64,000 nucleotides of DNA, from positions 18,094 through 82,093 of the forward strand of contig CAVVNQ010000021.1 in assembly GCA_963749705.1 (NCBI GenBank), written 5' to 3'. Shown piece after piece: positions 1 through 64,000 of this stretch. Source of the DNA: an uncultured Chloroflexia bacterium. GTDB lineage: Bacteria; Chloroflexota; Limnocylindria; Limnocylindrales; CSP1-4. The notes under the pieces are model-generated. The model did no database searches, was not told where the DNA came from, and was given only the letters and a program-made list of their open reading frames with translations. The first letter of the stretch is position 1. The number at the start of each line of letters is the position of its first letter. Both the position numbers and the translations under genes were made by a program.

Positions 1-873
1 GCCGGCGCGATCTTCCTGTGGATCCCCAACCTGAGCGTTGCGGTGATGCTCGTCATCCTCGCCGCCGCGCTGGTGTTCGGCGTGACCATGACCCTCCCGA
101 TCGGCGGCGCGGACATGCCGGTCGTCATCAGCCTCCTGAACTCGTTCACCGGCACGGCCGTGGCGATGGCCGGGTTCGTGCTCAACAACCCGGTCCTGAT
201 CATCGCCGGAGCCCTCGTCGGGGCGTCGGGCGCGATCCTGACCAAGCTGATGGCCGACGCGATGAACCGCTCGGTGCTCAACATCATGATCGGCGGCTTC
301 GGCGGCGGCGAAGGCACCGTCGGTGCCGCGGGCGGAGCCGGTGGCAGCGTCCGGGAGCTGGGCGTCGATGACGCGGCGATCCAGCTGGCCTATGCATCGT
401 CGGTCATCGTGGTCCCGGGCTACGGGCTCGCGGTGGCGCAGGCGCAGCACGCGTGCCGCGAGCTCGGCGAGCTGCTCGAGACCCGGGGCGTGGACGTGAA
501 GTACGCGATCCACCCCGTCGCCGGCCGGATGCCGGGTCACATGAACGTCCTGCTCGCGGAGGCGAACGTCCCGTATCCCCAGCTCAAGGAGATGGAGGAC
601 ATCAACCCGGAGTTCGACCGGTGCGATGTCGCCCTGGTCATCGGCGCCAACGACGTGACGAACCCGGCCGCCCGACGGCCCGGATCGCCCGTCTCCGGGA
701 TGCCGATCCTGGACGTGGACCACGCCAAGAACATCATCGTGATCAAGCGCTCGATGGGTCGCGGCTACGCGGGCATCGACAACGAGCTGTACGGAAACCC
801 CAAGACCGGGATGCTGTTCGCCGACGCCAAGGCCGGCCTGAACGACCTGATCGCGGCGGTCAAGGCGCTGTAG
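1..873 (+). CDS. pntB: NAD(P) transhydrogenase subunit beta (5'-truncated by the window edge)
   Basis: Motifs PIGGADMPVVISLLNS, VPGYGLAVAQAQH, HPVAGRMPGHMNVLLAEA and GANDVTNP. The frame is open from base 1. Confidence 0.97.
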   Translation, partial: AGAIFLWIPNLSVAVMLVILAAALVFGVTMTLPIGGADMPVVISLLNSFTGTAVAMAGFVLNNPVLIIAGALVGASGAILTKLMADAMNRSVLNIMIGGFGGGEGTVGAAGGAGGSVRELGVDDAAIQLAYASSVIVVPGYGLAVAQAQHACRELGELLETRGVDVKYAIHPVAGRMPGHMNVLLAEANVPYPQLKEMEDINPEFDRCDVALVIGANDVTNPAARRPGSPVSGMPILDVDHAKNIIVIKRSMGRGYAGIDNELYGNPKTGMLFADAKAGLNDLIAAVKAL

Positions 874-957
874 GCGACCGCGTCGATCCGGCACCTGGAT
901 CATCGGCCCCGGCGCCAGCGCCGGGGCCGTTCCATGCGGCGAACCGGCGATCTGCGG

Positions 958-986
958 CCTCATTGCAACTCTCAGACAGCTTGAAG
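958..986 (+). promoter_or_regulatory. Possible OmpR-family (MprA/CssR-like) direct-repeat box upstream of htrA
   Basis: CCTCAT-N6-TCTCAG-N5-TTGAAG in an AT-richer patch about 175 bp upstream of an HtrA gene. TCTCAG repeats are the MprA box type. Confidence 0.3.
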
Positions 987-1161
987 GCTGCGCGGCCTAT
1001 GTTCGCTGCGTGCTACCAACATGAGCAGCCGTCCGTGGCCGGAGGCCGAACCGCCTCGAACGGATGGCGAGCACGCGGCCATCGTGCCGCAGGCGGGCTG
1101 TGACCCACGCAGGAGCTGATCCGAACCCGCCGGCGGGATGCCCGCGAGATCGGAGATGCCG

Positions 1162-2337
1162 ATGCAAGACACGATCCTCCCGACACGACGCGGCCACTCG
1201 GCCGCCACCACGCCCGCGACCGGACATCGCCATCGGAGCGCGGGCCTGCCCAGACGGCTGATCGGTGCCCTCGCGGCGACATTGGTGATCGCCGCAGCCT
1301 GCGGGTCGAGCTCGGGCTCGCCCGCGGCGTCCCCCTCGGCCCCCGCGTCGACGGCGGGAACCACGCCCACCGGTCTCGTCGCCACGCCCGGCGCGACATC
1401 GTCGTCGGGCAACCTGCCGGGCGGGCCTGCCGGCGGCAACGGGCTTGCCCAGCTGCAGCAGGACTACGAGTCGGTCGTCCAGCGGGTCTCGCCATCCGTC
1501 GTGGTCATCCAGACGCAGGCCGGGCTCGGCTCGGGGATCGTGCTCGACGCCAACGGTGACATCGTGACCAATGCCCACGTCGTCGACGGATCCTCCACAT
1601 TCGACGTCACCCTCGCCGACGGCCGCCAGTTCAAGGGGACGCTGGTCGGCACGTTCGCGGCCAACGACATCGCCGTGCTCTCGATCCACGCGACCGGCCT
1701 CCAGCCGGCAACCTTCGCCGATTCGTCCACGCTCCAGGTCGGCGAGATCGTCATGGCGGTCGGCAATCCGCTGGGCCTCCAGACGAGCGTCACGCAGGGC
1801 ATCATCAGCGCGCTCGGCCGCACCGTGACCGAGCCTGGTGGGGTCACCCTGCCCGGCACCATCCAGACCAGCGCTGCGATCAACCCGGGCAACAGCGGAG
1901 GTGCCCTGGTCGACATCAAGGGCGATGTCGTCGGGATCCCGACGCTCGCCGCCGTCGACCAGCAGCTCGGCGGTTCGGCGCCCGGAATCGGCTTCGCGAT
2001 CCCGAGCAACGACGCCAAGGACTTCGCCGGCCAGCTGATCGCCTCGGGCAAGGTCACGAATTCGCATCGCGCCTATCTCGGGATCCGCGCCGCCAACATC
2101 ACCGGGACGCAGGGCGTCCTCGTGTACGGGATCGATCCCGGCGGGCCGGCCGCCAAGGCCGGGATCCAGCGAGGCGAGCTGATCACGAGCATCGACGGAA
2201 AGGCGACACCGGACAGCAACGCGCTGTCGATGGTGCTCGCGAGCCTCGAGCCGGGGAACACCGTGCCCGTGGTGGTGGTGACGTCGAACGGCAGCCAGAC
2301 CACGGTCCAGGTCACGCTCGGCCAGATCCCAGGCTGA
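1162..2337 (+). CDS. htrA: HtrA/DegP-family serine protease with one PDZ domain, probable lipoprotein
   Basis: GSG..IVTNAHVV, DIAVL, IQTSAAINPGNSGG, C-terminal PDZ, lipobox IAAAC. GGAG precedes the ATG at 1162. Confidence 0.93.
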   Translation: MQDTILPTRRGHSAATTPATGHRHRSAGLPRRLIGALAATLVIAAACGSSSGSPAASPSAPASTAGTTPTGLVATPGATSSSGNLPGGPAGGNGLAQLQQDYESVVQRVSPSVVVIQTQAGLGSGIVLDANGDIVTNAHVVDGSSTFDVTLADGRQFKGTLVGTFAANDIAVLSIHATGLQPATFADSSTLQVGEIVMAVGNPLGLQTSVTQGIISALGRTVTEPGGVTLPGTIQTSAAINPGNSGGALVDIKGDVVGIPTLAAVDQQLGGSAPGIGFAIPSNDAKDFAGQLIASGKVTNSHRAYLGIRAANITGTQGVLVYGIDPGGPAAKAGIQRGELITSIDGKATPDSNALSMVLASLEPGNTVPVVVVTSNGSQTTVQVTLGQIPG

Positions 2338-2480
2338 GATTTCGGCGCCGCCGGTCCGGGTTCGGCGGCCGGCGCCGGCGCGGCGGCGCGGGGTTGAGCG
2401 CGGGTCAGGGGTTGGGCGCCCGTGCGGGGATCTGCGCCGGCGCGCCGCGTCCCCCGTGCGTGCCCGGTCGATCGCGATCG

Positions 2481-2614
2481 ATGTCATTCAGTCCCGAGGC
2501 GGCTGTTCGACACCGAGTCCCGGTCAGATAGTACCTACACGACCAGGTGACCCTCGAATCGGCCTCGCTCGCCTCGAAGCGTCGCCGAGCAATCGCCTGA
2601 GTACTGGATGACAC
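2481..2614. ncRNA. Candidate structured non-coding RNA (long irregular stem with an internal hairpin)
   Basis: 2482-2511 pairs with 2584-2613 over about 30 bp with G-U wobbles and mismatches. Inner ggtc..gacc hairpin. Intergenic and lower in GC than the flanks. Confidence 0.4.
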
Positions 2615-2715
2615 TTTCCCGGGGTCGAAGATGGCGTCCGGGCCGGGCATCCGGCGGACGCGGGCGCCGCCGACCCGGCAGGCACCCGGCGTCGCGTCGC
2701 CATACCCTGTGAGGC

Positions 2716-3330
2716 ATGCCGCGCCGACGAACCTCCACATGGCCACGCCCGGCCAAGATCGCGTTCATCGGCTCGCACGGGATCCGCAAGACATCCGCGC
2801 TGCTGGCGTTCGCCGCCGAGGTCCAGCGAGCCGGCCGGTCGGTCGAGCTGGGCCGCGAGGTGGTCCGAGACAACCCGCTGGGGATCAACGAGGGCGCCAC
2901 CGGCGAGGCCCAGCTGTGGGTCCTCGTGTCGCAGATCCGCCAGGAGCTGGAGCTCGCGCGCAAGGCGGACGTCCTCGCGACGGACCGCGGCGTGATGGAC
3001 AACTACGCGTACTACCTCCGCGCCTGCGGGGGCGCCGACGAGTTCCACGTCGAGCCGCTGGTCCGGCGCTGGTCCGAGACCTATGACCTGGTCGTGCGCC
3101 TGCTGCCGGACGTCGCGCTCCAGGCCGACGGCGTGCGGTCCACCAGCGACGCATTCCGGGATGAGGTCGAGGGGATCCTGGACCGGGTGCTGCCGGCGCT
3201 CGTCCCGCCTGCCCACCTGGTGACGCTCCGGGCGTCCGAGGTCACCAGCCGGTTCGACTGGTTCGCGGTGCTCCAGCGGCTGGCCGGTGCCATCGGCGCC
3301 GAGGTCCGCCCGCCCGATCTCTGGACGTAG
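2716..3330 (+). CDS. P-loop NTPase, AAA_28/NadR-like nucleotide-kinase family
   Basis: KIAFIGSHGIRKTS (Walker A-like), then E..R, TDRGVMD..AY, YDLV and DGVR motifs. Confidence 0.75.
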   Translation: MPRRRTSTWPRPAKIAFIGSHGIRKTSALLAFAAEVQRAGRSVELGREVVRDNPLGINEGATGEAQLWVLVSQIRQELELARKADVLATDRGVMDNYAYYLRACGGADEFHVEPLVRRWSETYDLVVRLLPDVALQADGVRSTSDAFRDEVEGILDRVLPALVPPAHLVTLRASEVTSRFDWFAVLQRLAGAIGAEVRPPDLWT

Positions 3331-3358
3331 GGCCGGCGGTTCGCGCGATCCCGCCGAG

Positions 3359-5122
3359 CTACCACGCCTCGGGCAACGGCTCGCGGGCACGAACGAGCAG
3401 CGACACCGCCGACAGCGTGGCCGCATCGGCCTCGAGGACCACCTTCAACTCGGCCCGTCCGCGCTCGCCGTGGAGCTCGAACGTGCTGGTCGTCCGGCCG
3501 TCACCGTCGATCGGGTCACCCAGGCGCAGCGCGCCCAGCCGCGGGCCGGCGGCACGCACCGCTCGCTCCATGGCCTCGCGATCCTGCCCCTCGGCAAGGG
3601 GAAGGTCGGCCGGCCAGCCAGCGTCCGGACCGCCCGCCATGCCGACGATCCGTTCAGCCAGCGATCGAAGCTCGGCCGACGGGTCGCCGACCGGCCGCAA
3701 TGCGAGGCGCTGCAGGCGCGGGGTGGGCTCCGGGGTCACGAGGATCGACACGCGCAGCCAGCCGTGAGCCCCTCGCAGCCACCACGCCGCGTCGGCCGGT
3801 GACACCGAGACCACCGGTCGCGTTTCGTCGGGGCGGAACGGACCGAGCTCGTCGCGCAGCTTCGCAACCTCGGCCGTCCGCACCTCGCGGGGCTCGTCGA
3901 GGTCCATGTTGTCGGCGAACGCCGCGTCCGCCAGCGCATCGTCCCAGGCGTCGATGAGCCGCTCCGCGATCGGGCGCAGCCGGTCGACCGCGGGCAGGGC
4001 CGTGATGCGGCGGCGGGGCGCCAGCTCCGCTCGAACGAGATTCGCGAGGACCTCCTGGACCACCGGCCTGACCGGCGCATACCGGAGGTTGCCGAGCCCG
4101 ATGACGCCCAGCCCGGTCGCCAGATGCCAGGCCATGTTGGATCCGTACCCCGGGTAGCCGCCCGCGTGGCTGACCGTCGTGCCCAGCTCGGGATCCTGCG
4201 CCACGAACAGCCCGAACCCGTAGCCGGTTGCGGTGAGGGACGGCTCGGCGTCCGGCGCGTGCGCGACGACCATCGGCCCGATGGCGCGATGCACCTGCTG
4301 CATCTCCCGTCGCGACGCGCGCCGCAGGGGGTGCGACCCCTCGGGATCGTCGCGCGCCGGAAACGCGTCGAGGAACTCGAGCACCCAGCGGGACAGGTCG
4401 CGCACCGTCGAGAACACGCCGCCCATCGAGGCCAGCGCGCCGTACCCGTCCGTGCCCTCCCGGACGTACCCGTCGCCTCGCCGGACGTAGCCGTGGGCGA
4501 GATCGGCCTCCGCGATGTCCGCGTCGAGGTACGCGGTCGAGGTCATCCCGAGCGGGACCAGCAGCCGGTCCCGGACGACCTCGCGATACTCGCGGCCGGC
4601 GACGTTGGTGATGACGCGGCCGAGGATCCCGTAGCCCAGGTTGCTGTACTCGAACGTCGTTCCCGGTGGCCACGCGAACGACGGCCCGGCAGCCAGCAGG
4701 TCCGCGAACCGGGCGAGGTCGAGGCCCTGCTGGCGGTCGCCCCACGGATCGTCGGTCGGCAGGCCGCCCGACATCGTCATCAGCTGCCGAACCGTGACCG
4801 GAGGGCTGTCCCCGGTCGGCGGGCGCCAGCCGGCCAACTCCGGGACGTAGGTGGCAACGGGCGCGTCGAGGGCGATCCGTCCCTCGTCCCGCAGCAGGAT
4901 GAGCGTCGACGCGGTGAAGCTCTTGGTCATCGACGCGATCCGGAACACGGAATCCGCGTCGGGGCGCCGATCCTCGCCGTCGCGGATGGTCCCCGCTCCA
5001 CCGGTGTGGATCAGCTCGCCGCCGGCGACGACCCCCCAGGCCACGCCGGGGATGTGCACCTCGTCGCGGAGGCGGCGGAAACGGTCATCGAGCGCGGCAA
5101 GCGCGTGGTCGAGGTCTGGCAT
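3359..5122 (-). CDS. Serine hydrolase, beta-lactamase/AmpC-like family, with a C-terminal extension
   Basis: FRIASMTKSF (SxxK), FEYSNLGY (YxN), HAGGYPGY. Start chosen at MPDLD. Confidence 0.9.
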   Translation of the reverse strand: MPDLDHALAALDDRFRRLRDEVHIPGVAWGVVAGGELIHTGGAGTIRDGEDRRPDADSVFRIASMTKSFTASTLILLRDEGRIALDAPVATYVPELAGWRPPTGDSPPVTVRQLMTMSGGLPTDDPWGDRQQGLDLARFADLLAAGPSFAWPPGTTFEYSNLGYGILGRVITNVAGREYREVVRDRLLVPLGMTSTAYLDADIAEADLAHGYVRRGDGYVREGTDGYGALASMGGVFSTVRDLSRWVLEFLDAFPARDDPEGSHPLRRASRREMQQVHRAIGPMVVAHAPDAEPSLTATGYGFGLFVAQDPELGTTVSHAGGYPGYGSNMAWHLATGLGVIGLGNLRYAPVRPVVQEVLANLVRAELAPRRRITALPAVDRLRPIAERLIDAWDDALADAAFADNMDLDEPREVRTAEVAKLRDELGPFRPDETRPVVSVSPADAAWWLRGAHGWLRVSILVTPEPTPRLQRLALRPVGDPSAELRSLAERIVGMAGGPDAGWPADLPLAEGQDREAMERAVRAAGPRLGALRLGDPIDGDGRTTSTFELHGERGRAELKVVLEADAATLSAVSLLVRAREPLPEAW

Positions 5123-5225
5123 CCGACGATGATGCCGGGATTGAGCACGGATTGCCTGCCGGTCGACCCAGGGCGGTGCGACCGGGGTGCGACGCGACCG
5201 CCGGGTATGCTGGTCCCGGATCTGC

Positions 5226-5774
5226 ATGGAATTCGACGTCCCAGCCCAGCCGCTCCGCCAGCGTGGATGGCGCCGCGCCGTGGCCGTGGCGGTCGGGTCG
5301 ATCGCCATCATCGGCTTCGCCCTGGTGATCGCGGGCAGCCCCGCGGCGCCGCCCGACGGCTCACCCACAGCGGTTGCGGCCGATGCCGCGCCGCAGGCAA
5401 GGTCGTTGCCGACCCAGGTTGCTCATGCGACGAGCACACCGGTCATCGCACCCGACCTCCCCGCGGCGGACGCCATCCGCTGCTCGGGCCTGGATCTGGT
5501 GACCTGCTCCCAGGTTGCCCGGGCGTCGATCGGCACGCTCACCATGGCCGATGGACCCGTGACCCAGGTCTCGGTCTCGGGCAGCCTGCTGTGCGATGAC
5601 GCCGTCGCCTGCCCGGCCTCGAAGCTCGCCGCAAGCCGGCGGCTTGGCAGCGCCGTCGTCAAGCTGGGTTCCGGCGCCCAGGCGTGGGTCAACGTCGTCG
5701 GGCAAGCCCCCACCGCGGGCCGCGTCTGGGAGCCGGCCCGGACGACCGCGTGGATCGTCCGGTGGCTTCCCTGA
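5226..5774 (+). CDS. Hypothetical membrane-anchored protein with four Cys in the extracytoplasmic domain
   Basis: N-terminal TM helix (AVAVAVGSIAIIGFALVIA), Pro/Ala linker, Cys-containing domain. Confidence 0.6.
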   Translation: MEFDVPAQPLRQRGWRRAVAVAVGSIAIIGFALVIAGSPAAPPDGSPTAVAADAAPQARSLPTQVAHATSTPVIAPDLPAADAIRCSGLDLVTCSQVARASIGTLTMADGPVTQVSVSGSLLCDDAVACPASKLAASRRLGSAVVKLGSGAQAWVNVVGQAPTAGRVWEPARTTAWIVRWLP

Positions 5775-5786
5775 CGACGCGTGTCG

Positions 5787-6200
5787 CTATGCGTCCGGCC
5801 TGGGGCTGCCGATGCGAATCACCTGGAGCGCGATGAGCTCCACGATGGTCCAGCCCACGAGGGCCACCACGGCGGCGATGTCGAGGATGGCGCCACTGGC
5901 GGACATCGCGTCCGTCTGAAGGATGCCTTCGAACGGAGCCACGAACACGCCGCTGATGGTCAGGATCGTGGTCACGATGTCGTTGCCCTGGCGCGCGTCG
6001 AACGCGAGCAGGACGATGCGCAGCGCGATCACGAGCTGGACGAGGCCGAACAGCAGGGTCACCAGCCGGGCGGCAACCGTGGTCCCGGCCGGTCGTGTGG
6101 TGACCCTCTCCTCGGTATCCACCCGGCGCAGCAATTCGCGGGTCGTCGACCCGGCTGCGTGGTCTTCCACGAGCGACGAGCGCCCGATCTGATAGCTCAT
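5787..6200 (-). CDS. YggT-like small membrane protein
   Basis: TM helices, LRIVL...VAPFEGI...D.AAVVA pattern, AAGGAG RBS. Confidence 0.75.
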   Translation of the reverse strand: MSYQIGRSSLVEDHAAGSTTRELLRRVDTEERVTTRPAGTTVAARLVTLLFGLVQLVIALRIVLLAFDARQGNDIVTTILTISGVFVAPFEGILQTDAMSASGAILDIAAVVALVGWTIVELIALQVIRIGSPRPDA

Positions 6201-6497
6201 GTCATCTCCTTTGAGGGCGGTCGCGCCTGGGATCCGACCGGTGGTGGACCGGACATGTCGGATCCGTGCGCGGCGCCGGGCGGACAGGTGCGTCCGGGCA
6301 CGCGGTGGATCAGGTGGATCTCGTCAGGCAGGCGTTCGTCGTGCGTCGCGCTCGGGCGCTTCGTCCGACCGGCCGCGTCGACCTGCGGGGTGACCGAACT
6401 GCGGGATGTCAGCCCCGAGCGGGGAGCCGCGGGCGAACGTTCGTACTGGGGGTGCGCGTTCGGAGGCCGAAGAGGTCCACGGTGACGGCGCCCCGGC

Positions 6498-6554
6498 TCA
6501 TGGGCGGGCCGTTGTGAGTGCGTCGCCGTGGCGGGCTGCAGTGGTGATGGCCAA
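6498..6554 (-). CDS. Putative 18-aa small ORF (MAITTAARHGDALTTARP)
   Basis: AAGGAGGTG Shine-Dalgarno at 6567-6559, TTG start 4 nt downstream, TGA stop at 6500-6498. Confidence 0.3.
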   Translation of the reverse strand: MAITTAARHGDALTTARP

Positions 6555-6626
6555 GCTGCACCTCCTTCGTCGACCCATCCTGCGCGGCGATCTTCCGGGC
6601 GTCCATGCCGCGAGCGGCGACGGCCT

Positions 6627-6641
6627 TGCAAACCGCTTGCA
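6627..6641. promoter_or_regulatory. Palindromic operator-like site TGCAA-ACCGC-TTGCA (LacI/cre-like)
   Basis: Perfect 5-bp inverted repeat with a central CG in an intergenic region. Confidence 0.35.
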
Positions 6642-6693
6642 GCGTTGACAGGGCCTGGCGACCGAGCTGCGGCCGGGCGACCGAGCTGCCGGC

Positions 6694-7632
6694 TCAGCCC
6701 GAGGGCCCGCGAACCGCCTCCACCAGCCGGTTGAAGTAGCTGCCCACGAGGGCGAACCGCCTCGGGTACTTCTCCAGCATGTGCGCTCGCAGCGCCGGAC
6801 CGGTGAGGTACATCGCGATCGAGGTGGCGAGATCCTCCTCGAGCGTCCGCGGGTCGGGCGACGCCTCGTACGCCTTGTCCTTCTTGGCCTTCGCCTCCGG
6901 GGACCCGGTGGGGACCCATGAGGTCAGTGGCCCGGTGCTGATCGGGACGACGCTGACGTGGCCGAGGTATGCCGCGTCGCCGCCGCGATTGATCCAGCCG
7001 AATGCGAAGGCGGGAAGGCCTTCCAGCCTCGGCTCGGCGAGGATCGCCCGCAGCGTCTCCGGCGTCGCGATCGACTCGGGGTCGACGGACTTCGTGTTGT
7101 TCTCGACGAAATGGAACAGCTCGTGGATGAGCGTTGCCTTGAACTCCTCCTCCGAGGTCGCCTCGCGCTGTCCCTGGCCGGGCGGCTCGACGACCATCGT
7201 CTCACCGTAGGTCGCGTCGGTGATCTCGATGTCTGGCTGGCCCGGCTCCGGCTCGTTGTGGGTCACGCCCTCCGTCGTGGTCGACACCGACCCGTTGTCG
7301 TTGACGACCTCCCTGACGCGGGCGAGGACCGGCGTCGGCAGCTCTCCGTACGCCTGGAACATCAGCTGGATCCCAGGGTTCTGCCAGACCTCGCTGATCC
7401 ATTCCTCCTCGTCGGGGCTGAAGTCCTCGGTGAGCGGGGGAAGCGCCGTGGCCGGCTCTCGCTGGGCGACGTCCCGGACGCGCTGGACGAGCAGGGACAC
7501 CGCCCCGTTGCCGGCGGTCCGCTGCAGCTGCGCCAGGGTGTCGATGGGGTGCGCGACGGGCGCCGGACGACGGTCCGCCAGCGAGGGACGCGGATCCACC
7601 GCCGGATCGCGCGGGCGCACGCGCTCCTGCAT
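6694..7632 (-). CDS. Zinc metallopeptidase (HExxH) with an N-terminal LQRTAGNGAV leader; putative eCIS-type cargo/effector
   Basis: QLQRTAGNGAVSLLVQR...AQRE leader, TLIHELFH, downstream EEDLA...Y...YPRRF. Confidence 0.7.
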   Translation of the reverse strand: MQERVRPRDPAVDPRPSLADRRPAPVAHPIDTLAQLQRTAGNGAVSLLVQRVRDVAQREPATALPPLTEDFSPDEEEWISEVWQNPGIQLMFQAYGELPTPVLARVREVVNDNGSVSTTTEGVTHNEPEPGQPDIEITDATYGETMVVEPPGQGQREATSEEEFKATLIHELFHFVENNTKSVDPESIATPETLRAILAEPRLEGLPAFAFGWINRGGDAAYLGHVSVVPISTGPLTSWVPTGSPEAKAKKDKAYEASPDPRTLEEDLATSIAMYLTGPALRAHMLEKYPRRFALVGSYFNRLVEAVRGPSG

Positions 7633-7739
7633 GCCGGTGAGGCTAGACGGGCACTCGAAGCCCGGTCAACCCCCGTCACCGGGTGCGGTCGGTCGCACCC
7701 GAGGCGGGCGAGGAAGGTCGCCCACTGCGGCCCCGAAGC

Positions 7740-9266
7740 TCAGTCCTCGCGTCCGGCCGTCACGAACGCTGCCAGGTCCGCCGACTGCCGGAGCCGCGAC
7801 GGCTCGTGGACGTACATCATGTGGCCCGCCTCGAAGTACGAGAACGAGATGTTGGCACGCAGCTCGTCCGGGATCGGCAGGTGGGCGAACACCGCCTGGG
7901 CGGCGAAGTACGGCGTGGCGCCGTCGTAGTAGCCGCAGGCCACCTGGATCCTGAGGTGCGGGTTGGCGCGCATCGTCTCGCCCAGCCGGTCGACCACCGA
8001 CACGCTCCGGCCCTCGAACTCCTTGTAGCTCCAGGCCTGGTTCGTCGCCGACGACAGGATCTCGTACGGGAGGTCGTTCTCGTAGCCCAGCTCCTCGCGG
8101 ACGTACTGATTGACCGCCGCCGTGTATGAGCCCGCGATCGCGAGGTGCGAGGGATCGGCCGTGAAATGCTCGCGGCCGCCGTCGGGCTCCCAGCCCAGGA
8201 ACCGCCCGTCAAGGCGGCCGACCGCGCGGCGCCGGTCGCGGAGCAGCTCGGTGAAGAACCGGATGTGCTCGATCCGCAGGTTGACGCGATCGACGTAGTC
8301 GGGGCTGAGACCGGTCAGCCGGGCGAGGGTGGCGACCGCGCCGTCGCGCTCGGCCTGCGTCATCCGGCTGCCGAGTGCGAGCAGCCGGGGGTAGTCCCCC
8401 GCGGCATATGCCTCCGCTTCCGCCAGCACCTCGGCCAGTGGCCGGTCGCCGTGCAGGCCGTGGTAGTGCGCGATGGCCGCATACGTCGGGAGGTACATCG
8501 CGTGCGGGACGTCGTTCTGCTCGGTGAAGAAGATGCTCGAGAGGTCCAGCACGCTCGAGATCAGCATGAGGCCGTTGAGGTACAGCCCGTGCCGCTGCTG
8601 GAGGTGGGCCGCCAGGCCGGCGGCGCGCAGCGTCCCGTAGGACTCGCCGGCGAGGTACTTGGGGGACAGCCATCGCCCGTTGCGCGAGGTCCACAGCCGG
8701 ATGACCTCGCCCACCGACTCGATGTCGGCGGTGAAGCCGTGGTAGTCGGCCGGCTTCACGCCATCGACGGCCCGCGAGTAGCCCGTGGAGATCGGGTCGA
8801 TGAACACGATGTCGGAGTGGACGAGCAGGCTGTCCGGGTTGTCGACCAGCTCGTACGGGGGACCGACGGGCGCCCCAGCGTCCCCGGACACCACGCGCCG
8901 CGGCCCCAGCAGCCCCAGGTGGAGCCAGACGCTGGACGAGCCGGGTCCGCCGTTGAATGCGAATGTGACCGGTCGCTGCCGGGTGTCGGCCCGGTCCAGC
9001 GTGTACGCCGTCAGGAACACGCTCGCCCGCGGCTTGTAGCCCTGGACCTTGCCGTCCTCGACGACCTCCTCGCGGAGGACCATCCGTCCCGAGGTCGAGG
9101 TGTACCTGAGCCGCCGCCGTCCGACGGCGAGCGTGTGCTGGCGGGTGACGAGGTCGTCGGCCGGCTCGGGAGGCGGCACCGACGCCGCACCATCTGCGTT
9201 GCTCGTCGCGGATCCAGCGCCGGTCCCGGGCTCGGGCGACGAGGCGGGTGTGTCGGTGGTCGGCAT
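7740..9266 (-). CDS. Peptidase S10 family serine carboxypeptidase
   Basis: FNGGPGSSS, FIDPISTGYS, GESYG, GYYDGATP, AGHMMY. Confidence 0.95.
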   Translation of the reverse strand: MPTTDTPASSPEPGTGAGSATSNADGAASVPPPEPADDLVTRQHTLAVGRRRLRYTSTSGRMVLREEVVEDGKVQGYKPRASVFLTAYTLDRADTRQRPVTFAFNGGPGSSSVWLHLGLLGPRRVVSGDAGAPVGPPYELVDNPDSLLVHSDIVFIDPISTGYSRAVDGVKPADYHGFTADIESVGEVIRLWTSRNGRWLSPKYLAGESYGTLRAAGLAAHLQQRHGLYLNGLMLISSVLDLSSIFFTEQNDVPHAMYLPTYAAIAHYHGLHGDRPLAEVLAEAEAYAAGDYPRLLALGSRMTQAERDGAVATLARLTGLSPDYVDRVNLRIEHIRFFTELLRDRRRAVGRLDGRFLGWEPDGGREHFTADPSHLAIAGSYTAAVNQYVREELGYENDLPYEILSSATNQAWSYKEFEGRSVSVVDRLGETMRANPHLRIQVACGYYDGATPYFAAQAVFAHLPIPDELRANISFSYFEAGHMMYVHEPSRLRQSADLAAFVTAGRED

Positions 9267-9399
9267 GGCTTGGTCGTCTCCATCGATTGGCGCCGGACGG
9301 ACATTCGGATGTCAGCCAGAGGGTACCGGGCGCGTGAGAGGATGGTCGGGCGACGGAGGGGCACGCCCGCGATCCCGTATCCATCGGAGGCCCACAACC

Positions 9400-10317
9400 A
9401 TGCGTGATCTCAAGCTCGGACTGGTGCTCCCGCTGTACGAGGACATCGAGACGGGACGCGGGCACCGCTGGGACGAGCTGCGCGCCATGGCGATGCTGGC
9501 CGAGGACATCGGCTTCGACACGGTGTGGATCCCGGACGAGCTCCTGTGGCGGATCGACGACTGGCCCGGGCCGCGCGGCTGGTGGGAGTGCATCGCGATC
9601 GCGGGCGCCGTCGCCGAGGCCACCGAACGGATCGAGGTCGGGACCTGGGTCGTGTCCGCGAACCACCGCAACCCCGGGATCACGGTCCGGGCGGTCGAGA
9701 CGCTCGATGAGATCTCGGATGGACGTTTCGTGTTCGGGTTGGGCGCCGGCAGTGGGGACTCGGAGGCCGAGGCCTTTGGCCTCCCTCTCGATCACGTCGT
9801 GGGGCGGTTCGAGGATGCGCTCGAGATCATCATGCCGCTGCTGCGGACGGGGCGCGCGGACCACGTGGGGCCGTATCACCACGCGAAGGACGTCGAATCG
9901 CGCCCCCGCGGGCCCCGGTCAGGAGCCGTCCCCTTGATGATCGGCGCCGGGGGTCCCAGGACGATCGCGCTGGCCGCGCGGCACGCCGACGTCTGGGGCT
10001 ACTACGCGCGGGAGCGCAGCGAGCCCGCCGAGTTCGCCCCGCTGGTGCGGACCCTCGAGGCGGCGTGCGAAGCGATCGGGCGCGACCCTGCCACCATCGG
10101 CCGGTCAGCCGGGATCTTCGTCGAGCCGACGGACGCGACCGGTTCCGAGGCCGTCGGCTTCGGGGTCCCGGTTCGCGGGTCGCCGGACCAGGTCGCCGAT
10201 GGGTTGCAGGCCTTCACCGCGGTCGGCGTGACGCAGCTCGAGCTGGTGCCCTGGCCAGCCACGATCGAGGCGGTCGAGGCGATGCGCCCGGTGGTCGAGC
10301 TGCTGGATCGCGCCTGA
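9400..10317 (+). CDS. LLM-class flavin/F420-dependent oxidoreductase
   Basis: GFDTVWIPDE, TLDEISDGRFVFGLGAG, PLMIGAGGP. GGAGG RBS. Confidence 0.9.
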   Translation: MRDLKLGLVLPLYEDIETGRGHRWDELRAMAMLAEDIGFDTVWIPDELLWRIDDWPGPRGWWECIAIAGAVAEATERIEVGTWVVSANHRNPGITVRAVETLDEISDGRFVFGLGAGSGDSEAEAFGLPLDHVVGRFEDALEIIMPLLRTGRADHVGPYHHAKDVESRPRGPRSGAVPLMIGAGGPRTIALAARHADVWGYYARERSEPAEFAPLVRTLEAACEAIGRDPATIGRSAGIFVEPTDATGSEAVGFGVPVRGSPDQVADGLQAFTAVGVTQLELVPWPATIEAVEAMRPVVELLDRA

Positions 10318-10319
10318 GC

Positions 10320-10368
10320 CCCTGGCCCCGCTGGCCCCGCTGGACCCGCTGGACCCGCTGGACCCGCC
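10320..10368. repeat. 9-bp tandem repeat (gctggmccc) x~5 at a convergent gene junction
   Basis: ccctggccccgctggccccgctggacccgctggacccgctggacccgcc. Confidence 0.85.
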
Positions 10369-10376
10369 CACGATGT

Positions 10377-10943
10377 TCACGCTGCCGCGCCGTCACCAGC
10401 AGGATCCGGTTCCTCTCGACCTGCCGCCCGGAAGGCCGGACGATCGACGCGTTTCCGAGCCTCCAGGGCAAGGAGCAGGACGGCCGGCAGGACGACAAGG
10501 GCGATGAACCCCCGCGGCCAGGCGAGCCAGGTCAGGAGCACGCCCAGACCCCGCAGGTGCCACAGGACGCGCCCCCGGACCATGCGCGCCGGGACCGGCG
10601 CCGCGTCGGCGCGCGTGTTGGCATCGCCCTGTGTCACGAACTGCAGGCTTGGGGTCTCGATGACCGACGCAACCCGGTGGGTGACGACTCGTCCCGGCTG
10701 AACCGGGTCCTCGAACACGAGCGCCATCCCCGGCTCGACATCACCCGCATCGATGGGGGCGACGACCAGCAGCGACCCGACCGGGTAGGTCGGCGACATG
10801 CTGCCGCTGAGCACGGCCTGGAGCTGGCCGCCCAGCAGCCAGACCGTGACCAGGAAGATCGAGAGGGGCAGCAGGACGGCGACGGCGCCTGCGGAGAGGG
10901 CGGGCAGGACCCACCCCAATCGCGGGCGCACGCGCGGCGCCAC
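10377..10943 (-). CDS. sipW: Signal peptidase I, SipW/ER type
   Basis: VLSGSMSPT (Ser), VTHRV (His), TQGDANTRAD, flanking TM helices. Confidence 0.9.
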   Translation of the reverse strand: MAPRVRPRLGWVLPALSAGAVAVLLPLSIFLVTVWLLGGQLQAVLSGSMSPTYPVGSLLVVAPIDAGDVEPGMALVFEDPVQPGRVVTHRVASVIETPSLQFVTQGDANTRADAAPVPARMVRGRVLWHLRGLGVLLTWLAWPRGFIALVVLPAVLLLALEARKRVDRPAFRAAGREEPDPAGDGAAA

Positions 10944-10944
10944 G

Positions 10945-11700
10945 CTACGGCGCTGTGGCGTCGAATGCGAAGCGCCAGGTCGCCCGATCGCTCTGGGCGG
11001 CCTGGACCTGCTCAGCGGTGGCGCCCGTCGGGTAGAGGATCTGCATCGACGCGCAGAACATCGCGCCGGGCGCGAGCGTGGAGCCGCCCTGGAACGGCAT
11101 CCCGGATGCGACGAGGCCGGGCAGCGTGTTCGAGATCATCCCGAGGTTGGCGCCAGTTCCGAGCTCGAAGACAGCGTCGCAGTCCCACTTGACCAGGTTG
11201 ACGCGAAGCAGCGGGCTGAGCTCGCCGGGGTCGCCCAGGCCGCACGACGCGTCGACCGTCGCCTCGTCACCGGTGCAGCCGATCTCACTGTCGACGAGGT
11301 CGATCGCGGATACCAGGACATCGACCGACGACGATCCGGCGTTCAGGAGACAGAAGTCGCGGGATTGCTGCGGCTCGTCGGACGGCTGCAGGTTCGAGGC
11401 CGCGACAAGGGGCAGCTGCAGGTCCTCGAACCAGGAGTCCCCGCACCCGGTCCCGCCCAGGGACAGATCTGCCGTTGTCAGCGCGACGTCGGCGGCCCGC
11501 GCGATCTCCCCGCTGTCTGCCGTGTTTGGGTCGGTCGTCGCCCGGTCCGTGAAGACGGCGAACAGGCCGACCCCGCTCATCAGCGACACCACGAGCCCGA
11601 GCACGATCACGATCCGGAGGGCATGCGGCGTCACGGCCCCGCCTCCAGGCGTGTGCGTCCCGGTAATCCCGCCCTCGGGCGGCCCGCTGGCCTGGTCCAT
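10945..11700 (-). CDS. TasA/camelysin-like secreted protein with a SipW-type signal peptide
   Basis: Hydrophobic helix then GLFAVFTD (TasA-like cleavage site), NLQPSD, LLNAGS, QAAQSD..TWRFAFDA. Directly upstream of sipW, GGAGG RBS. Confidence 0.75.
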   Translation of the reverse strand: MDQASGPPEGGITGTHTPGGGAVTPHALRIVIVLGLVVSLMSGVGLFAVFTDRATTDPNTADSGEIARAADVALTTADLSLGGTGCGDSWFEDLQLPLVAASNLQPSDEPQQSRDFCLLNAGSSSVDVLVSAIDLVDSEIGCTGDEATVDASCGLGDPGELSPLLRVNLVKWDCDAVFELGTGANLGMISNTLPGLVASGMPFQGGSTLAPGAMFCASMQILYPTGATAEQVQAAQSDRATWRFAFDATAP

Positions 11701-11778
11701 GTTGGTCTCCTCCGATCCCCGTCCGTCACGAGGACCGGCGGCCCTCCCTGGACATGCTCGGGAGTCGAGGTGCGACTG

Positions 11779-11800
11779 CCATCGGTCAAACGACCGATGG
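11779..11800. promoter_or_regulatory. Perfect palindrome CCATCGGTC-AAAC-GACCGATGG upstream of the tasA-like/sipW operon
   Basis: 9-bp arms with a 4-bp spacer, about 80 bp upstream of the start codon. Confidence 0.55.
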
Positions 11801-11928
11801 GCCATCCTGTTTGAGCGGAGCGCCCGGATCCCCTGTGCCCGGGGACGACGGGCCCGGACGACGTGCCAGGTCATGCACGACCAGCGGCGCACCTCTGGGG
11901 CGCGGTCACGGTCGGCGTGTGGTCGGCG

Positions 11929-12687
11929 TCAGCCCGCCTCGTCAACCAGCGCGATCCGGATCCGCTTGTTGATGCGGCCCTTGGACTCGTAGCCGGTGAC
12001 GCGGATCCCGCCGACCTCCCGCGTGTTGGCGACGTGGGTGCCGCCGTCCGCCTGGAGGTCAAGCCCGACGATCTCGATGGTCCGGATCTGCTCGATCCCG
12101 GCCGGCAGGAGGTTGACCTTTGTCCGGATCAGGTCGGGGATCGCGAACGCCTCCTCGCGCGGAAGCACGTTGACGCGGATGTCGTGGGCAGCCGCCAGCT
12201 CCGCGTTGACCGTCGCCTCGATCTCCCCGACCAGGTCGCCCGACATCCGCTCGAACTCGAAGTCCATCCGACCCGCGCCGGGCTCCATGTTGCCGCCCGT
12301 GACCAGCGCGCCGTAGTCGCGCCACACGACGCCGCACAGCGCATGGAGGGCGGTGTGCGTCCGCATCAGCGCGTACCGGCGCGCCCACTCGACGTCGACC
12401 GTGACCCGGTCGCCCGCTCGCGGCAGCTCGCCGTCATCGGGTACCTCGAGCTCGTGGACGATCTCCCCGCCGGCGCGGCGAGCTGCCCGCACGACCCAGG
12501 TTCGCCCGTCGGCGGCGCGGAGGATCGTCCCACGGTCCGATGGCTGGCCGCCACCACCCGGGTAGAACGCGGTCGATTCGAGGACGATCAGCGGCGGGCC
12601 GTCAGCTCCGCCAACCTCGAGCACGCGCGACTCGAGCGTGCGCGCATACGCGTCCCGGTAGCAGACCTCGTCGACCCGGGGCGTCAC
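11929..12687 (-). CDS. alaX: Alanyl-tRNA editing protein AlaX
   Basis: TAFYPGGGGQPSDRG, MRTHTALH, DLQADGGTHV, SKGRINKRIRI. Confidence 0.93.
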   Translation of the reverse strand: MTPRVDEVCYRDAYARTLESRVLEVGGADGPPLIVLESTAFYPGGGGQPSDRGTILRAADGRTWVVRAARRAGGEIVHELEVPDDGELPRAGDRVTVDVEWARRYALMRTHTALHALCGVVWRDYGALVTGGNMEPGAGRMDFEFERMSGDLVGEIEATVNAELAAAHDIRVNVLPREEAFAIPDLIRTKVNLLPAGIEQIRTIEIVGLDLQADGGTHVANTREVGGIRVTGYESKGRINKRIRIALVDEAG

Positions 12688-12697
12688 GCCGGGCGCC

Positions 12698-13192
12698 TCA
12701 GCCGCCCACCGTGAGCGTGCCGGTCATGTTGGGGTGGATCGTGCACACGAACTGGTAGGTGCCGGCCGCGAGGGCTGGCACGTTGTAGTCGGTCGCGGCG
12801 GGTCCGGTCACGACGTCGCCCTTGAACACCTGCGTCCCGCTGGCGTCCTTGATCGCGATGTCGTGCGGCACGCTGGCGTCCTTGTTGTCGAAGTGGATCA
12901 CGAACGGCGCGTCCGCGGGCGCGCTGACGTCGCTCTGCTCGAACGCGATGTTGAGCGCGGAGATCTGGACGGTCGCGCCGCCCGTGCCCCCGGATGCTGC
13001 CTCGGTTGGCGCGGCGGAGGCCGCCGCCGACGGCGCCTCCGAGGGCACGGCCGATGCATCGCCCGACGCGGCCGGCTGCGACGCCGGCGCCTCGGTCGGC
13101 GCGGCATAGGTCCAGCCCGGGCTCTCGGTCGCACAGGCGGCGGCGGACAGGGCGATGAGCGTCAGGGACAGCGCGATCAGCGGGCGGCGCAT
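12698..13192 (-). CDS. Cupredoxin (type-1 copper) lipoprotein
   Basis: Lipobox SAAAC, VPHDI, YQFVCTIHPNM (C-H-M ligands). Confidence 0.88.
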   Translation of the reverse strand: MRRPLIALSLTLIALSAAACATESPGWTYAAPTEAPASQPAASGDASAVPSEAPSAAASAAPTEAASGGTGGATVQISALNIAFEQSDVSAPADAPFVIHFDNKDASVPHDIAIKDASGTQVFKGDVVTGPAATDYNVPALAAGTYQFVCTIHPNMTGTLTVGG

Positions 13193-13293
13193 CGAAACCT
13201 CGGGTGATGACGATGTTGGGACCCTCGGATGCTAGCGCCGCTGCGCATCGAGCGCGCTGACCGGGGTCCCGGGCCGCATTCGCCCGGACTATT

Positions 13294-13335
13294 TTGCAAA
13301 AGAGTCTTGGCAAAGGTTCCTTTGTGATGTAGGAT
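13294..13335 (+). promoter_or_regulatory. Overlapping imperfect palindromes (probable autoregulatory operator) plus -10 TAGGAT of the ArsR-MFS operon
   Basis: TGCAAAAGAGTCTTGGCA overlaps GGCAAAGGTTCCTTTGTG. TAGGAT lies 6 nt before the ATG. Confidence 0.6.
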
Positions 13336-13341
13336 CCCGCC

Positions 13342-14049
13342 ATGAACGAACGACGCACACCCCAACCCGTCCCGCGCGAACCGGGACCGGGCGCGGCATT
13401 CGATCCTCGGCGCGACGATGTCGTATCGCCCGACGCGCGGTCCCTGCGAGGGCTGGCGCATCCGCTCCGGCTCCAGCTGCTCGGCCTGCTTCGCGTCGAC
13501 GGACCGGCCACCGCAACGCAGCTCGCAGCGCGTACCGGCCAGTCGAGCGGCGCGACCAGCTATCACCTCCGACAGCTGGCAGCCTACGGGTTCGTGGTCG
13601 AGGATGCGGAGCGGACGACCGGGAAGCGTGACCGCTACTGGCGGGCGGCCCACCGGACCACGATGTTCGACCAGCTGCCGGACACGGACGAGGAGAGCCG
13701 GGCCCTCGGCGAGGAGTACCTCCGGATCGTCGCCGATGCCAGCGCCCGGCGCGTGCAGGCCGCGATCGCGGGGCTGGCGACCATCGACGAGGACCTCGGG
13801 CCCGGCTGGCTTGACGGGTTCACGATGAGCGACCTGGTCCTGCGCCTGACGCTGCCCGAGGCCCGAGCGCTGATCGCCGACCTCGAGTCGGTCGCCGCGC
13901 GCCGGCGGCAGGACGATCCCGATGACCGGGCAGCGGCACCGGCCGGGGCGCAGCGGGTCGTGATCCAGTTCCAGGTCCTGCCCGCAGCATCGCCGGCCAC
14001 CCCGGAAGCGCCCGCCGGGACCCGAGCGGAGGACGACCTCGATGCCTGA
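13342..14049 (+). CDS. ArsR-family winged-helix transcriptional regulator
   Basis: LRGLAHPLRLQLL...ATATQLA...SYHLRQLAAYGFV...RDRYW. Confidence 0.92.
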   Translation: MNERRTPQPVPREPGPGAAFDPRRDDVVSPDARSLRGLAHPLRLQLLGLLRVDGPATATQLAARTGQSSGATSYHLRQLAAYGFVVEDAERTTGKRDRYWRAAHRTTMFDQLPDTDEESRALGEEYLRIVADASARRVQAAIAGLATIDEDLGPGWLDGFTMSDLVLRLTLPEARALIADLESVAARRRQDDPDDRAAAPAGAQRVVIQFQVLPAASPATPEAPAGTRAEDDLDA

Positions 14050-15367
14050 CACCGCGGCGAACCACAAGCCGTCCCGGTCTCGCCGGGGCCTGGCCGGGCT
14101 CCTGGCGGCCAACTTCGTGTCGATCCTCGGCACCCGGATGTCGATGCTCGCGCTGCCCTGGTTCGTGCTGGTCACGACCGGCAGCGCGGCCGAGACCGGG
14201 CTGGTCGTGTTCGCCGAGATGGCGCCGTACGTGCTGGTCCAGGGGTTCGGCGGGCCGGTGGTCGACCGGTTCGGGACCTGGCGGATCTCGATCGCCAGCG
14301 ACGCGATCGCGGCATGCATGCTCGGCCTGGTGCCCCTGGTCTACGTGACCGGCGGGCTGTCGCTGGGCGTGATCATGGCGCTGGTGGCCGTTGCCGGTGC
14401 CGTCCGCGGCGCCGGCGACACCGCCCGGCACGTGCTCGTGCCCGGCCTCGCCGACGCTGCCGCCACGCCCCTCGAGCGTGCGAGCGGCTGGTACGACGCG
14501 GTCAGCCGCGGCGCGGGCATGATCGGCGCTCCCCTGGCGGGGGTGCTCATCGCCGTGGCGTCGGCGCCGGCGGTGCTGGCCATCGATGCCGCCACGTTCA
14601 TCGTGTCCGCCGTCGCCGTCGCCGTGTTGGTCCCCAGGTCGGCCCAGCCGGGATCGGGGACCACCCTCGACGATCCGGGTGCGGTCGCCGAGCCCGGGGC
14701 TTCGTACCTCGCATCGCTGCGCGAGGGGTTCGCCCACCTGGGCGCCGACCGGCTCCTGCTCGGGATCGCGTGCATGATCCTGGTGACCAACCTGCTCGAC
14801 CAGGCATTCAGCGCGGTCCTCGCGCCCGTGTGGGCGAACGAGGTGACCGGCAGCCCGGTGGTCCTGGGGATGATGGGTGCGGTCATGGGCGTCGGCGCCC
14901 TGATCGGCAACGGTTCGGCTGCCTGGCTCGGACCCCGCCTGCCGCGCCGGTGGACGTTCGCCTGGGGCTTCCTGCTCGCCGGCGGGCCGCGCTACTTCAT
15001 CCTCGCGGCCGTGTCGTCGGTCTCGCCGGTGCTGGCGATCAGCTTCCTGGCCGGGCTCGGCGCGGGCGGCATCAACCCGATCCTCGGCGCGGTCGAGTTC
15101 GAGCGGATCCCGCGCCACCTCCAGACCCGGGTGCTCGGGGCGCTCGGCGCAACGGCGTGGGCCGGGATCCCGTTCGGGGCGCTGGTCGGCGGGGCGCTGG
15201 TGGAGCAGCTCGGGCTGCAGGGGGCGCTGGCCGCCACCGGGGCGGCGTACCTGGTGACGACGCTGGCACCGTTCGTGTTCCCCGTCTGGCGCCAGATGGA
15301 CCGGCCAGCCGCGACGAGCTCCGCGGCGCCGGACGCAGAAGCGGAGGCCGACCGACCCGCGGCGTAA
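14042..15367 (+). CDS. MFS transporter (DHA3-like efflux)
   Basis: About 12 TM helices, GPVVDRFG motif A, overlaps the regulator stop codon. Confidence 0.92.
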   Translation: MPDTAANHKPSRSRRGLAGLLAANFVSILGTRMSMLALPWFVLVTTGSAAETGLVVFAEMAPYVLVQGFGGPVVDRFGTWRISIASDAIAACMLGLVPLVYVTGGLSLGVIMALVAVAGAVRGAGDTARHVLVPGLADAAATPLERASGWYDAVSRGAGMIGAPLAGVLIAVASAPAVLAIDAATFIVSAVAVAVLVPRSAQPGSGTTLDDPGAVAEPGASYLASLREGFAHLGADRLLLGIACMILVTNLLDQAFSAVLAPVWANEVTGSPVVLGMMGAVMGVGALIGNGSAAWLGPRLPRRWTFAWGFLLAGGPRYFILAAVSSVSPVLAISFLAGLGAGGINPILGAVEFERIPRHLQTRVLGALGATAWAGIPFGALVGGALVEQLGLQGALAATGAAYLVTTLAPFVFPVWRQMDRPAATSSAAPDAEAEADRPAA

Positions 15368-15411
15368 GCGTCAGCGGCATCGCCTCGGGCGCCAAGGCCG
15401 GCCGGCGATCC

Positions 15412-18400
15412 TCAGGGGCCGGGAGCCGCAGCGCCGCCCTCCTCGAGACCCAGCCGGATCGCGACCGCGGCGGCCTCGACCCGTCCGGACACGCCGAGCT
15501 TGGACAGGATGTTGCCGACGTGCACGCCCACGGTCTTCTGGCTGATGAACAGCCGGTCGCCGATCTCCCGGTTGGTGCGGCCCTTCGCGATCCACGCGAG
15601 CACCTCGAGCTCGCGCTTGGACAGCCCGAACGTGTCCCCGCCCGCCGGGGTTCGTGCGCCGCCGGGGCCCGGGACCGGCGGCGGTCCCGACGCCTGGACG
15701 ACGGGGCCGGGCGCAACCGAGGTTCGCGGCTGGACGGGCGCCGGCGCCGGTGCCTCGAGCATCGCGTCGACCTCGGGCGGCAGCGTGATCAGGGCACGTC
15801 CTCCCAGGTCGCGGAGGGCCCGCAGCAGCGGCCGGGCGTGCAGGGCCATCGCGAGGTCCACCGCACGGATCAGGGGTTCCCGTGCCTCGGCGCGCGCGAG
15901 CCGGGCGTCGGTCCTGACCCTGGTGCCCGCCGCGCTGCCGGCGATGGCCAGGTTGAGGCTCGCCTCCGCCTGGCGCCACAGGGCGCGCGCCTCGCGGTAC
16001 GGATCGCCGAGCTCCTGCCACCTCGCCGCCAGGCTTGCCCACCGCGCCGGGTCGTCCCGGCCATGGAGCCGCTCGTGGAACGCGCGCGCGGTGGCCAGGC
16101 TGGTACCGGGCTCGCGACCGGCGCTCGCCGGCGCCTCCAGGCCGGCGCGGGCCACGGCGGCCTCCGCCTCGGCCAGCATCCGGCCCGCGCGCTCCCGCGA
16201 GGCGGCCACGTCCGCGATCCGGCGCTTCTCGAGCGCGGCGGCCACGATCGCCGACTCGACCTCGAGCGCGGTCGCCGCCATCCGCGCGACGAGGACCCAG
16301 TCCTCCGTCCCGCGCAGGCGTGCCCAGCCACGCTCGATCGCGCGGCGCGCGTCGGCGAGGTCACCGCTCCACATCGCGTACGACGCGGTCGCCTGGTAGG
16401 CGGGGACGGCGAACTGGAGATCACCGCCCGTCTCGAGCTCGACCAGGATCCGGCCCAGCAGCCGGCCCGCCTCCTCGCCGGCCTCCGACTCGATCTCGAC
16501 GAGCACCAGGTTGATCAGGGCGTTGACGAACGGCACGCCGGCGGGGCTCCAGTCCAGCGCCCGGAGGCTCAGCTCTCGCGCCTCCGACCATCGCCCCACG
16601 TCGACCAGCAGCCCGGCGACGTTGCCGCCCAGCAGGTTGCCGTAGATCGCGTCGAGGTCGTTGGCGCGCGCCTCCTCCATGTCCCGGAAGGCGACGTCGA
16701 TCGCCTCCTGCTGCCGCCCGAGCAGCTCCAGCACGACCGCCATGTTCGCGCCGGCCCGCCACCACTCCTCCATCAGGCCGAGGGCGCGCGAACGCTCGAC
16801 CGCCTGCTCGAGGATCGGCAGCGCGGACTCCGGATCGTCGCCCCAGCCCTTGACCACCGCGAGCGTCGTCATGGCATGGATCGCCTCGGGCTCGGCCGAT
16901 GGGCCCAGGCCGTCCGTGATCGCGAGCGCCTCGGTTGCCGCGCGCTCGGCGTCGCGGAACGCGCCCGCGATCATCCGCTCCTGGGCAAGGAGCGCGAGGA
17001 TCCGGGCGCGCTCGATCGACGGTGCAGCCGGCACGACGTCCGCCGCTCGCCGGAGCGCCGTCGTGGCGCCGGCGGCATCGCCCGCCGCCAGCCGGTAGCG
17101 TCCGAGCCGCGCCTCGAGGACCCCGTGCCGTACGCGATCGCTCCGCTCGCGCAGCGCCCCGATCGCCGCCTCCGCGTAGGCAACCGCGCGGGTCGGGCGG
17201 AGCGCGGCCAATGCGGCCTCCGCCGCCTCGTCCTGGAGACCGCCGGTCACCTCGTCAGCGAGCCCGTCATCCTCGGGCTGCGGGAGCTCGAGCGCGATCT
17301 CGAACGCGGCCAGCGCGTCCTCGGGCGCATCGACGGTCATCGCCAGGCGGCCCGCGCGGATCGCGGCGTCGCGCGCCTCCGGCAGCCGGTGCGCCGCGCG
17401 CCAGTGCATGGCCGCCACGATGGGCACGTCCTCGAACGCCCGGGCCACCGCGGCGCGGTACCGTGGCAGCTGCGTCGGCAGCAGGTCGCCGACCACGGCC
17501 CGGGCGACCATCTCGTGACGGATCCGCATCCGGCCCTCGGCGCCGGCGCGCACGAAGCCGTGCTCCAGCGCCTCGTCGAGACCGGCCGAGAGGTCGGCGT
17601 CCATCAGCGTTCCGGCGCGCCTGGGCAGGGACGTCGAGCGCGGCGGGAGGCGGGTCTGGGGCCCGGCCTCGAACGTCGCGGCGGTGAGCGCCAGCTGGCT
17701 GCGATCCATCGCGCGCTCGGCCGGTGCCATCAGCCGCAGCACCCGCCGGCACTCGGGAGATCGTCGCTGGAGCCGGGCCGCGACGAGGTCCGACAGCGTC
17801 CCGGTGAGGGTCGCGTTGCGAACCTCGCGCCGCGCGGCGACCAGCTCCTCGACCACCATCGGCGAGCCACCCGAGCGCTCCGAGACGAGGACCACGATCG
17901 AGGCCGAGGGTCGCTCGCCCTCGATGCCCTCGATCATCCGCGCGATCTCCCGGCGAGCCATGGGCTGGAGCTCGATGTTGACCGGCGGGCGGAGCCCGCC
18001 CTCGATGATCGCGAGGTTCTCGCGCAGCGGGTGCTCGCGCGTCATGCGGTCCGGCTGGTAGGTGACGATGAGGGTCAGTCGCTCGTCCCGCGCGATCCGG
18101 GCGACGAACGTGGCGAATGCCCGGGTGGCGGCGTCGGCGACATGGAGGTCCTCGAGCACGATCACGAGGGGCTGCTCGACGGCAAGCCGCCCCAGCCAGC
18201 TCAGGAGCGCTGCGAGGGCCCTGGGTTGCCGGCGCTCCGGATCGGCGAGCGCGCTGACCGGCGGCGCCGACAGCTCCGCCGCGAGCTCGGGCATCCCGGG
18301 CAGGGCGAGCAGCAGGGAGCGCGAATCCCTGCGGAGCAGCCCCAGCCGCTCATCGCGGGGACGGGACGAGAGCACCGGTCCCAGCGCCTCGAGCACGGCG

Positions 18401-18636
18401 GCCCATGGCGTATCGACCGGCCCTTCGGCGCGGCCGCGCATGACCAGCGGCGGTGTGGGTGACGACGCGGCGCGCGCGAGCGCCTCGTCGATGAACCGGG
18501 AGGCGCCCATGCCCGCGCTCGAGGCGACGACCACGGTTGTCGCACCGCCGGTCGCACCCGACTCGATGGCCGCCCCGACCTGCGCGAGCTCCGGCTCGCG
18601 CCCGATGTACTGGCGGCTGACGACTCTGCCCGGCAT
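15412..18636 (-). CDS. Large STAND/LAL-type regulator (AAA ATPase + helical repeats + LuxR HTH) with a degenerate Walker A
   Basis: IGREPEL, SSAGMGASR, IVLEDLH, SGGSP, LSKRELEVL..IAKGRTNREIG..LFISQKTV..HV.NIL.KL. Confidence 0.9.
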   Translation of the reverse strand: MPGRVVSRQYIGREPELAQVGAAIESGATGGATTVVVASSAGMGASRFIDEALARAASSPTPPLVMRGRAEGPVDTPWAAVLEALGPVLSSRPRDERLGLLRRDSRSLLLALPGMPELAAELSAPPVSALADPERRQPRALAALLSWLGRLAVEQPLVIVLEDLHVADAATRAFATFVARIARDERLTLIVTYQPDRMTREHPLRENLAIIEGGLRPPVNIELQPMARREIARMIEGIEGERPSASIVVLVSERSGGSPMVVEELVAARREVRNATLTGTLSDLVAARLQRRSPECRRVLRLMAPAERAMDRSQLALTAATFEAGPQTRLPPRSTSLPRRAGTLMDADLSAGLDEALEHGFVRAGAEGRMRIRHEMVARAVVGDLLPTQLPRYRAAVARAFEDVPIVAAMHWRAAHRLPEARDAAIRAGRLAMTVDAPEDALAAFEIALELPQPEDDGLADEVTGGLQDEAAEAALAALRPTRAVAYAEAAIGALRERSDRVRHGVLEARLGRYRLAAGDAAGATTALRRAADVVPAAPSIERARILALLAQERMIAGAFRDAERAATEALAITDGLGPSAEPEAIHAMTTLAVVKGWGDDPESALPILEQAVERSRALGLMEEWWRAGANMAVVLELLGRQQEAIDVAFRDMEEARANDLDAIYGNLLGGNVAGLLVDVGRWSEARELSLRALDWSPAGVPFVNALINLVLVEIESEAGEEAGRLLGRILVELETGGDLQFAVPAYQATASYAMWSGDLADARRAIERGWARLRGTEDWVLVARMAATALEVESAIVAAALEKRRIADVAASRERAGRMLAEAEAAVARAGLEAPASAGREPGTSLATARAFHERLHGRDDPARWASLAARWQELGDPYREARALWRQAEASLNLAIAGSAAGTRVRTDARLARAEAREPLIRAVDLAMALHARPLLRALRDLGGRALITLPPEVDAMLEAPAPAPVQPRTSVAPGPVVQASGPPPVPGPGGARTPAGGDTFGLSKRELEVLAWIAKGRTNREIGDRLFISQKTVGVHVGNILSKLGVSGRVEAAAVAIRLGLEEGGAAAPGP

Positions 18637-18725
18637 CAGGGCATTGTAGGGACGCCACACGGGCCCCAGATGGCCGGCCGCCCGTGGCCGGCCACGACGA
18701 TGGCGGCGGCCGGTACGCTTCCCGG

Positions 18726-19676
18726 GTGCAGGACCGCAGGCCGCCCCACCCCGCAAACGAGCTCAACGAGCTGTCGGGCGAGGAATGGCTCTACTTCACC
18801 AAGTCGGTCTGGACCACCGCCTACCCGTCCGAGCTCGGCCACAGCCGGCGCAGGGCGCACGGCGCCAACAAGCCGCCCCGCCTGATGGCCCGCCTGATCG
18901 AGTTCTTCACGCGCAGCGGCGAGCTCGTGCTCGATCCGTTCGCGGGCGTCGGTGGCACCCTGCTGGGTGCGGCGATCGCCCGCGGACCGCGACGGGCGCT
19001 GGGCATCGAGCTCGATCCACGCTGGGCGACGATCTACGCGGACACGGTGGCATCGCTGGCCGCCGAGCGCGATGGTCTCGGGCCCCAGCTCGCGGACCTG
19101 GGAGCCAGCGACCCGGGCGGCGTTCGCTCGTTCGACCCCTCGGGGCTCGAGCTGCGCGTCGGCGACGCCCGGGCGATCCTGCCGACGCTGGAGGCCGGCT
19201 CCATCGACTTCGTGGTCACCGACCCGCCATACAACGTCCAGCTGCCGATGACGATGGCGGGCGGCAGGCTGGCCGAGGCGCACGCGAACCGGCGCACCGA
19301 CTACGCGATGGTGTCCTCGCTCGACGCCGATCTCGCGAACCTGCCCGACTACCCGGCCTTCCTCGACGCGATGTGCGACGTGCTGGGCGAGGTCCACCGG
19401 GTCCTCCGGCCCGGCCGCTACGCCGTGCTGATCGTGCGCGACGCGTACCAGGGCGGCAGGTACCTGTTCACCGCCGCGGACCTCGCGGGCCGTGCGGACT
19501 CGGTGGGGCTGGTCCCCAAGGGCGACATCGCGTGGTACCAGGCGGGGACGCGGCTGCGGCCGTACGGCTATCCGCGATCGTTCGTGCCCAACATCGCGCA
19601 CCAGCACATCCTGGTGCTGCGCAAGGCGCCCGCGACGCGGCGGTCAGCGAGGGCGGCGGGCGGGTCCGGTCGCTGA
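18726..19676 (+). CDS. N6-adenine/N4-cytosine methyltransferase family protein, no cognate restriction gene nearby
   Basis: HGANKPP (motif X), VLDPFAGVGG (motif I), TDPPY (motif IV), VLRPG, HILVLRK. GTG start chosen after -10 TACGCT; alternative start 18684. Confidence 0.85.
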   Translation: MQDRRPPHPANELNELSGEEWLYFTKSVWTTAYPSELGHSRRRAHGANKPPRLMARLIEFFTRSGELVLDPFAGVGGTLLGAAIARGPRRALGIELDPRWATIYADTVASLAAERDGLGPQLADLGASDPGGVRSFDPSGLELRVGDARAILPTLEAGSIDFVVTDPPYNVQLPMTMAGGRLAEAHANRRTDYAMVSSLDADLANLPDYPAFLDAMCDVLGEVHRVLRPGRYAVLIVRDAYQGGRYLFTAADLAGRADSVGLVPKGDIAWYQAGTRLRPYGYPRSFVPNIAHQHILVLRKAPATRRSARAAGGSGR

Positions 19677-19678
19677 GG

Positions 19679-21208
19679 TCAGGCGTCCCCGAACTGGCGG
19701 CGGTGCTCGTCGTAGGCGCGCAGCACGTCCTCGAAGCCGCCGCTTGCGGCGTCCTCGTCGCCCGACGTCCAGCTCCCCGAGCCGGAGACCGAGCTGTCGA
19801 TCACGACATCGCCGAGCGTCATCTTGTGGAGCCAGCCCTCGCGGCCGTCGGGGCACAGCACCCGCCAGTAGGTGCCACGCTTCTCGAGCAGCACGACCTC
19901 GTCGCCTTCGTCGAGCACGTCGATCTCGACCCCGCGGACCTCGTCCGGCATGTCCAGCAGGCTGACCAGCCGATACCGGATGAGCCGTCGTTCCAGCCCG
20001 CTGACGGCGTCGCCGGCCTCGCCGTCGAAGGTCAGCCGGACCGTGGTCGAGACGCTCCGCAGCGGATCGTTCTTGCGGGCCTCCATCAGCGAGGGCCGGC
20101 GCCAGCGCGGCAGGTGCTCGTCCGTCTCGACCGTCGGTGCGGACACGATCATGGCCTTGAGCGCGGCGGTTGCGCCGGCGGCCTGGGGCACAAGCCCGGA
20201 GTGCCCGCCCATGCCGTACCCGCGGCGCGCGGCCTCGGACAGCTCGTCATCGGAGCCGTTGGGCTCGCCGTCGCGGCGACGCTTCCCGAACATCATGAAG
20301 GCCATGAGCATGGTCACGCCACCCGTCGTCACCACGACCATGGGCAGGGACCGGAGCACGGTCGCCGACAGGCTCGAGGAGCCGCCGAATGCGTTCGGGA
20401 TGCTCCCGCTGCCGCCGCCGGGGCCGGAACCGTCTGGGCCGGAACCCGCGGTGTCGCCCGAGCCGGAACCGCTCGTGCCGGAACCACCGGGGATCCCCGC
20501 GGTGACCGGATCGGGGCTGGGCGACGGTGACGCGTCAGGCGCCGGGGTCGGTGCAGGTGTCGGAGTGTCCGGGCCCGCGCCCGGCTCGACGTCAACGACG
20601 GCCCCATGCGGGATGATCGGGGGGGCGGTCGCGGCCGGCGCGGTCGGCGACGGTGAAGCTGTCGCAACGGGCGCCGAGGTCGGCGCGGGTGATTCGGGCC
20701 GCGACGTCGGGGCCGGGGTCGGCTTCGCCGTCGGTGCGGGGGTCGGCTTGGGCGTCGGTGCGGGCGTCGGCTTGGGCGTCGGTGCGGGCGTGATGGTCAC
20801 CGTGTCGCCCGCGACGCTCGAGTTGAAGTTTCCCGACTTGGCCTCGAACCGCACGGCCCAGGTGCCTGCCGGCAATCGGATCGCCGTCGTGTACCTGACG
20901 CCGTTCTTCCAGGTCTCGGTCCCGGCCGTTCGCTCCATCTGGTAGGTCTTCGAGCCGACGACGACCTGCACGTACTCCGGGGCGGCGTCCTTCGAGCTGT
21001 GATAGGTGACCGCAAACGTGATCGTGGTTGCCGTCGTGCCGGAGGTCGGGGAGACCGATGGCGCCGTGAGCCCGGACGGACCCTGTCCGGCCGCGGCCGG
21101 CAGGACGGCAACGGCGACCAGCAGCGCAGCCGCGATCAGCGCCCGGGCCGGCGACCGGCCGAGGCCGCGGGTGACCGTGCGGAGGGTTCGTGAGGTGAGG
21201 TGGACCAA
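19679..21208 (-). CDS. Membrane protein: signal peptide, Ig-like domain, Pro/Thr linker, TM helix, C-terminal SH3-like domain
   Basis: (PTPK/PTPA)n linker, TM VVVTTGGVTMLMAFMMF, LDEGDEVVLLEKRGTYWRVLCPDGREGWLH. Start uncertain (21208 or 21271). Confidence 0.8.
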   Translation of the reverse strand: MVHLTSRTLRTVTRGLGRSPARALIAAALLVAVAVLPAAAGQGPSGLTAPSVSPTSGTTATTITFAVTYHSSKDAAPEYVQVVVGSKTYQMERTAGTETWKNGVRYTTAIRLPAGTWAVRFEAKSGNFNSSVAGDTVTITPAPTPKPTPAPTPKPTPAPTAKPTPAPTSRPESPAPTSAPVATASPSPTAPAATAPPIIPHGAVVDVEPGAGPDTPTPAPTPAPDASPSPSPDPVTAGIPGGSGTSGSGSGDTAGSGPDGSGPGGGSGSIPNAFGGSSSLSATVLRSLPMVVVTTGGVTMLMAFMMFGKRRRDGEPNGSDDELSEAARRGYGMGGHSGLVPQAAGATAALKAMIVSAPTVETDEHLPRWRRPSLMEARKNDPLRSVSTTVRLTFDGEAGDAVSGLERRLIRYRLVSLLDMPDEVRGVEIDVLDEGDEVVLLEKRGTYWRVLCPDGREGWLHKMTLGDVVIDSSVSGSGSWTSGDEDAASGGFEDVLRAYDEHRRQFGDA

Positions 21209-21524
21209 TGTGGCTCCCAGGCTCCCCTGTCCCCCGGCGGATTTGGGGCTTGCCTGCAGGATCGGAGTCACGCGGAGGGCGCGCTATGGTACGGGGGTCC
21301 CGGCATCGGGAGCGCCGCGGGGGGTACCGACGGCGCAGCGTGGTCGGCGGGCGCGTGCCGTCGTGGTGGCCGTCGCTGCGGGCCGGGTCGCAGATCGCGG
21401 TGCGGCGGCGCACCGTCCCGGTACCCTCCGGAGCGGTCCGGTGCGGTTGCGAGGACCCTGGCCCGTCCCGATGTAGCCCGATCGAGGCATACCCACGGGC
21501 GCGCAGGATCGCGAGGATAGGGGC

Positions 21525-22301
21525 ATGCAAGTGATCGCTGCCGCGGCGCCGGCGTCCCGCGCGGGCCGCGTCCCCGTCGTCCGCGCGGCCGTGTCCGCGA
21601 TCCTGATGGTCCTGGTGGGCGGGCTGCTCGCCTGGATCTTCGTCGCAACGCCGATGATCAGCGCGTTCACGCCGACCGGCCGCGCGACCTCGGTGCAGAT
21701 GGCGGCCGGGATCTTCGCCTGGGGGTTCGCCATCGTCGTGCCCGCGGGCTTCCTCATCCTCGGCATCGCACGCTTGTTCACGGTCGTCGAGCACGCGGCT
21801 GCCCGGCCGAGAACGCTCGCGCCGCGGCTGGCCGGCGAGCTCGGCGACGACCACGTCGCCGTGACCGACCTTCCACTCCCCGGTGGTCGCCGGATCCGGG
21901 AGCTGATCCTCGGCCCGTTCGGGGTGGTGGTCCTGGGCGACGTCCCGCCGCCCAGCGTGAGCCGGATCGTCGGGGGCCGCTGGGAGCTGCGCGGCGCGCA
22001 GGGACGCTGGATCCCGATCGAGCCACCGCTCGATGGCACGGCTCGCGACGCGGAGCGGATCCGGGGCTGGCTCTCGTCCGATGACCGGGACTTCCTGATC
22101 AAGGTGCATGCGGTCGTGGTGACCGACGACCTGCGCATCGAGCGCACTGCCGCGTGTGCGGTCGTCCGACCCGACGCGCTGGCAGGGTGGCTGGCTGCCC
22201 TGCCGGCACAGCGCGGACTGACACCGGACCGCCGGGAGCGCCTGGTGGACATGCTGCGCGCCGAGGCGGCCGGCAGCCGGGGCCGCCGCACGCGACGCTG
22301 A
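21525..22301 (+). CDS. Hypothetical membrane protein with a degenerate NERD-like domain
   Basis: Two TM helices, then DLPLPGG..I..LILGPFGVVV resembling NERD. Catalytic D/E-K residues are not evident. Confidence 0.6.
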   Translation: MQVIAAAAPASRAGRVPVVRAAVSAILMVLVGGLLAWIFVATPMISAFTPTGRATSVQMAAGIFAWGFAIVVPAGFLILGIARLFTVVEHAAARPRTLAPRLAGELGDDHVAVTDLPLPGGRRIRELILGPFGVVVLGDVPPPSVSRIVGGRWELRGAQGRWIPIEPPLDGTARDAERIRGWLSSDDRDFLIKVHAVVVTDDLRIERTAACAVVRPDALAGWLAALPAQRGLTPDRRERLVDMLRAEAAGSRGRRTRR

Positions 22302-22337
22302 TCGCCGGACCGCGCCACGCGACGCTGGCACGGGGTG

Positions 22338-22414
22338 TGGTAGGGGAGCCAGGACTCGAACCTGGAACCGGCGGGATATAAGCCCGCTGCTCTAACCGAT
22401 TGAGCTACTCCCCC
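22338..22414 (-). tRNA. tRNA-Ile (anticodon UAU)
   Basis: GGGGGAG TA GCTC AATCGGTTA GAGC A GCGGG CT-TAT-AT CCCGC CGGTT CCAGG TTCGAGT CCTGG CTCCCCT A CCA: complete cloverleaf with encoded CCA. Confidence 0.95.
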
Positions 22415-22441
22415 GCCGAAGGAACGGTGACGCGACGCGTG

Positions 22442-22759
22442 TCAGCCCGTCGTGCCGCCCTCATTGTCGCGGAACAGGCCCGTGATGGCCCGGAGGCGGA
22501 AGGGCCGCGCCCGGAGGTGCTTCGATTTGCCGTTGCCCGCACGCACCGGCTCCGAGTCACCCGCGGCATGCTCGTACCCGCGCGCAGCCATCTGGCGTGC
22601 GATCTCTCGCTCCTCGTCCGTCCGGACCGCCTCGAGCGGCAGGGCATCGGGATCGAGCGGTCGCTCGGCCTGCTGCACGGGAACGGCGGGCGGGCGTGCG
22701 TAGGCAGGAGCCCCGTAGAGCTTTGGCAGGGCGACGTGTACCTGGTCGTCGTTGGCCAC
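22442..22759 (-). CDS. Hypothetical protein
   Basis: GAGG RBS before GTG, protein-like composition (LPKLYGAPAYARPP...DPDALPL). Confidence 0.6.
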   Translation of the reverse strand: MANDDQVHVALPKLYGAPAYARPPAVPVQQAERPLDPDALPLEAVRTDEEREIARQMAARGYEHAAGDSEPVRAGNGKSKHLRARPFRLRAITGLFRDNEGGTTG

Positions 22760-22862
22760 CCGGATCCTCACTCGGCTCGGTCGGGTCGTGCACCGACCGC
22801 GACCGATGATAGCGGGCCGTCGCAACGCCTGACCGGGCGAAATTGCCGTGACCGCCCGGACG

Positions 22863-23282
22863 TCACACCAGCAACGGCTTGACCAGCTCGTGGAGGACGA
22901 CCAGGACGAGGTACGCGATCGGCACCGCGGCGAACAGGCCCAGCGCGGCGCTCCACGGCGTGCGGGTCGCGCGCCGCGTGCCGCTTCCGGTCGGCAGCGG
23001 CACCACGAGCCAGGTCACCACCGCACCCGCCACCAGGACCACCGCCACGTAGAGCGTGAGGACCAGGAGGCGGAGATCGCCCCCGGGAAGCACGGCGCCG
23101 CGATCGAGCGCGATGTCGTAGGCGAGGAAGGCCACGCCCGTCACGACCGCGACCGACAGGCTGCTGGCCACCGCCCTGACCACGGGTCGTGGGGCGCGCC
23201 GGAACTGGCGCCAGCGGATCGCGAACCACCCGCGCGGGCGTGCCGGGGCGGTCGGCATCCCGTCAGGAGATGGGTCGGTCAT
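22863..23282 (-). CDS. Hypothetical membrane protein (3 TM)
   Basis: Three hydrophobic helices, overlaps the stop of the upstream aminotransferase. Confidence 0.7.
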   Translation of the reverse strand: MTDPSPDGMPTAPARPRGWFAIRWRQFRRAPRPVVRAVASSLSVAVVTGVAFLAYDIALDRGAVLPGGDLRLLVLTLYVAVVLVAGAVVTWLVVPLPTGSGTRRATRTPWSAALGLFAAVPIAYLVLVVLHELVKPLLV

Positions 23283-24516
23283 CGCTGCCCAGGATGGTCA
23301 GGGTGCGGCGGGGCGGGATCGTGTCGGGACCGTGGCGCGCGAGCAGCTCCACGGTCTCCGCGAAGCGGCCGAGCTCCGCCTCCGTGTTCCAGAACCCGAC
23401 CGACGCCCTGATGGCGTCGATGGCCGGCACGTGGCGGATGATCGCGAACGCCCGGGAGCCCAGCTCGTCGGCGGCCTCGGCCGCGGCCCAGCCCCCGATC
23501 CGGAACGACACCAGCGTGCTCATGTTCGCGCGCGGCGTGACCAGCTCCACGCCCGGGATCGAGGCCAGGCTGGCCGCCGTCTCCGACGCCAGGCGTCCGG
23601 CCCGCTCGATCGCCCACGGCAGCCCGATCGACATCGACAGCCAGCCGCATGCCCGCGCGAAGCCGACCAGCGACGGACGATGGAACGCCGTCGCCTCGAA
23701 GCGGCGAGCGCCGGGATGGAAGGGACCGCCGGTGCCGGCATCGAACGACGCGAATGACAGCGCCCCGGCCGCGGGGGGCACGATGCCGTCGGCCAGCCCT
23801 CGGCGAACCCACAGCGCACCCATCCCGTCCGGCCCCAGCAGCCATTTCTGGGCCGGCACGGCGTACGCATCCGCACCGAGCTCGTCGAGCACGACCCGCA
23901 TCGCGCCGCCCGCCTGCGCCCCGTCCACGATGCTGGCCGCCCCGGCCGCGCGCGCCATCGCCGCCAGCCGCGCTGCGGGAAGGACGGCGCCCGTGGTCCA
24001 CAGGACGTGGCTGAACAGGATCGCGCGTGCCGGGCGCTCGAGCGCGGCGGCAATGGACGCAAGGGTCCGTTCGTCGTCGCCGCCGTCGCCGATGTCGACC
24101 TGGTCCACCTCGACCCCAAGCCGGTCGCGCAGGGCGAGCAGCGGGCCGAGCCCGCCCGGATGCTCGTGGCGGGTCGTCACGACGCGGTCGCCCGGGGACC
24201 AGGCGAGCGCGTTCAGGGACAGGTTCAGGCCGTCGGTCGTCGAGTGGGTCAGCGCGATGTCGTCCGGATCCGACACGAGCACGGCCGCAACCGAGGCCCG
24301 CGCCTCGGCCATCCGCTCGAGCGTCTCCGGCCACGCGTCGGGGTGGGCGCGGCCGATCGCAAGGTCGCGTGCCGCCTGATCGTCCATCGCCCGCTGCGCC
24401 TCGGCCGACATCGGACCGGCGGTCCCCGCGTTGAGATAGATCCCGGCACGGGTCGCGGGCAGCAGGTCGCGAATGGCGGCGACCTTCTCGGCCTCCGGCA
24501 TGAACGGGGAAACCAC
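23263..24516 (-). CDS. Class V PLP-dependent aminotransferase / C-S lyase (EgtE/CefD-like)
   Basis: YLNAGTAG, EHPG, SHVLWTTG, DGAQ, QKWLLGP, IRASVGFWNT. Confidence 0.9.
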   Translation of the reverse strand: MVSPFMPEAEKVAAIRDLLPATRAGIYLNAGTAGPMSAEAQRAMDDQAARDLAIGRAHPDAWPETLERMAEARASVAAVLVSDPDDIALTHSTTDGLNLSLNALAWSPGDRVVTTRHEHPGGLGPLLALRDRLGVEVDQVDIGDGGDDERTLASIAAALERPARAILFSHVLWTTGAVLPAARLAAMARAAGAASIVDGAQAGGAMRVVLDELGADAYAVPAQKWLLGPDGMGALWVRRGLADGIVPPAAGALSFASFDAGTGGPFHPGARRFEATAFHRPSLVGFARACGWLSMSIGLPWAIERAGRLASETAASLASIPGVELVTPRANMSTLVSFRIGGWAAAEAADELGSRAFAIIRHVPAIDAIRASVGFWNTEAELGRFAETVELLARHGPDTIPPRRTLTILGSDDRPIS

Positions 24517-24585
24517 GACCGTATGATATCGATGCCGGTCGCCGGCACCCGCATCCACACCCCGTCACGTTGTTCGGAGGCCGCC

Positions 24586-25428
24586 TTGGCCGGATACGCC
24601 CGTCCCGAGCTCCTCGCGACCCCAGACTGGCTGGCCGAGAACCTCGCGAAGCCGGACCTGCACGTCCTCGACGTCCGGTGGCGGCCCGACGGCACCGGGG
24701 CAGCCCTGCATGCGGCCGGGCATGTCCCCGGCGCGGTGTACCTGGACTGGAAGTCGGCGCTTGCGGATGTCGGCGAGGGCGGCGAGGCCCTGCTGCTGGC
24801 GTCCCCGGATCGGGTTGCGACGGCGATGTCGAACGCCGGGGTTGGCAACGGGACGTCGGTCGTCCTGTACGACGACACGCTGTCGTTCTACGCGGCCCGG
24901 GTGTGGTGGAGCCTCCGGGCCTACGGGTTCGAATCCGCGCGCGTCCTCGAGGGCGGGTTTCCCGCCTGGCGCGATGGGGGCCACACGATCACGGCGAGCA
25001 GCTCGATCGTCCGGACCGCGCCGTTCACGCCGCGGGCGCAGGCCCGGCTGCGCCTGACCACGGCTGACGTGCGGTCGCTGCTGGGCACGCCGGACGTCCT
25101 GCTGATCGATGCTCGAGGTCCGGCCGAATACCGCGGCTTCGAGGGCAACGTGCGCCGCCTCGGGCACATCCCCGGCGCCGTCAACCTGCCGGTGGCCGCC
25201 CTCCACCAGCCAGGCACCCAGCAGCTGCGCGACGCGACCGAGATCCGGGCGCTGCTGCTCAAGTCGAACGTCACGCGTGGACGGCGGCTCGTGTGCTACG
25301 ACGGTTCGGGCGTGTCGGCGGCCAAGCTCGCGTACGTGCTGACCCTGGTCGGCCACGACGACGTCGCTGTCTATGACGGGGGCTGGGCCGAGTGGGGCGA
25401 CCGGCTCGACCTGCCGGTGGACCGCTAA
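24586..25428 (+). CDS. Tandem-domain rhodanese/sulfurtransferase (SseA/TST-like) with Asp at the catalytic Cys position
   Basis: GHVPGAV, VVLYDD, LEGG, GHIPGAVNLP, CYDGSGVSAA, YDGGWAEW. GGAGG before TTG. Confidence 0.88.
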   Translation: MAGYARPELLATPDWLAENLAKPDLHVLDVRWRPDGTGAALHAAGHVPGAVYLDWKSALADVGEGGEALLLASPDRVATAMSNAGVGNGTSVVLYDDTLSFYAARVWWSLRAYGFESARVLEGGFPAWRDGGHTITASSSIVRTAPFTPRAQARLRLTTADVRSLLGTPDVLLIDARGPAEYRGFEGNVRRLGHIPGAVNLPVAALHQPGTQQLRDATEIRALLLKSNVTRGRRLVCYDGSGVSAAKLAYVLTLVGHDDVAVYDGGWAEWGDRLDLPVDR

Positions 25429-25467
25429 AGGACGGGGCCGGCGCGGGGACGGCCGGCGCGGGACGAC

Positions 25468-26070
25468 CTACCAGCCGCCGCCGGGCGGTTCGGGGGGCTG
25501 GGGCGGGACCCCCGGTCCCGGTCCGGCAGCGCTCCCCTTGTCCAGCCCGGCCCACGGATCGACCTCCTGGTGCGGCGCCAGGATCTGCGCCCGCCGATGG
25601 TTCACGGCGACGACCACTGCGGTCTGGCGGCCCTCGCCCAGGTGGTCCGACCAGAACGCTGCCTCGGTGATGGGCAGGAACCGCCCGGTCAGCTCGGTCA
25701 GTGCCGCGCGGAGGTCGCCGCCCGTCGGCAGCAGGTGGATCAGCCCGGTGACGGTGAACGGTGGCACCGAGACGATCGCCGGCTCGGCCATCTTCGGCGT
25801 CCGCAGCTCCGGTGACGGCTCGACCGACGTGTTCGCCACGGCGAACAGCACCGCCTCCAGGTTGACCTGCGCGTACGCGGACCGGATCGGCTGGCCGCGC
25901 GAGCCGAACTCCTCGACGGTGACGTCCTCGAGGATCAGGAACGAGTCGTCGGCCATGTTGAGGATGTCGGTGACCCGGTGCTGGCGGGTGCGGACCGTCC
26001 CCCGCGCGATCAGCGCATCGGTGTACAGCGTGAGCTCATATCCCTGGAGCTCCGTGAATGCCGCATACAT
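25468..26070 (-). CDS. Hypothetical protein (two repeated beta-rich subdomains)
   Basis: Internal repeat G...R..D.LN...F..../G......L......FLP.T.A, typical codon usage, GGAG-like RBS. Confidence 0.7.
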   Translation of the reverse strand: MYAAFTELQGYELTLYTDALIARGTVRTRQHRVTDILNMADDSFLILEDVTVEEFGSRGQPIRSAYAQVNLEAVLFAVANTSVEPSPELRTPKMAEPAIVSVPPFTVTGLIHLLPTGGDLRAALTELTGRFLPITEAAFWSDHLGEGRQTAVVVAVNHRRAQILAPHQEVDPWAGLDKGSAAGPGPGVPPQPPEPPGGGW

Positions 26071-26176
26071 CGGCGCGGTTCCTCCGTGCGAGCGCCCCCC
26101 GGGCGCGCAGGCGCGATCAGAGCAGCATACGTGGGCATGGCCAGCCGTCGATCCCCCATTCGGCCGTTGCCACGGG

Positions 26177-27874
26177 TCATCGCCTCCCTCGCAGGGTCAC
26201 CAGGTGCTCGGCGCCGACCTGCAGGGTCTCGTACAGGCGCGTGACCGTCGCGAGCGTGTCGATCTCGGCCGCCGGCTTGTCGGGGCGGAGGCGTGCGATC
26301 CGGGGGAACCGCAGCGCATAGCCGGACCGGTGACGAGCGGAGCGCATGATCACGTCGAACGCCACCTCGACCACCACCGTCGGTTCCACCACGCGGTACC
26401 GGCCGTGGACGCTGATCGTGTGCGCCTCGAACCATCGGGTCATGTCTGCGATCTCCGCGTCGGTCAGGCCGCTGTACGCCTTGCCGATCGTCACCAGGCT
26501 CCCCGTGGCGTCATCGCGGACGGCAAAGGTGTAGTCGGACAGCACGCCGTGGCGCTTGCCGTGCCCGACCTCGACCCCGACCACCACGCAGTCGAGCGTG
26601 GCGAGCGCCTTCTTCATCTTGAGCCAGCCCAGCCCGCGGCGGCCCGGCGTGTACCGGCTGTCCGGATCCTTGACCATCAGCCCCTCGTTGCGACGGGCCC
26701 GCGCCGCGGCGAACGCGTCCTCCAGCCCCTCCGCCGACGCCACCTCGACCAGGTAGCTGAGCGCGAACCGGCCGCCGTCGGCGGCCGCGGGCAGGTCCAG
26801 GGTCTCGAGCCGGCGCCGCCGGTCCCGCAGCGGGATGTCGAGGAGCGACCGGACGATGCCGTCGGAACCGTCATCGAGCCCGATCGCATCCCAGGCGACG
26901 TAGATCACCGGGATCTCGTCACGGATCGCCGCCGACGGGCGCTTGCGGCCGAGCCGTGCCTGGAGCTGGAGGAAGGGCAGGACGGTGCCGTCCTTCCAGG
27001 CCAGGATCTCGCCGTCGAGGATCCCGGACCATGACAGCCCCGCGGCACCCTCGACCACCTCGGGGAACTGGTCGCTGATGTCGTTCAGGTCGCGCGAGTA
27101 GATCCGCGCCCGGTCGGGTGTGCGATGGAGCTGGGCGCGGATCCCGTCGTACTTGTCCTCCACCCACACGGTGGGTCCCAGGCGGGCCATGATCTCGGCC
27201 GCGTCCTCGGCCGGCGATGCGAGCATGAACCGGAGGGGGTTGAACAGCGCCAGCGCCGCGTCGGCCAGGCGGTCCTCGCTTGCAAGCAGCGCGGTCTGGC
27301 CCACATCCCCGGTGAGCATCCCGGCCCGCTTGACGGCCTCCAGCGGACGGTCGAACGCCTTCGCGATCGCTGCCTCGAGCAGGCCCTCGCGAAGCCCGAT
27401 CCTGAGCTCACCCGTGAGCACCTTGACGATGCCCGCGGCGGTTGCCGGTGACGAGCGGGCGAGGAGCGACTCGAGGATCGCCGCCTTGGCTGCCGGGCCC
27501 GACGCCACCTCGATCGCCTCGAACGCCGCGAGCACGTCGGCGAGCGTCGGCTCCAGCTCCGGGTCCGGGGCACGGCCGGCCTCGGCGAGCACGTCGGCGA
27601 CAGCGGTGGACAGGTCCGATGATCGATCGTAGGCGCGACGAAGCGCATCCCCGTCGGCGTCCGCGACCCGGAGCACGGCGGCGGACAGCCCGGCCCAGCC
27701 GATCCCGACCGTCCGCTGATCGGCCTCGGCAAACGGACGGCCGGTCAGGAACCGCGCCGCAATGGGCAGCTCGTCCGGTGGCAGGCCGGCCAGGTAGCCG
27801 GCCAGGATCGAGGTCTTCTCGGACGTCTTCGTCGTCCCGGCGACCCGTTGTGCGATCTCGCTCCAGCGGCGCAT
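26177..27874 (-). CDS. ligB: ATP-dependent DNA ligase (LigB type)
   Basis: EDKYDGIRAQLH, LDGEI, EGLMVKD...Y.PGRRG..WLKMK, LRFPR..R.DK. Confidence 0.93.
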   Translation of the reverse strand: MRRWSEIAQRVAGTTKTSEKTSILAGYLAGLPPDELPIAARFLTGRPFAEADQRTVGIGWAGLSAAVLRVADADGDALRRAYDRSSDLSTAVADVLAEAGRAPDPELEPTLADVLAAFEAIEVASGPAAKAAILESLLARSSPATAAGIVKVLTGELRIGLREGLLEAAIAKAFDRPLEAVKRAGMLTGDVGQTALLASEDRLADAALALFNPLRFMLASPAEDAAEIMARLGPTVWVEDKYDGIRAQLHRTPDRARIYSRDLNDISDQFPEVVEGAAGLSWSGILDGEILAWKDGTVLPFLQLQARLGRKRPSAAIRDEIPVIYVAWDAIGLDDGSDGIVRSLLDIPLRDRRRRLETLDLPAAADGGRFALSYLVEVASAEGLEDAFAAARARRNEGLMVKDPDSRYTPGRRGLGWLKMKKALATLDCVVVGVEVGHGKRHGVLSDYTFAVRDDATGSLVTIGKAYSGLTDAEIADMTRWFEAHTISVHGRYRVVEPTVVVEVAFDVIMRSARHRSGYALRFPRIARLRPDKPAAEIDTLATVTRLYETLQVGAEHLVTLRGRR

Positions 27875-27900
27875 GCGGGCGATGGTATAGGGTGTCCGCG

Positions 27901-28608
27901 ATGCTCCATCGGCGCTGGTTCCCAGAGCACATCGACGGCGAGCTGGTCGTGCTTCGCCGCCATTCCCGAGAGAACCTGCGCGACTTCCTGCGCTGGTACC
28001 AGGACGCCGATGTCGCGCGCCTGACGCGGTACCAGGACGGCCCGATGCGGCCGGACGAGATCGAGCGCTTCTTCATGATGCGGGCGCTCGGACCCGAGTC
28101 GCTCGCGATGGGGATCCACATCAGGGCCACCGACCGCCTGATCGGCTCGTGCGCGTTCTCGCAGCTCGACGGGGACAACGGGTCCGCGCTGTTCCACATC
28201 ACCATCGGGGAGCACGATGCGTGGGGCCACGGGTACGGCGGCGAGGCGACGAGCCTGATGGTCGACCACGCGCTCGGCTCGCTGGGCCTGCACCGCGTCG
28301 CGCTGTCCGTGTTCGCGTTCAACGAGCGGGCCATCCGCGCCTACCTGCGGGTCGGCTTCGTGATCGAGGGACGGTCGCGCGAGGCGATCTGGCGCGACGG
28401 ACGGTGGTGGGACGAGGTCCACATGAGCGTGCTCGAGCCCGAATGGCGGTCGGCGCGCTGGCAGGCGCGCGCCAGCGCCGAGGGACGGGTCGAGGCGAGC
28501 GGGCCTGCCGATGCCGGCACGACCCGGGTGGACGGTCGGGCCGCGGTCGCGTCCGGGCTGGTCGACGCGATCAACGAGGAGCCGGTCGTCCCACGAGGCG
28601 GAGGATGA
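27901..28608 (+). CDS. GNAT acetyltransferase, RimJ/RimL family
   Basis: WGHGYGGEA, LHRV.L.V...NERAIRAYLRVGF..EG. Confidence 0.9.
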   Translation: MLHRRWFPEHIDGELVVLRRHSRENLRDFLRWYQDADVARLTRYQDGPMRPDEIERFFMMRALGPESLAMGIHIRATDRLIGSCAFSQLDGDNGSALFHITIGEHDAWGHGYGGEATSLMVDHALGSLGLHRVALSVFAFNERAIRAYLRVGFVIEGRSREAIWRDGRWWDEVHMSVLEPEWRSARWQARASAEGRVEASGPADAGTTRVDGRAAVASGLVDAINEEPVVPRGGG

Positions 28609-28609
28609 G

Positions 28610-28888
28610 ATGGCGAGCCAAGGTCCGGCGGCGGATGCCGCCCGCGCCGCGTTCCGGGAGCGGATCGACGCGAAGGGTCACGCGGTCGACAACGCGCGGC
28701 ACGCCGTCGAAGGGTTGAACGCCGCGTTCGACGCCGGGGCGCTCGACCGGACGCCCGTGCTGGGGGCCATGCTGGCCGATCTCGAGGCGGCGCTCCAGGT
28801 GGAGGATGGGCAGCGGCTCGGCGGCAAGAGCGCCGAGGCAGCTCGGTTCATCACGCGCGCGATCTCCCGCGAGCTCGACAACGCCTGA
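28610..28888 (+). CDS. Hypothetical helical protein
   Basis: GGAGG RBS, coupled to the GNAT stop, typical codon usage. Confidence 0.65.
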   Translation: MASQGPAADAARAAFRERIDAKGHAVDNARHAVEGLNAAFDAGALDRTPVLGAMLADLEAALQVEDGQRLGGKSAEAARFITRAISRELDNA

Positions 28889-28990
28889 CCCACACCGCGC
28901 GTCGCGGCCGCGCAACCGACCTTCGTCGCGGAAGCGCGGCCGACAGGGGATCGGGTAGGGTTCCCGACAACGCAGGAGCACGATCGCCCG

Positions 28991-30160
28991 ATGACGCCCA
29001 CCGGCCCCGCGCAGCGCGCCGCAACCGTCGAGTTCGACCATGTGACCAAGGTCTACGACGCACGCTCCGCCCGGGGCGGGACGCCGGGAGCCGTCAACGA
29101 CCTCACCCTGACCGTCCCGGCCGGCAGGATCTGCGTGTTCGTCGGGCCGTCCGGGTGTGGCAAGACCACGACCCTCAAGATGGTCAACCGCCTGATCGAG
29201 CCCACGTCCGGCCGGATCCGCGTCGACGGCGTCGACGCGTCGACGCGCGACCTGACGGAGCTCCGGCGAAGCATCGGCTACGTCATCCAGCAGACGGGCC
29301 TGTTCCCCCACCAGACGATCGCGGACAACGTCGCCACCGTGCCGCGCCTCCTGGGCTGGCCGAAGGTCCGCCAGCGCGAGCGAGCCGAGGAGCTGCTGTC
29401 GGTCGTCGGCCTGGATCCGGCGAAGTACGCGCGGCGCTACCCGGCCCAGCTCTCGGGCGGTGAGCGACAGCGCGTGGGCGTGGCCCGGGCGCTGGCCGGC
29501 GATCCCCCGATCATGCTCATGGACGAGCCGTTCGGCGCGGTCGATCCGATCGTCCGGGAGCGTCTCCAGAACGAGTTCCTGCGCATCCAGGAGCAGCTGG
29601 CCAAGACGATCCTGTTCGTGACCCACGACATCGACGAGGCGATCAAGATGGGCGACCTGGTCGCGGTCATGCGGACCGGCGGGGTCCTCGCCCAGTACGG
29701 CCCACCCGAGGAGATCCTGGCCAACCCGGCCTCGGAGTTCGTGGCGCGGTTCGTGGGCACCGATCGCGGGCTCAAGCGCCTGTCGCTGGTCCGGGTCCGC
29801 GACCTCGAGCTTGCGCCGGCAATCACCGCCCGCACCGGCGACGACGCCGCGGAGGCGCGACGGCGCGCCCTGGCCGATCCGTTCCCGTGGCTGCTCCTGC
29901 TCGACGAGGCGGACCGGCCGCTGGGCTGGGTCGACCAGCACGAGGTGCCGGCGTCCGGCGTCCTCGACGCGTCCCTGGTCGGGACCACGTCCCCCCTCCT
30001 CGACCGCCGGACGACGCTCAAGGACGCGCTGTCGATGCTGCTCGAGGACGACGTGCAGGCCGGCGTCGTCGTCGATCGCCGTGGCGTGTTCCGGGGCCTG
30101 GTCACGGTCGCCGAGGTCGCCGCGTACCTGCGCGACTCCGGGCGGGAGCCTGACGCGTGA
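28991..30160 (+). CDS. Osmoprotectant (glycine betaine/choline/proline) ABC transporter ATP-binding subunit with CBS domains
   Basis: GPSGCGKTT, IGYVIQQTGLFPH, LSGGERQR, MDEPFGAVDP. Confidence 0.93.
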   Translation: MTPTGPAQRAATVEFDHVTKVYDARSARGGTPGAVNDLTLTVPAGRICVFVGPSGCGKTTTLKMVNRLIEPTSGRIRVDGVDASTRDLTELRRSIGYVIQQTGLFPHQTIADNVATVPRLLGWPKVRQRERAEELLSVVGLDPAKYARRYPAQLSGGERQRVGVARALAGDPPIMLMDEPFGAVDPIVRERLQNEFLRIQEQLAKTILFVTHDIDEAIKMGDLVAVMRTGGVLAQYGPPEEILANPASEFVARFVGTDRGLKRLSLVRVRDLELAPAITARTGDDAAEARRRALADPFPWLLLLDEADRPLGWVDQHEVPASGVLDASLVGTTSPLLDRRTTLKDALSMLLEDDVQAGVVVDRRGVFRGLVTVAEVAAYLRDSGREPDA

Positions 30161-30918
30161 TCGATTGGGGCTGGATGGCGGACCACGTCGACACGCTGGC
30201 CGCGCGGCTCGTCCAGCACCTCTACCTGGCCACGATCGCCGTCGGCATCGGGTTCGCGATCTCGTTCCTGCTCGCGATCTGGAGCGTCCGGCAGCGACGG
30301 GTCTACGGTCCCGTCTCGGCCGTCGCCAGCATCCTGTACACGATCCCCAGCCTCGCGCTGTTCGCCGCGCTGGTGCCGATCACGGGCCTGTCGCTGGTCA
30401 CGGCCGTCACGCCGCTCGTGCTGTACACGATCCTGATCTTCGTGCGCAACATCGTGGCCGGGTTCGACGCTGCGCCACCGGACGTGCTGGAAGCCGCCGA
30501 CGGCATGGGCTACACCCCGGGCAGCCGGCTGTGGCGCGTCGAGCTGCCGCTTGCGCTGCCTCTGACGATGGCCGGGCTGCGGGTCGCGAGCGTGTCCACG
30601 ATCGGGCTGGTCACGATCTCGGGCGCGATCGGCGACCGGTTCGGCGGGCTGGGGTTCTTCATCTTCGAGGGCTACCGGCGCGGGTTCCCGAGCGAGATCC
30701 TGTTCGGTGCCGTGCCCTCGATGCTGCTCGCCGTCGCCGTCGATCTCGCACTCGTGGCGCTGCAACGTCGCGTGACGCCGTGGACCGCGGCACACGACGC
30801 CGGGCCGCCCGAACCGCCCGAACCGATCGTACCGGACGGGTCGGACGGGACCGGCGGCACCCGGGCACGCGAACGCGACACCGGGGCACGCGAACGCGGC
30901 GCCGGAGCCGCGGCCTGA
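30157..30918 (+). CDS. Osmoprotectant ABC transporter permease
   Basis: TIPSLALF, EAADGMG, VELPLALP, GGLG. Confidence 0.92.
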   Translation: MIDWGWMADHVDTLAARLVQHLYLATIAVGIGFAISFLLAIWSVRQRRVYGPVSAVASILYTIPSLALFAALVPITGLSLVTAVTPLVLYTILIFVRNIVAGFDAAPPDVLEAADGMGYTPGSRLWRVELPLALPLTMAGLRVASVSTIGLVTISGAIGDRFGGLGFFIFEGYRRGFPSEILFGAVPSMLLAVAVDLALVALQRRVTPWTAAHDAGPPEPPEPIVPDGSDGTGGTRARERDTGARERGAGAAA

Positions 30919-31646
30919 TGGACATCCTGACCGCGACGGTGGCCTGGCTGCTGGAGCCGTCGCACTGGTCCGGCCCGTCCGGGATCCCGGCCCGCGTCGG
31001 CGAGCACCTGGCCCTGTCGGGGGTTGCCCTGCTGATCGCCGCGGCGATCGCGCTGCCGCTGGGGATGTGGGTCGGCCACACGCGGCGAGGGGCGAGGCTC
31101 GCGCTCAACTCGGCCAACCTCGCCCGCGCCGTGCCGTCGCTGGCGATCATCGGGATCGCGATCCCGATCACGACCGTCATCGACCCTCAGCTTGGATTCC
31201 GCGTCATCCCGACGCTGATCGCGATGGTCGCCCTCGGCGTGCCCCCGATCCTCGTCAACGCCTATGCGGGCGTCTCCGAGGTCGACCGTGACCTGACCGA
31301 GGCTGCCCGCGGGATGGGCTTCACCCCGCTCCAGGTGCTGGCGCGCGTCGAGCTCCCATTGGCATTGCCCGTGATCGCGGCCGGGCTCGGATCCGCCGCG
31401 GTCCAGATCATCGCAACGGCGACGCTGGGTGCGATCTTCGGGTTCGGCGGGCTGGGCACCTACCTCACCGAGGGCATCGCGCAGAACGATGACCCGAAGG
31501 TGTTCGGGGGCGTCGTCCTCGTCGCGCTGCTCGCGCTCGCGGCCGAAGGCGGGTTCGCCGTGCTCGCCCGCGCGCTGACGCCACGGGGCCTCCACGCCGA
31601 GCGGCAGGCGGGCCCGGCTGCGACCGCCGGGTCGGCGTCCGCCTGA
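30918..31646 (+). CDS. Osmoprotectant ABC transporter permease
   Basis: RAVPSLA, EAARGMG, VELPLALP. TGATG overlap with the previous gene. Confidence 0.92.
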   Translation: MDILTATVAWLLEPSHWSGPSGIPARVGEHLALSGVALLIAAAIALPLGMWVGHTRRGARLALNSANLARAVPSLAIIGIAIPITTVIDPQLGFRVIPTLIAMVALGVPPILVNAYAGVSEVDRDLTEAARGMGFTPLQVLARVELPLALPVIAAGLGSAAVQIIATATLGAIFGFGGLGTYLTEGIAQNDDPKVFGGVVLVALLALAAEGGFAVLARALTPRGLHAERQAGPAATAGSASA

Positions 31647-31744
31647 TCCGGAGCGCGAGGCGGGTCGCCCGCCGGGTATCCGGAGCGCCGCTGTTATCGT
31701 GGCGCCAGCCCGGAAGGCCCGGGACCAACACGGAAGGAGACCCA

Positions 31745-32653
31745 ATGCGGTTGGCCCGCACGCTCGCCCTCGGGGCGTCGCTGCTGGTGCTCGTGAGCGC
31801 CTGCTCGACGGGAGGGGGCAGCAAGCCCACGGTCAAGGTGGGATCGGTTGGGTTCGACGAGGCGCGGATCGTCGCCGAGGCGTATGCGCAGGTGCTCGAG
31901 AACGCCGGCTACACCGTCAATCGTGACGGGATCGGCCTCGGCGACCGCAAGGTGCTGCTGCCGGCGCTCGAGAGCGGCCAGATCGACCTCCAGCCCGAAT
32001 ACATCGGATCCGGCCTCGCGGCCGGCTACGGCGGCACGCCCACCGGAGATCCGGCCGCCAACCGGACGGCCCTCCAGGCGATCCTCGACGGCAAGGGAGG
32101 GGGCATCACCGTCCTCGACTACACGCCGGCCCAGGACCAGAACGCCTTCGTCGTCCGCAGGGAGACGGCCGACCAGTACTCGCTATCCAAGATGAGTGAC
32201 GTCGCCGCGGTCCAGGACAAGCTCAAGCTCGGGCTGGCCAAGGACTGCCCCACGAACCCCCTGTGCGCCGGCGCCCTCAAGGACGCGTACGGGATCGACA
32301 CGTCTGGTGCGACGCTGCTCGACGCCTGCTCCACGCCCATGGCCCAGGCCCTGGAGGCCAAGACGATCGACCTCGGCGAGCTGTGCTCGACGCAGCCGGA
32401 CATCATCGTCAACGACTTCGTGCTGCTGGCCGATGACAAGCAGACCCAGCCCGCGGACAACATCGCGCCACTGGTCCGGAACGACTTCCTGGACAAGGTG
32501 GACAAGGCAGCGTTCGAGAAGCTGCTCAACGACCTGTCGGCGAAGATCGACACGCCGACCCTCGCCGACCTGTACAAGCAGGTCAGCGTGGACAAGAAGG
32601 ACATCAGCGACGTGGTCAGCACCTGGCTCAAGGCGCAGGGCCTCATCTCGTAG
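31745..32653 (+). CDS. Osmoprotectant ABC transporter substrate-binding lipoprotein
   Basis: Lipobox LVSAC, IDLQPEYIGS, PAQDQN. AAGGAG RBS. Confidence 0.92.
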   Translation: MRLARTLALGASLLVLVSACSTGGGSKPTVKVGSVGFDEARIVAEAYAQVLENAGYTVNRDGIGLGDRKVLLPALESGQIDLQPEYIGSGLAAGYGGTPTGDPAANRTALQAILDGKGGGITVLDYTPAQDQNAFVVRRETADQYSLSKMSDVAAVQDKLKLGLAKDCPTNPLCAGALKDAYGIDTSGATLLDACSTPMAQALEAKTIDLGELCSTQPDIIVNDFVLLADDKQTQPADNIAPLVRNDFLDKVDKAAFEKLLNDLSAKIDTPTLADLYKQVSVDKKDISDVVSTWLKAQGLIS

Positions 32654-32675
32654 GCACGGTTCCTGATCAGGTCAA

Positions 32676-32700
32676 CGGGCCCCGGCGACGCCGGGGCCCG
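32676..32700. terminator. GC-rich hairpin between convergent operons
   Basis: CGGGCCCCGGC-GAC-GCCGGGGCCCG, a perfect 11-bp stem. Confidence 0.7.
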
Positions 32701-32722
32701 TGCAATTCCCGCTCGCTGCCGG

Positions 32723-33445
32723 TCAGCCCAGCTCCAGCCAGGCGAGCAGGGCCTCGCCGTCCCGCCACGCGACCGGCACGTCGACCGACAGCCGGTGCGC
32801 CTCGTGATCGACGGTCCGGGCGAGCGCCGGGTAGGCCTCCCGCATCCGGCCGCCGGGACGCACTCGCGAGCCAAGGTGCCGGATGAACGCCCCGTACAGG
32901 GCCTCGGGATCGGTGTCCGCGATGCGGGCCTCGGCCTCTGGCTGGTAGTCGACGGGGACCATCAGCCGCGCGAAGAAGGCGCCGATCTCGTCGGCCATCG
33001 GATCGACGCCCTGGGAGTGCCCGGCCCAGCGGACGATCGGCGCCCGCGATACGAACGCCACGATCGTCTCCTGCTCACCGTTCACCGCCCCGAGCACGGT
33101 GCCGCCGAACGACAGGAACTGGTTCGAGACGGGCACCCGGTCGGTGACCTGGAGTCGGCCCCAGGCGAACGTTCGGCGCAGGGGCATCGGTGTCCGGTTG
33201 TCGATCTGCGCGAGCTGGCAGCGGCCGGAGCCGGCCGCCCAGAACGAGGCCTCCTCGGGGTCAAAATGCTCGAGCGTCGGCTGGTTCCGCAGCGCGACCA
33301 GCAGGCGAGGACCCGGAACCGTGCCCGGGCGGCTCCCGTCGCGCAGGACGAACCCGAGGTGGGCCAGCTCTGCGGACGCGTCCTCGAGCCAGCCGCCGCC
33401 CCACTCGAGCGAGCCGGGCCACGGGGACGCGGCCGGCGACGTCAT
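32723..33445 (-). CDS. Hypothetical protein, third gene of the glycosyltransferase operon
   Basis: Overlaps the upstream stop codon, globular composition. Confidence 0.7.
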   Translation of the reverse strand: MTSPAASPWPGSLEWGGGWLEDASAELAHLGFVLRDGSRPGTVPGPRLLVALRNQPTLEHFDPEEASFWAAGSGRCQLAQIDNRTPMPLRRTFAWGRLQVTDRVPVSNQFLSFGGTVLGAVNGEQETIVAFVSRAPIVRWAGHSQGVDPMADEIGAFFARLMVPVDYQPEAEARIADTDPEALYGAFIRHLGSRVRPGGRMREAYPALARTVDHEAHRLSVDVPVAWRDGEALLAWLELG

Positions 33446-34488
33446 CACGGCTCGACGTCCGCAGCGATCCCGGTTGCGGTGGCCCGCCGGTCCGGTGCCG
33501 GCGCCGGGGTGGCGACGGACGGCGCGGGTGCGTCCGCGGAAGCCCCACGGCCGCCCAGCGCGACCACGGCCGCGCCGCCGACCGAGGTCAGCAGCAGCGT
33601 CGTGGCGTGGACCAGGACGGCGAACGCCAGTGCCGGCTCGGCGGCGACCCCGACCGAGCGGGCGATGGTGACCGCCGCCAGCTCGAACGTGCCCACGTAC
33701 CCGGGGGCGGCCGGAATGGCGGTGGCGAGATTCGTGCCGGCGGCGAGCAGCGCGGCCTGGCCGATCGTGAGCTCGATCCCGATCGCCTGGCCGGCGGCGG
33801 CGAACGCGAGCACGGTGCACGACCAGGATCCGATCGAGAGCGCGGTCGCGGCGGCCATCGTCCGCAGGTCGCTCGCGATCGCGAGGCCGCTGCGGAGCCG
33901 GACCAGGACGTCCCGGGCGCGCGGCCATCGTGCGACGACGGCGCCCACCCGGTCGGCGCCCGGCAGCCGGTGGGCGACCATCCCGATCGCGATCAGCAGG
34001 ACCAGCAGCGCGGTCACCGCGAGGCCGACCAGGACCGCGGACGCGACAACGCCGCGCACGGACAGGACCAGGATCGCGGCCGCCGCGATCGCCACGACCA
34101 CGACCGTGTCCACGACCCTCTCGACCACGATCGTGCCCAGGATCGTGGTCCGCGAGACGCCCGTCCTGGTGCCCAGGTGGTGGCTCCGGACGATCTCGCC
34201 CAGCCGGGCCGGGAGGACGTTGTTGGCGAGATAGCCAACCAGCAGCGATCCGAGCGTCATGCGCAGCGGGACCGCCGCCAGCGGCGCCAGCAGCACCCGC
34301 CAGCGGATCGCGCGCAGCAGGAGATCGATGACGACGAACGCGATCAGCAGCACGATCCAGCCGGGCTCGGCGTGGCGCAGCGCGTCCACGGCGGCTCCGA
34401 GGTCGACCGAGCGGACCACGAGGGCGAGCGCCACCGCCGAGATCGCGATCCCGGCTGCAGCTCGCCAGAACCGTTCGGGCAGCCGCAT
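33445..34488 (-). CDS. Lysylphosphatidylglycerol synthase TM / flippase-like protein (UPF0104)
   Basis: RAIRWRVLL, GYLANNVLPARLGE, ERVVD, PAAPGYVGTFE. Confidence 0.9.
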   Translation of the reverse strand: MRLPERFWRAAAGIAISAVALALVVRSVDLGAAVDALRHAEPGWIVLLIAFVVIDLLLRAIRWRVLLAPLAAVPLRMTLGSLLVGYLANNVLPARLGEIVRSHHLGTRTGVSRTTILGTIVVERVVDTVVVVAIAAAAILVLSVRGVVASAVLVGLAVTALLVLLIAIGMVAHRLPGADRVGAVVARWPRARDVLVRLRSGLAIASDLRTMAAATALSIGSWSCTVLAFAAAGQAIGIELTIGQAALLAAGTNLATAIPAAPGYVGTFELAAVTIARSVGVAAEPALAFAVLVHATTLLLTSVGGAAVVALGGRGASADAPAPSVATPAPAPDRRATATGIAADVEP

Positions 34489-34489
34489 C

Positions 34490-35260
34490 TCAGTTGCCGC
34501 CGGTCTCGCCGGCAGCCATGCGGGGACGGAGCTTGGACGAACGGCGGATCCCGCTCCGGTGGAGCAGGAACCGTCCAACGACCCGCAGGGTGGACAGCCC
34601 GTATACGACGCTCCTGCGGAAGTTGACCGACGATGCCTCCTCGAAGTACCGGGTCGGCACCGCGATCTCGCCGATGTTGAGCCCGCCCGCGGCGACCACC
34701 TGCGAGATCAGCTCCTGATCGAACACGAAGTCGTCCGAGTTGAGGCGGTACGGGATGGTCTCCAGCAGCCGCCGGCTGTATGCCCGAAGCCCCGTGTGGT
34801 ACTCGGACAGCCGGAGGCCGAACGCGACGTTCTCGACGCCGGTCAGGAAGCGGTTCGAGAGGTACTTCCAGCGAGGCATCCCGCCGGCCAGCGGATCGCC
34901 CAGGAACCGGCTGCCCAGCATCAGGTCGCGCGCACCGGACGCGATCGGCGCGACGAGCTCGGGGATGCGCGTGGCGTCGTACTGGTAGTCGGGATGGAGC
35001 ATGACGACGACGTCGGCACCCCACTCGAGCGCCCGGTCGTAGCAGGTCTTCTGGTTGCCGCCGTAGCCAAGGTTCTGGCGATGCGTGATCACCTCCAGCC
35101 CGAGCCGCTGCGCGATCTCGACCGTCTCGTCCTGCGACACGTCATCGACCAGGATCAGGTGATCGACCAGGTCATGCGGAATGTCCGCATAGGTGCGCTC
35201 GAGCGTGAGGGCAGCGTTGTATGCGGGCATCACGATGACGACGCGCGGCGGCTCCGGCAT
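34490..35260 (-). CDS. GT2 glycosyltransferase (polyprenol-phosphate glycosyltransferase-like)
   Basis: VMPAYN, VDDVSQD, NLGYGGNQK, HPDYQY, GSRFL. Confidence 0.92.
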   Translation of the reverse strand: MPEPPRVVIVMPAYNAALTLERTYADIPHDLVDHLILVDDVSQDETVEIAQRLGLEVITHRQNLGYGGNQKTCYDRALEWGADVVVMLHPDYQYDATRIPELVAPIASGARDLMLGSRFLGDPLAGGMPRWKYLSNRFLTGVENVAFGLRLSEYHTGLRAYSRRLLETIPYRLNSDDFVFDQELISQVVAAGGLNIGEIAVPTRYFEEASSVNFRRSVVYGLSTLRVVGRFLLHRSGIRRSSKLRPRMAAGETGGN

Positions 35261-35426
35261 GGCCCAAGGGTAGTGCCTCCTCGCCCGGGCCGACGATCAG
35301 CCGATGGTCATGGCCGGAGCGTTCCCGGTAGCCACGCCGTCGCAATCCCGTCATCATTGACCGGTACGCTTCGGCGTCCCGGGATCGGTCATTCGTCCCA
35401 TGTTCCCGTGCCCGCAGGAGTCCAGG

Positions 35427-36029
35427 ATGTTCGAGCGCCTGTTCGGGGACCGCCGCGGCGATCCCTCCGTCGCCGACCGCGTCCCGCCCGGTCAGTACCT
35501 CACCGAGAAGTTCCCCGTCCTCCACTACGGCAGCGTGCCGCACCCGGACCTGTCCACGTGGGACTTCAAGGTCTACGGCGAGGTCGACAACCCGTTCCGG
35601 TTGACCTGGGACGAGTTCAAGGCACTCCCCCGCAAGGAGGTGACCACCGACATCCACTGCGTGACGCGCTGGACCAAGCTGGACACCCACTGGGAGGGGG
35701 TCGCGATCCAGACGATCCTCGAGCTCGCCCAGGTCCGGCCGGACGCGAGGTTCGTGGTGGGCCATGCCGAGCAGGGGTACACCGCCAACGTGCCGCTCGA
35801 GGTCCTCGACGACGACGACGTGCTGCTCGCGGACACGTACGAGGGCAAGCCGCTGGAGCCGGAGCACGGCTACCCGCTCCGGCTCATCGTCCCCAAGCGC
35901 TACTTCTGGAAGGGTCCCAAGTGGATCCGCGGCCTGGAGCTCCTGAGCCACGACATGCCCGGCTTCTGGGAGCGCTACGGGTACCACAACGACGCGGACC
36001 CGTGGCAGGAGGAGCGCTTCTCCGAGTAG
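35427..36029 (+). CDS. Sulfite-oxidase-like molybdopterin oxidoreductase
   Basis: RVPPGQ, DIHCVTRW, HGYPLRL, KGPKW, GFWERYGYH. Confidence 0.92.
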   Translation: MFERLFGDRRGDPSVADRVPPGQYLTEKFPVLHYGSVPHPDLSTWDFKVYGEVDNPFRLTWDEFKALPRKEVTTDIHCVTRWTKLDTHWEGVAIQTILELAQVRPDARFVVGHAEQGYTANVPLEVLDDDDVLLADTYEGKPLEPEHGYPLRLIVPKRYFWKGPKWIRGLELLSHDMPGFWERYGYHNDADPWQEERFSE

Positions 36030-36097
36030 CGCTGCCGGCCGGCACCGGAACCACGGACGGGGCGCCCGGCAGGTCGGCGACAGCCGATAATCGCCGG

Positions 36098-37387
36098 GTG
36101 TCCGCCCCCTCGCCCATGCGCCACGCGTCCCGGACGGCATCGCTCGCGCCGTTCGTCGCGACGACCGCCCTGGGCAGCACTGCCTACATCGCCGCGTTCA
36201 CCGCGGCCTCGATCGCAGCCCGGGAGATCACCGGCAAGGCGGAGCTGTCCGGCCTGCCGAGCGCCCTGGGAACGATCGGCACCGCAGGTGCGATCGGCTT
36301 GCTGGCGGCGATCATGTCGCGTCGCGGGCGACGCACCGGGTTGATCGGGGGGTTCGCAGTCGCCGTCGTCGGCGCGATCGCATCGGTCGCGGCGGTCGTC
36401 CTTGCCGCGTTCCCGCTGTTGCTGGCCGGCAGCATCCTCGCTGGCTTTGGCAACGCCGCCATCCAGCTGTCGCGCTATGCGGCCGCCGACCGAGTCGCTC
36501 CCGAGCAGCGCGCGGCGGCCGTCGGCGTCGTGGTCTGGGGCAGCACGGCAGGAGCCGTGCTCGGGCCGAACCTGGTCGCACCGGCGGGTGCGGTCGCGTC
36601 CGCTGTCGGACGATCGGCCCTCGAGGGCGGGCTGACGGTCACGGTGCTGGGCTTCGCCCTGGCGTTGCTGGTCGTGCTGGTCCGCGTTCCACGCCCCGAT
36701 GGCACGGTCGATCCGGCACGACCGCCGGGCGATGCCGCCGAGGCGAATCCGGAACCCGCCGCGGTCGCTCCGGAACTCGTCACGCGAACCGAGGGCCTGC
36801 TGGCCGCCCTCGCACCGATCCGGGTGCGCGTCGCGCTGGTGGCGATGGTGACGGCGCAGGTCGTCATGGTCCTGATCATGACCATGACCCCGGTCCACAT
36901 CCACGACATGGGCGAGAGCCTGACCACGGTCGGCTTCGTGATCAGCGCCCATACCCTGGGCATGTTCGCCCTGTCCCCGATCACGGGTCGGCTCGTCGTC
37001 CGGATCGGGGCGTTCACCGTGCTCTACGCCGGGTTTGCGATGCTGCTGGTGGCCGCCGTCCTGGCGGCAGTCGCGCGGGACCCGAACATCCCCGTGCTCG
37101 TGCTCGCCCTGTTCCTCCTCGGCTACGGCTGGAACCTGGCATTCGTCGCGGGCAGCAGCCTGCTCACCAGCGGCGCGTCGCTGCGGGAGCGGATCCGCCT
37201 CCAGGGGGCGACCGACATGCTCGTGTTCTCGGCAGGCGCGGCCGCGAGCGTGTCGTCCGGCCTGCTCCTCGACTGGGCCGGGTACCAGACCCTGGCCATC
37301 GTGGGTGGTGGCTTCCTGGCGCTCCCGGCCGTCGTCATCTTCCTCGCCGGCCGTCGGATCGCAGCACCCGCGCGGGCTGGCGCCTGA
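36098..37387 (+). CDS. MFS transporter
   Basis: About 12 TM helices, RRGRRTGL, RYAAAD, MTMTP...HTLGMF. GTG start after GATAAT. Confidence 0.88.
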   Translation: MSAPSPMRHASRTASLAPFVATTALGSTAYIAAFTAASIAAREITGKAELSGLPSALGTIGTAGAIGLLAAIMSRRGRRTGLIGGFAVAVVGAIASVAAVVLAAFPLLLAGSILAGFGNAAIQLSRYAAADRVAPEQRAAAVGVVVWGSTAGAVLGPNLVAPAGAVASAVGRSALEGGLTVTVLGFALALLVVLVRVPRPDGTVDPARPPGDAAEANPEPAAVAPELVTRTEGLLAALAPIRVRVALVAMVTAQVVMVLIMTMTPVHIHDMGESLTTVGFVISAHTLGMFALSPITGRLVVRIGAFTVLYAGFAMLLVAAVLAAVARDPNIPVLVLALFLLGYGWNLAFVAGSSLLTSGASLRERIRLQGATDMLVFSAGAAASVSSGLLLDWAGYQTLAIVGGGFLALPAVVIFLAGRRIAAPARAGA

Positions 37388-37429
37388 CGCCCTCGCCGGG
37401 CGCTTCTACGCCGGGCGCTGCTTCGCCGA

Positions 37430-38191
37430 TCAGTTGGTGCGCCCGGCGATCCCCGACCGGTCCGGCGCGAAGGGCGCAAGGCGATGGGCGAGCAGCAGCA
37501 GCTCGCGATCCAGCAGGTCGTCGAGGTCACGGAGCCGGCGCTCGGCGCTCACGGCCTCGAGCAGCGCCTGCTTGCGGTCCAGCTCCACCTGGACGATCCC
37601 GGTGAGCAGGAACGACAGCGCCGACGGGTCGTCCGGGATGCGCAGCGCAGCCGCCAGCTCGCCCGGCCCGCCACCCGGCGCCGACGCATCGTCATCGTCG
37701 GTCGCGGGCACCTCGACCTCGACCTGGACGTCGATCGGCTCCGCCGCCTCGCCGTCGCGGGGCTGGAGCAGCCGGAGGTACTCGACGAAGCGGGCGGAGA
37801 CGCGTTGCGCCAGGGCGTCGGCGACGGCGGCGATGCCCACGGCGTCCTCGATCGGATCGACCTCGGCCACGAGGTAGGGTTCGGAGTCTCCGTCGACGTC
37901 GATCACCAGGAACCGGCGGCCACCGACGACCAGCAGGTCCCAGCGCCCGTCCGGGTAGCGGCTCGCCTCGCGGATCTCCGCCAGGGTTCCCACGGCGGCG
38001 ATCGAGAGCTCCTGCGGCTCGCCGTCCACGGGTCCCACCTCGCTGCCCTCGCGGATCATCACCACGCCGAACGGCGATTCGGTGTCCAGGCAGTGCTGCA
38101 CGAGGGCGCGGTAGCGCGGCTCGAAGATGTGCAGCGGCAGGGCGATCCCCGGCGCGAGCACGGTTCGGAGCGGGAACAGCGGGATCTGCAT
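37430..38191 (-). CDS. Lon N-terminal substrate-binding domain protein
   Basis: IPLFPL..VL.PG..LPLHIFEPRY, DGRWDL...G..RF, KQALLE. Confidence 0.9.
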   Translation of the reverse strand: MQIPLFPLRTVLAPGIALPLHIFEPRYRALVQHCLDTESPFGVVMIREGSEVGPVDGEPQELSIAAVGTLAEIREASRYPDGRWDLLVVGGRRFLVIDVDGDSEPYLVAEVDPIEDAVGIAAVADALAQRVSARFVEYLRLLQPRDGEAAEPIDVQVEVEVPATDDDDASAPGGGPGELAAALRIPDDPSALSFLLTGIVQVELDRKQALLEAVSAERRLRDLDDLLDRELLLLAHRLAPFAPDRSGIAGRTN

Positions 38192-38363
38192 CTCGACCGC
38201 AGCATAGGCCGGGTGGCGACGGCGGGCCACACCGCTCCGGCTTCGAGATCTCGGTCCCGGTCCCCGAATCGAGAAGCCGCCGTAGACCGGCGGCTTCGTG
38301 TCCGATGAGCGGGTCAGGCCCGGTGAGCGGGTAAGGCCCGCCTGGTCCAGGCCCGGCGCGAGG

Positions 38364-38744
38364 TCAGTGCGCGCAGCTCCTGGCCTGGCCGGCGTCCGAC
38401 TCCGTCCGGAAGCTCGACCCGCAGCCGCAGCCCGACACGGCTTTCGGATTGTTGACGGTGAAGCCGGCGCCCATCAGCGTGTCGACGTAGTCGATCTGGC
38501 TGCCCTCGATCAGCGGCACGCTGTTGCCGTCGATGTACACGCGAACACCGTTCGTGCTCAGCACGTTGTCGTCCGCGGTGGGCTGATCCTCGAGCATCAT
38601 CCCGTACTTGTAGCCCGAGCAGCCGCCCGAGTACACGTACACGCGCAGGCCGATGTCGGGGCTCGTCTCGTCCTTGGTGAGCTCGCGCAGCTTGGTGGCT
38701 GCCGCGTCGGTCAGCGAGACGATCGTCGGCTGGGCGTCGATCAT
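38364..38744 (-). CDS. Fe-S cluster A-type carrier (IscA/ErpA/HesB)
   Basis: GGCSG..Y, IDYV, F...NP...CGCGSSF. AAGGAG RBS. Confidence 0.95.
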   Translation of the reverse strand: MIDAQPTIVSLTDAAATKLRELTKDETSPDIGLRVYVYSGGCSGYKYGMMLEDQPTADDNVLSTNGVRVYIDGNSVPLIEGSQIDYVDTLMGAGFTVNNPKAVSGCGCGSSFRTESDAGQARSCAH

Positions 38745-38912
38745 GAGTGGATTCTCCTTCGAGGGTCGCAGGTCCCGCACCCACCCGGTGCGCGAACCAG
38801 ACGATCGTACGCAAGGCAACGGATTTCGTCCAGCACCTGCGCCAAAATCAACGACAGCCGCGCGGGCGCGGATCCTGCCGGCGCCATGAAGCCGGCGCGA
38901 GCGCGGAGCGCG

Positions 38913-40142
<1,230 letters not shown>

Positions 40143-40175
40143 GCGTCGATTGTGGCACGCGATCGGTGCCCGGCG

Positions 40176-40991
40176 TCAGCGCCCCTTCCAGACCGCCGGG
40201 CGCTTCTCGAGGAAGGCGGCCATCCCCTCCCGCTGGTCCTCGGTCGCGAACAGCTCCTCGAACCGGTCGCGCTCGAGCCGCAGGCCATCGCCCAGCGGCA
40301 GCGACTGCGCCGCATTGACCGCCGCCTTCGCGGCACGCACCGCCAGCGCCGGCATCGCCGCGATCAGCGTGCCCAGGTCGAGCGCCGACGCGATCACGTC
40401 GGCCGCGGGCACGAGCCGCGTGACCAGGCCGATCCGCTCGGCCTCGACGGCATCGATCCGGCGACCCGTGAGCACCATCTCCATCGCCCGGGCGCGTCCG
40501 ACGGCGCGGGCGAGCCGCTGGGTGCCGCCCGCACCGGGGATCACGCCCAGCAGGATCTCGGGCTGGCCGAACCGGGCGTCGTCGCCGGCGACCAGCATGT
40601 CGCAGGCCATCGCGAGCTCCGCGCCACCGCCGAGCGCGAACCCGCGAACGGCCGCGATCGTCGGCGTCCGCAGGCGACCCACGCGATCGATGGCGGCAAA
40701 CGGATCGCCGGTGCGCAGGCTGTCGGGGGTCTCGGCGGCAAGCTCGCGCACGTCCGCACCGGCCGCAAACGCCCGCTCGCTGCCGGTGATCACGATCGCC
40801 CGGCACGCGTCGTCGTCGTCCAGCGCCGCGAGCGCGGCATCGAGCTCGGCCAGCAGGGCGAATGACAGCGCGTTGAGCGCGTCGGGCCGGTCCAGCGTCA
40901 CCAGCGCCACGCCGTCACGGGGCGGGTCGCCCCCGGGCATGTCGACCCGGATCAACGGCTGGTTCTCGCGCGCGGGTGCGTCATCGGTCAT
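40176..40991 (-). CDS. Enoyl-CoA hydratase (PaaF-like)
   Basis: AFAAGAD, GFALGGG.ELA, FGQPEI, PGAGGTQRL, EGMAAFLEKR. Confidence 0.92.
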   Translation of the reverse strand: MTDDAPARENQPLIRVDMPGGDPPRDGVALVTLDRPDALNALSFALLAELDAALAALDDDDACRAIVITGSERAFAAGADVRELAAETPDSLRTGDPFAAIDRVGRLRTPTIAAVRGFALGGGAELAMACDMLVAGDDARFGQPEILLGVIPGAGGTQRLARAVGRARAMEMVLTGRRIDAVEAERIGLVTRLVPAADVIASALDLGTLIAAMPALAVRAAKAAVNAAQSLPLGDGLRLERDRFEELFATEDQREGMAAFLEKRPAVWKGR

Positions 40992-41887
40992 CGCGATGCC
41001 TCCTCCAACCAGTCCACGTCCGGCACGGCCGAGGCGCCGGTGTCGCCGAGCGATGATGTCCAGCCGTCGGCACGTCCCATCGGGGTCGTCCGGCCGGCGC
41101 CCGCGGGCGCCTCGGCACGGCGTCGCGCCACCGGCTCGGTCGACCGGTAGAAGCCGGCCAGCGCCTCGTTGAACAGGGCGGGCCTGCGGCGCGCGACCTC
41201 GTGCCCGCAGTCGGGGACGACCAGCAGGCGGGCGTCGGGCAGCTGGCGTCGCAGCGCCCAGGCGCGATCCACCGGCACGAACGGATCGCGGTCGCCCACC
41301 ACGACCAGCGTGGGTGCGTCGATCCGCCGCAGGTCGCCCGGGCCGGGGAGATCCTGCGTCGCGACGTCCCGGGTGATCGCGGGCAGCAGCCGCTCCCATG
41401 CCCCCTCGCCCTGGACGGGGTCGTGCCGCCGCGCGAGCGCGCGCGCCCACTCCGGGTCCCGGAGCCGGATGCGTCCCGGATCGAACAGCCGGCGCGCGAC
41501 CGAGGCCCGCGGCTCACGGTCGTTCGAGATGCCCGCCAGCACGAGCGTCCGCAGCCGCTCCGGGCTTCTGGTCGCGAACCCCAGCGCGGTCGCCCCGCCC
41601 ATCGAGAAGCCGACCAGGTGGAACGTCGTCAGGCCAAGCGCGGTGGAGAACGCGGCCAGGTCGTCGACGAGCCATTCGTAGCGGAAGCCGTCGTCCGCGT
41701 TCCAGCGGGTAGAGGCGTGCCCGCGCGCGTCGGGCACGAAGCACCGGAACGCCCGGCGCAGCAGGGGGAGCTGGGCCGCGAAGTCCTCGCGCCCGGACGA
41801 CGTGGCGCCGTGGAGCAGGATCAGCGGCGGGCCGGCGCCCTCGACCTCGTACCCGATCTCCAGACCATTCGCGCGCACGTGCGGCAT
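40988..41887 (-). CDS. Alpha/beta hydrolase (enol-lactone-hydrolase-like)
   Basis: LLHG, DARGH, GFSMGG, GDRD, CGH. Confidence 0.88.
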   Translation of the reverse strand: MPHVRANGLEIGYEVEGAGPPLILLHGATSSGREDFAAQLPLLRRAFRCFVPDARGHASTRWNADDGFRYEWLVDDLAAFSTALGLTTFHLVGFSMGGATALGFATRSPERLRTLVLAGISNDREPRASVARRLFDPGRIRLRDPEWARALARRHDPVQGEGAWERLLPAITRDVATQDLPGPGDLRRIDAPTLVVVGDRDPFVPVDRAWALRRQLPDARLLVVPDCGHEVARRRPALFNEALAGFYRSTEPVARRRAEAPAGAGRTTPMGRADGWTSSLGDTGASAVPDVDWLEEASR

Positions 41888-41903
41888 CGTCGGCTGCCCG
41901 CGC

Positions 41904-42440
41904 TCAGCCGGCCGGCGATTCGGGCTTGCCGGCCACAGTGGCGGTCGTCGCCCGCTCGATCCGCAGGTACCGGCGGCGGTGGTACAGCAGCGGAGGCGCG
42001 TCGGGGTCGCCGAGCGACAGCGCGTCCACCCGGCCGACGTACAGGTGGTGATCGCCGACCGTGAAGCGATCGACGACCGCGCATTCCATGGAGGCGATGG
42101 TGCCCGCCAGCAACGGCAGCCCGGTCACGCCCGGCCGCCATTCCGCGCCGCAGAACGCGTCCCTGCCGGGGGCGACGTTCGCGCCGGCGAAGCAGTCGGA
42201 GAGCCACAGCTGGCCCTCGTGGAGGATGTTGATCGCGAACCGGCGGCCGGCATCGATCATCGGAACGATGAACCGCTGCTGATCGAGCGCGACCATGACC
42301 AGCGGCGGCTCGAGGCTGACCGACGCCATGGCGTTGACGGTGATTCCCTGTGGCCGGTCGCCATCCATCGCCGTCACCACCGTCACGCCGGTCGCGAACT
42401 GGCCGATGATGGTCCGGAAGTCGCCGGTCGAGACGTTCAC
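41904..42440 (-). CDS. Flavin reductase family protein
   Basis: FATGVTVVT, SVSLEPPLV, GDH.LYVGRV, PLLY. Confidence 0.9.
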   Translation of the reverse strand: MNVSTGDFRTIIGQFATGVTVVTAMDGDRPQGITVNAMASVSLEPPLVMVALDQQRFIVPMIDAGRRFAINILHEGQLWLSDCFAGANVAPGRDAFCGAEWRPGVTGLPLLAGTIASMECAVVDRFTVGDHHLYVGRVDALSLGDPDAPPLLYHRRRYLRIERATTATVAGKPESPAG

Positions 42441-42591
42441 CGGTGCAGCATACGGTGGGCTCGCCCGTTGCCGGCCGACGCGCCCGGAGGCACGGCCGCC
42501 ATCCCGCCCGTTCTCGGCCGAAGCCGCCCGCCGTCCACCTCGGGCCATCCGGCCCGTCTCGCCATCGCGCCCATCGCCGTACCATCGGTCC

Positions 42592-44010
42592 ATGGATACC
42601 GAGAAGCTCGCCGCCGCCCCGGCGACCCGGATCGAGCGCGACTCCATGGGCGAGATGGAGGTCCCCGTCAATGCCCTGTACGGCGCGTCCACCCAGCGCG
42701 CCGTGATCAACTTCCCGATCTCGGGGCAGCGGATGCCGCGTCGCCTCCTGCGCGCGCTGGCGCTCGTCAAGCAGGCCGCCGCCGAGACCAACGCCGGCCT
42801 CGGCCTGATCGAGGCGGCGAAGGCACAGGCGATCGTCGCCGCGGCTCGCGAGGTCGCCGCCGGCCGGCACGACGAGCAGTTCCCGATCGACGTCTACCAG
42901 ACCGGATCGGGCACCTCGACCAACACCAACATGAACGAGGTCATCGCCCACATCGCGTCGGCCCGCCTGGGCGGGGCGAAGGTCCACCCCAACGATGACG
43001 TCAACAAGTGCCAGAGCTCGAACGACACGATCCCCACGGCGCTCCAGCTGGCTGCCGCGGTCGCCATCGAGGACGAGCTCATCCCGGCCCTCGTCGCGCT
43101 CCAGCGCTCGCTGGCCACGAAGTCGGACGAGTTCTGGGACGTCGTCAAGACGGGCCGGACGCACCTCCAGGATGCGACGCCGATCCGCCTCGGCCAGGAG
43201 TTCGCGGGATACGCGGGCCAGGTGGAGGAGGCGATCCGGCGGGCGCAGGCCGCGCGCGACGAGCTGCTCACGGTGCCCCTCGGCGGCACCGCCGTCGGGA
43301 CGGGCATCAACGCCCACCCGGAGTACGCGGCGCGGGCGTGCGTCCACCTGTCCGAGCTGACCGGGCTCCAGGTCCGTGAGGCGGGCAACCACTTCCACGC
43401 GCAGGCGACCCTGGACGCGGCGATCGCCGCCCACGGCGGGTTGCGCGCCATCGCCCTGGGCCTGTGGAAGATCGCCTCGGATATCCGGTACATGGGCATG
43501 GGACCGCGCGCGGGCCTCGGGGAGCTGGCGCTGCCGGAGACGCAGCCCGGTTCGTCGATCATGCCCGGCAAGGTGAATCCGGTCATCGCCGAGAGCCTGA
43601 CCATGGTCGTGGCGCGGGTGGTGGGCAATGACGCCACGGTCGCGTTCGGCCAGACCGGCAGCTTCCTCGAGCTCAACGTGATGCTCCCGGTGACGGCGCA
43701 GGCGATGCTCGAGTCGATCACCCTGCTGGCGGCCTCGGCGCGCAACTTCCGGGTGCGCCTCGTCGACGGGCTCCAGGCGACGGATCGCGGACCGAAGCTG
43801 GTCGAGCAGGGCCTGATGCTGGCGACCGCGCTGGCACCGGAGATCGGCTACGACGCGGCGGCCGCCCTGGCCAAGGAGGCGCTCAAGTCCGGGAGGACGA
43901 TCCGCGAGCTTGCCATCGAGAAGGGGATCGCCGCGGACCGGCTGGACGTCCTGCTCGATCCGGCCGCGATGACCGAGCCTGGGCTGGGCGGGCCGTCGGC
44001 GGGCGGCTGA
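42592..44010 (+). CDS. fumC: Class II fumarate hydratase
   Basis: RIERDSMG, QTGSGT..NMN, GRTHLQDATP, GSSIMPGKVNP. Confidence 0.95.
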   Translation: MDTEKLAAAPATRIERDSMGEMEVPVNALYGASTQRAVINFPISGQRMPRRLLRALALVKQAAAETNAGLGLIEAAKAQAIVAAAREVAAGRHDEQFPIDVYQTGSGTSTNTNMNEVIAHIASARLGGAKVHPNDDVNKCQSSNDTIPTALQLAAAVAIEDELIPALVALQRSLATKSDEFWDVVKTGRTHLQDATPIRLGQEFAGYAGQVEEAIRRAQAARDELLTVPLGGTAVGTGINAHPEYAARACVHLSELTGLQVREAGNHFHAQATLDAAIAAHGGLRAIALGLWKIASDIRYMGMGPRAGLGELALPETQPGSSIMPGKVNPVIAESLTMVVARVVGNDATVAFGQTGSFLELNVMLPVTAQAMLESITLLAASARNFRVRLVDGLQATDRGPKLVEQGLMLATALAPEIGYDAAAALAKEALKSGRTIRELAIEKGIAADRLDVLLDPAAMTEPGLGGPSAGG

Positions 44011-44083
44011 CCGCTCGGCGACTGGTGCCGGCGGGAGACCCAACCCACGGGGGTCGCGCTCGATCCCTCCCGACCGAATCGGG

Positions 44084-44467
44084 TCAGGGGGTGATCGTGA
44101 GGGTGCCGGTCATGTTCGGGTGCACCGTGCACACGAAGCGGTAGCTCCCCGCCGGCAGCGGCCCGAACCGGACCTCTGCCTGCCCGGGACCCGAGATCGT
44201 CGCGCTGGTGGCGAGCTCCCGATCGCCGTCGAGCACCCGGATGTCGTGGGGAACGCCCGAGTCCCGGTTGTCAAGGATGATCCGCAGCGGGGTCCCGGCC
44301 GGCAGCCGGATCTCGGTCGGCTCGAAGGCGACGTTGACCGCCCGGACGGTCTCCTGGACGCCGTCGAACGACGCCTCGACCGTCGGCGCGGGACCCGCGG
44401 ATCCACAGCCGGCCACGACGATCGCGACCAGCATGGCAAGGGGTGTGAGCCGCCTGGTTCGTCGCAT
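44084..44467 (-). CDS. Cupredoxin lipoprotein
   Basis: Lipobox VAGC, VPHDI, CTVHPNMTG. Confidence 0.85.
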   Translation of the reverse strand: MRRTRRLTPLAMLVAIVVAGCGSAGPAPTVEASFDGVQETVRAVNVAFEPTEIRLPAGTPLRIILDNRDSGVPHDIRVLDGDRELATSATISGPGQAEVRFGPLPAGSYRFVCTVHPNMTGTLTITP

Positions 44468-44676
44468 GGCGCACAGGGAACCCGGTCGCCGGGGCGGCGT
44501 CAAGCGGAGTTGCGCTGCACGGCCGGCGGGCGGGAGGAGGCCGCCCCGACATCGCGGCGGGCGGCCGGGCTGAGGCCGCGTCCGGCGTCGCGCCCGGTGT
44601 CACCTGCCACCTCCCTCCCGCCCGGCCGCCTGCACCGGCGCGCGGCGTCCGGCGGTCGACCGTTACAATCCGCGCG

Positions 44677-45465
44677 ATGTCCACCCAACCCGCCTGGGAC
44701 CGCGCCGGGTCCCTTCCCGTCCCCGTCACCGACCGCGCCGCCATGCCTGAGGTCGTCGCGCTGCGCAGCGAGCTGCCGACGGTCGACGAGCTGTTCACCT
44801 TCATGCGCGATGCGGAGCTCAGGTTCGAAACGCTGCGGATGCGGATCGAGGAGCACGCCTGGAACACCCGGGGCGAGGAGCTCTCGATCATCGAGATTGC
44901 GCTCCGCCATCCGGGCGAGGTCAAGGTGCTGTCGTCGATCCCGGCCGACGGCACGACGGGCAGCTACGACGTGTGGGTGTCCGACGGCTCGACCGTGCAG
45001 ACGTACGTGGCCAGCCGCAGGCTGGGAACGCGGCGCCCGGTCCGCCCGATGGTCCGAGGCGTCGTTGACGACCACGACCTTCCGGGTCGTTCACGGGTCT
45101 ACGTCCCGCGGACGGCGCTGCCGGCGGAGTCGCTGCCCGACCTGTTCGTCCATCCCGCGGGCTACTGCCAGAACGTCCTGGCCACCGGGGCCTGCGCGGT
45201 GACCGGGACGACCGAGGTGGCCGGCCGAGAGGCGATCGTGCTCGAGTGCGACCATCCGCGGACGATCGAGGTCGTCGCGGATCGCCGGGACTTCCACGTC
45301 CGGATCGCCGTCGACCGCGCGGATGGCGTCATCCTGCGGCTCGAGGAGTCGATCGCCGGCACCATCACCCGGGACGCGATCGTCACCAGCTACGGCCCCA
45401 ACGCCCCGCTGCCGCCGTCGGCGTTCGGGTTCTCGTTCCCGTCCGACACGACGTTCCTCTACTGA
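44677..45465 (+). CDS. Hypothetical protein with a LolA-like beta-sheet fold and no signal peptide
   Basis: VSDGSTV..Y, VAGR.A, VDRADGVILR, N.PLP...F.F.FP C-terminus. Confidence 0.65.
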   Translation: MSTQPAWDRAGSLPVPVTDRAAMPEVVALRSELPTVDELFTFMRDAELRFETLRMRIEEHAWNTRGEELSIIEIALRHPGEVKVLSSIPADGTTGSYDVWVSDGSTVQTYVASRRLGTRRPVRPMVRGVVDDHDLPGRSRVYVPRTALPAESLPDLFVHPAGYCQNVLATGACAVTGTTEVAGREAIVLECDHPRTIEVVADRRDFHVRIAVDRADGVILRLEESIAGTITRDAIVTSYGPNAPLPPSAFGFSFPSDTTFLY

Positions 45466-45495
45466 GGCCAGCCCCGCCCACGCGGGAAGGCCCGG

Positions 45496-46659
45496 CTACA
45501 ACCCCGCCGGGCTCGAGGCCGACATCTCCGGTGCCTGCCCCGCCAGCCGGACCAGGACCGCCGATGCAGCGATGGTCATCACGATCGCCGCCAGCACCGC
45601 GGTGAACGCCACCTGGTCGACGGCCCCCGCGGCGAGCCCGATCCCCGCCAGCACGTAGCCGAACTCGCCGAGCTGCCCCAGCCCGATCGCGAGCTGGCCC
45701 GGCCGGGCATGCAGCCGCGCGATCCGTGCGAGCAGCCACGCGACGCCGACCTTCGCGACCACCATCAGGGCCACCAGGGCGGCGGTGAGCGGCGCGGCCG
45801 CGCCCAGCGAGCCGGGGTCGATGAGCGACCCGACCGCGACGAAGAACAGGACGGCGAACACGTCGCGGAACGGCAACAGCCGGCGCCGGGCCTCCGCGGT
45901 CTCGGCGCGGTCACTGATGGCAAGCCCGGCCACGAACGCCGCGAGCGCCATCGGCATGCCGAACACCACCGCGCCCATCGCCGCGAGCGTGAGGCCGGCC
46001 GCCACCGACACGATCAGGAACAGGTCGTGGTACGTGCGGAGCCGAGCGAGCACCCAGGGCAGCACGCGTGCCGCAACGGCCGCCAGGGCACCGAACAGGA
46101 CGAACCCGGCCACGGTCTCGGCCAGGGGCCGGTCGCCGTTGCCCAGCAACGCGAGCATGACCGCCGCGAGGATGACCCCGGTGAGGTCCTGGAGCACGCT
46201 CCAGCCCAGCAGCGCCTGCTCGGTGGAGCGATCCGTCGTGCGACGGCTGGAACGGGTGATGTTGACGACGACCACCGACGACGACATCGCGACGCTGAGC
46301 CCGAGCAGCGCGGCGCCGAACGTGGCGAGCCCGAGCGCGGACAGCACGGCCATTGCGCACGCCGTCGAGATCAGGATCTGGGCCGGCGCGGCCCACAGCA
46401 GCCCGCGCTGCTCCCGTCGCAGCCGGCCGAGGTCGACCTCGATCCCGACCTCGAACAGCAGCAGGACGACGCCGACGTCGGCGAGCAGCTCGATCTGGTG
46501 GCGATCCGCGACGTAGCCGGGCGTGAACGGCGACACGGCCAGGCCGGCCGCGAGGTACCCGACGACCGCCGGCAGGCCGACCCGGCGCGCCACCCAGCCA
46601 AAGCCGGCCGCGAGGAGCAGCACGAGACCGATGTCGAGGACGAGCGGCGCGGTGTCCAC
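45496..46659 (-). CDS. CPA2 cation:proton antiporter (YbaL/Kef-like, TM part only)
   Basis: P.VVGYL.AG, GVVLLLF.VG, QDL, PFRDVF..LFF..VG, QLGEFG. Confidence 0.9.
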   Translation of the reverse strand: MDTAPLVLDIGLVLLLAAGFGWVARRVGLPAVVGYLAAGLAVSPFTPGYVADRHQIELLADVGVVLLLFEVGIEVDLGRLRREQRGLLWAAPAQILISTACAMAVLSALGLATFGAALLGLSVAMSSSVVVVNITRSSRRTTDRSTEQALLGWSVLQDLTGVILAAVMLALLGNGDRPLAETVAGFVLFGALAAVAARVLPWVLARLRTYHDLFLIVSVAAGLTLAAMGAVVFGMPMALAAFVAGLAISDRAETAEARRRLLPFRDVFAVLFFVAVGSLIDPGSLGAAAPLTAALVALMVVAKVGVAWLLARIARLHARPGQLAIGLGQLGEFGYVLAGIGLAAGAVDQVAFTAVLAAIVMTIAASAVLVRLAGQAPEMSASSPAGL

Positions 46660-46742
46660 GTCGCGAGGATAGCGACCGGGTGGGCAGCAACGTCACCCGG
46701 GACGCCGCGCCCGGGCCGCCGCGCAGTCGCCGCCGGTCGATC

Positions 46743-48353
46743 TCAGGTGGCCGTGGAAACCGCCGCGCGGGTGGGATCGAGCGTCGGATCCGGCGGGAAC
46801 GCGAGCCGTGCCAGGTCGAGCGGCCCGGCGTCCAGCGTCGGACCCGGGCGATGGAGCAGGTATCCCTGGCCCGCGTCGAGCCCGAGCTCGATCACGCTGA
46901 CCAGCTGCTCCGGCGTCTCCACCCCCTCGGCAACGACCATCTGGCCGCGGCGGCGGGCGAGCTCCAGGAGCGCGCGCAGGACGGCCTGCGACGGATCATC
47001 GCGGGCACCCGCCTGGATCAGCGACAGGTCGATCTTCATGATGTCGAAGTCGAGCTCGCGCAGCAGCCGCAGGCCCGCGTTGCCGGCACCCACGTCGTCG
47101 GCGGCGATCCGGACACCGTGGCGGCGGAGCATCGCCAGCGATTCGCGAAGCCGGTCGAGGTCCTCCACGGCCTCGCGCTCGGTCAGCTCGAGCACGATCC
47201 GCATCGGGTCGATGTCGCGCTGGCGGGCCAGGGCCAGCAGCTCGTGCGGCTTGAAGCCATCGGATTCGAGCGATCGTGGCGACAGGTTGACGGACAGGTA
47301 CAGGCCGGGGTCGAGCGTCCGGGCCCCGGACAGCACGGCATCCAGGCTGGCGAGGTCGAGCTCGACCGTGTGACCCGTCGATTCGGCCGCCACGAACAGC
47401 GCGCTGGCGTCGGCGAACCCGGATCCGGGCTTTGGCCGGACGAGCCCCTCGTAGCCCAGGACGCGGCCGGTCCTGAGGCAGTGGATCGGCTGGTAGACCG
47501 GCGCCAGCAGTCGACCGGCGGCAACGCGCGACACCGCCGCGGCCAGCTCCTCGAGCGACCGCGAGTCCTCCGCGATCCCGTGGTGCAGGGGGTCGAACAG
47601 CTGGACGTCCGTCCGGCCATGGCGCTTGCCCCAGAACAGCGCGGCGTCGGCCTGGTGGACCAGCTGCTTGCGGTCGTGGGCCAGCCCGGGCATCGATGAC
47701 ACGCCGATGGTCAGCGAGAACGGCGCGACCCCCAGCGTTCCGGAACCTCCGCTCAGCGCGCTGGCGAGGATCCGCCGCGCGATCCCCACGGCCTCGTCGG
47801 CATCGCACTCTCGGAGCACGACGGCGAACTCGTCGCCGCCGATCCGGAAGCCGCGATCCTGCCGGCGGAGCTCGGCGGTGATGATCCGGCCGGTGGCCCG
47901 CAGCAGCGCGTCGCCGGCGGCGTGGCCCTGCAGCTCGTTGACGAGCTTGAGCTCGTCGACATCGAGGATCATCAGGGCGAACCGCGTCGCGTCGGCCTCG
48001 GCCGTGGTGACCCTGAGCTCGAGCTCCTCCTGGAACGCCCGGTGGTTGCCGAGGCCGGTCAGCCCGTCGGCGAGGGCATCGAGCCTGGCGCGGTCGAAGG
48101 CCGACCGCAGCTCGTCCTGCTGGAGGCCGACGAGGCTGATCTGGCCCAGGATCCGGCGCAGCATGAGGCCGGATGCCGCGGCGACGAGCGCGGCGAGCAG
48201 CATCGAGACCGCGAGCCCTGGGGTCGGGCCGGAGCCCAACAGCCACGCGACCGCGGTGGTGACCGCGATCCACAGCACGGCGACAACCGCGAACCAGCGA
48301 ACGAGGCCGGCGCGGATGGCGTTCGTTGCGGCGCTGTAATTGCGGCCGGGCAT
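46743..48353 (-). CDS. Membrane-bound diguanylate cyclase/phosphodiesterase (GGDEF-EAL)
   Basis: Two TM helices, DGLTGLGN, RRQD I-site plus RIGGDEF, YQP..EGLVR, DDVGAG, MKID, AEGVE. Confidence 0.93.
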   Translation of the reverse strand: MPGRNYSAATNAIRAGLVRWFAVVAVLWIAVTTAVAWLLGSGPTPGLAVSMLLAALVAAASGLMLRRILGQISLVGLQQDELRSAFDRARLDALADGLTGLGNHRAFQEELELRVTTAEADATRFALMILDVDELKLVNELQGHAAGDALLRATGRIITAELRRQDRGFRIGGDEFAVVLRECDADEAVGIARRILASALSGGSGTLGVAPFSLTIGVSSMPGLAHDRKQLVHQADAALFWGKRHGRTDVQLFDPLHHGIAEDSRSLEELAAAVSRVAAGRLLAPVYQPIHCLRTGRVLGYEGLVRPKPGSGFADASALFVAAESTGHTVELDLASLDAVLSGARTLDPGLYLSVNLSPRSLESDGFKPHELLALARQRDIDPMRIVLELTEREAVEDLDRLRESLAMLRRHGVRIAADDVGAGNAGLRLLRELDFDIMKIDLSLIQAGARDDPSQAVLRALLELARRRGQMVVAEGVETPEQLVSVIELGLDAGQGYLLHRPGPTLDAGPLDLARLAFPPDPTLDPTRAAVSTAT

Positions 48354-48455
48354 CGGGTGTCAGGACCCCCCTGGCAGTGCCGCAGGTAGCGGCATCTCCT
48401 GTTGTACGCCCGCACCGCCCGTTCGACTCCGGTACGAAGGTACGGCCGGGCGCGG

Positions 48456-48492
48456 GGCGGAGAGCACCGCAACAACAGGCGGAGAGCACCGC
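48456..48492. repeat. 15-bp direct repeat GGCGGAGAGCACCGC x2 (22-bp period) in a divergent promoter region
   Basis: Exact copies at 48456-48470 and 48478-48492, spacer AACAACA. Confidence 0.8.
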
Positions 48493-48584
48493 GCTGGACG
48501 AACGGTGCCAAACTTCGAGGTCGACGAGGGAGTCTGCGTCAAGGACGCCGACCCGTCCGCGAATGGCCCGGAGACGAGGAGCCG

Positions 48585-49592
48585 ATGAGCGACGACAAGA
48601 GCACGCCCAAGGGCCACAGGGACGAGTCCGTCGGGGCACAGCGGGATGGAGGTTCGGAGGGCGCGGTGGCAGGCGAGGCGCAGGCCCTGGCGAAGGAGGT
48701 TGCGGCGGTTGCGAAGAAGGCTGCCGCCCTGGCCGCGAAACCGGTCAAGGACGACCAGGACAAGGCCCCGCCGTCCTCCGGTGGCCCGATCGACCCCGGC
48801 GAGCGACGGATCGGCATCGGCGTCGACGTCGGCGGCAGCGGGATCAAGGTTGCCGCGGTGGACCTCGATTCAGGACAGCTCATCTCACCGCGACATCGCG
48901 TTCCAACGCCGCAGCCGTCCGCGCCTGCCGCCGTCATCGCGTCCATCGCGCGGCTGGTCAGGAAGATCTCGACCGAGGTCATCCTCGCGCCGAACGTCGC
49001 CGTCGGCGTGGGCTTCCCGGCCGTGGTCATCGACGGCGTCACCAAGAGCGCCGCCAACGTCGACCCCGGCTGGGTCGACTTCGATGCCGACGCGGCCATG
49101 GAGCGGGTGCTCCGGCGTCCGGTCCACATCGTCAACGACGCCGATGCGGCGGGCGTCGCCGAGATGCGCTTCGGCGCGGGGGTCGGCCAGCGGGGCACGG
49201 TGTTCCTGATCACGCTGGGCACCGGGACGGGCTCCGCGCTGTTCTACAACGGCATGCTCGTGCCCAACCTCGAGCTGGGCCACATGGAGATCCGCGGCAG
49301 GGACGCGGAGCGGCGGTCGGCGGCGGCTGCCCGCATCCGTCGGGGCCTGTCCTGGAAGGCCTGGGCCGCCGACCTCGACGAGCACCTGCTTGCGATCGAG
49401 CGGCTGTTCTCGCCCCGGATGTTCATCATCGGCGGCGGGGTCTCCAAGCGATCCGAGCGGTTCATCCCCCGGCTGACCGTTCGTGCCGTGGTCGTCCCCG
49501 CCAAGCTGCTCAACGACGCGGGGATCGTGGGGGCCGCGATGGCGTCGGCCGAGCAGGAGATCGCGATCGCCGCCGCCGCGGGCGCCGGCTGA
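48585..49592 (+). CDS. ppgK: Polyphosphate glucokinase (ROK family)
   Basis: [61 protein letters not shown]. Confidence 0.9.
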
Positions 49593-49635
49593 GGCGCGGC
49601 AAACAAGGGTCGGGTGTGGCGCGCGCCGCGATCCG

Positions 49636-50685
49636 TCAGGCGCGCGCGCGGAGCGCGGCCAACGACTCGGTCGAGCCGGATGCGATCACGCTTTCGCCGG
49701 CTCGCAGCTCCCGGCCGGTGGGCGGGTTCGCCTCGTAGGCGCCGTCCTGCTGGAGGATCGCGAGCGTGATGACGCCCTCGTCGCGCAGCGCACCGACGGT
49801 GGCGCCCAGCAACGGGCTCTCGTCATCGACCTCGACCTCCTCGAGCGAGAAGGACAGGTTGCCGTGCGACAGGGCGGCGTCGATGAAGTCGGCCACCCGG
49901 GGACGACTGGCCAGCTCCGCGATCCGGCGTCCGGCCATCGTGTACGGCGAGACCACCCGGTTGGCACCGGCCTGGAGCAGCTTCGCCTCCGATCCCTCGG
50001 CATTGGCGCGCGCGACGATGAACAGGCCGGCGTTGATCGCGCGCGATGACAGGGTGACGTAGACGTTGTTGGCGTCGGAGTCGATCGCGGTCACCAGGCC
50101 GCGGGCGTAGTTGATCCCCGCGGCGTGGAGCGTCGCGTCGTCGGTCGCATCGCCCTCCACGACCAGGTGCCCGTCGTGCGCCGCGCGCTCGAGCGATGTC
50201 GGGAGGATGTCGATGACCACGAGCCGCTCGCGCGCCTGGACGAGCTCTCGGGCCACGGTGGAGCCGACCCGGCCGTAGCCGCACACGATGTAGTGGCCCC
50301 GCAGCGCCTCGACGGCTTCTCGCACGCGTCTCGCCTCCCGCCGGCCGCTCGCGGCCTCGCTGATGATCGCCTCGGCCACGATGCCGACCGTCCCGAAGAT
50401 GATGGCGACGCCGGCGACCGCGAGGATCATCGTCCACAGGCGCAGCGGCAGCCCGGCGATCGCGCGTACCTCGTGGTAGCCCACGGTCGTGAGCGTGATC
50501 ACGGTCATGTATACGGCATCCGAGATCGACCAGCCGAACAGCACCACATAGCCGGCGCTGCCGACCACGATCACGGCCAGGACCAGGAGCACCCACTGCC
50601 GAACGTGGCGGCCCGCCAGCGCATCGGTCAGGGCCCCGACCGCCCTGCTCCGTGCCGGCTCCTGGGCAACGGACCGTGTCGCCAT
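49636..50685 (-). CDS. Potassium channel protein with RCK/TrkA-N and TrkA-C domains
   Basis: [32 protein letters not shown]. Confidence 0.9.
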
Positions 50686-50761
50686 CCGTTGATGCTAGCA
50701 GCGCCCGGTCAGCCACTCGACGGCGCCGCGCTCGGCCAGGCGGTGCCGCCACTCGCTCCGA

Positions 50762-50826
50762 CGCCGCCCGCACCGAGGCCGCCGCCCGCACCGAGGCCGC
50801 CGCCCGCACCGATGGCCGCCCCCGCA
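50762..50826. repeat. 18-bp tandem repeat (cgccgcccgcaccgaggc) x~3.5
   Basis: Directly visible in the intergenic region. Confidence 0.8.
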
Positions 50827-51074
50827 CGCCGCCCTCCCCGCACCCGGACAACGATGCCGCGCAGGCATCAGAAACCTGGCCTGCCCGTCGCACCGATGCC
50901 CACGAGGCATCGAACCGCCTCGATGGCGCCCGAACCGACGGCCATTTCGGTCGCCCTGATGCCTGAAGGGCGTCGTTGCGACCGCCACGACCCACCCGTG
51001 ACGCCTGGCAGGCGCCGACGGCCATCGAGACGAGAGGATCAGCCGTCGCAACGGGCCGATGGCCACCACGTCGA

Positions 51075-51734
51075 CTAGAAGCCGTGTGCCTCGGCGAAGT
51101 CGGGGGGCGGCTCGATCTGCGGATGCCGCGTTGCGACCCAGTCGCGAAGCGCCCAGTACGTCGTCTTGAACGCGATCCCGGCCCACGGGATGTGTGCGGG
51201 CGCGAACGCCTCGATCTCGAGCGCCTCGGGGGTGATCATGAACGCCCCGCCCAGGATCCTCGCCTCGAACGCGAGGACCACGACGGCCGCTTCGAGCCGC
51301 GAGTAGATCCCGACCAGATCCCCGGGCGTCACGAGCAGGCCCGTCTCCTCGAGCGTCTCGCGGGCTGCGCCCTCGGCGACCGTCTCGTCCACCTCGAGGA
51401 AGCCGCCGGGCTGGGCCCACGATCCGCGGCCGGGCTCGATGCCCCGGCGCAGGAGCACGACCTCGCCGGCGTCGGTGACCGGGATCGTCGTGACGACCAG
51501 TCGCGGGTTGACGTAGGTGATGAACCCGCACGACGAGCACGCGAGCCGATCGCGGCTTTCGTCGGGCAGCTGGCTGAACGCGAGTGGCGCGCCACACCGC
51601 GAGCAGAACTTCAACGATGCCGCGATCCAGGCCGGCGTCCCGCTCCCGGAGTCGATGTCCGTGGAGCGTCCGTCCAACCCGCGCCCAAGACCCGCCAGCT
51701 GCTGCCGCTCGTCGGGCTCCAGTCGTCGCTCCAT
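51075..51734 (-). CDS. NUDIX hydrolase with an N-terminal zinc ribbon
   Basis: FCSRCG...CSSCG..Y.NP, PGGFLEVDET..GAARETLEETGL. Confidence 0.92.
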   Translation of the reverse strand: MERRLEPDERQQLAGLGRGLDGRSTDIDSGSGTPAWIAASLKFCSRCGAPLAFSQLPDESRDRLACSSCGFITYVNPRLVVTTIPVTDAGEVVLLRRGIEPGRGSWAQPGGFLEVDETVAEGAARETLEETGLLVTPGDLVGIYSRLEAAVVVLAFEARILGGAFMITPEALEIEAFAPAHIPWAGIAFKTTYWALRDWVATRHPQIEPPPDFAEAHGF

Positions 51735-51737
51735 CGG

Positions 51738-52229
51738 TCAGGCGGCCAGCACGAGCACGACGGCGAGCCCGATCAGCGCCAGGAACACGACGCTCACGAC
51801 CACCCAGCTGACGCGGAACAGGCCGCGCCCGCGATCGACCGGCATCCAGGCGAGCGCCGACCGCCAGATGCGGAGTGTCGCGTCGGCCGTCGTGACGATC
51901 AGCAGCGGGGCGGCGATCAGCACGCACAGCTTGACCAGCCAGCTGCCGAAGCCCGCGCCGGCCTCGAGGGCCGTGATTGCGATCGCCCCCAGCACGAGCG
52001 CAGGCGCCGACAGCAGGACGTAGTGCTTCTGGAGGGGCGTCGGCGCGGTCTCCGGGACGCTCCGCGGCGGCAGCCCGCGAAGGCTCTCCGGCAGCGTCAC
52101 CTCGCGCCTTTCCTGAGCTCCCGACCGGCGGCCGCCGGCGACGGCGCTCGACGGCTCCGGCCCCGCCGCGTCCGCGGCAAGCTGCCGGTCCAGCACGGGC
52201 ATCCCCGGTTCCCATCGCTCGTCGTCCAT
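51738..52229 (-). CDS. Hypothetical membrane protein (3 TM)
   Basis: GGAGGAG RBS, three hydrophobic helices. Confidence 0.75.
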   Translation of the reverse strand: MDDERWEPGMPVLDRQLAADAAGPEPSSAVAGGRRSGAQERREVTLPESLRGLPPRSVPETAPTPLQKHYVLLSAPALVLGAIAITALEAGAGFGSWLVKLCVLIAAPLLIVTTADATLRIWRSALAWMPVDRGRGLFRVSWVVVSVVFLALIGLAVVLVLAA

Positions 52230-52289
52230 CTCCTCCCGAGTCTACGCGGCCATTGTTGCGACGTGCCCATCGGGCGGTCGGCGTCGGAC

Positions 52290-52358
52290 CGGGGCGATGA
52301 CCGTCGCGTCGGGCCGATCACCGTCGCGTCGGGGCGATGACCGTCGCGTCGGGGCGAT
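52290..52358. repeat. 20-bp tandem repeat (cggggcgatgaccgtcgcgt) x3.5 in a divergent promoter region
   Basis: Exact 20-bp period. Each unit holds a gcgatg-ac-cgtcgc mini-palindrome. Confidence 0.88.
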
Positions 52359-52414
52359 CGTGTGCCCGTTGGATCTGCCCCCGGCAGCCCCCGGCGTCGG
52401 AGTAGCCTGATCCG

Positions 52415-53137
52415 GTGAGCGGGTTGATGGCCCTGCGCCGCGTGCGAACCGCATCGCCGGTCGCGATGGCCTTCCTGGTCGGGGCGAACCTCGTGCCGTT
52501 GGTGGGCGTCCTGTTTCTCGGTTGGTCGCTCACGACCCTGGTGGCGCTCTACTGGCTCGAGAACGGGGTGGTCGGCGTGTTCGCGGTCGGGCGGATCCTC
52601 ACCGCCGCCGGCGTCTCCCCCGCGTCGCCACCTGGGCGCGGCTCGAGCGTGATGCCCAACCCGATGGTCGGCGTTGGTCTCGGCTGGTTGCCCCGGCTGG
52701 TCATGGTCCCGTTCTTCGTCATCCATTACGGCATGTTCTGGGTCGTCCACGGCGTGTTCGTGTGGGTGGCGCTGCCTGCGCTGTTCGAAGCGTCGGGCGC
52801 TTCCGTCGGACCGCCGGAGCTGTCCGTCGTGCTGCTCGGAGGTGCCGCCCTGATGCTCAGCCACGGGGCGTCGTTTGCCCTCAACTGGCTTGCCGGCGGC
52901 GAGTACCGAACGTCCACGCCGGCCGCCGAGATGGGTGCCCCCTACGCGCGGGTCATCGTCCTGCACATGACGATCCTGTTCGGTGCGTTCGCGGTCGCGA
53001 TCCTCGGCGCCCCGATCTGGGCGCTGGTCGTGATGGTCGTGGTCAAGACGGCTGCCGACCTCTCCGCGCACGTCCGGGAGCGGGAACGCGCGGCGAGCCG
53101 GGCCCTGGCGTTGGCGGCGAGCGGCGCCGGCGGTTGA
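52415..53137 (+). CDS. DUF6498-like integral membrane protein
   Basis: ANLVPLVGVLFLGW, YWLEN, FF..HYGMF..VHG.F, PYARV..LH. Confidence 0.8.
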   Translation: MSGLMALRRVRTASPVAMAFLVGANLVPLVGVLFLGWSLTTLVALYWLENGVVGVFAVGRILTAAGVSPASPPGRGSSVMPNPMVGVGLGWLPRLVMVPFFVIHYGMFWVVHGVFVWVALPALFEASGASVGPPELSVVLLGGAALMLSHGASFALNWLAGGEYRTSTPAAEMGAPYARVIVLHMTILFGAFAVAILGAPIWALVVMVVVKTAADLSAHVRERERAASRALALAASGAGG

Positions 53138-53146
53138 GGCGATCCG

Positions 53147-53262
53147 GCCCGGCGGCGCGGCGAGATCATCCCCGGCGGCGCGGCGCGATCAGGCCCCGGC
53201 GGCCGACGAGATGAGGCCCCGGCGGCGCGGCGCGATGAGGCCGGGACGCGACGAGATCAGGC
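53147..53262. repeat. Degenerate ~23-bp tandem repeat (ccccggcggcgcggcgmgatsagg) x~5 at a convergent junction
   Basis: Directly visible between the DUF6498-like gene and purE. Confidence 0.8.
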
Positions 53263-53279
53263 TGCGGCAGCCGACCCGA

Positions 53280-53786
53280 TCAGCCGGGCAGCGGCTCCGT
53301 GTTCGACGAATCCGCCAGGACCGCGTCGGTCTGGGCGGCACGCCGGGCGGCCAGGCGCTCGGCCAGCCCGGGATCGGACAACGCCAGGATGGACGCGGCC
53401 AGCAGCGCGGCGTTGTCCGCGTTGCCGATCGCGACCGTGGCCACCGGGATCCCCCGTGGCATCTGCACGATCGACAGCAGCGAGTCGAGCCCGCCCAGGT
53501 GCTGCGTCGGGATGGGCACGCCGATCACTGGCAGCATGGTCTTCGCCGCCAGCATCCCCGGCAGGTGGGCGGCCCCGCCGGCGCCCGCGATGATCACCCG
53601 GATCCCGCGCACCGCGGCGGTCTCCGCGTAGCGGAACAGGTGGTCGGGCGTGCGGTGCGCGGACACGACCCGCAGCTCGCACGCGACATCGAGCTCCATG
53701 AGGACGGCCTGGGCCTTCTCGAGCACCGGGAAGTCGGACCGGCTGCCACCGACGATCCCCACCACCGGCGCCGTCTCGGCCACCAC
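53280..53786 (-). CDS. purE: N5-carboxyaminoimidazole ribonucleotide mutase
   Basis: [37 protein letters not shown]. Confidence 0.96.
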
Positions 53787-53787
53787 G

Positions 53788-55506
53788 TCAATCCTCCCAG
53801 CGAAGAGCCGCGCGCGCCCGCCGAGCGCGGGCCACCACGTCGTCGGCGTCGCTGCCGACCACCGTGACGTGCCCCATCTTGCGCCGCTCGAACACGCGTC
53901 GCTTGTCGTAGAGGTGCACGTGGACGTCGGAGTCCCGGAGCGCCACATCGAGACCGGCCAGCCGCGCAGGGCGGTCGGCGCCCGTGCCCAGCACGTTGAC
54001 CATCGCCGTCGGCCCGTGTTCGCGGACGGCACCCAGGGGGAGCCCGAGGATGGCCCGCAGGTGCTGCTCGAACTGCGAGGTCCGCGCCCCTTCGATGGTC
54101 CAGTGCCCGGAGTTGTGGACACGGGGCGCCAGCTCGTTGATCAGCAATCCACCCCCTCGCAGCTGGAACAGCTCGACGGTCATCACGCCCACCAGGTCCA
54201 GCCGCCGGGCGAGGCTGTCCGCGACCTCCACGGCCGAGTTGGCGACCAGCTCATGGACCGGGGCGGGCGCCACGCTCTCGACCAGGATCCCGTCATCGTG
54301 GACGTTGCGCGAGACCGGGAAGGCGATCGACCGACCAGAGCGATCCCGGGCGCAGACCACGGACAGCTCGGCCTCGAAGTCGATCTCCTGCTCCATCAGC
54401 AGGGGTCGCCCTTCCGCGCCGCCGAGCGTTTCGACCGCCGCGGCAACCCCGGCCGGCGAGGTGATCCGGACCTGGCTGCGCCCGTCGTACCCGCCGGTCG
54501 GGATCTTGAGCCGGACCGGATACCCGAGCGCCGCCGCCGCGTCCCGTGCGTCGGCGATCCCGCGCACCTCCCGCCACGGCGCGCTCGCCTCGCCCACGTC
54601 CCGGATGAACCGCCGTTCGGCGAGCCGGTCCTGCGTGGCCCGAAGCACCGCGAGGCCCGGTCGAAGCGGCGCCCGTGAGCCCGCCGCGGCCGCGGCCGCT
54701 TCCCCCACGTGCTCGAGCTCATAGGTCACGACGTCCGAGCGATCGGCGAGGCGAAGCGCGGCATCGACATCGTCGTACGCACCCACGATCACCTCGTCGG
54801 CGACCGCGGCCGCGGGGCACGCGGGATCCGGATCGAGCACGACCACCCGGTACGCCATCGACCGCGCGGCCTGGCCGAGCATCCGACCGAGCTGCCCGCC
54901 ACCCATGATCCCGATCACCGCGCCCGGTGCCAGCGGCTCCGGCGCATCCGCCGGTGGGCGACGGATCCCCAGCCGGTACAGCGCGTCCTTGACGAAGTCG
55001 GCCTTGTGGGCGGTGTACAGCTCCTGCGGCTCGACGCCCGTCGACGCCCCGACGATCCGGAGCTTGGTCTCGGCGTACGCGGCCCGGAACGACGCATCGG
55101 CGCGGAGGGCGTCGCGGAAGCCCACCAGCTCCGGCAGCTCGTGCCGGGCCGGCGGCATCACGTGGAGGTGGATCCGGAACTCGTCGCCTGCCTCCACCAT
55201 CGCGCCGACCAGCATCGGTCGAGTGGCCGGGAACGGGGTCATCCCGCCCTGGCGCTGGAAGCCCAGGCCCAGCAGCGCGTCGGTGACGTGGGGGATCTCG
55301 TCCGGGGACGCCTCGATCCCGAGATCGATGATCCCCTTGCCGGGCAGGCCCGTCACCGCGGTGCTGCCGACATGCTCCACGCGGGTTCCCGGGCGCACCG
55401 AATCGACCATCGAGGCCACGCGGCGCGCGACCTCCACCGCGCGGGGATCCCAATCGTGGACGGCCGCCGCGCGGCGCTCGTAGGTGCGGATGGGCAGGTC
55501 CGACAT
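53788..55506 (-). CDS. purK: N5-CAIR synthase PurK with an N-terminal GrpB (UPF0157) domain fusion
   Basis: N-terminal [20 protein letters not shown]...HLHV...FRDALR...Y...K (GrpB), then [37 protein letters not shown] (PurK). Confidence 0.93.
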
Positions 55507-55597
55507 GGGGTGAGAGTGTACGGGGGTCGCGCGACGCCGGACCGCCGCGGAACGCAGCGGGCGCCGAGGCCGCAGAGGCCGCTGCTATCCTCGCCAC

Positions 55598-56332
55598 ATG
55601 CTGCACGGCGGACCCAGCCTGTACGGCGTCTCGGCACCCCGGATCCTGATCGTCGACGACGATCCGAACCTGCTGGTGATCCTCGCCGACCAGCTGCGCG
55701 CGGACGGGTACGAGGTGGTCACCGCGCGGGACGGCGACGAGGCGCTGCGACGCCTGTCCCAGCAATGGCCGGATCTGCTCGTGATCGACATGCTGATGCC
55801 GCGGATGGACGGGCTCACGCTCGCCCGCGAGGTCAAGGCGCGGGCCGACCTCCCGATCATCGTCCTGTCGGCGATCGACACCGCCGATTCGAAGGCGGAC
55901 CTGCTCGAGGAGGTCGCCGAGGACTACATCACCAAGCCGTACCACTACCCGGAGCTGCGGGCGCGGATCCAGCGAGTGCTGCGCCGGCTCGGCGACCGGG
56001 TGCCACGGCAGCGGCTGGAGCTGGGGCCGAACCTGTCGCTCGAGCTCCACCGCCGGGAGGCGATCGTGAGCGGCAACGTCGTGTCGCTGACGCCCACCGA
56101 GTCGCGCCTGCTGTACGCGCTGGCCGCGAACCTCGGCCAGACGGTGACAACCGAGACGCTGCTCGCCCGCGGCTGGGTCGACACCGAGGACGCCGACCCC
56201 AGCTACGTCTGGGTGACGATGCGTCGCCTGCGCCAGAAGGTCGAGGTCGATCCCGCCAGGCCGGTCCACCTGCTCACGGTCCGGGGCATCGGGTACCGGC
56301 TCGTCACCGCGCAGCCGGCGTCGGGCGCGTGA
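55598..56332 (+). CDS. OmpR-family response regulator
   Basis: ILIVDDD, IDMLMP.MDG, DYITKP, LTPTE, RLRQK.E, TVRGIGY. Confidence 0.93.
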   Translation: MLHGGPSLYGVSAPRILIVDDDPNLLVILADQLRADGYEVVTARDGDEALRRLSQQWPDLLVIDMLMPRMDGLTLAREVKARADLPIIVLSAIDTADSKADLLEEVAEDYITKPYHYPELRARIQRVLRRLGDRVPRQRLELGPNLSLELHRREAIVSGNVVSLTPTESRLLYALAANLGQTVTTETLLARGWVDTEDADPSYVWVTMRRLRQKVEVDPARPVHLLTVRGIGYRLVTAQPASGA

Positions 56333-56405
56333 CCCGGGCGCGGGCACGAGACGCAGGGCGCGGGCACGCGACCCCGGATGCAGGCATGACCCCGGGCGCG
56401 CGCAC

Positions 56406-57869
56406 GTGACACAGGACGCGGACGCGGGCGGCGCCGCGACGTCCGAACCCGCCGGCTCACGACCCGGCTACCGCCGCTCCGGGCCTGGCTTCCGGGCACG
56501 CCTCACGCTCGGGCTGATCTCGGCGGCGGTGCTGCCGGTCGCCGGGTTCGGCATCGTGGTGCTCGTCGTGACGGGCTTCGACCAGGGTGGCGACACCACC
56601 GTCGCCAGGGTCCTGCTGCTCGCGATCGCGGTCGCCGTCGTGTTCGGCGTCCTCCTCGCCGCCATCCTCGCCGCCGACCTGGGCGCGCCGCTGCGCCAGA
56701 TCGCCCGTGCGGTCGAGCAGGTGTCCTCGGGTGACCTGTCGACCCCGCTCGACCTCCCGGGCGACGACGAGTTCAGCCGCCTGGCCGAGAGCCACAACCG
56801 GCTCGCCCGCGTGCTCGAGCGCCGCAACCGCGAGCTGCGGCGGGTCCTCGATGCGCTCGCCGAGACGACCCTCCAGGAGCGGCCCGACGTCCTCGCCCGA
56901 CGCGCCGGCGACCGGGCGCGGGCCGTGTTCGGGATGGTCGACTGCGAGGTCGCGCTCGTCGACCCGGCGCAGATCGAGGAGGAGGAGGTCGTCCCCGGCG
57001 AGCCACGTCCGGTGCGGGCCGAGCTTGCCGCCGCCGGTGGGGTGCTCGGCGCGCTGGTCGGGCACGTGCCCGCGACGCGGACCTGGGAGCGCGCCGACCA
57101 GGACCTGTTCGAGCTGTACGCGATCGAGATCGCGGCAGCCATGTCCAATGCGCAGCTGTACGCGCGCGTCGAGCAGCAGAATGCCCGGCTGGTCGCGCTG
57201 GACGAAGCCAAGGACGACTTCCTGCGCGGCGTGTCGCACAACCTCCAGACGCCGCTGGCGAGCATCCGCGGCTACGCCCAGCAGCTGGAGGCCGAGACTC
57301 CTGACCGGCGGCTGGGGATCATCACCGAGCAGGCGGACCGGCTGTCCCGGATGGTGCGCCAGCTGCTGACCGTCAGCCGGATCCAGTCGGGCGTGCTCCG
57401 CCCGCGGCTCGAGGTGTTCTCTCCGTCGGCGCGCGTCCGCCGCACCTGGGAGGCGCTGGGCGCGGGGGAGGTGCCGTTCACGGTCGACGACCGCTCGGCC
57501 GGCTGGCTCGCGCTCGCCGACCCGGACCAGCTCGACCAGGTGCTGTGGGCGCTCCTGGACAACGCGGTCAGCTATGGCGGCCGGGCGGCGGTCGACGTGA
57601 CCATCACCATCGACCCGCCCACCTCTGACCTCGCGATCACGATCGCCGACCACGGACCGGGCGTGACGAGCGCGGACCGGGAGCGCCTGTTCCAGCGCTT
57701 CGAGCGGGGTGCGACACGGCCCACCGGCGAGGGCTCCGGTCTCGGCCTCTACGTGTCGCGCGAGCTGTGCCGGGCGATGAGCGGCGACCTGGTGCTCGAG
57801 CCGGACGAGCCCGGCCGAGGCGCGGCCCTCACGATCCACCTGCCGGCGGAGGCGCCCGAGGAATCGTGA
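56406..57869 (+). CDS. Sensor histidine kinase (2 TM, HAMP, GAF-like, HisKA, HATPase)
   Basis: VSHNLQTPL, LLDNAVSY, DHGPG, FQRF, GSGLGLY. Confidence 0.92.
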   Translation: MTQDADAGGAATSEPAGSRPGYRRSGPGFRARLTLGLISAAVLPVAGFGIVVLVVTGFDQGGDTTVARVLLLAIAVAVVFGVLLAAILAADLGAPLRQIARAVEQVSSGDLSTPLDLPGDDEFSRLAESHNRLARVLERRNRELRRVLDALAETTLQERPDVLARRAGDRARAVFGMVDCEVALVDPAQIEEEEVVPGEPRPVRAELAAAGGVLGALVGHVPATRTWERADQDLFELYAIEIAAAMSNAQLYARVEQQNARLVALDEAKDDFLRGVSHNLQTPLASIRGYAQQLEAETPDRRLGIITEQADRLSRMVRQLLTVSRIQSGVLRPRLEVFSPSARVRRTWEALGAGEVPFTVDDRSAGWLALADPDQLDQVLWALLDNAVSYGGRAAVDVTITIDPPTSDLAITIADHGPGVTSADRERLFQRFERGATRPTGEGSGLGLYVSRELCRAMSGDLVLEPDEPGRGAALTIHLPAEAPEES

Positions 57870-57950
57870 ACCGGCGCGGCCGTCGCCGCGCCGGTCAACG
57901 ATCTGGATCCGAGGGCGGGTCGTGCGCCGGAGCGCCACCGACCCCCGTGA

Positions 57951-58937
57951 TCAGTTGATGAGCTTCAGGATGTAGAACCCACCGTACGTCGAGGTGCCGA
58001 ACCCGGCCCCATTGACATCCAGCTTCTGGTCCTGGCGGTCGCCGGTCTCGAAGTAGCCGGTCAGGTACCCGTTCGAGCCGTTGGCGTGGGCGCCGGTGAG
58101 GACGAACGAGACAAAGCCGACGTAGTTGCCGCTCTTGTCGACGATCGGAACGGGGAAGGTGATCGGGGCAAGGCTCTCGAGCGTGGCCGTGATGTTGTTC
58201 ATCTGGCCACTGTTGTGCTGGGCGACGTAGCAGCCGAACTCGAGCGTCACCTCGAACGAGGCAGAGCGGGCAAGGTAGTCCTGGAGGTCGCTGTCGTTGA
58301 CGTTGCCCGTGTCCTCGCATTTCTTGTCGTAGCCGAAGTCCGTCCACGCGAACTCGGTGGCGGTCTGCGGCGTGTCGCCCTCCGATGACGTCGGATGGTT
58401 GAAGCTGCACGGGTTGTTCTTGTCGGTGCAGACCTTCGCGTGACCGGTATCGTCGAAAGCCTCCTTGGACAGGATGAACGGCGCCGGTCCGGTGGCCGTG
58501 TCCGGCCAGCCGGTCTTTGACGTGGCCGTGGTGCTGACATCCCAGACCGGCATGCCAACCACGCCCGCAAACGCGTTCTGGTGCGGCGCGGTGATCCCGA
58601 CGGTGACCTGGACGCCCGCCGCACCCGGGTTGAGCACCTGTCCGGGGCAGTTCTCGCAGGTGACGTCAACGGTCACGCCGTTGACGCCGTGCTCGAAGCC
58701 ATTCTCCTTGGCGACGGTGCGCGCGGTGCCGACCCAGTCGGCCGTTCCCTGGTTGACGATCAGGTCGTTGGCGGCCGCGAGGGCGGCCAGGTCGACGGCG
58801 TTCTGCTCCGACCGGCGCTGGGCGAACGAGCTGCCGCCGTCCAGGATCAGGCCGACCATGGCGATGATGGCCACCAGCGCCAGCGCAAACACCACGATGA
58901 TCTGGCCGCGTTCGCGGCCCTGTCGCGGATTGTCCAT
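57951..58937 (-). CDS. TadG-like minor pilin / pilus assembly protein (cassette A)
   Basis: RGQIIVVFALALV...LDGG...R..QNAVDLAALA. Alternative start 58955. Confidence 0.88.
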   Translation of the reverse strand: MDNPRQGRERGQIIVVFALALVAIIAMVGLILDGGSSFAQRRSEQNAVDLAALAAANDLIVNQGTADWVGTARTVAKENGFEHGVNGVTVDVTCENCPGQVLNPGAAGVQVTVGITAPHQNAFAGVVGMPVWDVSTTATSKTGWPDTATGPAPFILSKEAFDDTGHAKVCTDKNNPCSFNHPTSSEGDTPQTATEFAWTDFGYDKKCEDTGNVNDSDLQDYLARSASFEVTLEFGCYVAQHNSGQMNNITATLESLAPITFPVPIVDKSGNYVGFVSFVLTGAHANGSNGYLTGYFETGDRQDQKLDVNGAGFGTSTYGGFYILKLIN

Positions 58938-58951
58938 GGGGTCGTTCCTTC

Positions 58952-59389
58952 TCATTGGAGCTGCACGCTGGTTGAAGACGAGAACAGGGTCCACGTCCCG
59001 ACGAGGCCGAGGAGCGGCGTGATCGGGTCGTAGGTCGCGGCGATCTCCACCCGGATCCAGTCGCCCGGCTGGCAGGTCGTGGCGATCACGGTCCCGGCGA
59101 TGTCGACGCACGTGATCTTTGGATCGCCGAGGTTGGGGATGAGGCCCTTCTGGGTCGCGATCACGGCCTTGGTCTCGGTGCTCCGGCCGGCGGCCGTCGT
59201 GAAGTCGGGGCCGGCGTGCGCCGCTGTCACCCTCGCGATCTCACGGGCGGCCTGGGCCACGCCGTTGTACTGGTAGATGGCGCGACCGAAGTCGAACACG
59301 CCCATCATCAGCACCAGGAACACGATGATCGCGAGCGAGAACTCGACCAGGGCCTGGCCGTGCTGATCGGGATGTCGTCGAGTCTTCAT
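58952..59389 (-). CDS. TadE-like pseudopilin (cassette A)
   Basis: GQALVEFSL...DFGR......AARE..R. Confidence 0.9.
   Translation of the reverse strand: MKTRRHPDQHGQALVEFSLAIIVFLVLMMGVFDFGRAIYQYNGVAQAAREIARVTAAHAGPDFTTAAGRSTETKAVIATQKGLIPNLGDPKITCVDIAGTVIATTCQPGDWIRVEIAATYDPITPLLGLVGTWTLFSSSTSVQLQ
59318..59360. repeat. 43-bp perfect inverted repeat, copy 1 (partner at 61663-61705)
   Basis: Its reverse complement is cggccaggccctggtcgagttctcgctcgcgatcatcgtgttc, identical to 61663-61705. Confidence 0.9.
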
Positions 59390-60324
59390 CAGCTCACCGG
59401 CACGTCGATCGTGCCCTGCCAGTTGACCGGGACCCCGTAGACCGAGATCGCCAGAGTCACCGGGAAGTACTTGTTGTTGCCACTCCCCGAGGAGCCGGCC
59501 CCGCTGTACGTGTAGGTGGTGCTCGCGCCGGATCCGCTGCCACCGTCACCGAAGCTCCAGGTGTAGGTGAACGTGCAGCCGGGCTGCGGGTTCACGGTCG
59601 GGGCCGTGAAGGTGAACAGCGTTCCGGGGTTGCCCGGACCGTGGTAGTAGCCACCGCTGGTTGGGCTCACCGTCATGCTGCCGGTCACGGTCGGGGTCAC
59701 GCACACGGGCGTGGCGGTAGGTGTCGGCGTCGCGCTCCCGGTCGGCGTGGGCGCCGGCGTCGCGGAGCCCGACGGTGTGGGCGTCGGACTGGCCGTGGCC
59801 GACGGCGATGGCGTCGGGGTGGATCCGGCCGCAGGCTCGGGCGCGACGCCCAGGTAGGCGACCGCGGAGGAGGAGATGCTGATCGTCTGACCCCCGAAGA
59901 ACGAGGCGAGCAGCGGCGTGATCAGCGTGAACTTGCCGGTCACCTTCACCGTGACCGTGTCACCCACGGTGGGGTCGGACGGACACGGGCTCGGCGAGCA
60001 GACCAGGGTCACGTCGGACGGGGTGATCGAGTAGAACGAGCCCTTGGCCTCGTTGATGACCAGGCAGATGACCCGGTTCGTCGTGGCGTTGCAGGGCTGC
60101 GTGTTGTCGAACGAGGTGGGGTTGCGGGACGCCTCGAGGGCGCCCTCCTTGGCCGCGTTGGCGATCGTGATCTGGCTGTAGAACATGCGCCCGAGGTCGA
60201 GCGCCGAGGCGAACAGGACAAGGAGCACCGGCAGAATCAGGGCAAGCTCGACCAGGGCCTGCCCTCGCGACCGTGGCCGGAGTGCGAGGCGCGGTCGCCA
60301 GCTTGTTGGGAACCTGTGGTGCAT
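59389..60324 (-). CDS. TadE-like pseudopilin with a Pro/Thr linker and C-terminal PKD domain (cassette A)
   Basis: RGQALVELAL...DLGR...NAAKEGA, PT-rich linker, YTWSFGDG...TYTY. Confidence 0.88.
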   Translation of the reverse strand: MHHRFPTSWRPRLALRPRSRGQALVELALILPVLLVLFASALDLGRMFYSQITIANAAKEGALEASRNPTSFDNTQPCNATTNRVICLVINEAKGSFYSITPSDVTLVCSPSPCPSDPTVGDTVTVKVTGKFTLITPLLASFFGGQTISISSSAVAYLGVAPEPAAGSTPTPSPSATASPTPTPSGSATPAPTPTGSATPTPTATPVCVTPTVTGSMTVSPTSGGYYHGPGNPGTLFTFTAPTVNPQPGCTFTYTWSFGDGGSGSGASTTYTYSGAGSSGSGNNKYFPVTLAISVYGVPVNWQGTIDVPVS

Positions 60325-60595
60325 CTGGATTGACCTGCAGCGGGTTGTTGCCTGGCGATCGTCGAGGTCGCCCCTTGCACCCTGACTTGAAACGGTGCGC
60401 GGGTGCATAGCCCAAAGCGGGCAGTTCCCGGAGAAGGAAGTACCGCTGGTCAACGACCCAGCGCGACGACGGGACAGAGCCGCCGCCAGTGGTGCCCGGG
60501 CGGAAACCGGCCGCCAACCCGAGCGTCCGGGTGCACCGAAGGTCCCGGAGGGGTCATAGGCCCCTTTGCTCGTTTCGTGGCCGAGACGCACCACG

Positions 60596-60621
60596 GCAAG
60601 GTTGACCGCAAGGTCAGGACG
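60596..60621 (+). promoter_or_regulatory. GCAAGG-N6-GCAAGGTC-AGGACG motif upstream of Tad cassette B
   Basis: The same motif recurs at 63489-63516 upstream of cassette C. Confidence 0.55.
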
Positions 60622-60671
60622 TCACCTTCCGCAATGCCAACTGCATCACTGCATCGCCGGGGGAAACGTCG

Positions 60672-61646
60672 ATGTCGTCCTCATGGCCCGTATGGGCCGG
60701 TATTCGCGCACGCGTAAATCGGAAGCGACTCGCACCAAGATCGTTGCGAGCCTCGCCGCCCGGAAGGGTTCCGCGTCCATCCAGGGCGGGACCGCCCCCG
60801 GGCAGATGGGGCCGCCACCGCGGTCGCGACAACGCCCGCGGCCAGTCGCTGGTCGAGCTCGCGCTGGTCACGCCCATCCTGCTGGTGCTGCTCCTCGGCG
60901 CCGTGGACATGGGCCGCCTGTTCTACGCTGAGATCGCGGTCACCAACGCGGCCCGGGAAGGCGCGATGGTCGCGGCGTCGAGCCCCACCTCGTTTGTCGG
61001 TGGCGCGGCCTGCGACGCGAGCACCAACGCCGTGACGTGCGCGGCCACCCGCGAGGGGCAGGGCGGGTTCGTCACGGTCAGCCCGGCCGATGTAGCGATG
61101 ACCTGTAGCCCGTCGTGCACGAAGGCCTACGGGACCACCGTCACGGTCACCGTCACCGGGCACTTCCAGGTCCTCACGCCGCTGATGTGGATCTTCACTG
61201 GTGGCCCGAACGTGGCATTCAACCGATCGGCCGATGCCGACGTCGTGATCACCCCGACCGCCGGCGGTTTCGCAACCCCGTCGCCGTCGCCGACGGCCTC
61301 ACCGACGCCGAGCTCGTCCTCCTCTCCGACGCCGACGCCGACCACGAGCCCCACGCCGGCACCCACGCCGACGTGCGCACCACCTCTGGTGCTGTTCACC
61401 ACGTACCAGCAGAACAAGAACAAGGCGATCGAGTTCACGAGCACCTCGACGCCGACCTCCGGGACATGCGCGATCAGCTACTGGCGCTGGGACTTCGGCG
61501 ACGGTGCCACGAGCGCCGGGGCCGTCGGCACCACATCCCATGACTACGGCAAGGCGAATGAAGGCTTGACCTTCAACGTCACGCTGACGGTCACCACGCC
61601 CAGCGGCACGTTCTCGTACGTCCGCGCCGTGACGACGCTGTCATGA
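60672..61646 (+). CDS. TadE-like pseudopilin with a Pro/Thr linker and C-terminal PKD domain (cassette B)
   Basis: RGQSLVELAL...DMGR...NAAREGA, PT linker, WRWDFGDG...HDY...VTLTVT. Start uncertain. Confidence 0.88.
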   Translation: MSSSWPVWAGIRARVNRKRLAPRSLRASPPGRVPRPSRAGPPPGRWGRHRGRDNARGQSLVELALVTPILLVLLLGAVDMGRLFYAEIAVTNAAREGAMVAASSPTSFVGGAACDASTNAVTCAATREGQGGFVTVSPADVAMTCSPSCTKAYGTTVTVTVTGHFQVLTPLMWIFTGGPNVAFNRSADADVVITPTAGGFATPSPSPTASPTPSSSSSPTPTPTTSPTPAPTPTCAPPLVLFTTYQQNKNKAIEFTSTSTPTSGTCAISYWRWDFGDGATSAGAVGTTSHDYGKANEGLTFNVTLTVTTPSGTFSYVRAVTTLS

Positions 61647-62056
61647 GCAGACGAAACGAATCCGGCCAGGCCCTGGTCGAGTTCTCGCTCGCGATCATCG
61701 TGTTCGTGGTGATGCTGCTCGGGCTGTTCGACCTCGGACGCGGCGTCTACATGTACAACGGCGTGTCCGAGGCCGCCCGCGAGATCGCTCGCCGGACGAT
61801 CGTGCATCCGGGGATCGTCCTGGGTGCGACGAGCGAGACGCAGGCGGCGATCGACATCCAGAAGGGACTCATCCCCGAGCTTGGCGATCCCGTCTTCGCG
61901 TGCGTGGACGTGGCCGGCGCCGTTGTCACACACACCCCATGCCAGTCCGGTGACTACGTGCGGGTGACGATCGGCGCTTCGTACGCGCCGCTGTCGCTCC
62001 TCGGCATCGGTGGCCCGATCAACTTGTCGTCCTCCGCCAGCATGCTCATGCCATGA
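61643..62056 (+). CDS. TadE-like pseudopilin (cassette B)
   Basis: GQALVEFSL...DLGR......AAREIAR. ATGA overlap with the previous gene. Confidence 0.9.
   Translation: MSRRNESGQALVEFSLAIIVFVVMLLGLFDLGRGVYMYNGVSEAAREIARRTIVHPGIVLGATSETQAAIDIQKGLIPELGDPVFACVDVAGAVVTHTPCQSGDYVRVTIGASYAPLSLLGIGGPINLSSSASMLMP
61663..61705. repeat. 43-bp perfect inverted repeat, copy 2
   Basis: Reverse complement of 59318-59360. Confidence 0.9.
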
Positions 62057-63093
62057 AAGCGAGATCCGAGATGCCCATAACCTCGTCAACCCGGGCGACC
62101 CGGGCCCAGGATGGCCAGATCCTCGTGTTGTTCGCGCTTGGCCTGATCGCGATGATCGCGATGGTCGGCCTGGTGCTCGACGGCGGCGGGGCGTTTGCCC
62201 AGCGTCGCGAACAGCAGAACGGCGCCGATCTGGCTGCCATTGCGGGCGCAAACGCATACATGAACGCGCCAGGGTCGGTGGCTGCCAAGACTGCCGCCGC
62301 CCAAGCCGCTGCCGCGCAGGCGGCGTCCCGCAACGGCTATGCCGACGGCGCCGATGGCACGTCGGTCACGGTCGATGTGACGCTGCTTTCGTCAGGGGCG
62401 TCGGTCAAGGTTGGCATGACCAAGCCGCATCCGAACTCCTTCACCCGGATCGTCGGCATGAACTCGTGGGATGTTTCGGTCACCGCGACCGCGGTCGCCG
62501 GGGTCATCGACACCGCCGTGGGCGCGGCGCCATGGACGATGAACATCAACGCCTTCAACCCCGATGGCACGCCCAAGTACACGGAATCAAATCCGCAGAA
62601 CTTCGGCGAGACCAACGGCGACTACCCGACGAGCGAGCTCGACATCGCATGGACGGACTTCAACGGCAGCAACAACGTCAACGCGAACGAAGTCCGGGAC
62701 ATCATCCAGGGCAGCAACGTGGTGGTGGCAACCTTTGACTTCGAGCAATACCTTGGCCAGCACAACAACGGCAACATGACAACGGAGTACGGAGAGGTGC
62801 AGCAGTACCTCGCCGGCCACATCGTTCCCGTGCCGATCGTTGGTCCAGGTACACCGGACTGCACCACCCCGGCCGGTCACCAGGACGGCTGCTTCAAGGG
62901 CTGGGCGCTGTTCTACGTGATCAGCGCCCAGGGCGGCAGCGCAAAGGACATCACTGGGTACTTCCTGAGCAACTTCATCAACCTGCCGCTCACCGTGGGC
63001 GAGTGCACCGCGGCCGAGCAGGCCGCCGGCACGTGCGGGCTGATCGATCCGAGCAACGTGTTCGGTGCCTACGTGGTCCGCCTATCGGACTGA
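62053..63093 (+). CDS. TadG-like minor pilin / pilus assembly protein (cassette B)
   Basis: DGQILVLFAL...LDGG...R..QNGADLAA.AGA. Shares AWTDF, QHN.G.M and PVPIV with the cassette A paralog. Confidence 0.88.
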   Translation: MKARSEMPITSSTRATRAQDGQILVLFALGLIAMIAMVGLVLDGGGAFAQRREQQNGADLAAIAGANAYMNAPGSVAAKTAAAQAAAAQAASRNGYADGADGTSVTVDVTLLSSGASVKVGMTKPHPNSFTRIVGMNSWDVSVTATAVAGVIDTAVGAAPWTMNINAFNPDGTPKYTESNPQNFGETNGDYPTSELDIAWTDFNGSNNVNANEVRDIIQGSNVVVATFDFEQYLGQHNNGNMTTEYGEVQQYLAGHIVPVPIVGPGTPDCTTPAGHQDGCFKGWALFYVISAQGGSAKDITGYFLSNFINLPLTVGECTAAEQAAGTCGLIDPSNVFGAYVVRLSD

Positions 63094-63136
63094 CGGGTCG
63101 CGCGCCCGGGGATCGGGTAGGTCCGTCGAATTCCAA

Positions 63137-63171
63137 ACACCCGCCCGTTCCTCGGGGGATCGGGCGGGTGT
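63137..63171. terminator. Hairpin between convergent genes
   Basis: ACACCCGCCCG...CGGGCGGGTGT, an 11-bp perfect stem. Confidence 0.7.
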
Positions 63172-63183
63172 ACCTATGTCGAG

Positions 63184-63403
63184 CTACTGGGCGGTGGCGC
63201 CCACCGTAGCGCGGGCTGATGCGGGGCGCTCAGCCGCGCGGGACCAGATCCGGTGCATCGGATCGCCGGCGACGAACGCCGCCAGGGCGGCGCCAAGGAC
63301 CGGGTCCGACGAGCTCGGGCATGCCCGTGATGGACACGACCAGAGCCCACGCATACCAGGTGACGTAGAACCAGAGCAGGGCAGCTGCGAGGCGCTTCTT
63401 CAT
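63184..63403 (-). pseudogene. Small 2-TM protein gene with an apparent 1-nt insertion frameshift (or a sequencing error)
   Basis: MKKRLAAALLWFYVTWYAWALVVSITGMPELVGP continues in another frame as VLGAALAAFVAGDPMHRIW...*. The span is 220 nt (3n+1). Confidence 0.6.
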
Positions 63404-63488
63404 GGGCTGCAGGATTGCGCCACCAGCGAGCGGCGCGCCTATGGCCCGTTCGTACCCGCCCACAGTTCGGGTGCAACCACGCGCCGAT

Positions 63489-63530
63489 GCAAGGCGCACG
63501 GCAAGGTCCCAGGACGATAGTCCTATGACC
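63489..63530 (+). promoter_or_regulatory. GCAAGG-N6-GCAAGGTCCCAGGACG motif plus AGGAC-GATA-GTCCT palindrome upstream of Tad cassette C
   Basis: Matches the motif at 60596-60621. Confidence 0.55.
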
Positions 63531-63565
63531 GTCGGGGGACGAGCATCGGGGAGTGATCGATCCGT

Positions 63566-64000
63566 ATGCCCTCGCCCCAACTTCCGCACTTCACCAGCGT
63601 GCGTCCGAGGAGCAAGCGATCCCAGGGACTTGGCCAGTCTCTGGTCGAGTTCGCCCTTGTATTTCCCGTCCTGCTGCTGCTGCTAATGATCAGCCTCGAC
63701 TTTGGGCGGGTCTACTTGGGCTGGGTCAACCTCCAAAACATGGCTCGGATCGCCGCGAACTTCGCTGCGAACAACCCCACAGCCTGGACGGGTGCCGGTG
63801 ATCCCACCGCCCAGACTCAGTACCGCAACGAGATCATCAACGACGCACGCGCAACGAACTGCCAGCTGCCGTCCTCAGGCGGGACGCCGGTCGTGCCGAC
63901 GCCGTCGTTCGCGGATACCGGCGGCAATGGCAGCACGACCGATATCGCCGACACGGCGACCGTCGAGATCTCGTGCACCTTCTCGATCATCACACCGATC
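63566..64000 (+). CDS. TadE-like pseudopilin, first gene of a third cassette (3'-truncated; absent from the ORF track)
   Basis: Hand translation MPSPQLPHFTSVRPRSKRSQGLGQSLVEFALVFPVLLLLLMISLDFGR...NMARIAA, open to the window end. Confidence 0.88.
   Translation, partial: MPSPQLPHFTSVRPRSKRSQGLGQSLVEFALVFPVLLLLLMISLDFGRVYLGWVNLQNMARIAANFAANNPTAWTGAGDPTAQTQYRNEIINDARATNCQLPSSGGTPVVPTPSFADTGGNGSTTDIADTATVEISCTFSIITPI

Follow-up and report, generated by a model that had tools for sequence, protein, structure and literature searches.

The type IVa pili of Myxococcus xanthus are served by several minor-pilin/PilY1 priming and tip clusters for one machine, and the large capping subunit of such tips (GspK/PilX) lacks Glu5, as does TadG at the locus described below. 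In 2025, Herrou et al. (PMC12075869) described in the main text of their study a multiplicity of tips for Tad pili, in the form of four paralogous clusters of TadE/F/G-like genes in Myxococcus (termed 'Tips'), each of which is sufficient for one Tad pilus. As presented there, Tips 1-4 (KilL/KilM/KilN) belong to the Kil (Tad-like) pilus of Myxococcus xanthus and tip1-4 are restricted to Myxococcota, while the Kil system itself belongs to a diderm predator, is linked to a T3SS*, has Tip4 inside the kil cluster, and comprises four conserved tip types. The core idea of interchangeable Tad tips is already known, and the claim of a preliminary description of the present locus, that such an arrangement was uncharacterised for Tad pili, was not borne out; the additions made here are a common promoter box, and promoter classes with cassette replacement.

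Two other accounts provide points of reference. The available text of one preprint describes, for the Chloroflexota species Litorilinea aerophila, a Tad operon of the canonical kind that includes tadE-tadF-tadG (10.1101/2025.08.19.671072), and that of a second, on Bdellovibrio, describes tad genes that are dispersed, a single isolated tadG, and no tip array (10.64898/2026.07.08.737194). The term 'Chloroflex' is absent from the main text of PMC12075869, and no prior description of a slot-like layout, or of tip arrays in a Chloroflexota lineage, was found in the literature searched; the distribution tables in the supplement to PMC12075869 may be relevant to that novelty.

A tandem array of minor-pilin cassettes

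The host is an uncultured soil Chloroflexota bacterium with a genome that is 88% complete, and its relatives (Chloroflexota, Ca. Limnocylindrales) are all MAGs from uncultured organisms. In the window (the whole stretch of DNA that was analysed, 64,000 nucleotides in length), the preliminary description had recognised seven Tad-type open reading frames, forming two complete and divergent cassettes of the same gene order and a third begun at 63566, all of which was confirmed with TadE/Tad Pfam E-values of 1e-10 to 1e-15. The array is preceded on the forward strand by an OmpR/PhoB-family response regulator (55598..56332; Pfam Response_reg and Trans_reg_C), which is the candidate binder of the box described below, and by a HAMP-HisKA-HATPase sensor kinase (56406..57869) that marks, by domain matches and synteny, the left edge of the array site. 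Cassette A, on the reverse strand, encodes a TadE joined through a Pro/Thr linker to a PKD domain (59389..60324; PF07811, PF18911), a short TadE (58952..59389; PF07811, E=3e-14), and a TadG-like large minor pilin without Glu5 (57951..58955; PF13400, E=1e-10). Cassette B, on the forward strand, encodes a TadE-Pro/Thr linker-PKD protein with a 56-residue leader ahead of G|Q (60672..61646), a short TadE (61643..62056), both assigned by Pfam, and a TadG-like pilin (62053..63093) that appears, from Pfam, fold searches and a trimer model, to consist of a pilin core with an inserted distal domain of ~165 residues that matched no fold. A small hydrophobic reading frame on the reverse strand (63230..63403), which has no Pfam match, recurs beside class III promoters and has counterparts of 44-76% identity by tblastn in relatives' arrays. 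The first TadE of cassette C (63566..64000, forward strand; PF07811, E=2.5e-13) is cut at the contig end.

The final base of the window is also the final base of the contig, so that cassette C is truncated by the assembly and the sequence past it is absent. The terminal 20-40 bases have no second occurrence anywhere in the assembly, leaving no contig to join, and none of four DNA runs from one study, which may be the source of the assembly, reaches past the contig end.

A prepilin site had been proposed for all seven proteins, and that proposal holds for the five TadE proteins (G|Q-x-L-V-E) but needs amendment for the two TadG proteins, in which the site reads G|Q-I-[IL]-V-[VL]-F, without Glu5; across the cassettes collected, Glu5 is present in 143/143 TadE and 0/77 TadG proteins. 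The impression of conserved N-termini and diverged distal parts was upheld, with distal identities between cassettes A and B of 42/51/35% versus 60/73/69% over the first 45 residues.

Tad machinery elsewhere in the genome

As had been noted for the window, no match to CpaF, TadB/C, Flp or an A24 peptidase was found on the entire contig. The sole machinery operon, flp-flp-cpaB-cpaE-cpaF-tadB-tadC, lies on another contig (C3:11977-18619) and contains no TadE/TadG. The genome thereby holds the components of canonical Tad/Flp (type IVc) loci: Flp, CpaF/TadA, TadB and TadC at one locus; CpaB/RcpC (TIGR03177, above cut-off); CpaE/TadZ (a receiver-MinD protein); a single A24 prepilin peptidase match (C8:197 kb); and TadE/TadG-type minor pilins with a class III signal. 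The Flp matches fall under the Pfam cut-off (22-23 versus 32 bits), yet they show the class III site, and 20/20 relatives have them too. No match to the RcpA secretin (PF00263) was found in the 88%-complete genome, an absence that is expected for a monoderm lineage. Unlike canonical loci, in which tadE-tadF-tadG reside in the operon, the minor pilins here are wholly outside it and multiplied, the peptidase is unlinked to the machinery, and there is a second CpaF with a Rid-like domain.

A genome-wide count, of the kind that the preliminary description had proposed, gave six TadE and three true TadG matches versus one TadB/C pair. Among relatives, no TadE/TadG lies in the 11.5 kb around cpaF in 20/20 genomes. 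Tad-family matches occur in 35/36 genomes of the genus, and 22/36 contain exactly two T2SSF matches; a single machine is not universal in the genus, because six of its genomes have a second TadB/C set.

When compared with the Kil system as set out in the main text of PMC12075869, the locus shares several paralogous three-gene clusters per Tad machine, predicted heterotrimers in which the helices form a bundle and the large subunit bears a variable distal domain, and extra Flp-like pilins (KilK/KilO in Myxococcus, 2-4 flp genes in the genus here). It differs in having no secretin or FHIPEP match in the genome, a machinery locus free of tip genes, and a tandem array at a fixed regulator-kinase site, and in that many tip types appear to be exchanged between strains behind conserved promoters with a common repeat box. 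It likewise differs from type IVa/T2SS GspI-J-K tips, which belong to a different T4F branch, in having no PilY1-like non-pilin adhesin and in having an inserted domain without a PDB match.

A common direct-repeat box and its candidate regulator

Upstream of all three cassettes and of cpaB lies a direct repeat with a 12-bp period, TGCAAGGT-N4-TGCAAGGT (reversed at cpaB), which at each cassette ends 8 nt ahead of a predicted -10 box; 46 half-site pairs are spaced at 12, versus 1 at 11. A PWM built without the host genome placed the sites of cassette B, cpaB, cassette C and cassette A at ranks 1, 2, 3 and 5 genome-wide, in a genome where a period-15 control scores high too (in-frame codon repeats). 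The class I slot at cassette B (60595..60720, forward strand; direct repeat 60595-60614, predicted -10 CACCTT 60623-60628, PWM 24.3) also spans a conserved leader, the ribosome site, the ATG at 60672 and the initial codons of the cleavable leader of the prepilin. Cassette A has a promoter assigned to class II (60358..60391, reverse strand; direct repeat 60391-60372, predicted -10 GACGAT 60363-60358, PWM 20.5), and cassette C one of class III (63488..63545, forward strand; direct repeat 63488-63507, predicted -10 GATAGT 63516-63521, PWM 22.8). The -10 geometry is pinned by a third target gene, the start codon of which lies at a fixed distance.

Further searches established the distribution of the box: it lies ahead of cpaB in 19/20 relatives, and a strict pattern gave 28 matches in 36 genus genomes, 27 of them at Tad genes (reversed control, 2), and 0 matches in 8 genomes of a sister family. 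In other genera, 29/43 fetched matches lie at cassettes or cpaB and 14/43 are not at Tad genes, and a looser pattern was weakly enriched family-wide in raw count (89 versus 64 for the reversed control). The box is missing from 7/54 array cassettes and 12/24 other cassettes; in the host genome, none was found at the flp genes, the peptidase, the second cpaF, or a cassette on contig C15. A c-di-GMP riboswitch, considered because of repeated GCAAGG words, was rejected, as no Rfam family matched above its gathering score across positions 56000-64000 and only a tRNA was matched in 8 related loci.

The common box suggests, at the level of sequence, one regulon for tips and machinery, and its binder is most likely the adjacent OmpR-type regulator, a candidate assigned by synteny. 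Tandem direct repeats over the -35 that end 8 nt before the -10 are typical of OmpR/PhoB- and SARP-type promoters (the pho box), and that layout is found here; the period of 12 differs from their usual 10-11, as does the half-site, and the binder here is a candidate. CtrA sites at Caulobacter pilA are said to offer a comparison case for direct-repeat promoters. In 18 relatives, and likewise in other genera, the regulator-kinase pair is found next to the array; the regulator is 86-100% identical in the genus, the host genome has 25 Trans_reg_C matches, a NarL-type pair flanks the machinery operon, and there is no box ahead of the regulator gene itself (score 5.4). An orthologue was found in 16/18 genus genomes queried and 0/11 sister-family genomes, a profile that is uninformative because the sister-family genomes are streamlined (~1.1 Mb), and in one relative (G020, 89% complete) the cpaB box is present and a regulator orthologue was not found.

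Inheritance and replacement of cassettes

Cassettes occur genus-wide, with up to 7 per genome among the loci examined, and the 81 units include 66 of composition E-E-G and 12 of E-G. The regulator-kinase site is empty of cassettes in 5 relatives, and a gene for a SulP transporter is found beyond the far end of the array in 9 relatives' loci. Trees of the three cassette members, built on 54/66 cassettes (12 that were frameshifted or truncated being left out), have 34-36/51 splits in common, against a null maximum of 2-3, and 1-3 well-supported splits in conflict; linkage alone predicts congruence. By the evidence of these trees the cassettes are inherited as triads, with the whole triad as the apparent unit of exchange between lineages.

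The 35 classed promoters of 16 genomes never include two of one class in a genome (permutation P=1.25e-4, kin not being independent), and one slot holds members of different clades in different genomes. In one relative (G034), a 7.8-kb stretch of 86% identity that runs through promoter I is followed by a cassette that is 28-33% identical to B and closest to one in G026, while the regulator (100%) and cassette A (65-79%) are kept. In another (G009), A and B are matched at 85-96%, in an arrangement collinear with the host, and the slot III TadE is 49% identical. Across several cassette types, 9/11 cassettes read in frame from the class I leader start to G|Q. Judged from such alignments, the promoters and leader start are kept in close relatives while the cassette differs.

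A model of the tip heterotrimer

Modelling of a cognate trimer, as had been proposed for these proteins, was carried out for cassette B only, and predicted a heterotrimer in which a bundle of helices is combined with a variable distal domain. The model scored 0.74 versus 0.01 for the best control (a mark reached by 116/157 solved pairs and 2/215 mismatched pairs), with at least 91% of contacts in agreement between runs and partner pLDDT of at least 80; the score may stem from resemblance to minor-pilin complexes that have been solved. The modelled interface is formed mainly by the N-terminal helices, together with variable C-terminal strands. Alignment of the TadG model with GspK (PDB 3ci0; Z 6.3, rmsd 3.7, 96 residues spanning 22-325, a middling Z that unrelated folds tie) is that of a predicted pilin core into which another domain has been inserted. 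The full TadG gave no Foldseek match at E<=0.001, its best Z (7.0) being to unrelated enzymes, and the distal domain alone (pLDDT 87.5) gave a best Z of 3.5 and no Foldseek or PDB match, which does not imply a novel fold. In the ESM Atlas, the distal domain led to unnamed clusters, and a separate query with the secreted protein gave a sub-0.9 lead.

A proposed mechanism and its alternatives

The array probably consists of promoter slots that stay fixed, each holding a TadE(PKD)-TadE-TadG triad that would form one heterotrimeric tip, served in trans by a single machinery. The earlier proposal of a tip library for one Tad machine stands insofar as several cassettes accompany one TadB/C platform in trans and a cognate heterotrimer is modelled; its uncharacterised status gives way to the Myxococcus precedent. 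In this scheme: (i) a shared regulator, presumably an activator and most likely the OmpR-type protein, would bind the repeat at the cassettes and cpaB, coupling tip supply to machinery; (ii) the sole A24 peptidase found would, as is usual for its family, cut the three prepilins at G|Q; (iii) the cognate trimer would assemble with the Glu5-less TadG outermost, leaving the TadG distal domain and the tethered PKD exposed, a tip position assigned by analogy with the Myxococcus Tips and GspI-J-K; (iv) any such trimer could prime Flp polymerisation, giving several tip types per cell that would bind different surfaces; and (v) whole triads would be replaced behind a retained promoter, the pattern seen above, with the junction in or just before the cleaved leader, presumably through homologous recombination and perhaps driven by new ligands or phage escape. 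A more specific version, which we offer tentatively and regard as possible, is a recombinase-free 'slot and cartridge' system, in which a single two-component activator would govern both the motor and 3-4 differently tuned promoter slots, and the slots would be reloaded from a large family-wide pool of triads, with the junction placed in the disposable prepilin leader.

That each cassette has its own machinery just beyond the window, or that the duplication is an assembly artefact, is scarcely credible: the contig does stop inside cassette C and overlaps of 7-19 kb exist between contigs of the assembly, but the DNA of cassettes A and B aligns in patches only (68-76% identity), G009 is collinear for A and B, and the arrays on relatives' long contigs, from regulator-kinase pair to SulP, hold no machinery genes, which refutes separate machinery for the relatives. 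The four DNA runs consist of short contigs, several of them identical to A and B and none across the whole array, and carry no weight as support. It is improbable that no exchange occurs and that cassettes diverge fast in place behind conserved promoters. The promoter classes do act as orthologous slots and no recombinase was found nearby; against this, cassettes of orthologous type are 60-95% identical across genomes, different clades occupy one slot, and the contrast between slots in G034, together with G009, largely refutes the idea. A combinatorial system, in which subunits mix across cassettes and the array is a subunit pool, could draw on the conserved N-terminal helices (60-73% between A and B) that form most of the modelled interface, but is rather improbable given the congruence of the three trees with few supported conflicts, and the presence of variable C-terminal strands in the same interface.

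Phase variation, in which DNA inversion or a shufflon-like switch would turn on a single cassette at any one time, might be read into the variable order and orientation of cassettes among relatives and the frequency of divergent pairs. It is nonetheless very improbable, as every cassette has its own boxed promoter, and the box common to the cassettes argues for common activation rather than one-at-a-time switching. Furthermore, no integrase, invertase or transposase family was found among 39 neighbouring ORFs (>=120 aa) of 19 array loci, which yielded one HNH domain, and no credible inversion joint was seen in the four DNA runs, the fragmentary contigs of which make that test weak. Finally, the same anatomy might provide tips for Kil-like contact killing or for DNA uptake, rather than for surface adhesion, which we consider unlikely. 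A comF-like gene follows the machinery operon, ComEC is encoded in the genome, and transformation in Micrococcus is reportedly Flp-dependent; ComEC is, however, also present in 2/3 sister-family genomes without Tad-family matches, and lacks the box (10.3). The domains appended to tip proteins (PKD, vWA, TIG, DUF5979) are typical of adhesins, which speaks against this reading. The sole tested multi-tip Tad system is predatory, according to the main text of PMC12075869, but the hallmark of Kil predation (a linked needleless T3SS* and FHA-protein cluster) was not found: there is no match to FHIPEP, the T3SS/flagellar export gate, in the 88%-complete genome, and both FHA matches are on a different contig, unlinked to the tad loci.

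Implications

The Discussion of PMC12075869 states that it is unclear how the Tad machine selects among alternative tips. With fixed promoter slots supplying tips in trans as the preferred reading, a cis-regulatory layer becomes visible here. It comprises a common box, promoters of distinct classes, predicted start sites and a candidate regulator that can be named, all open to testing in vitro or in a heterologous host although only uncultured relatives were found. With this locus, the range of adaptable Tad tips comes to include a soil lineage that is apparently non-predatory, in which the repertoire appears much larger and mobile and includes a distal domain without a match among solved structures. 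If differently tuned slots are indeed reloaded from a family-wide pool, then a cell could pick its tips according to condition, while the population would turn over tip specificity and so might gain new substrates or escape phage.

Anatomy of the tip array

The seven reading frames that a preliminary description had assigned to Tad pilus-tip gene sets were all found as described. By Pfam analysis, cassette A (TadE with a PKD domain, then TadE, then a TadG-like Tad protein) runs from 60324 to 57951 on the minus strand, cassette B repeats that order from 60672 to 63093 on the plus strand, and cassette C opens with a TadE gene at 63566 and is truncated by the assembly, since the window (G000:C21:18094-82093) ends at the last base of contig C21. 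Cassettes A and B, which share 60-73% identity over their first 45 mature residues and 35-51% beyond, are old paralogues. Their DNA can be aligned only in patches (68-76% identity), and they are not a duplicated haplotype, the assembly artefact raised in the preliminary description. The assembly does contain inter-contig overlaps of 7-19 kb at 96-99.9% identity (C6/C22, C6/C14, C7/C17, C9/C18, C11/C15, C12/C18 and C15/C20), none of them at the array, and some gene counts for the genome are inflated as a result.

A single assembly machinery

The source genome (3.6 Mb in 22 contigs, 88% complete) holds matches to six TadE and three true TadG proteins, two CpaF-type ATPases, one TadB/TadC pair, one A24 peptidase and two CpaB proteins; no secretin or FHIPEP match was found in this 88%-complete assembly. 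The single machinery operon, on contig C3, reads flp, flp, cpaB, a receiver-MinD cpaE, cpaF, tadB and tadC, with no minor pilin beside it, and TadE and TadG were likewise absent from the 11.5 kb machinery locus in all 20 of the relatives' loci fetched, each with two to four flp genes. The tip cassettes lie in trans of the machinery. Within each machinery operon of the genus the flp copies are near-identical to one another (L002:11977-12504; L047-L066), and locus L141, from a different genus, has six; such copies are reminiscent of KilK/KilO, adapter pilins of the Kil system. The stretch upstream of flp (L002:8151-11864; L047-L066) encodes two kinases of the HisKA_3 type, a pilin-like product of 54 aa and a NarL-type regulator conserved at 85-100%; a comF-like gene stands 3' of tadC in the machinery loci, a possible link to competence.

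A fourth unit, tadE-tadG-cpaB2, adjoins a uvrB-like gene on contig C15 (L005:5823-9327, minus strand; G000:C15:288823-292327); a frameshift interrupts its tadG here, while the orthologue in relative G032 is intact (632 aa). Because relative G020 has a single TadE and a single TadG match, apparently of this type, the unit may represent a default tip. The second cpaF stands alone on contig C9 (L004:8725-10899, minus strand; G000:C9:18721-20898), with no tadB/C match adjoining, and its ATPase carries a fused C-terminal Rid domain (RidA/YjgF, PF01042, E=2e-15) that, judged by eye, seems to lack the catalytic Arg. The fusion is in frame in 10/10 relatives checked (L118-L127, 61-76% identity), and could serve as a ligand-sensing or second (retraction) motor.

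Distribution among relatives

Relatives of the cassette B TadG come almost entirely from Chloroflexota/Chloroflexia or Ca. Limnocylindrales records, all of them MAGs. Tad-family matches occur in 35 of 36 genus genomes (1-10 each, cross-matches to TadE included); a sister family with small genomes gave one weak match in 24. Exactly two T2SSF matches were found in 22 of the 36, none in 6 and 3-10 in 8, the last reflecting in some cases a second Tad set and in others a different type IV system. In several genus genomes there is an additional Tad locus, divergent in sequence and accompanied by TadE/TadG matches of its own (L034, L134, L135); full-length T2SSE and two-domain T2SSF matches in G007, G008, G013 and G016 suggest a separate type IVa/T2SS-like system there.

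Forty minor-pilin loci from 22 relatives, together with the source genome, yielded 81 units: 66 triads of two TadE and one TadG, 12 TadE-TadG pairs and 3 fragments, with up to seven in one genome in the loci examined (G032, which has one TadB/C pair). The array directly follows a pair of genes for an OmpR/PhoB-family response regulator (55598..56332) and a HAMP-HisKA-HATPase sensor kinase (56406..57869) in 18 relatives and the source genome, with purE-purK upstream where the stretch extends that far and a SulP transporter often on the far side; that site is empty in 5 other relatives, three of which have boxed cassettes elsewhere. In G001 (L017:5557-11082) and in G029 (L016 and L031), cassettes have near-identical copies (95-100%) in the genome itself, through either recent duplication or duplication in the assembly.

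A promoter box shared by tips and machinery

The motif GCAAGGT was enriched upstream of 78 units (40 observed, 3.4 expected), as a direct repeat with a half-site spacing of 12 in 46 cases and 11 in one, and with an A...T pair at the expected -10 position, 8 nt after the second repeat. When a matrix built without the source genome was scanned over the whole of it, the Tad sites took rank 1 (cassette B), rank 2 (the flp-cpaB gap), rank 3 (cassette C) and rank 5 (cassette A), with lower-ranked matches mostly inside genes; a period-15 control matrix also scores in this genome, from codon repeats. The cpaB box did not form part of the training set; 19 of 20 relatives have it, reversed and about 110 bp upstream of the gene. 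A strict pattern was defined once the cpaB and cassette sites had been seen. Of its 28 matches across the 36 genomes of the genus, 19 fell at cpaB, 8 at cassettes and 1 behind the sensor kinase at a contig end; the reversed control gave two, and 8 genomes of the sister family had no match. With a looser pattern, 121 family genomes yielded 89 matches against 64 for its control (own tally); its matches outside the genus numbered 79, and the 43 fetched, mostly on long contigs, fell at cassettes (19), cpaB (10), a secreted-protein gene (2) and elsewhere (12, many inside genes).

That secreted protein (about 190 aa, without a Pfam match, its N-terminus signal-like) is encoded in 19 of the 121 family genomes (G000:C15:496047-496625, minus strand, and C11:49266-49823, plus strand; L146, L167, L176-L196), which makes it a possible additional member of the regulon. 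In 7 of 21 loci (two being one source-genome locus assembled twice) a strong box precedes its gene and the start codon falls at matrix position 45-47; two more loci have a half-site at the same distance. That position fits leaderless transcription and fixes the geometry of the box.

Of the 54 array cassettes 47 have a box in front, as do 12 of the 24 others. None was found upstream of flp, comF, comEC, the peptidase gene, the second cpaF, the unit on C15 or the response regulator gene. Synteny in several genera makes the adjacent OmpR-type regulator a candidate box binder, which would activate the boxed promoters. The genome holds 25 Trans_reg_C-type domains like that of this regulator, a period of 12 is atypical for OmpR-type sites, and the NarL-type regulator near flp is an alternative candidate.

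Fixed promoters and exchanged cassettes

The DNA flanking the box sorts into promoter classes, with cassette B in class I, A in class II and C in class III. Among 35 classed promoters from 16 genomes (24 further boxes being left unclassed), each class occurred at most once per genome (permutation P=1.25e-4, kin not being independent), and TadG identity within a class falls to 22-30%. Many arrays have, pointing away from the class III promoter, a small hydrophobic reading frame (here 63230-63403, minus strand; one base different near 63302 in relatives' reads).

In relative G034, 86% identity to the window is kept over 7.8 kb that take in purK, the regulator, the kinase, cassette A and promoter I; the cassette that follows is 28-33% identical to B. 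In relative G009, A and B have counterparts at 85-96% identity and the class III promoter is matched too, but the TadE behind it is 49% identical to that of C, itself closer (60-66%) to cassettes of other genomes. These two comparisons show that cassettes have been exchanged behind retained promoters. Class I retains the ribosome site, the ATG and the first prepilin-leader codons, in frame with the predicted G|Q cleavage site in 9 of 11 cases, which places the exchange junction in DNA coding for the peptide that is cut off. No recombinase families were found among 39 reading frames neighbouring arrays. Homologous recombination is the probable route of exchange. Tad pili serve as phage receptors, and either ligand change or phage escape might drive the exchange.

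Cassette members as units of a predicted tip complex

Comparisons of 54 of the 66 triads (12 frameshifted or truncated triads being left out) gave a median distal identity of 26-29% for pairs within a genome and of 65-71% for best matches in another. The trees of the three members have 34-36 of 51 splits in common (null maximum 2-3), with one to three supported conflicts; the members are co-inherited, and since linkage alone could yield such agreement, it speaks to co-inheritance and not to binding specificity.

The modelled cassette B trimer scored 0.74 (best control 0.01), against a mark reached by 116 of 157 solved pairs and 2 of 215 mismatched pairs; the runs share at least 91% of contacts, with partner pLDDT of at least 80. 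Resemblance to minor-pilin complexes of solved structure may account for this pass. Predicted contacts follow the three N-terminal helices and the C-terminal strands, and the TadG is modelled as a pilin core whose final strand returns after an inserted domain, weakly similar in fold to GspK (Z 6.3). Glu5 is present in 143/143 TadE and 0/77 TadG proteins, and a capping subunit is expected to lack it, as in GspK and PilX. Domains appended in 14 hand-picked proteins of other cassettes were one to three PKD, vWA, TIG or DUF5979. The prepilins would be processed by the single A24 peptidase, and the heterotrimer would then sit at the pilus tip, prime the pilus and presumably act in adhesion.

Relation to known systems

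Myxococcus xanthus has four paralogous TadE/F/G-like clusters, each sufficient for pilus polymerisation and all transcribed, with tip selection left unexplained (Herrou et al. 2025, PMC12075869). The locus described here operates on the same principle as those Tips, and it is distinct from the Kil predation system. The preliminary reading, a library of tips for one shared machine, is upheld by cassettes in trans of a single TadB/C pair; its presentation as an uncharacterised arrangement is not, since the principle has already been published. Searches of the open-access literature turned up no account of tip arrays for this lineage and none of the box or its promoter classes. What is new here is the regulon link that the shared box suggests between tip cassettes and machinery, together with the slot-wise exchange of cassettes.
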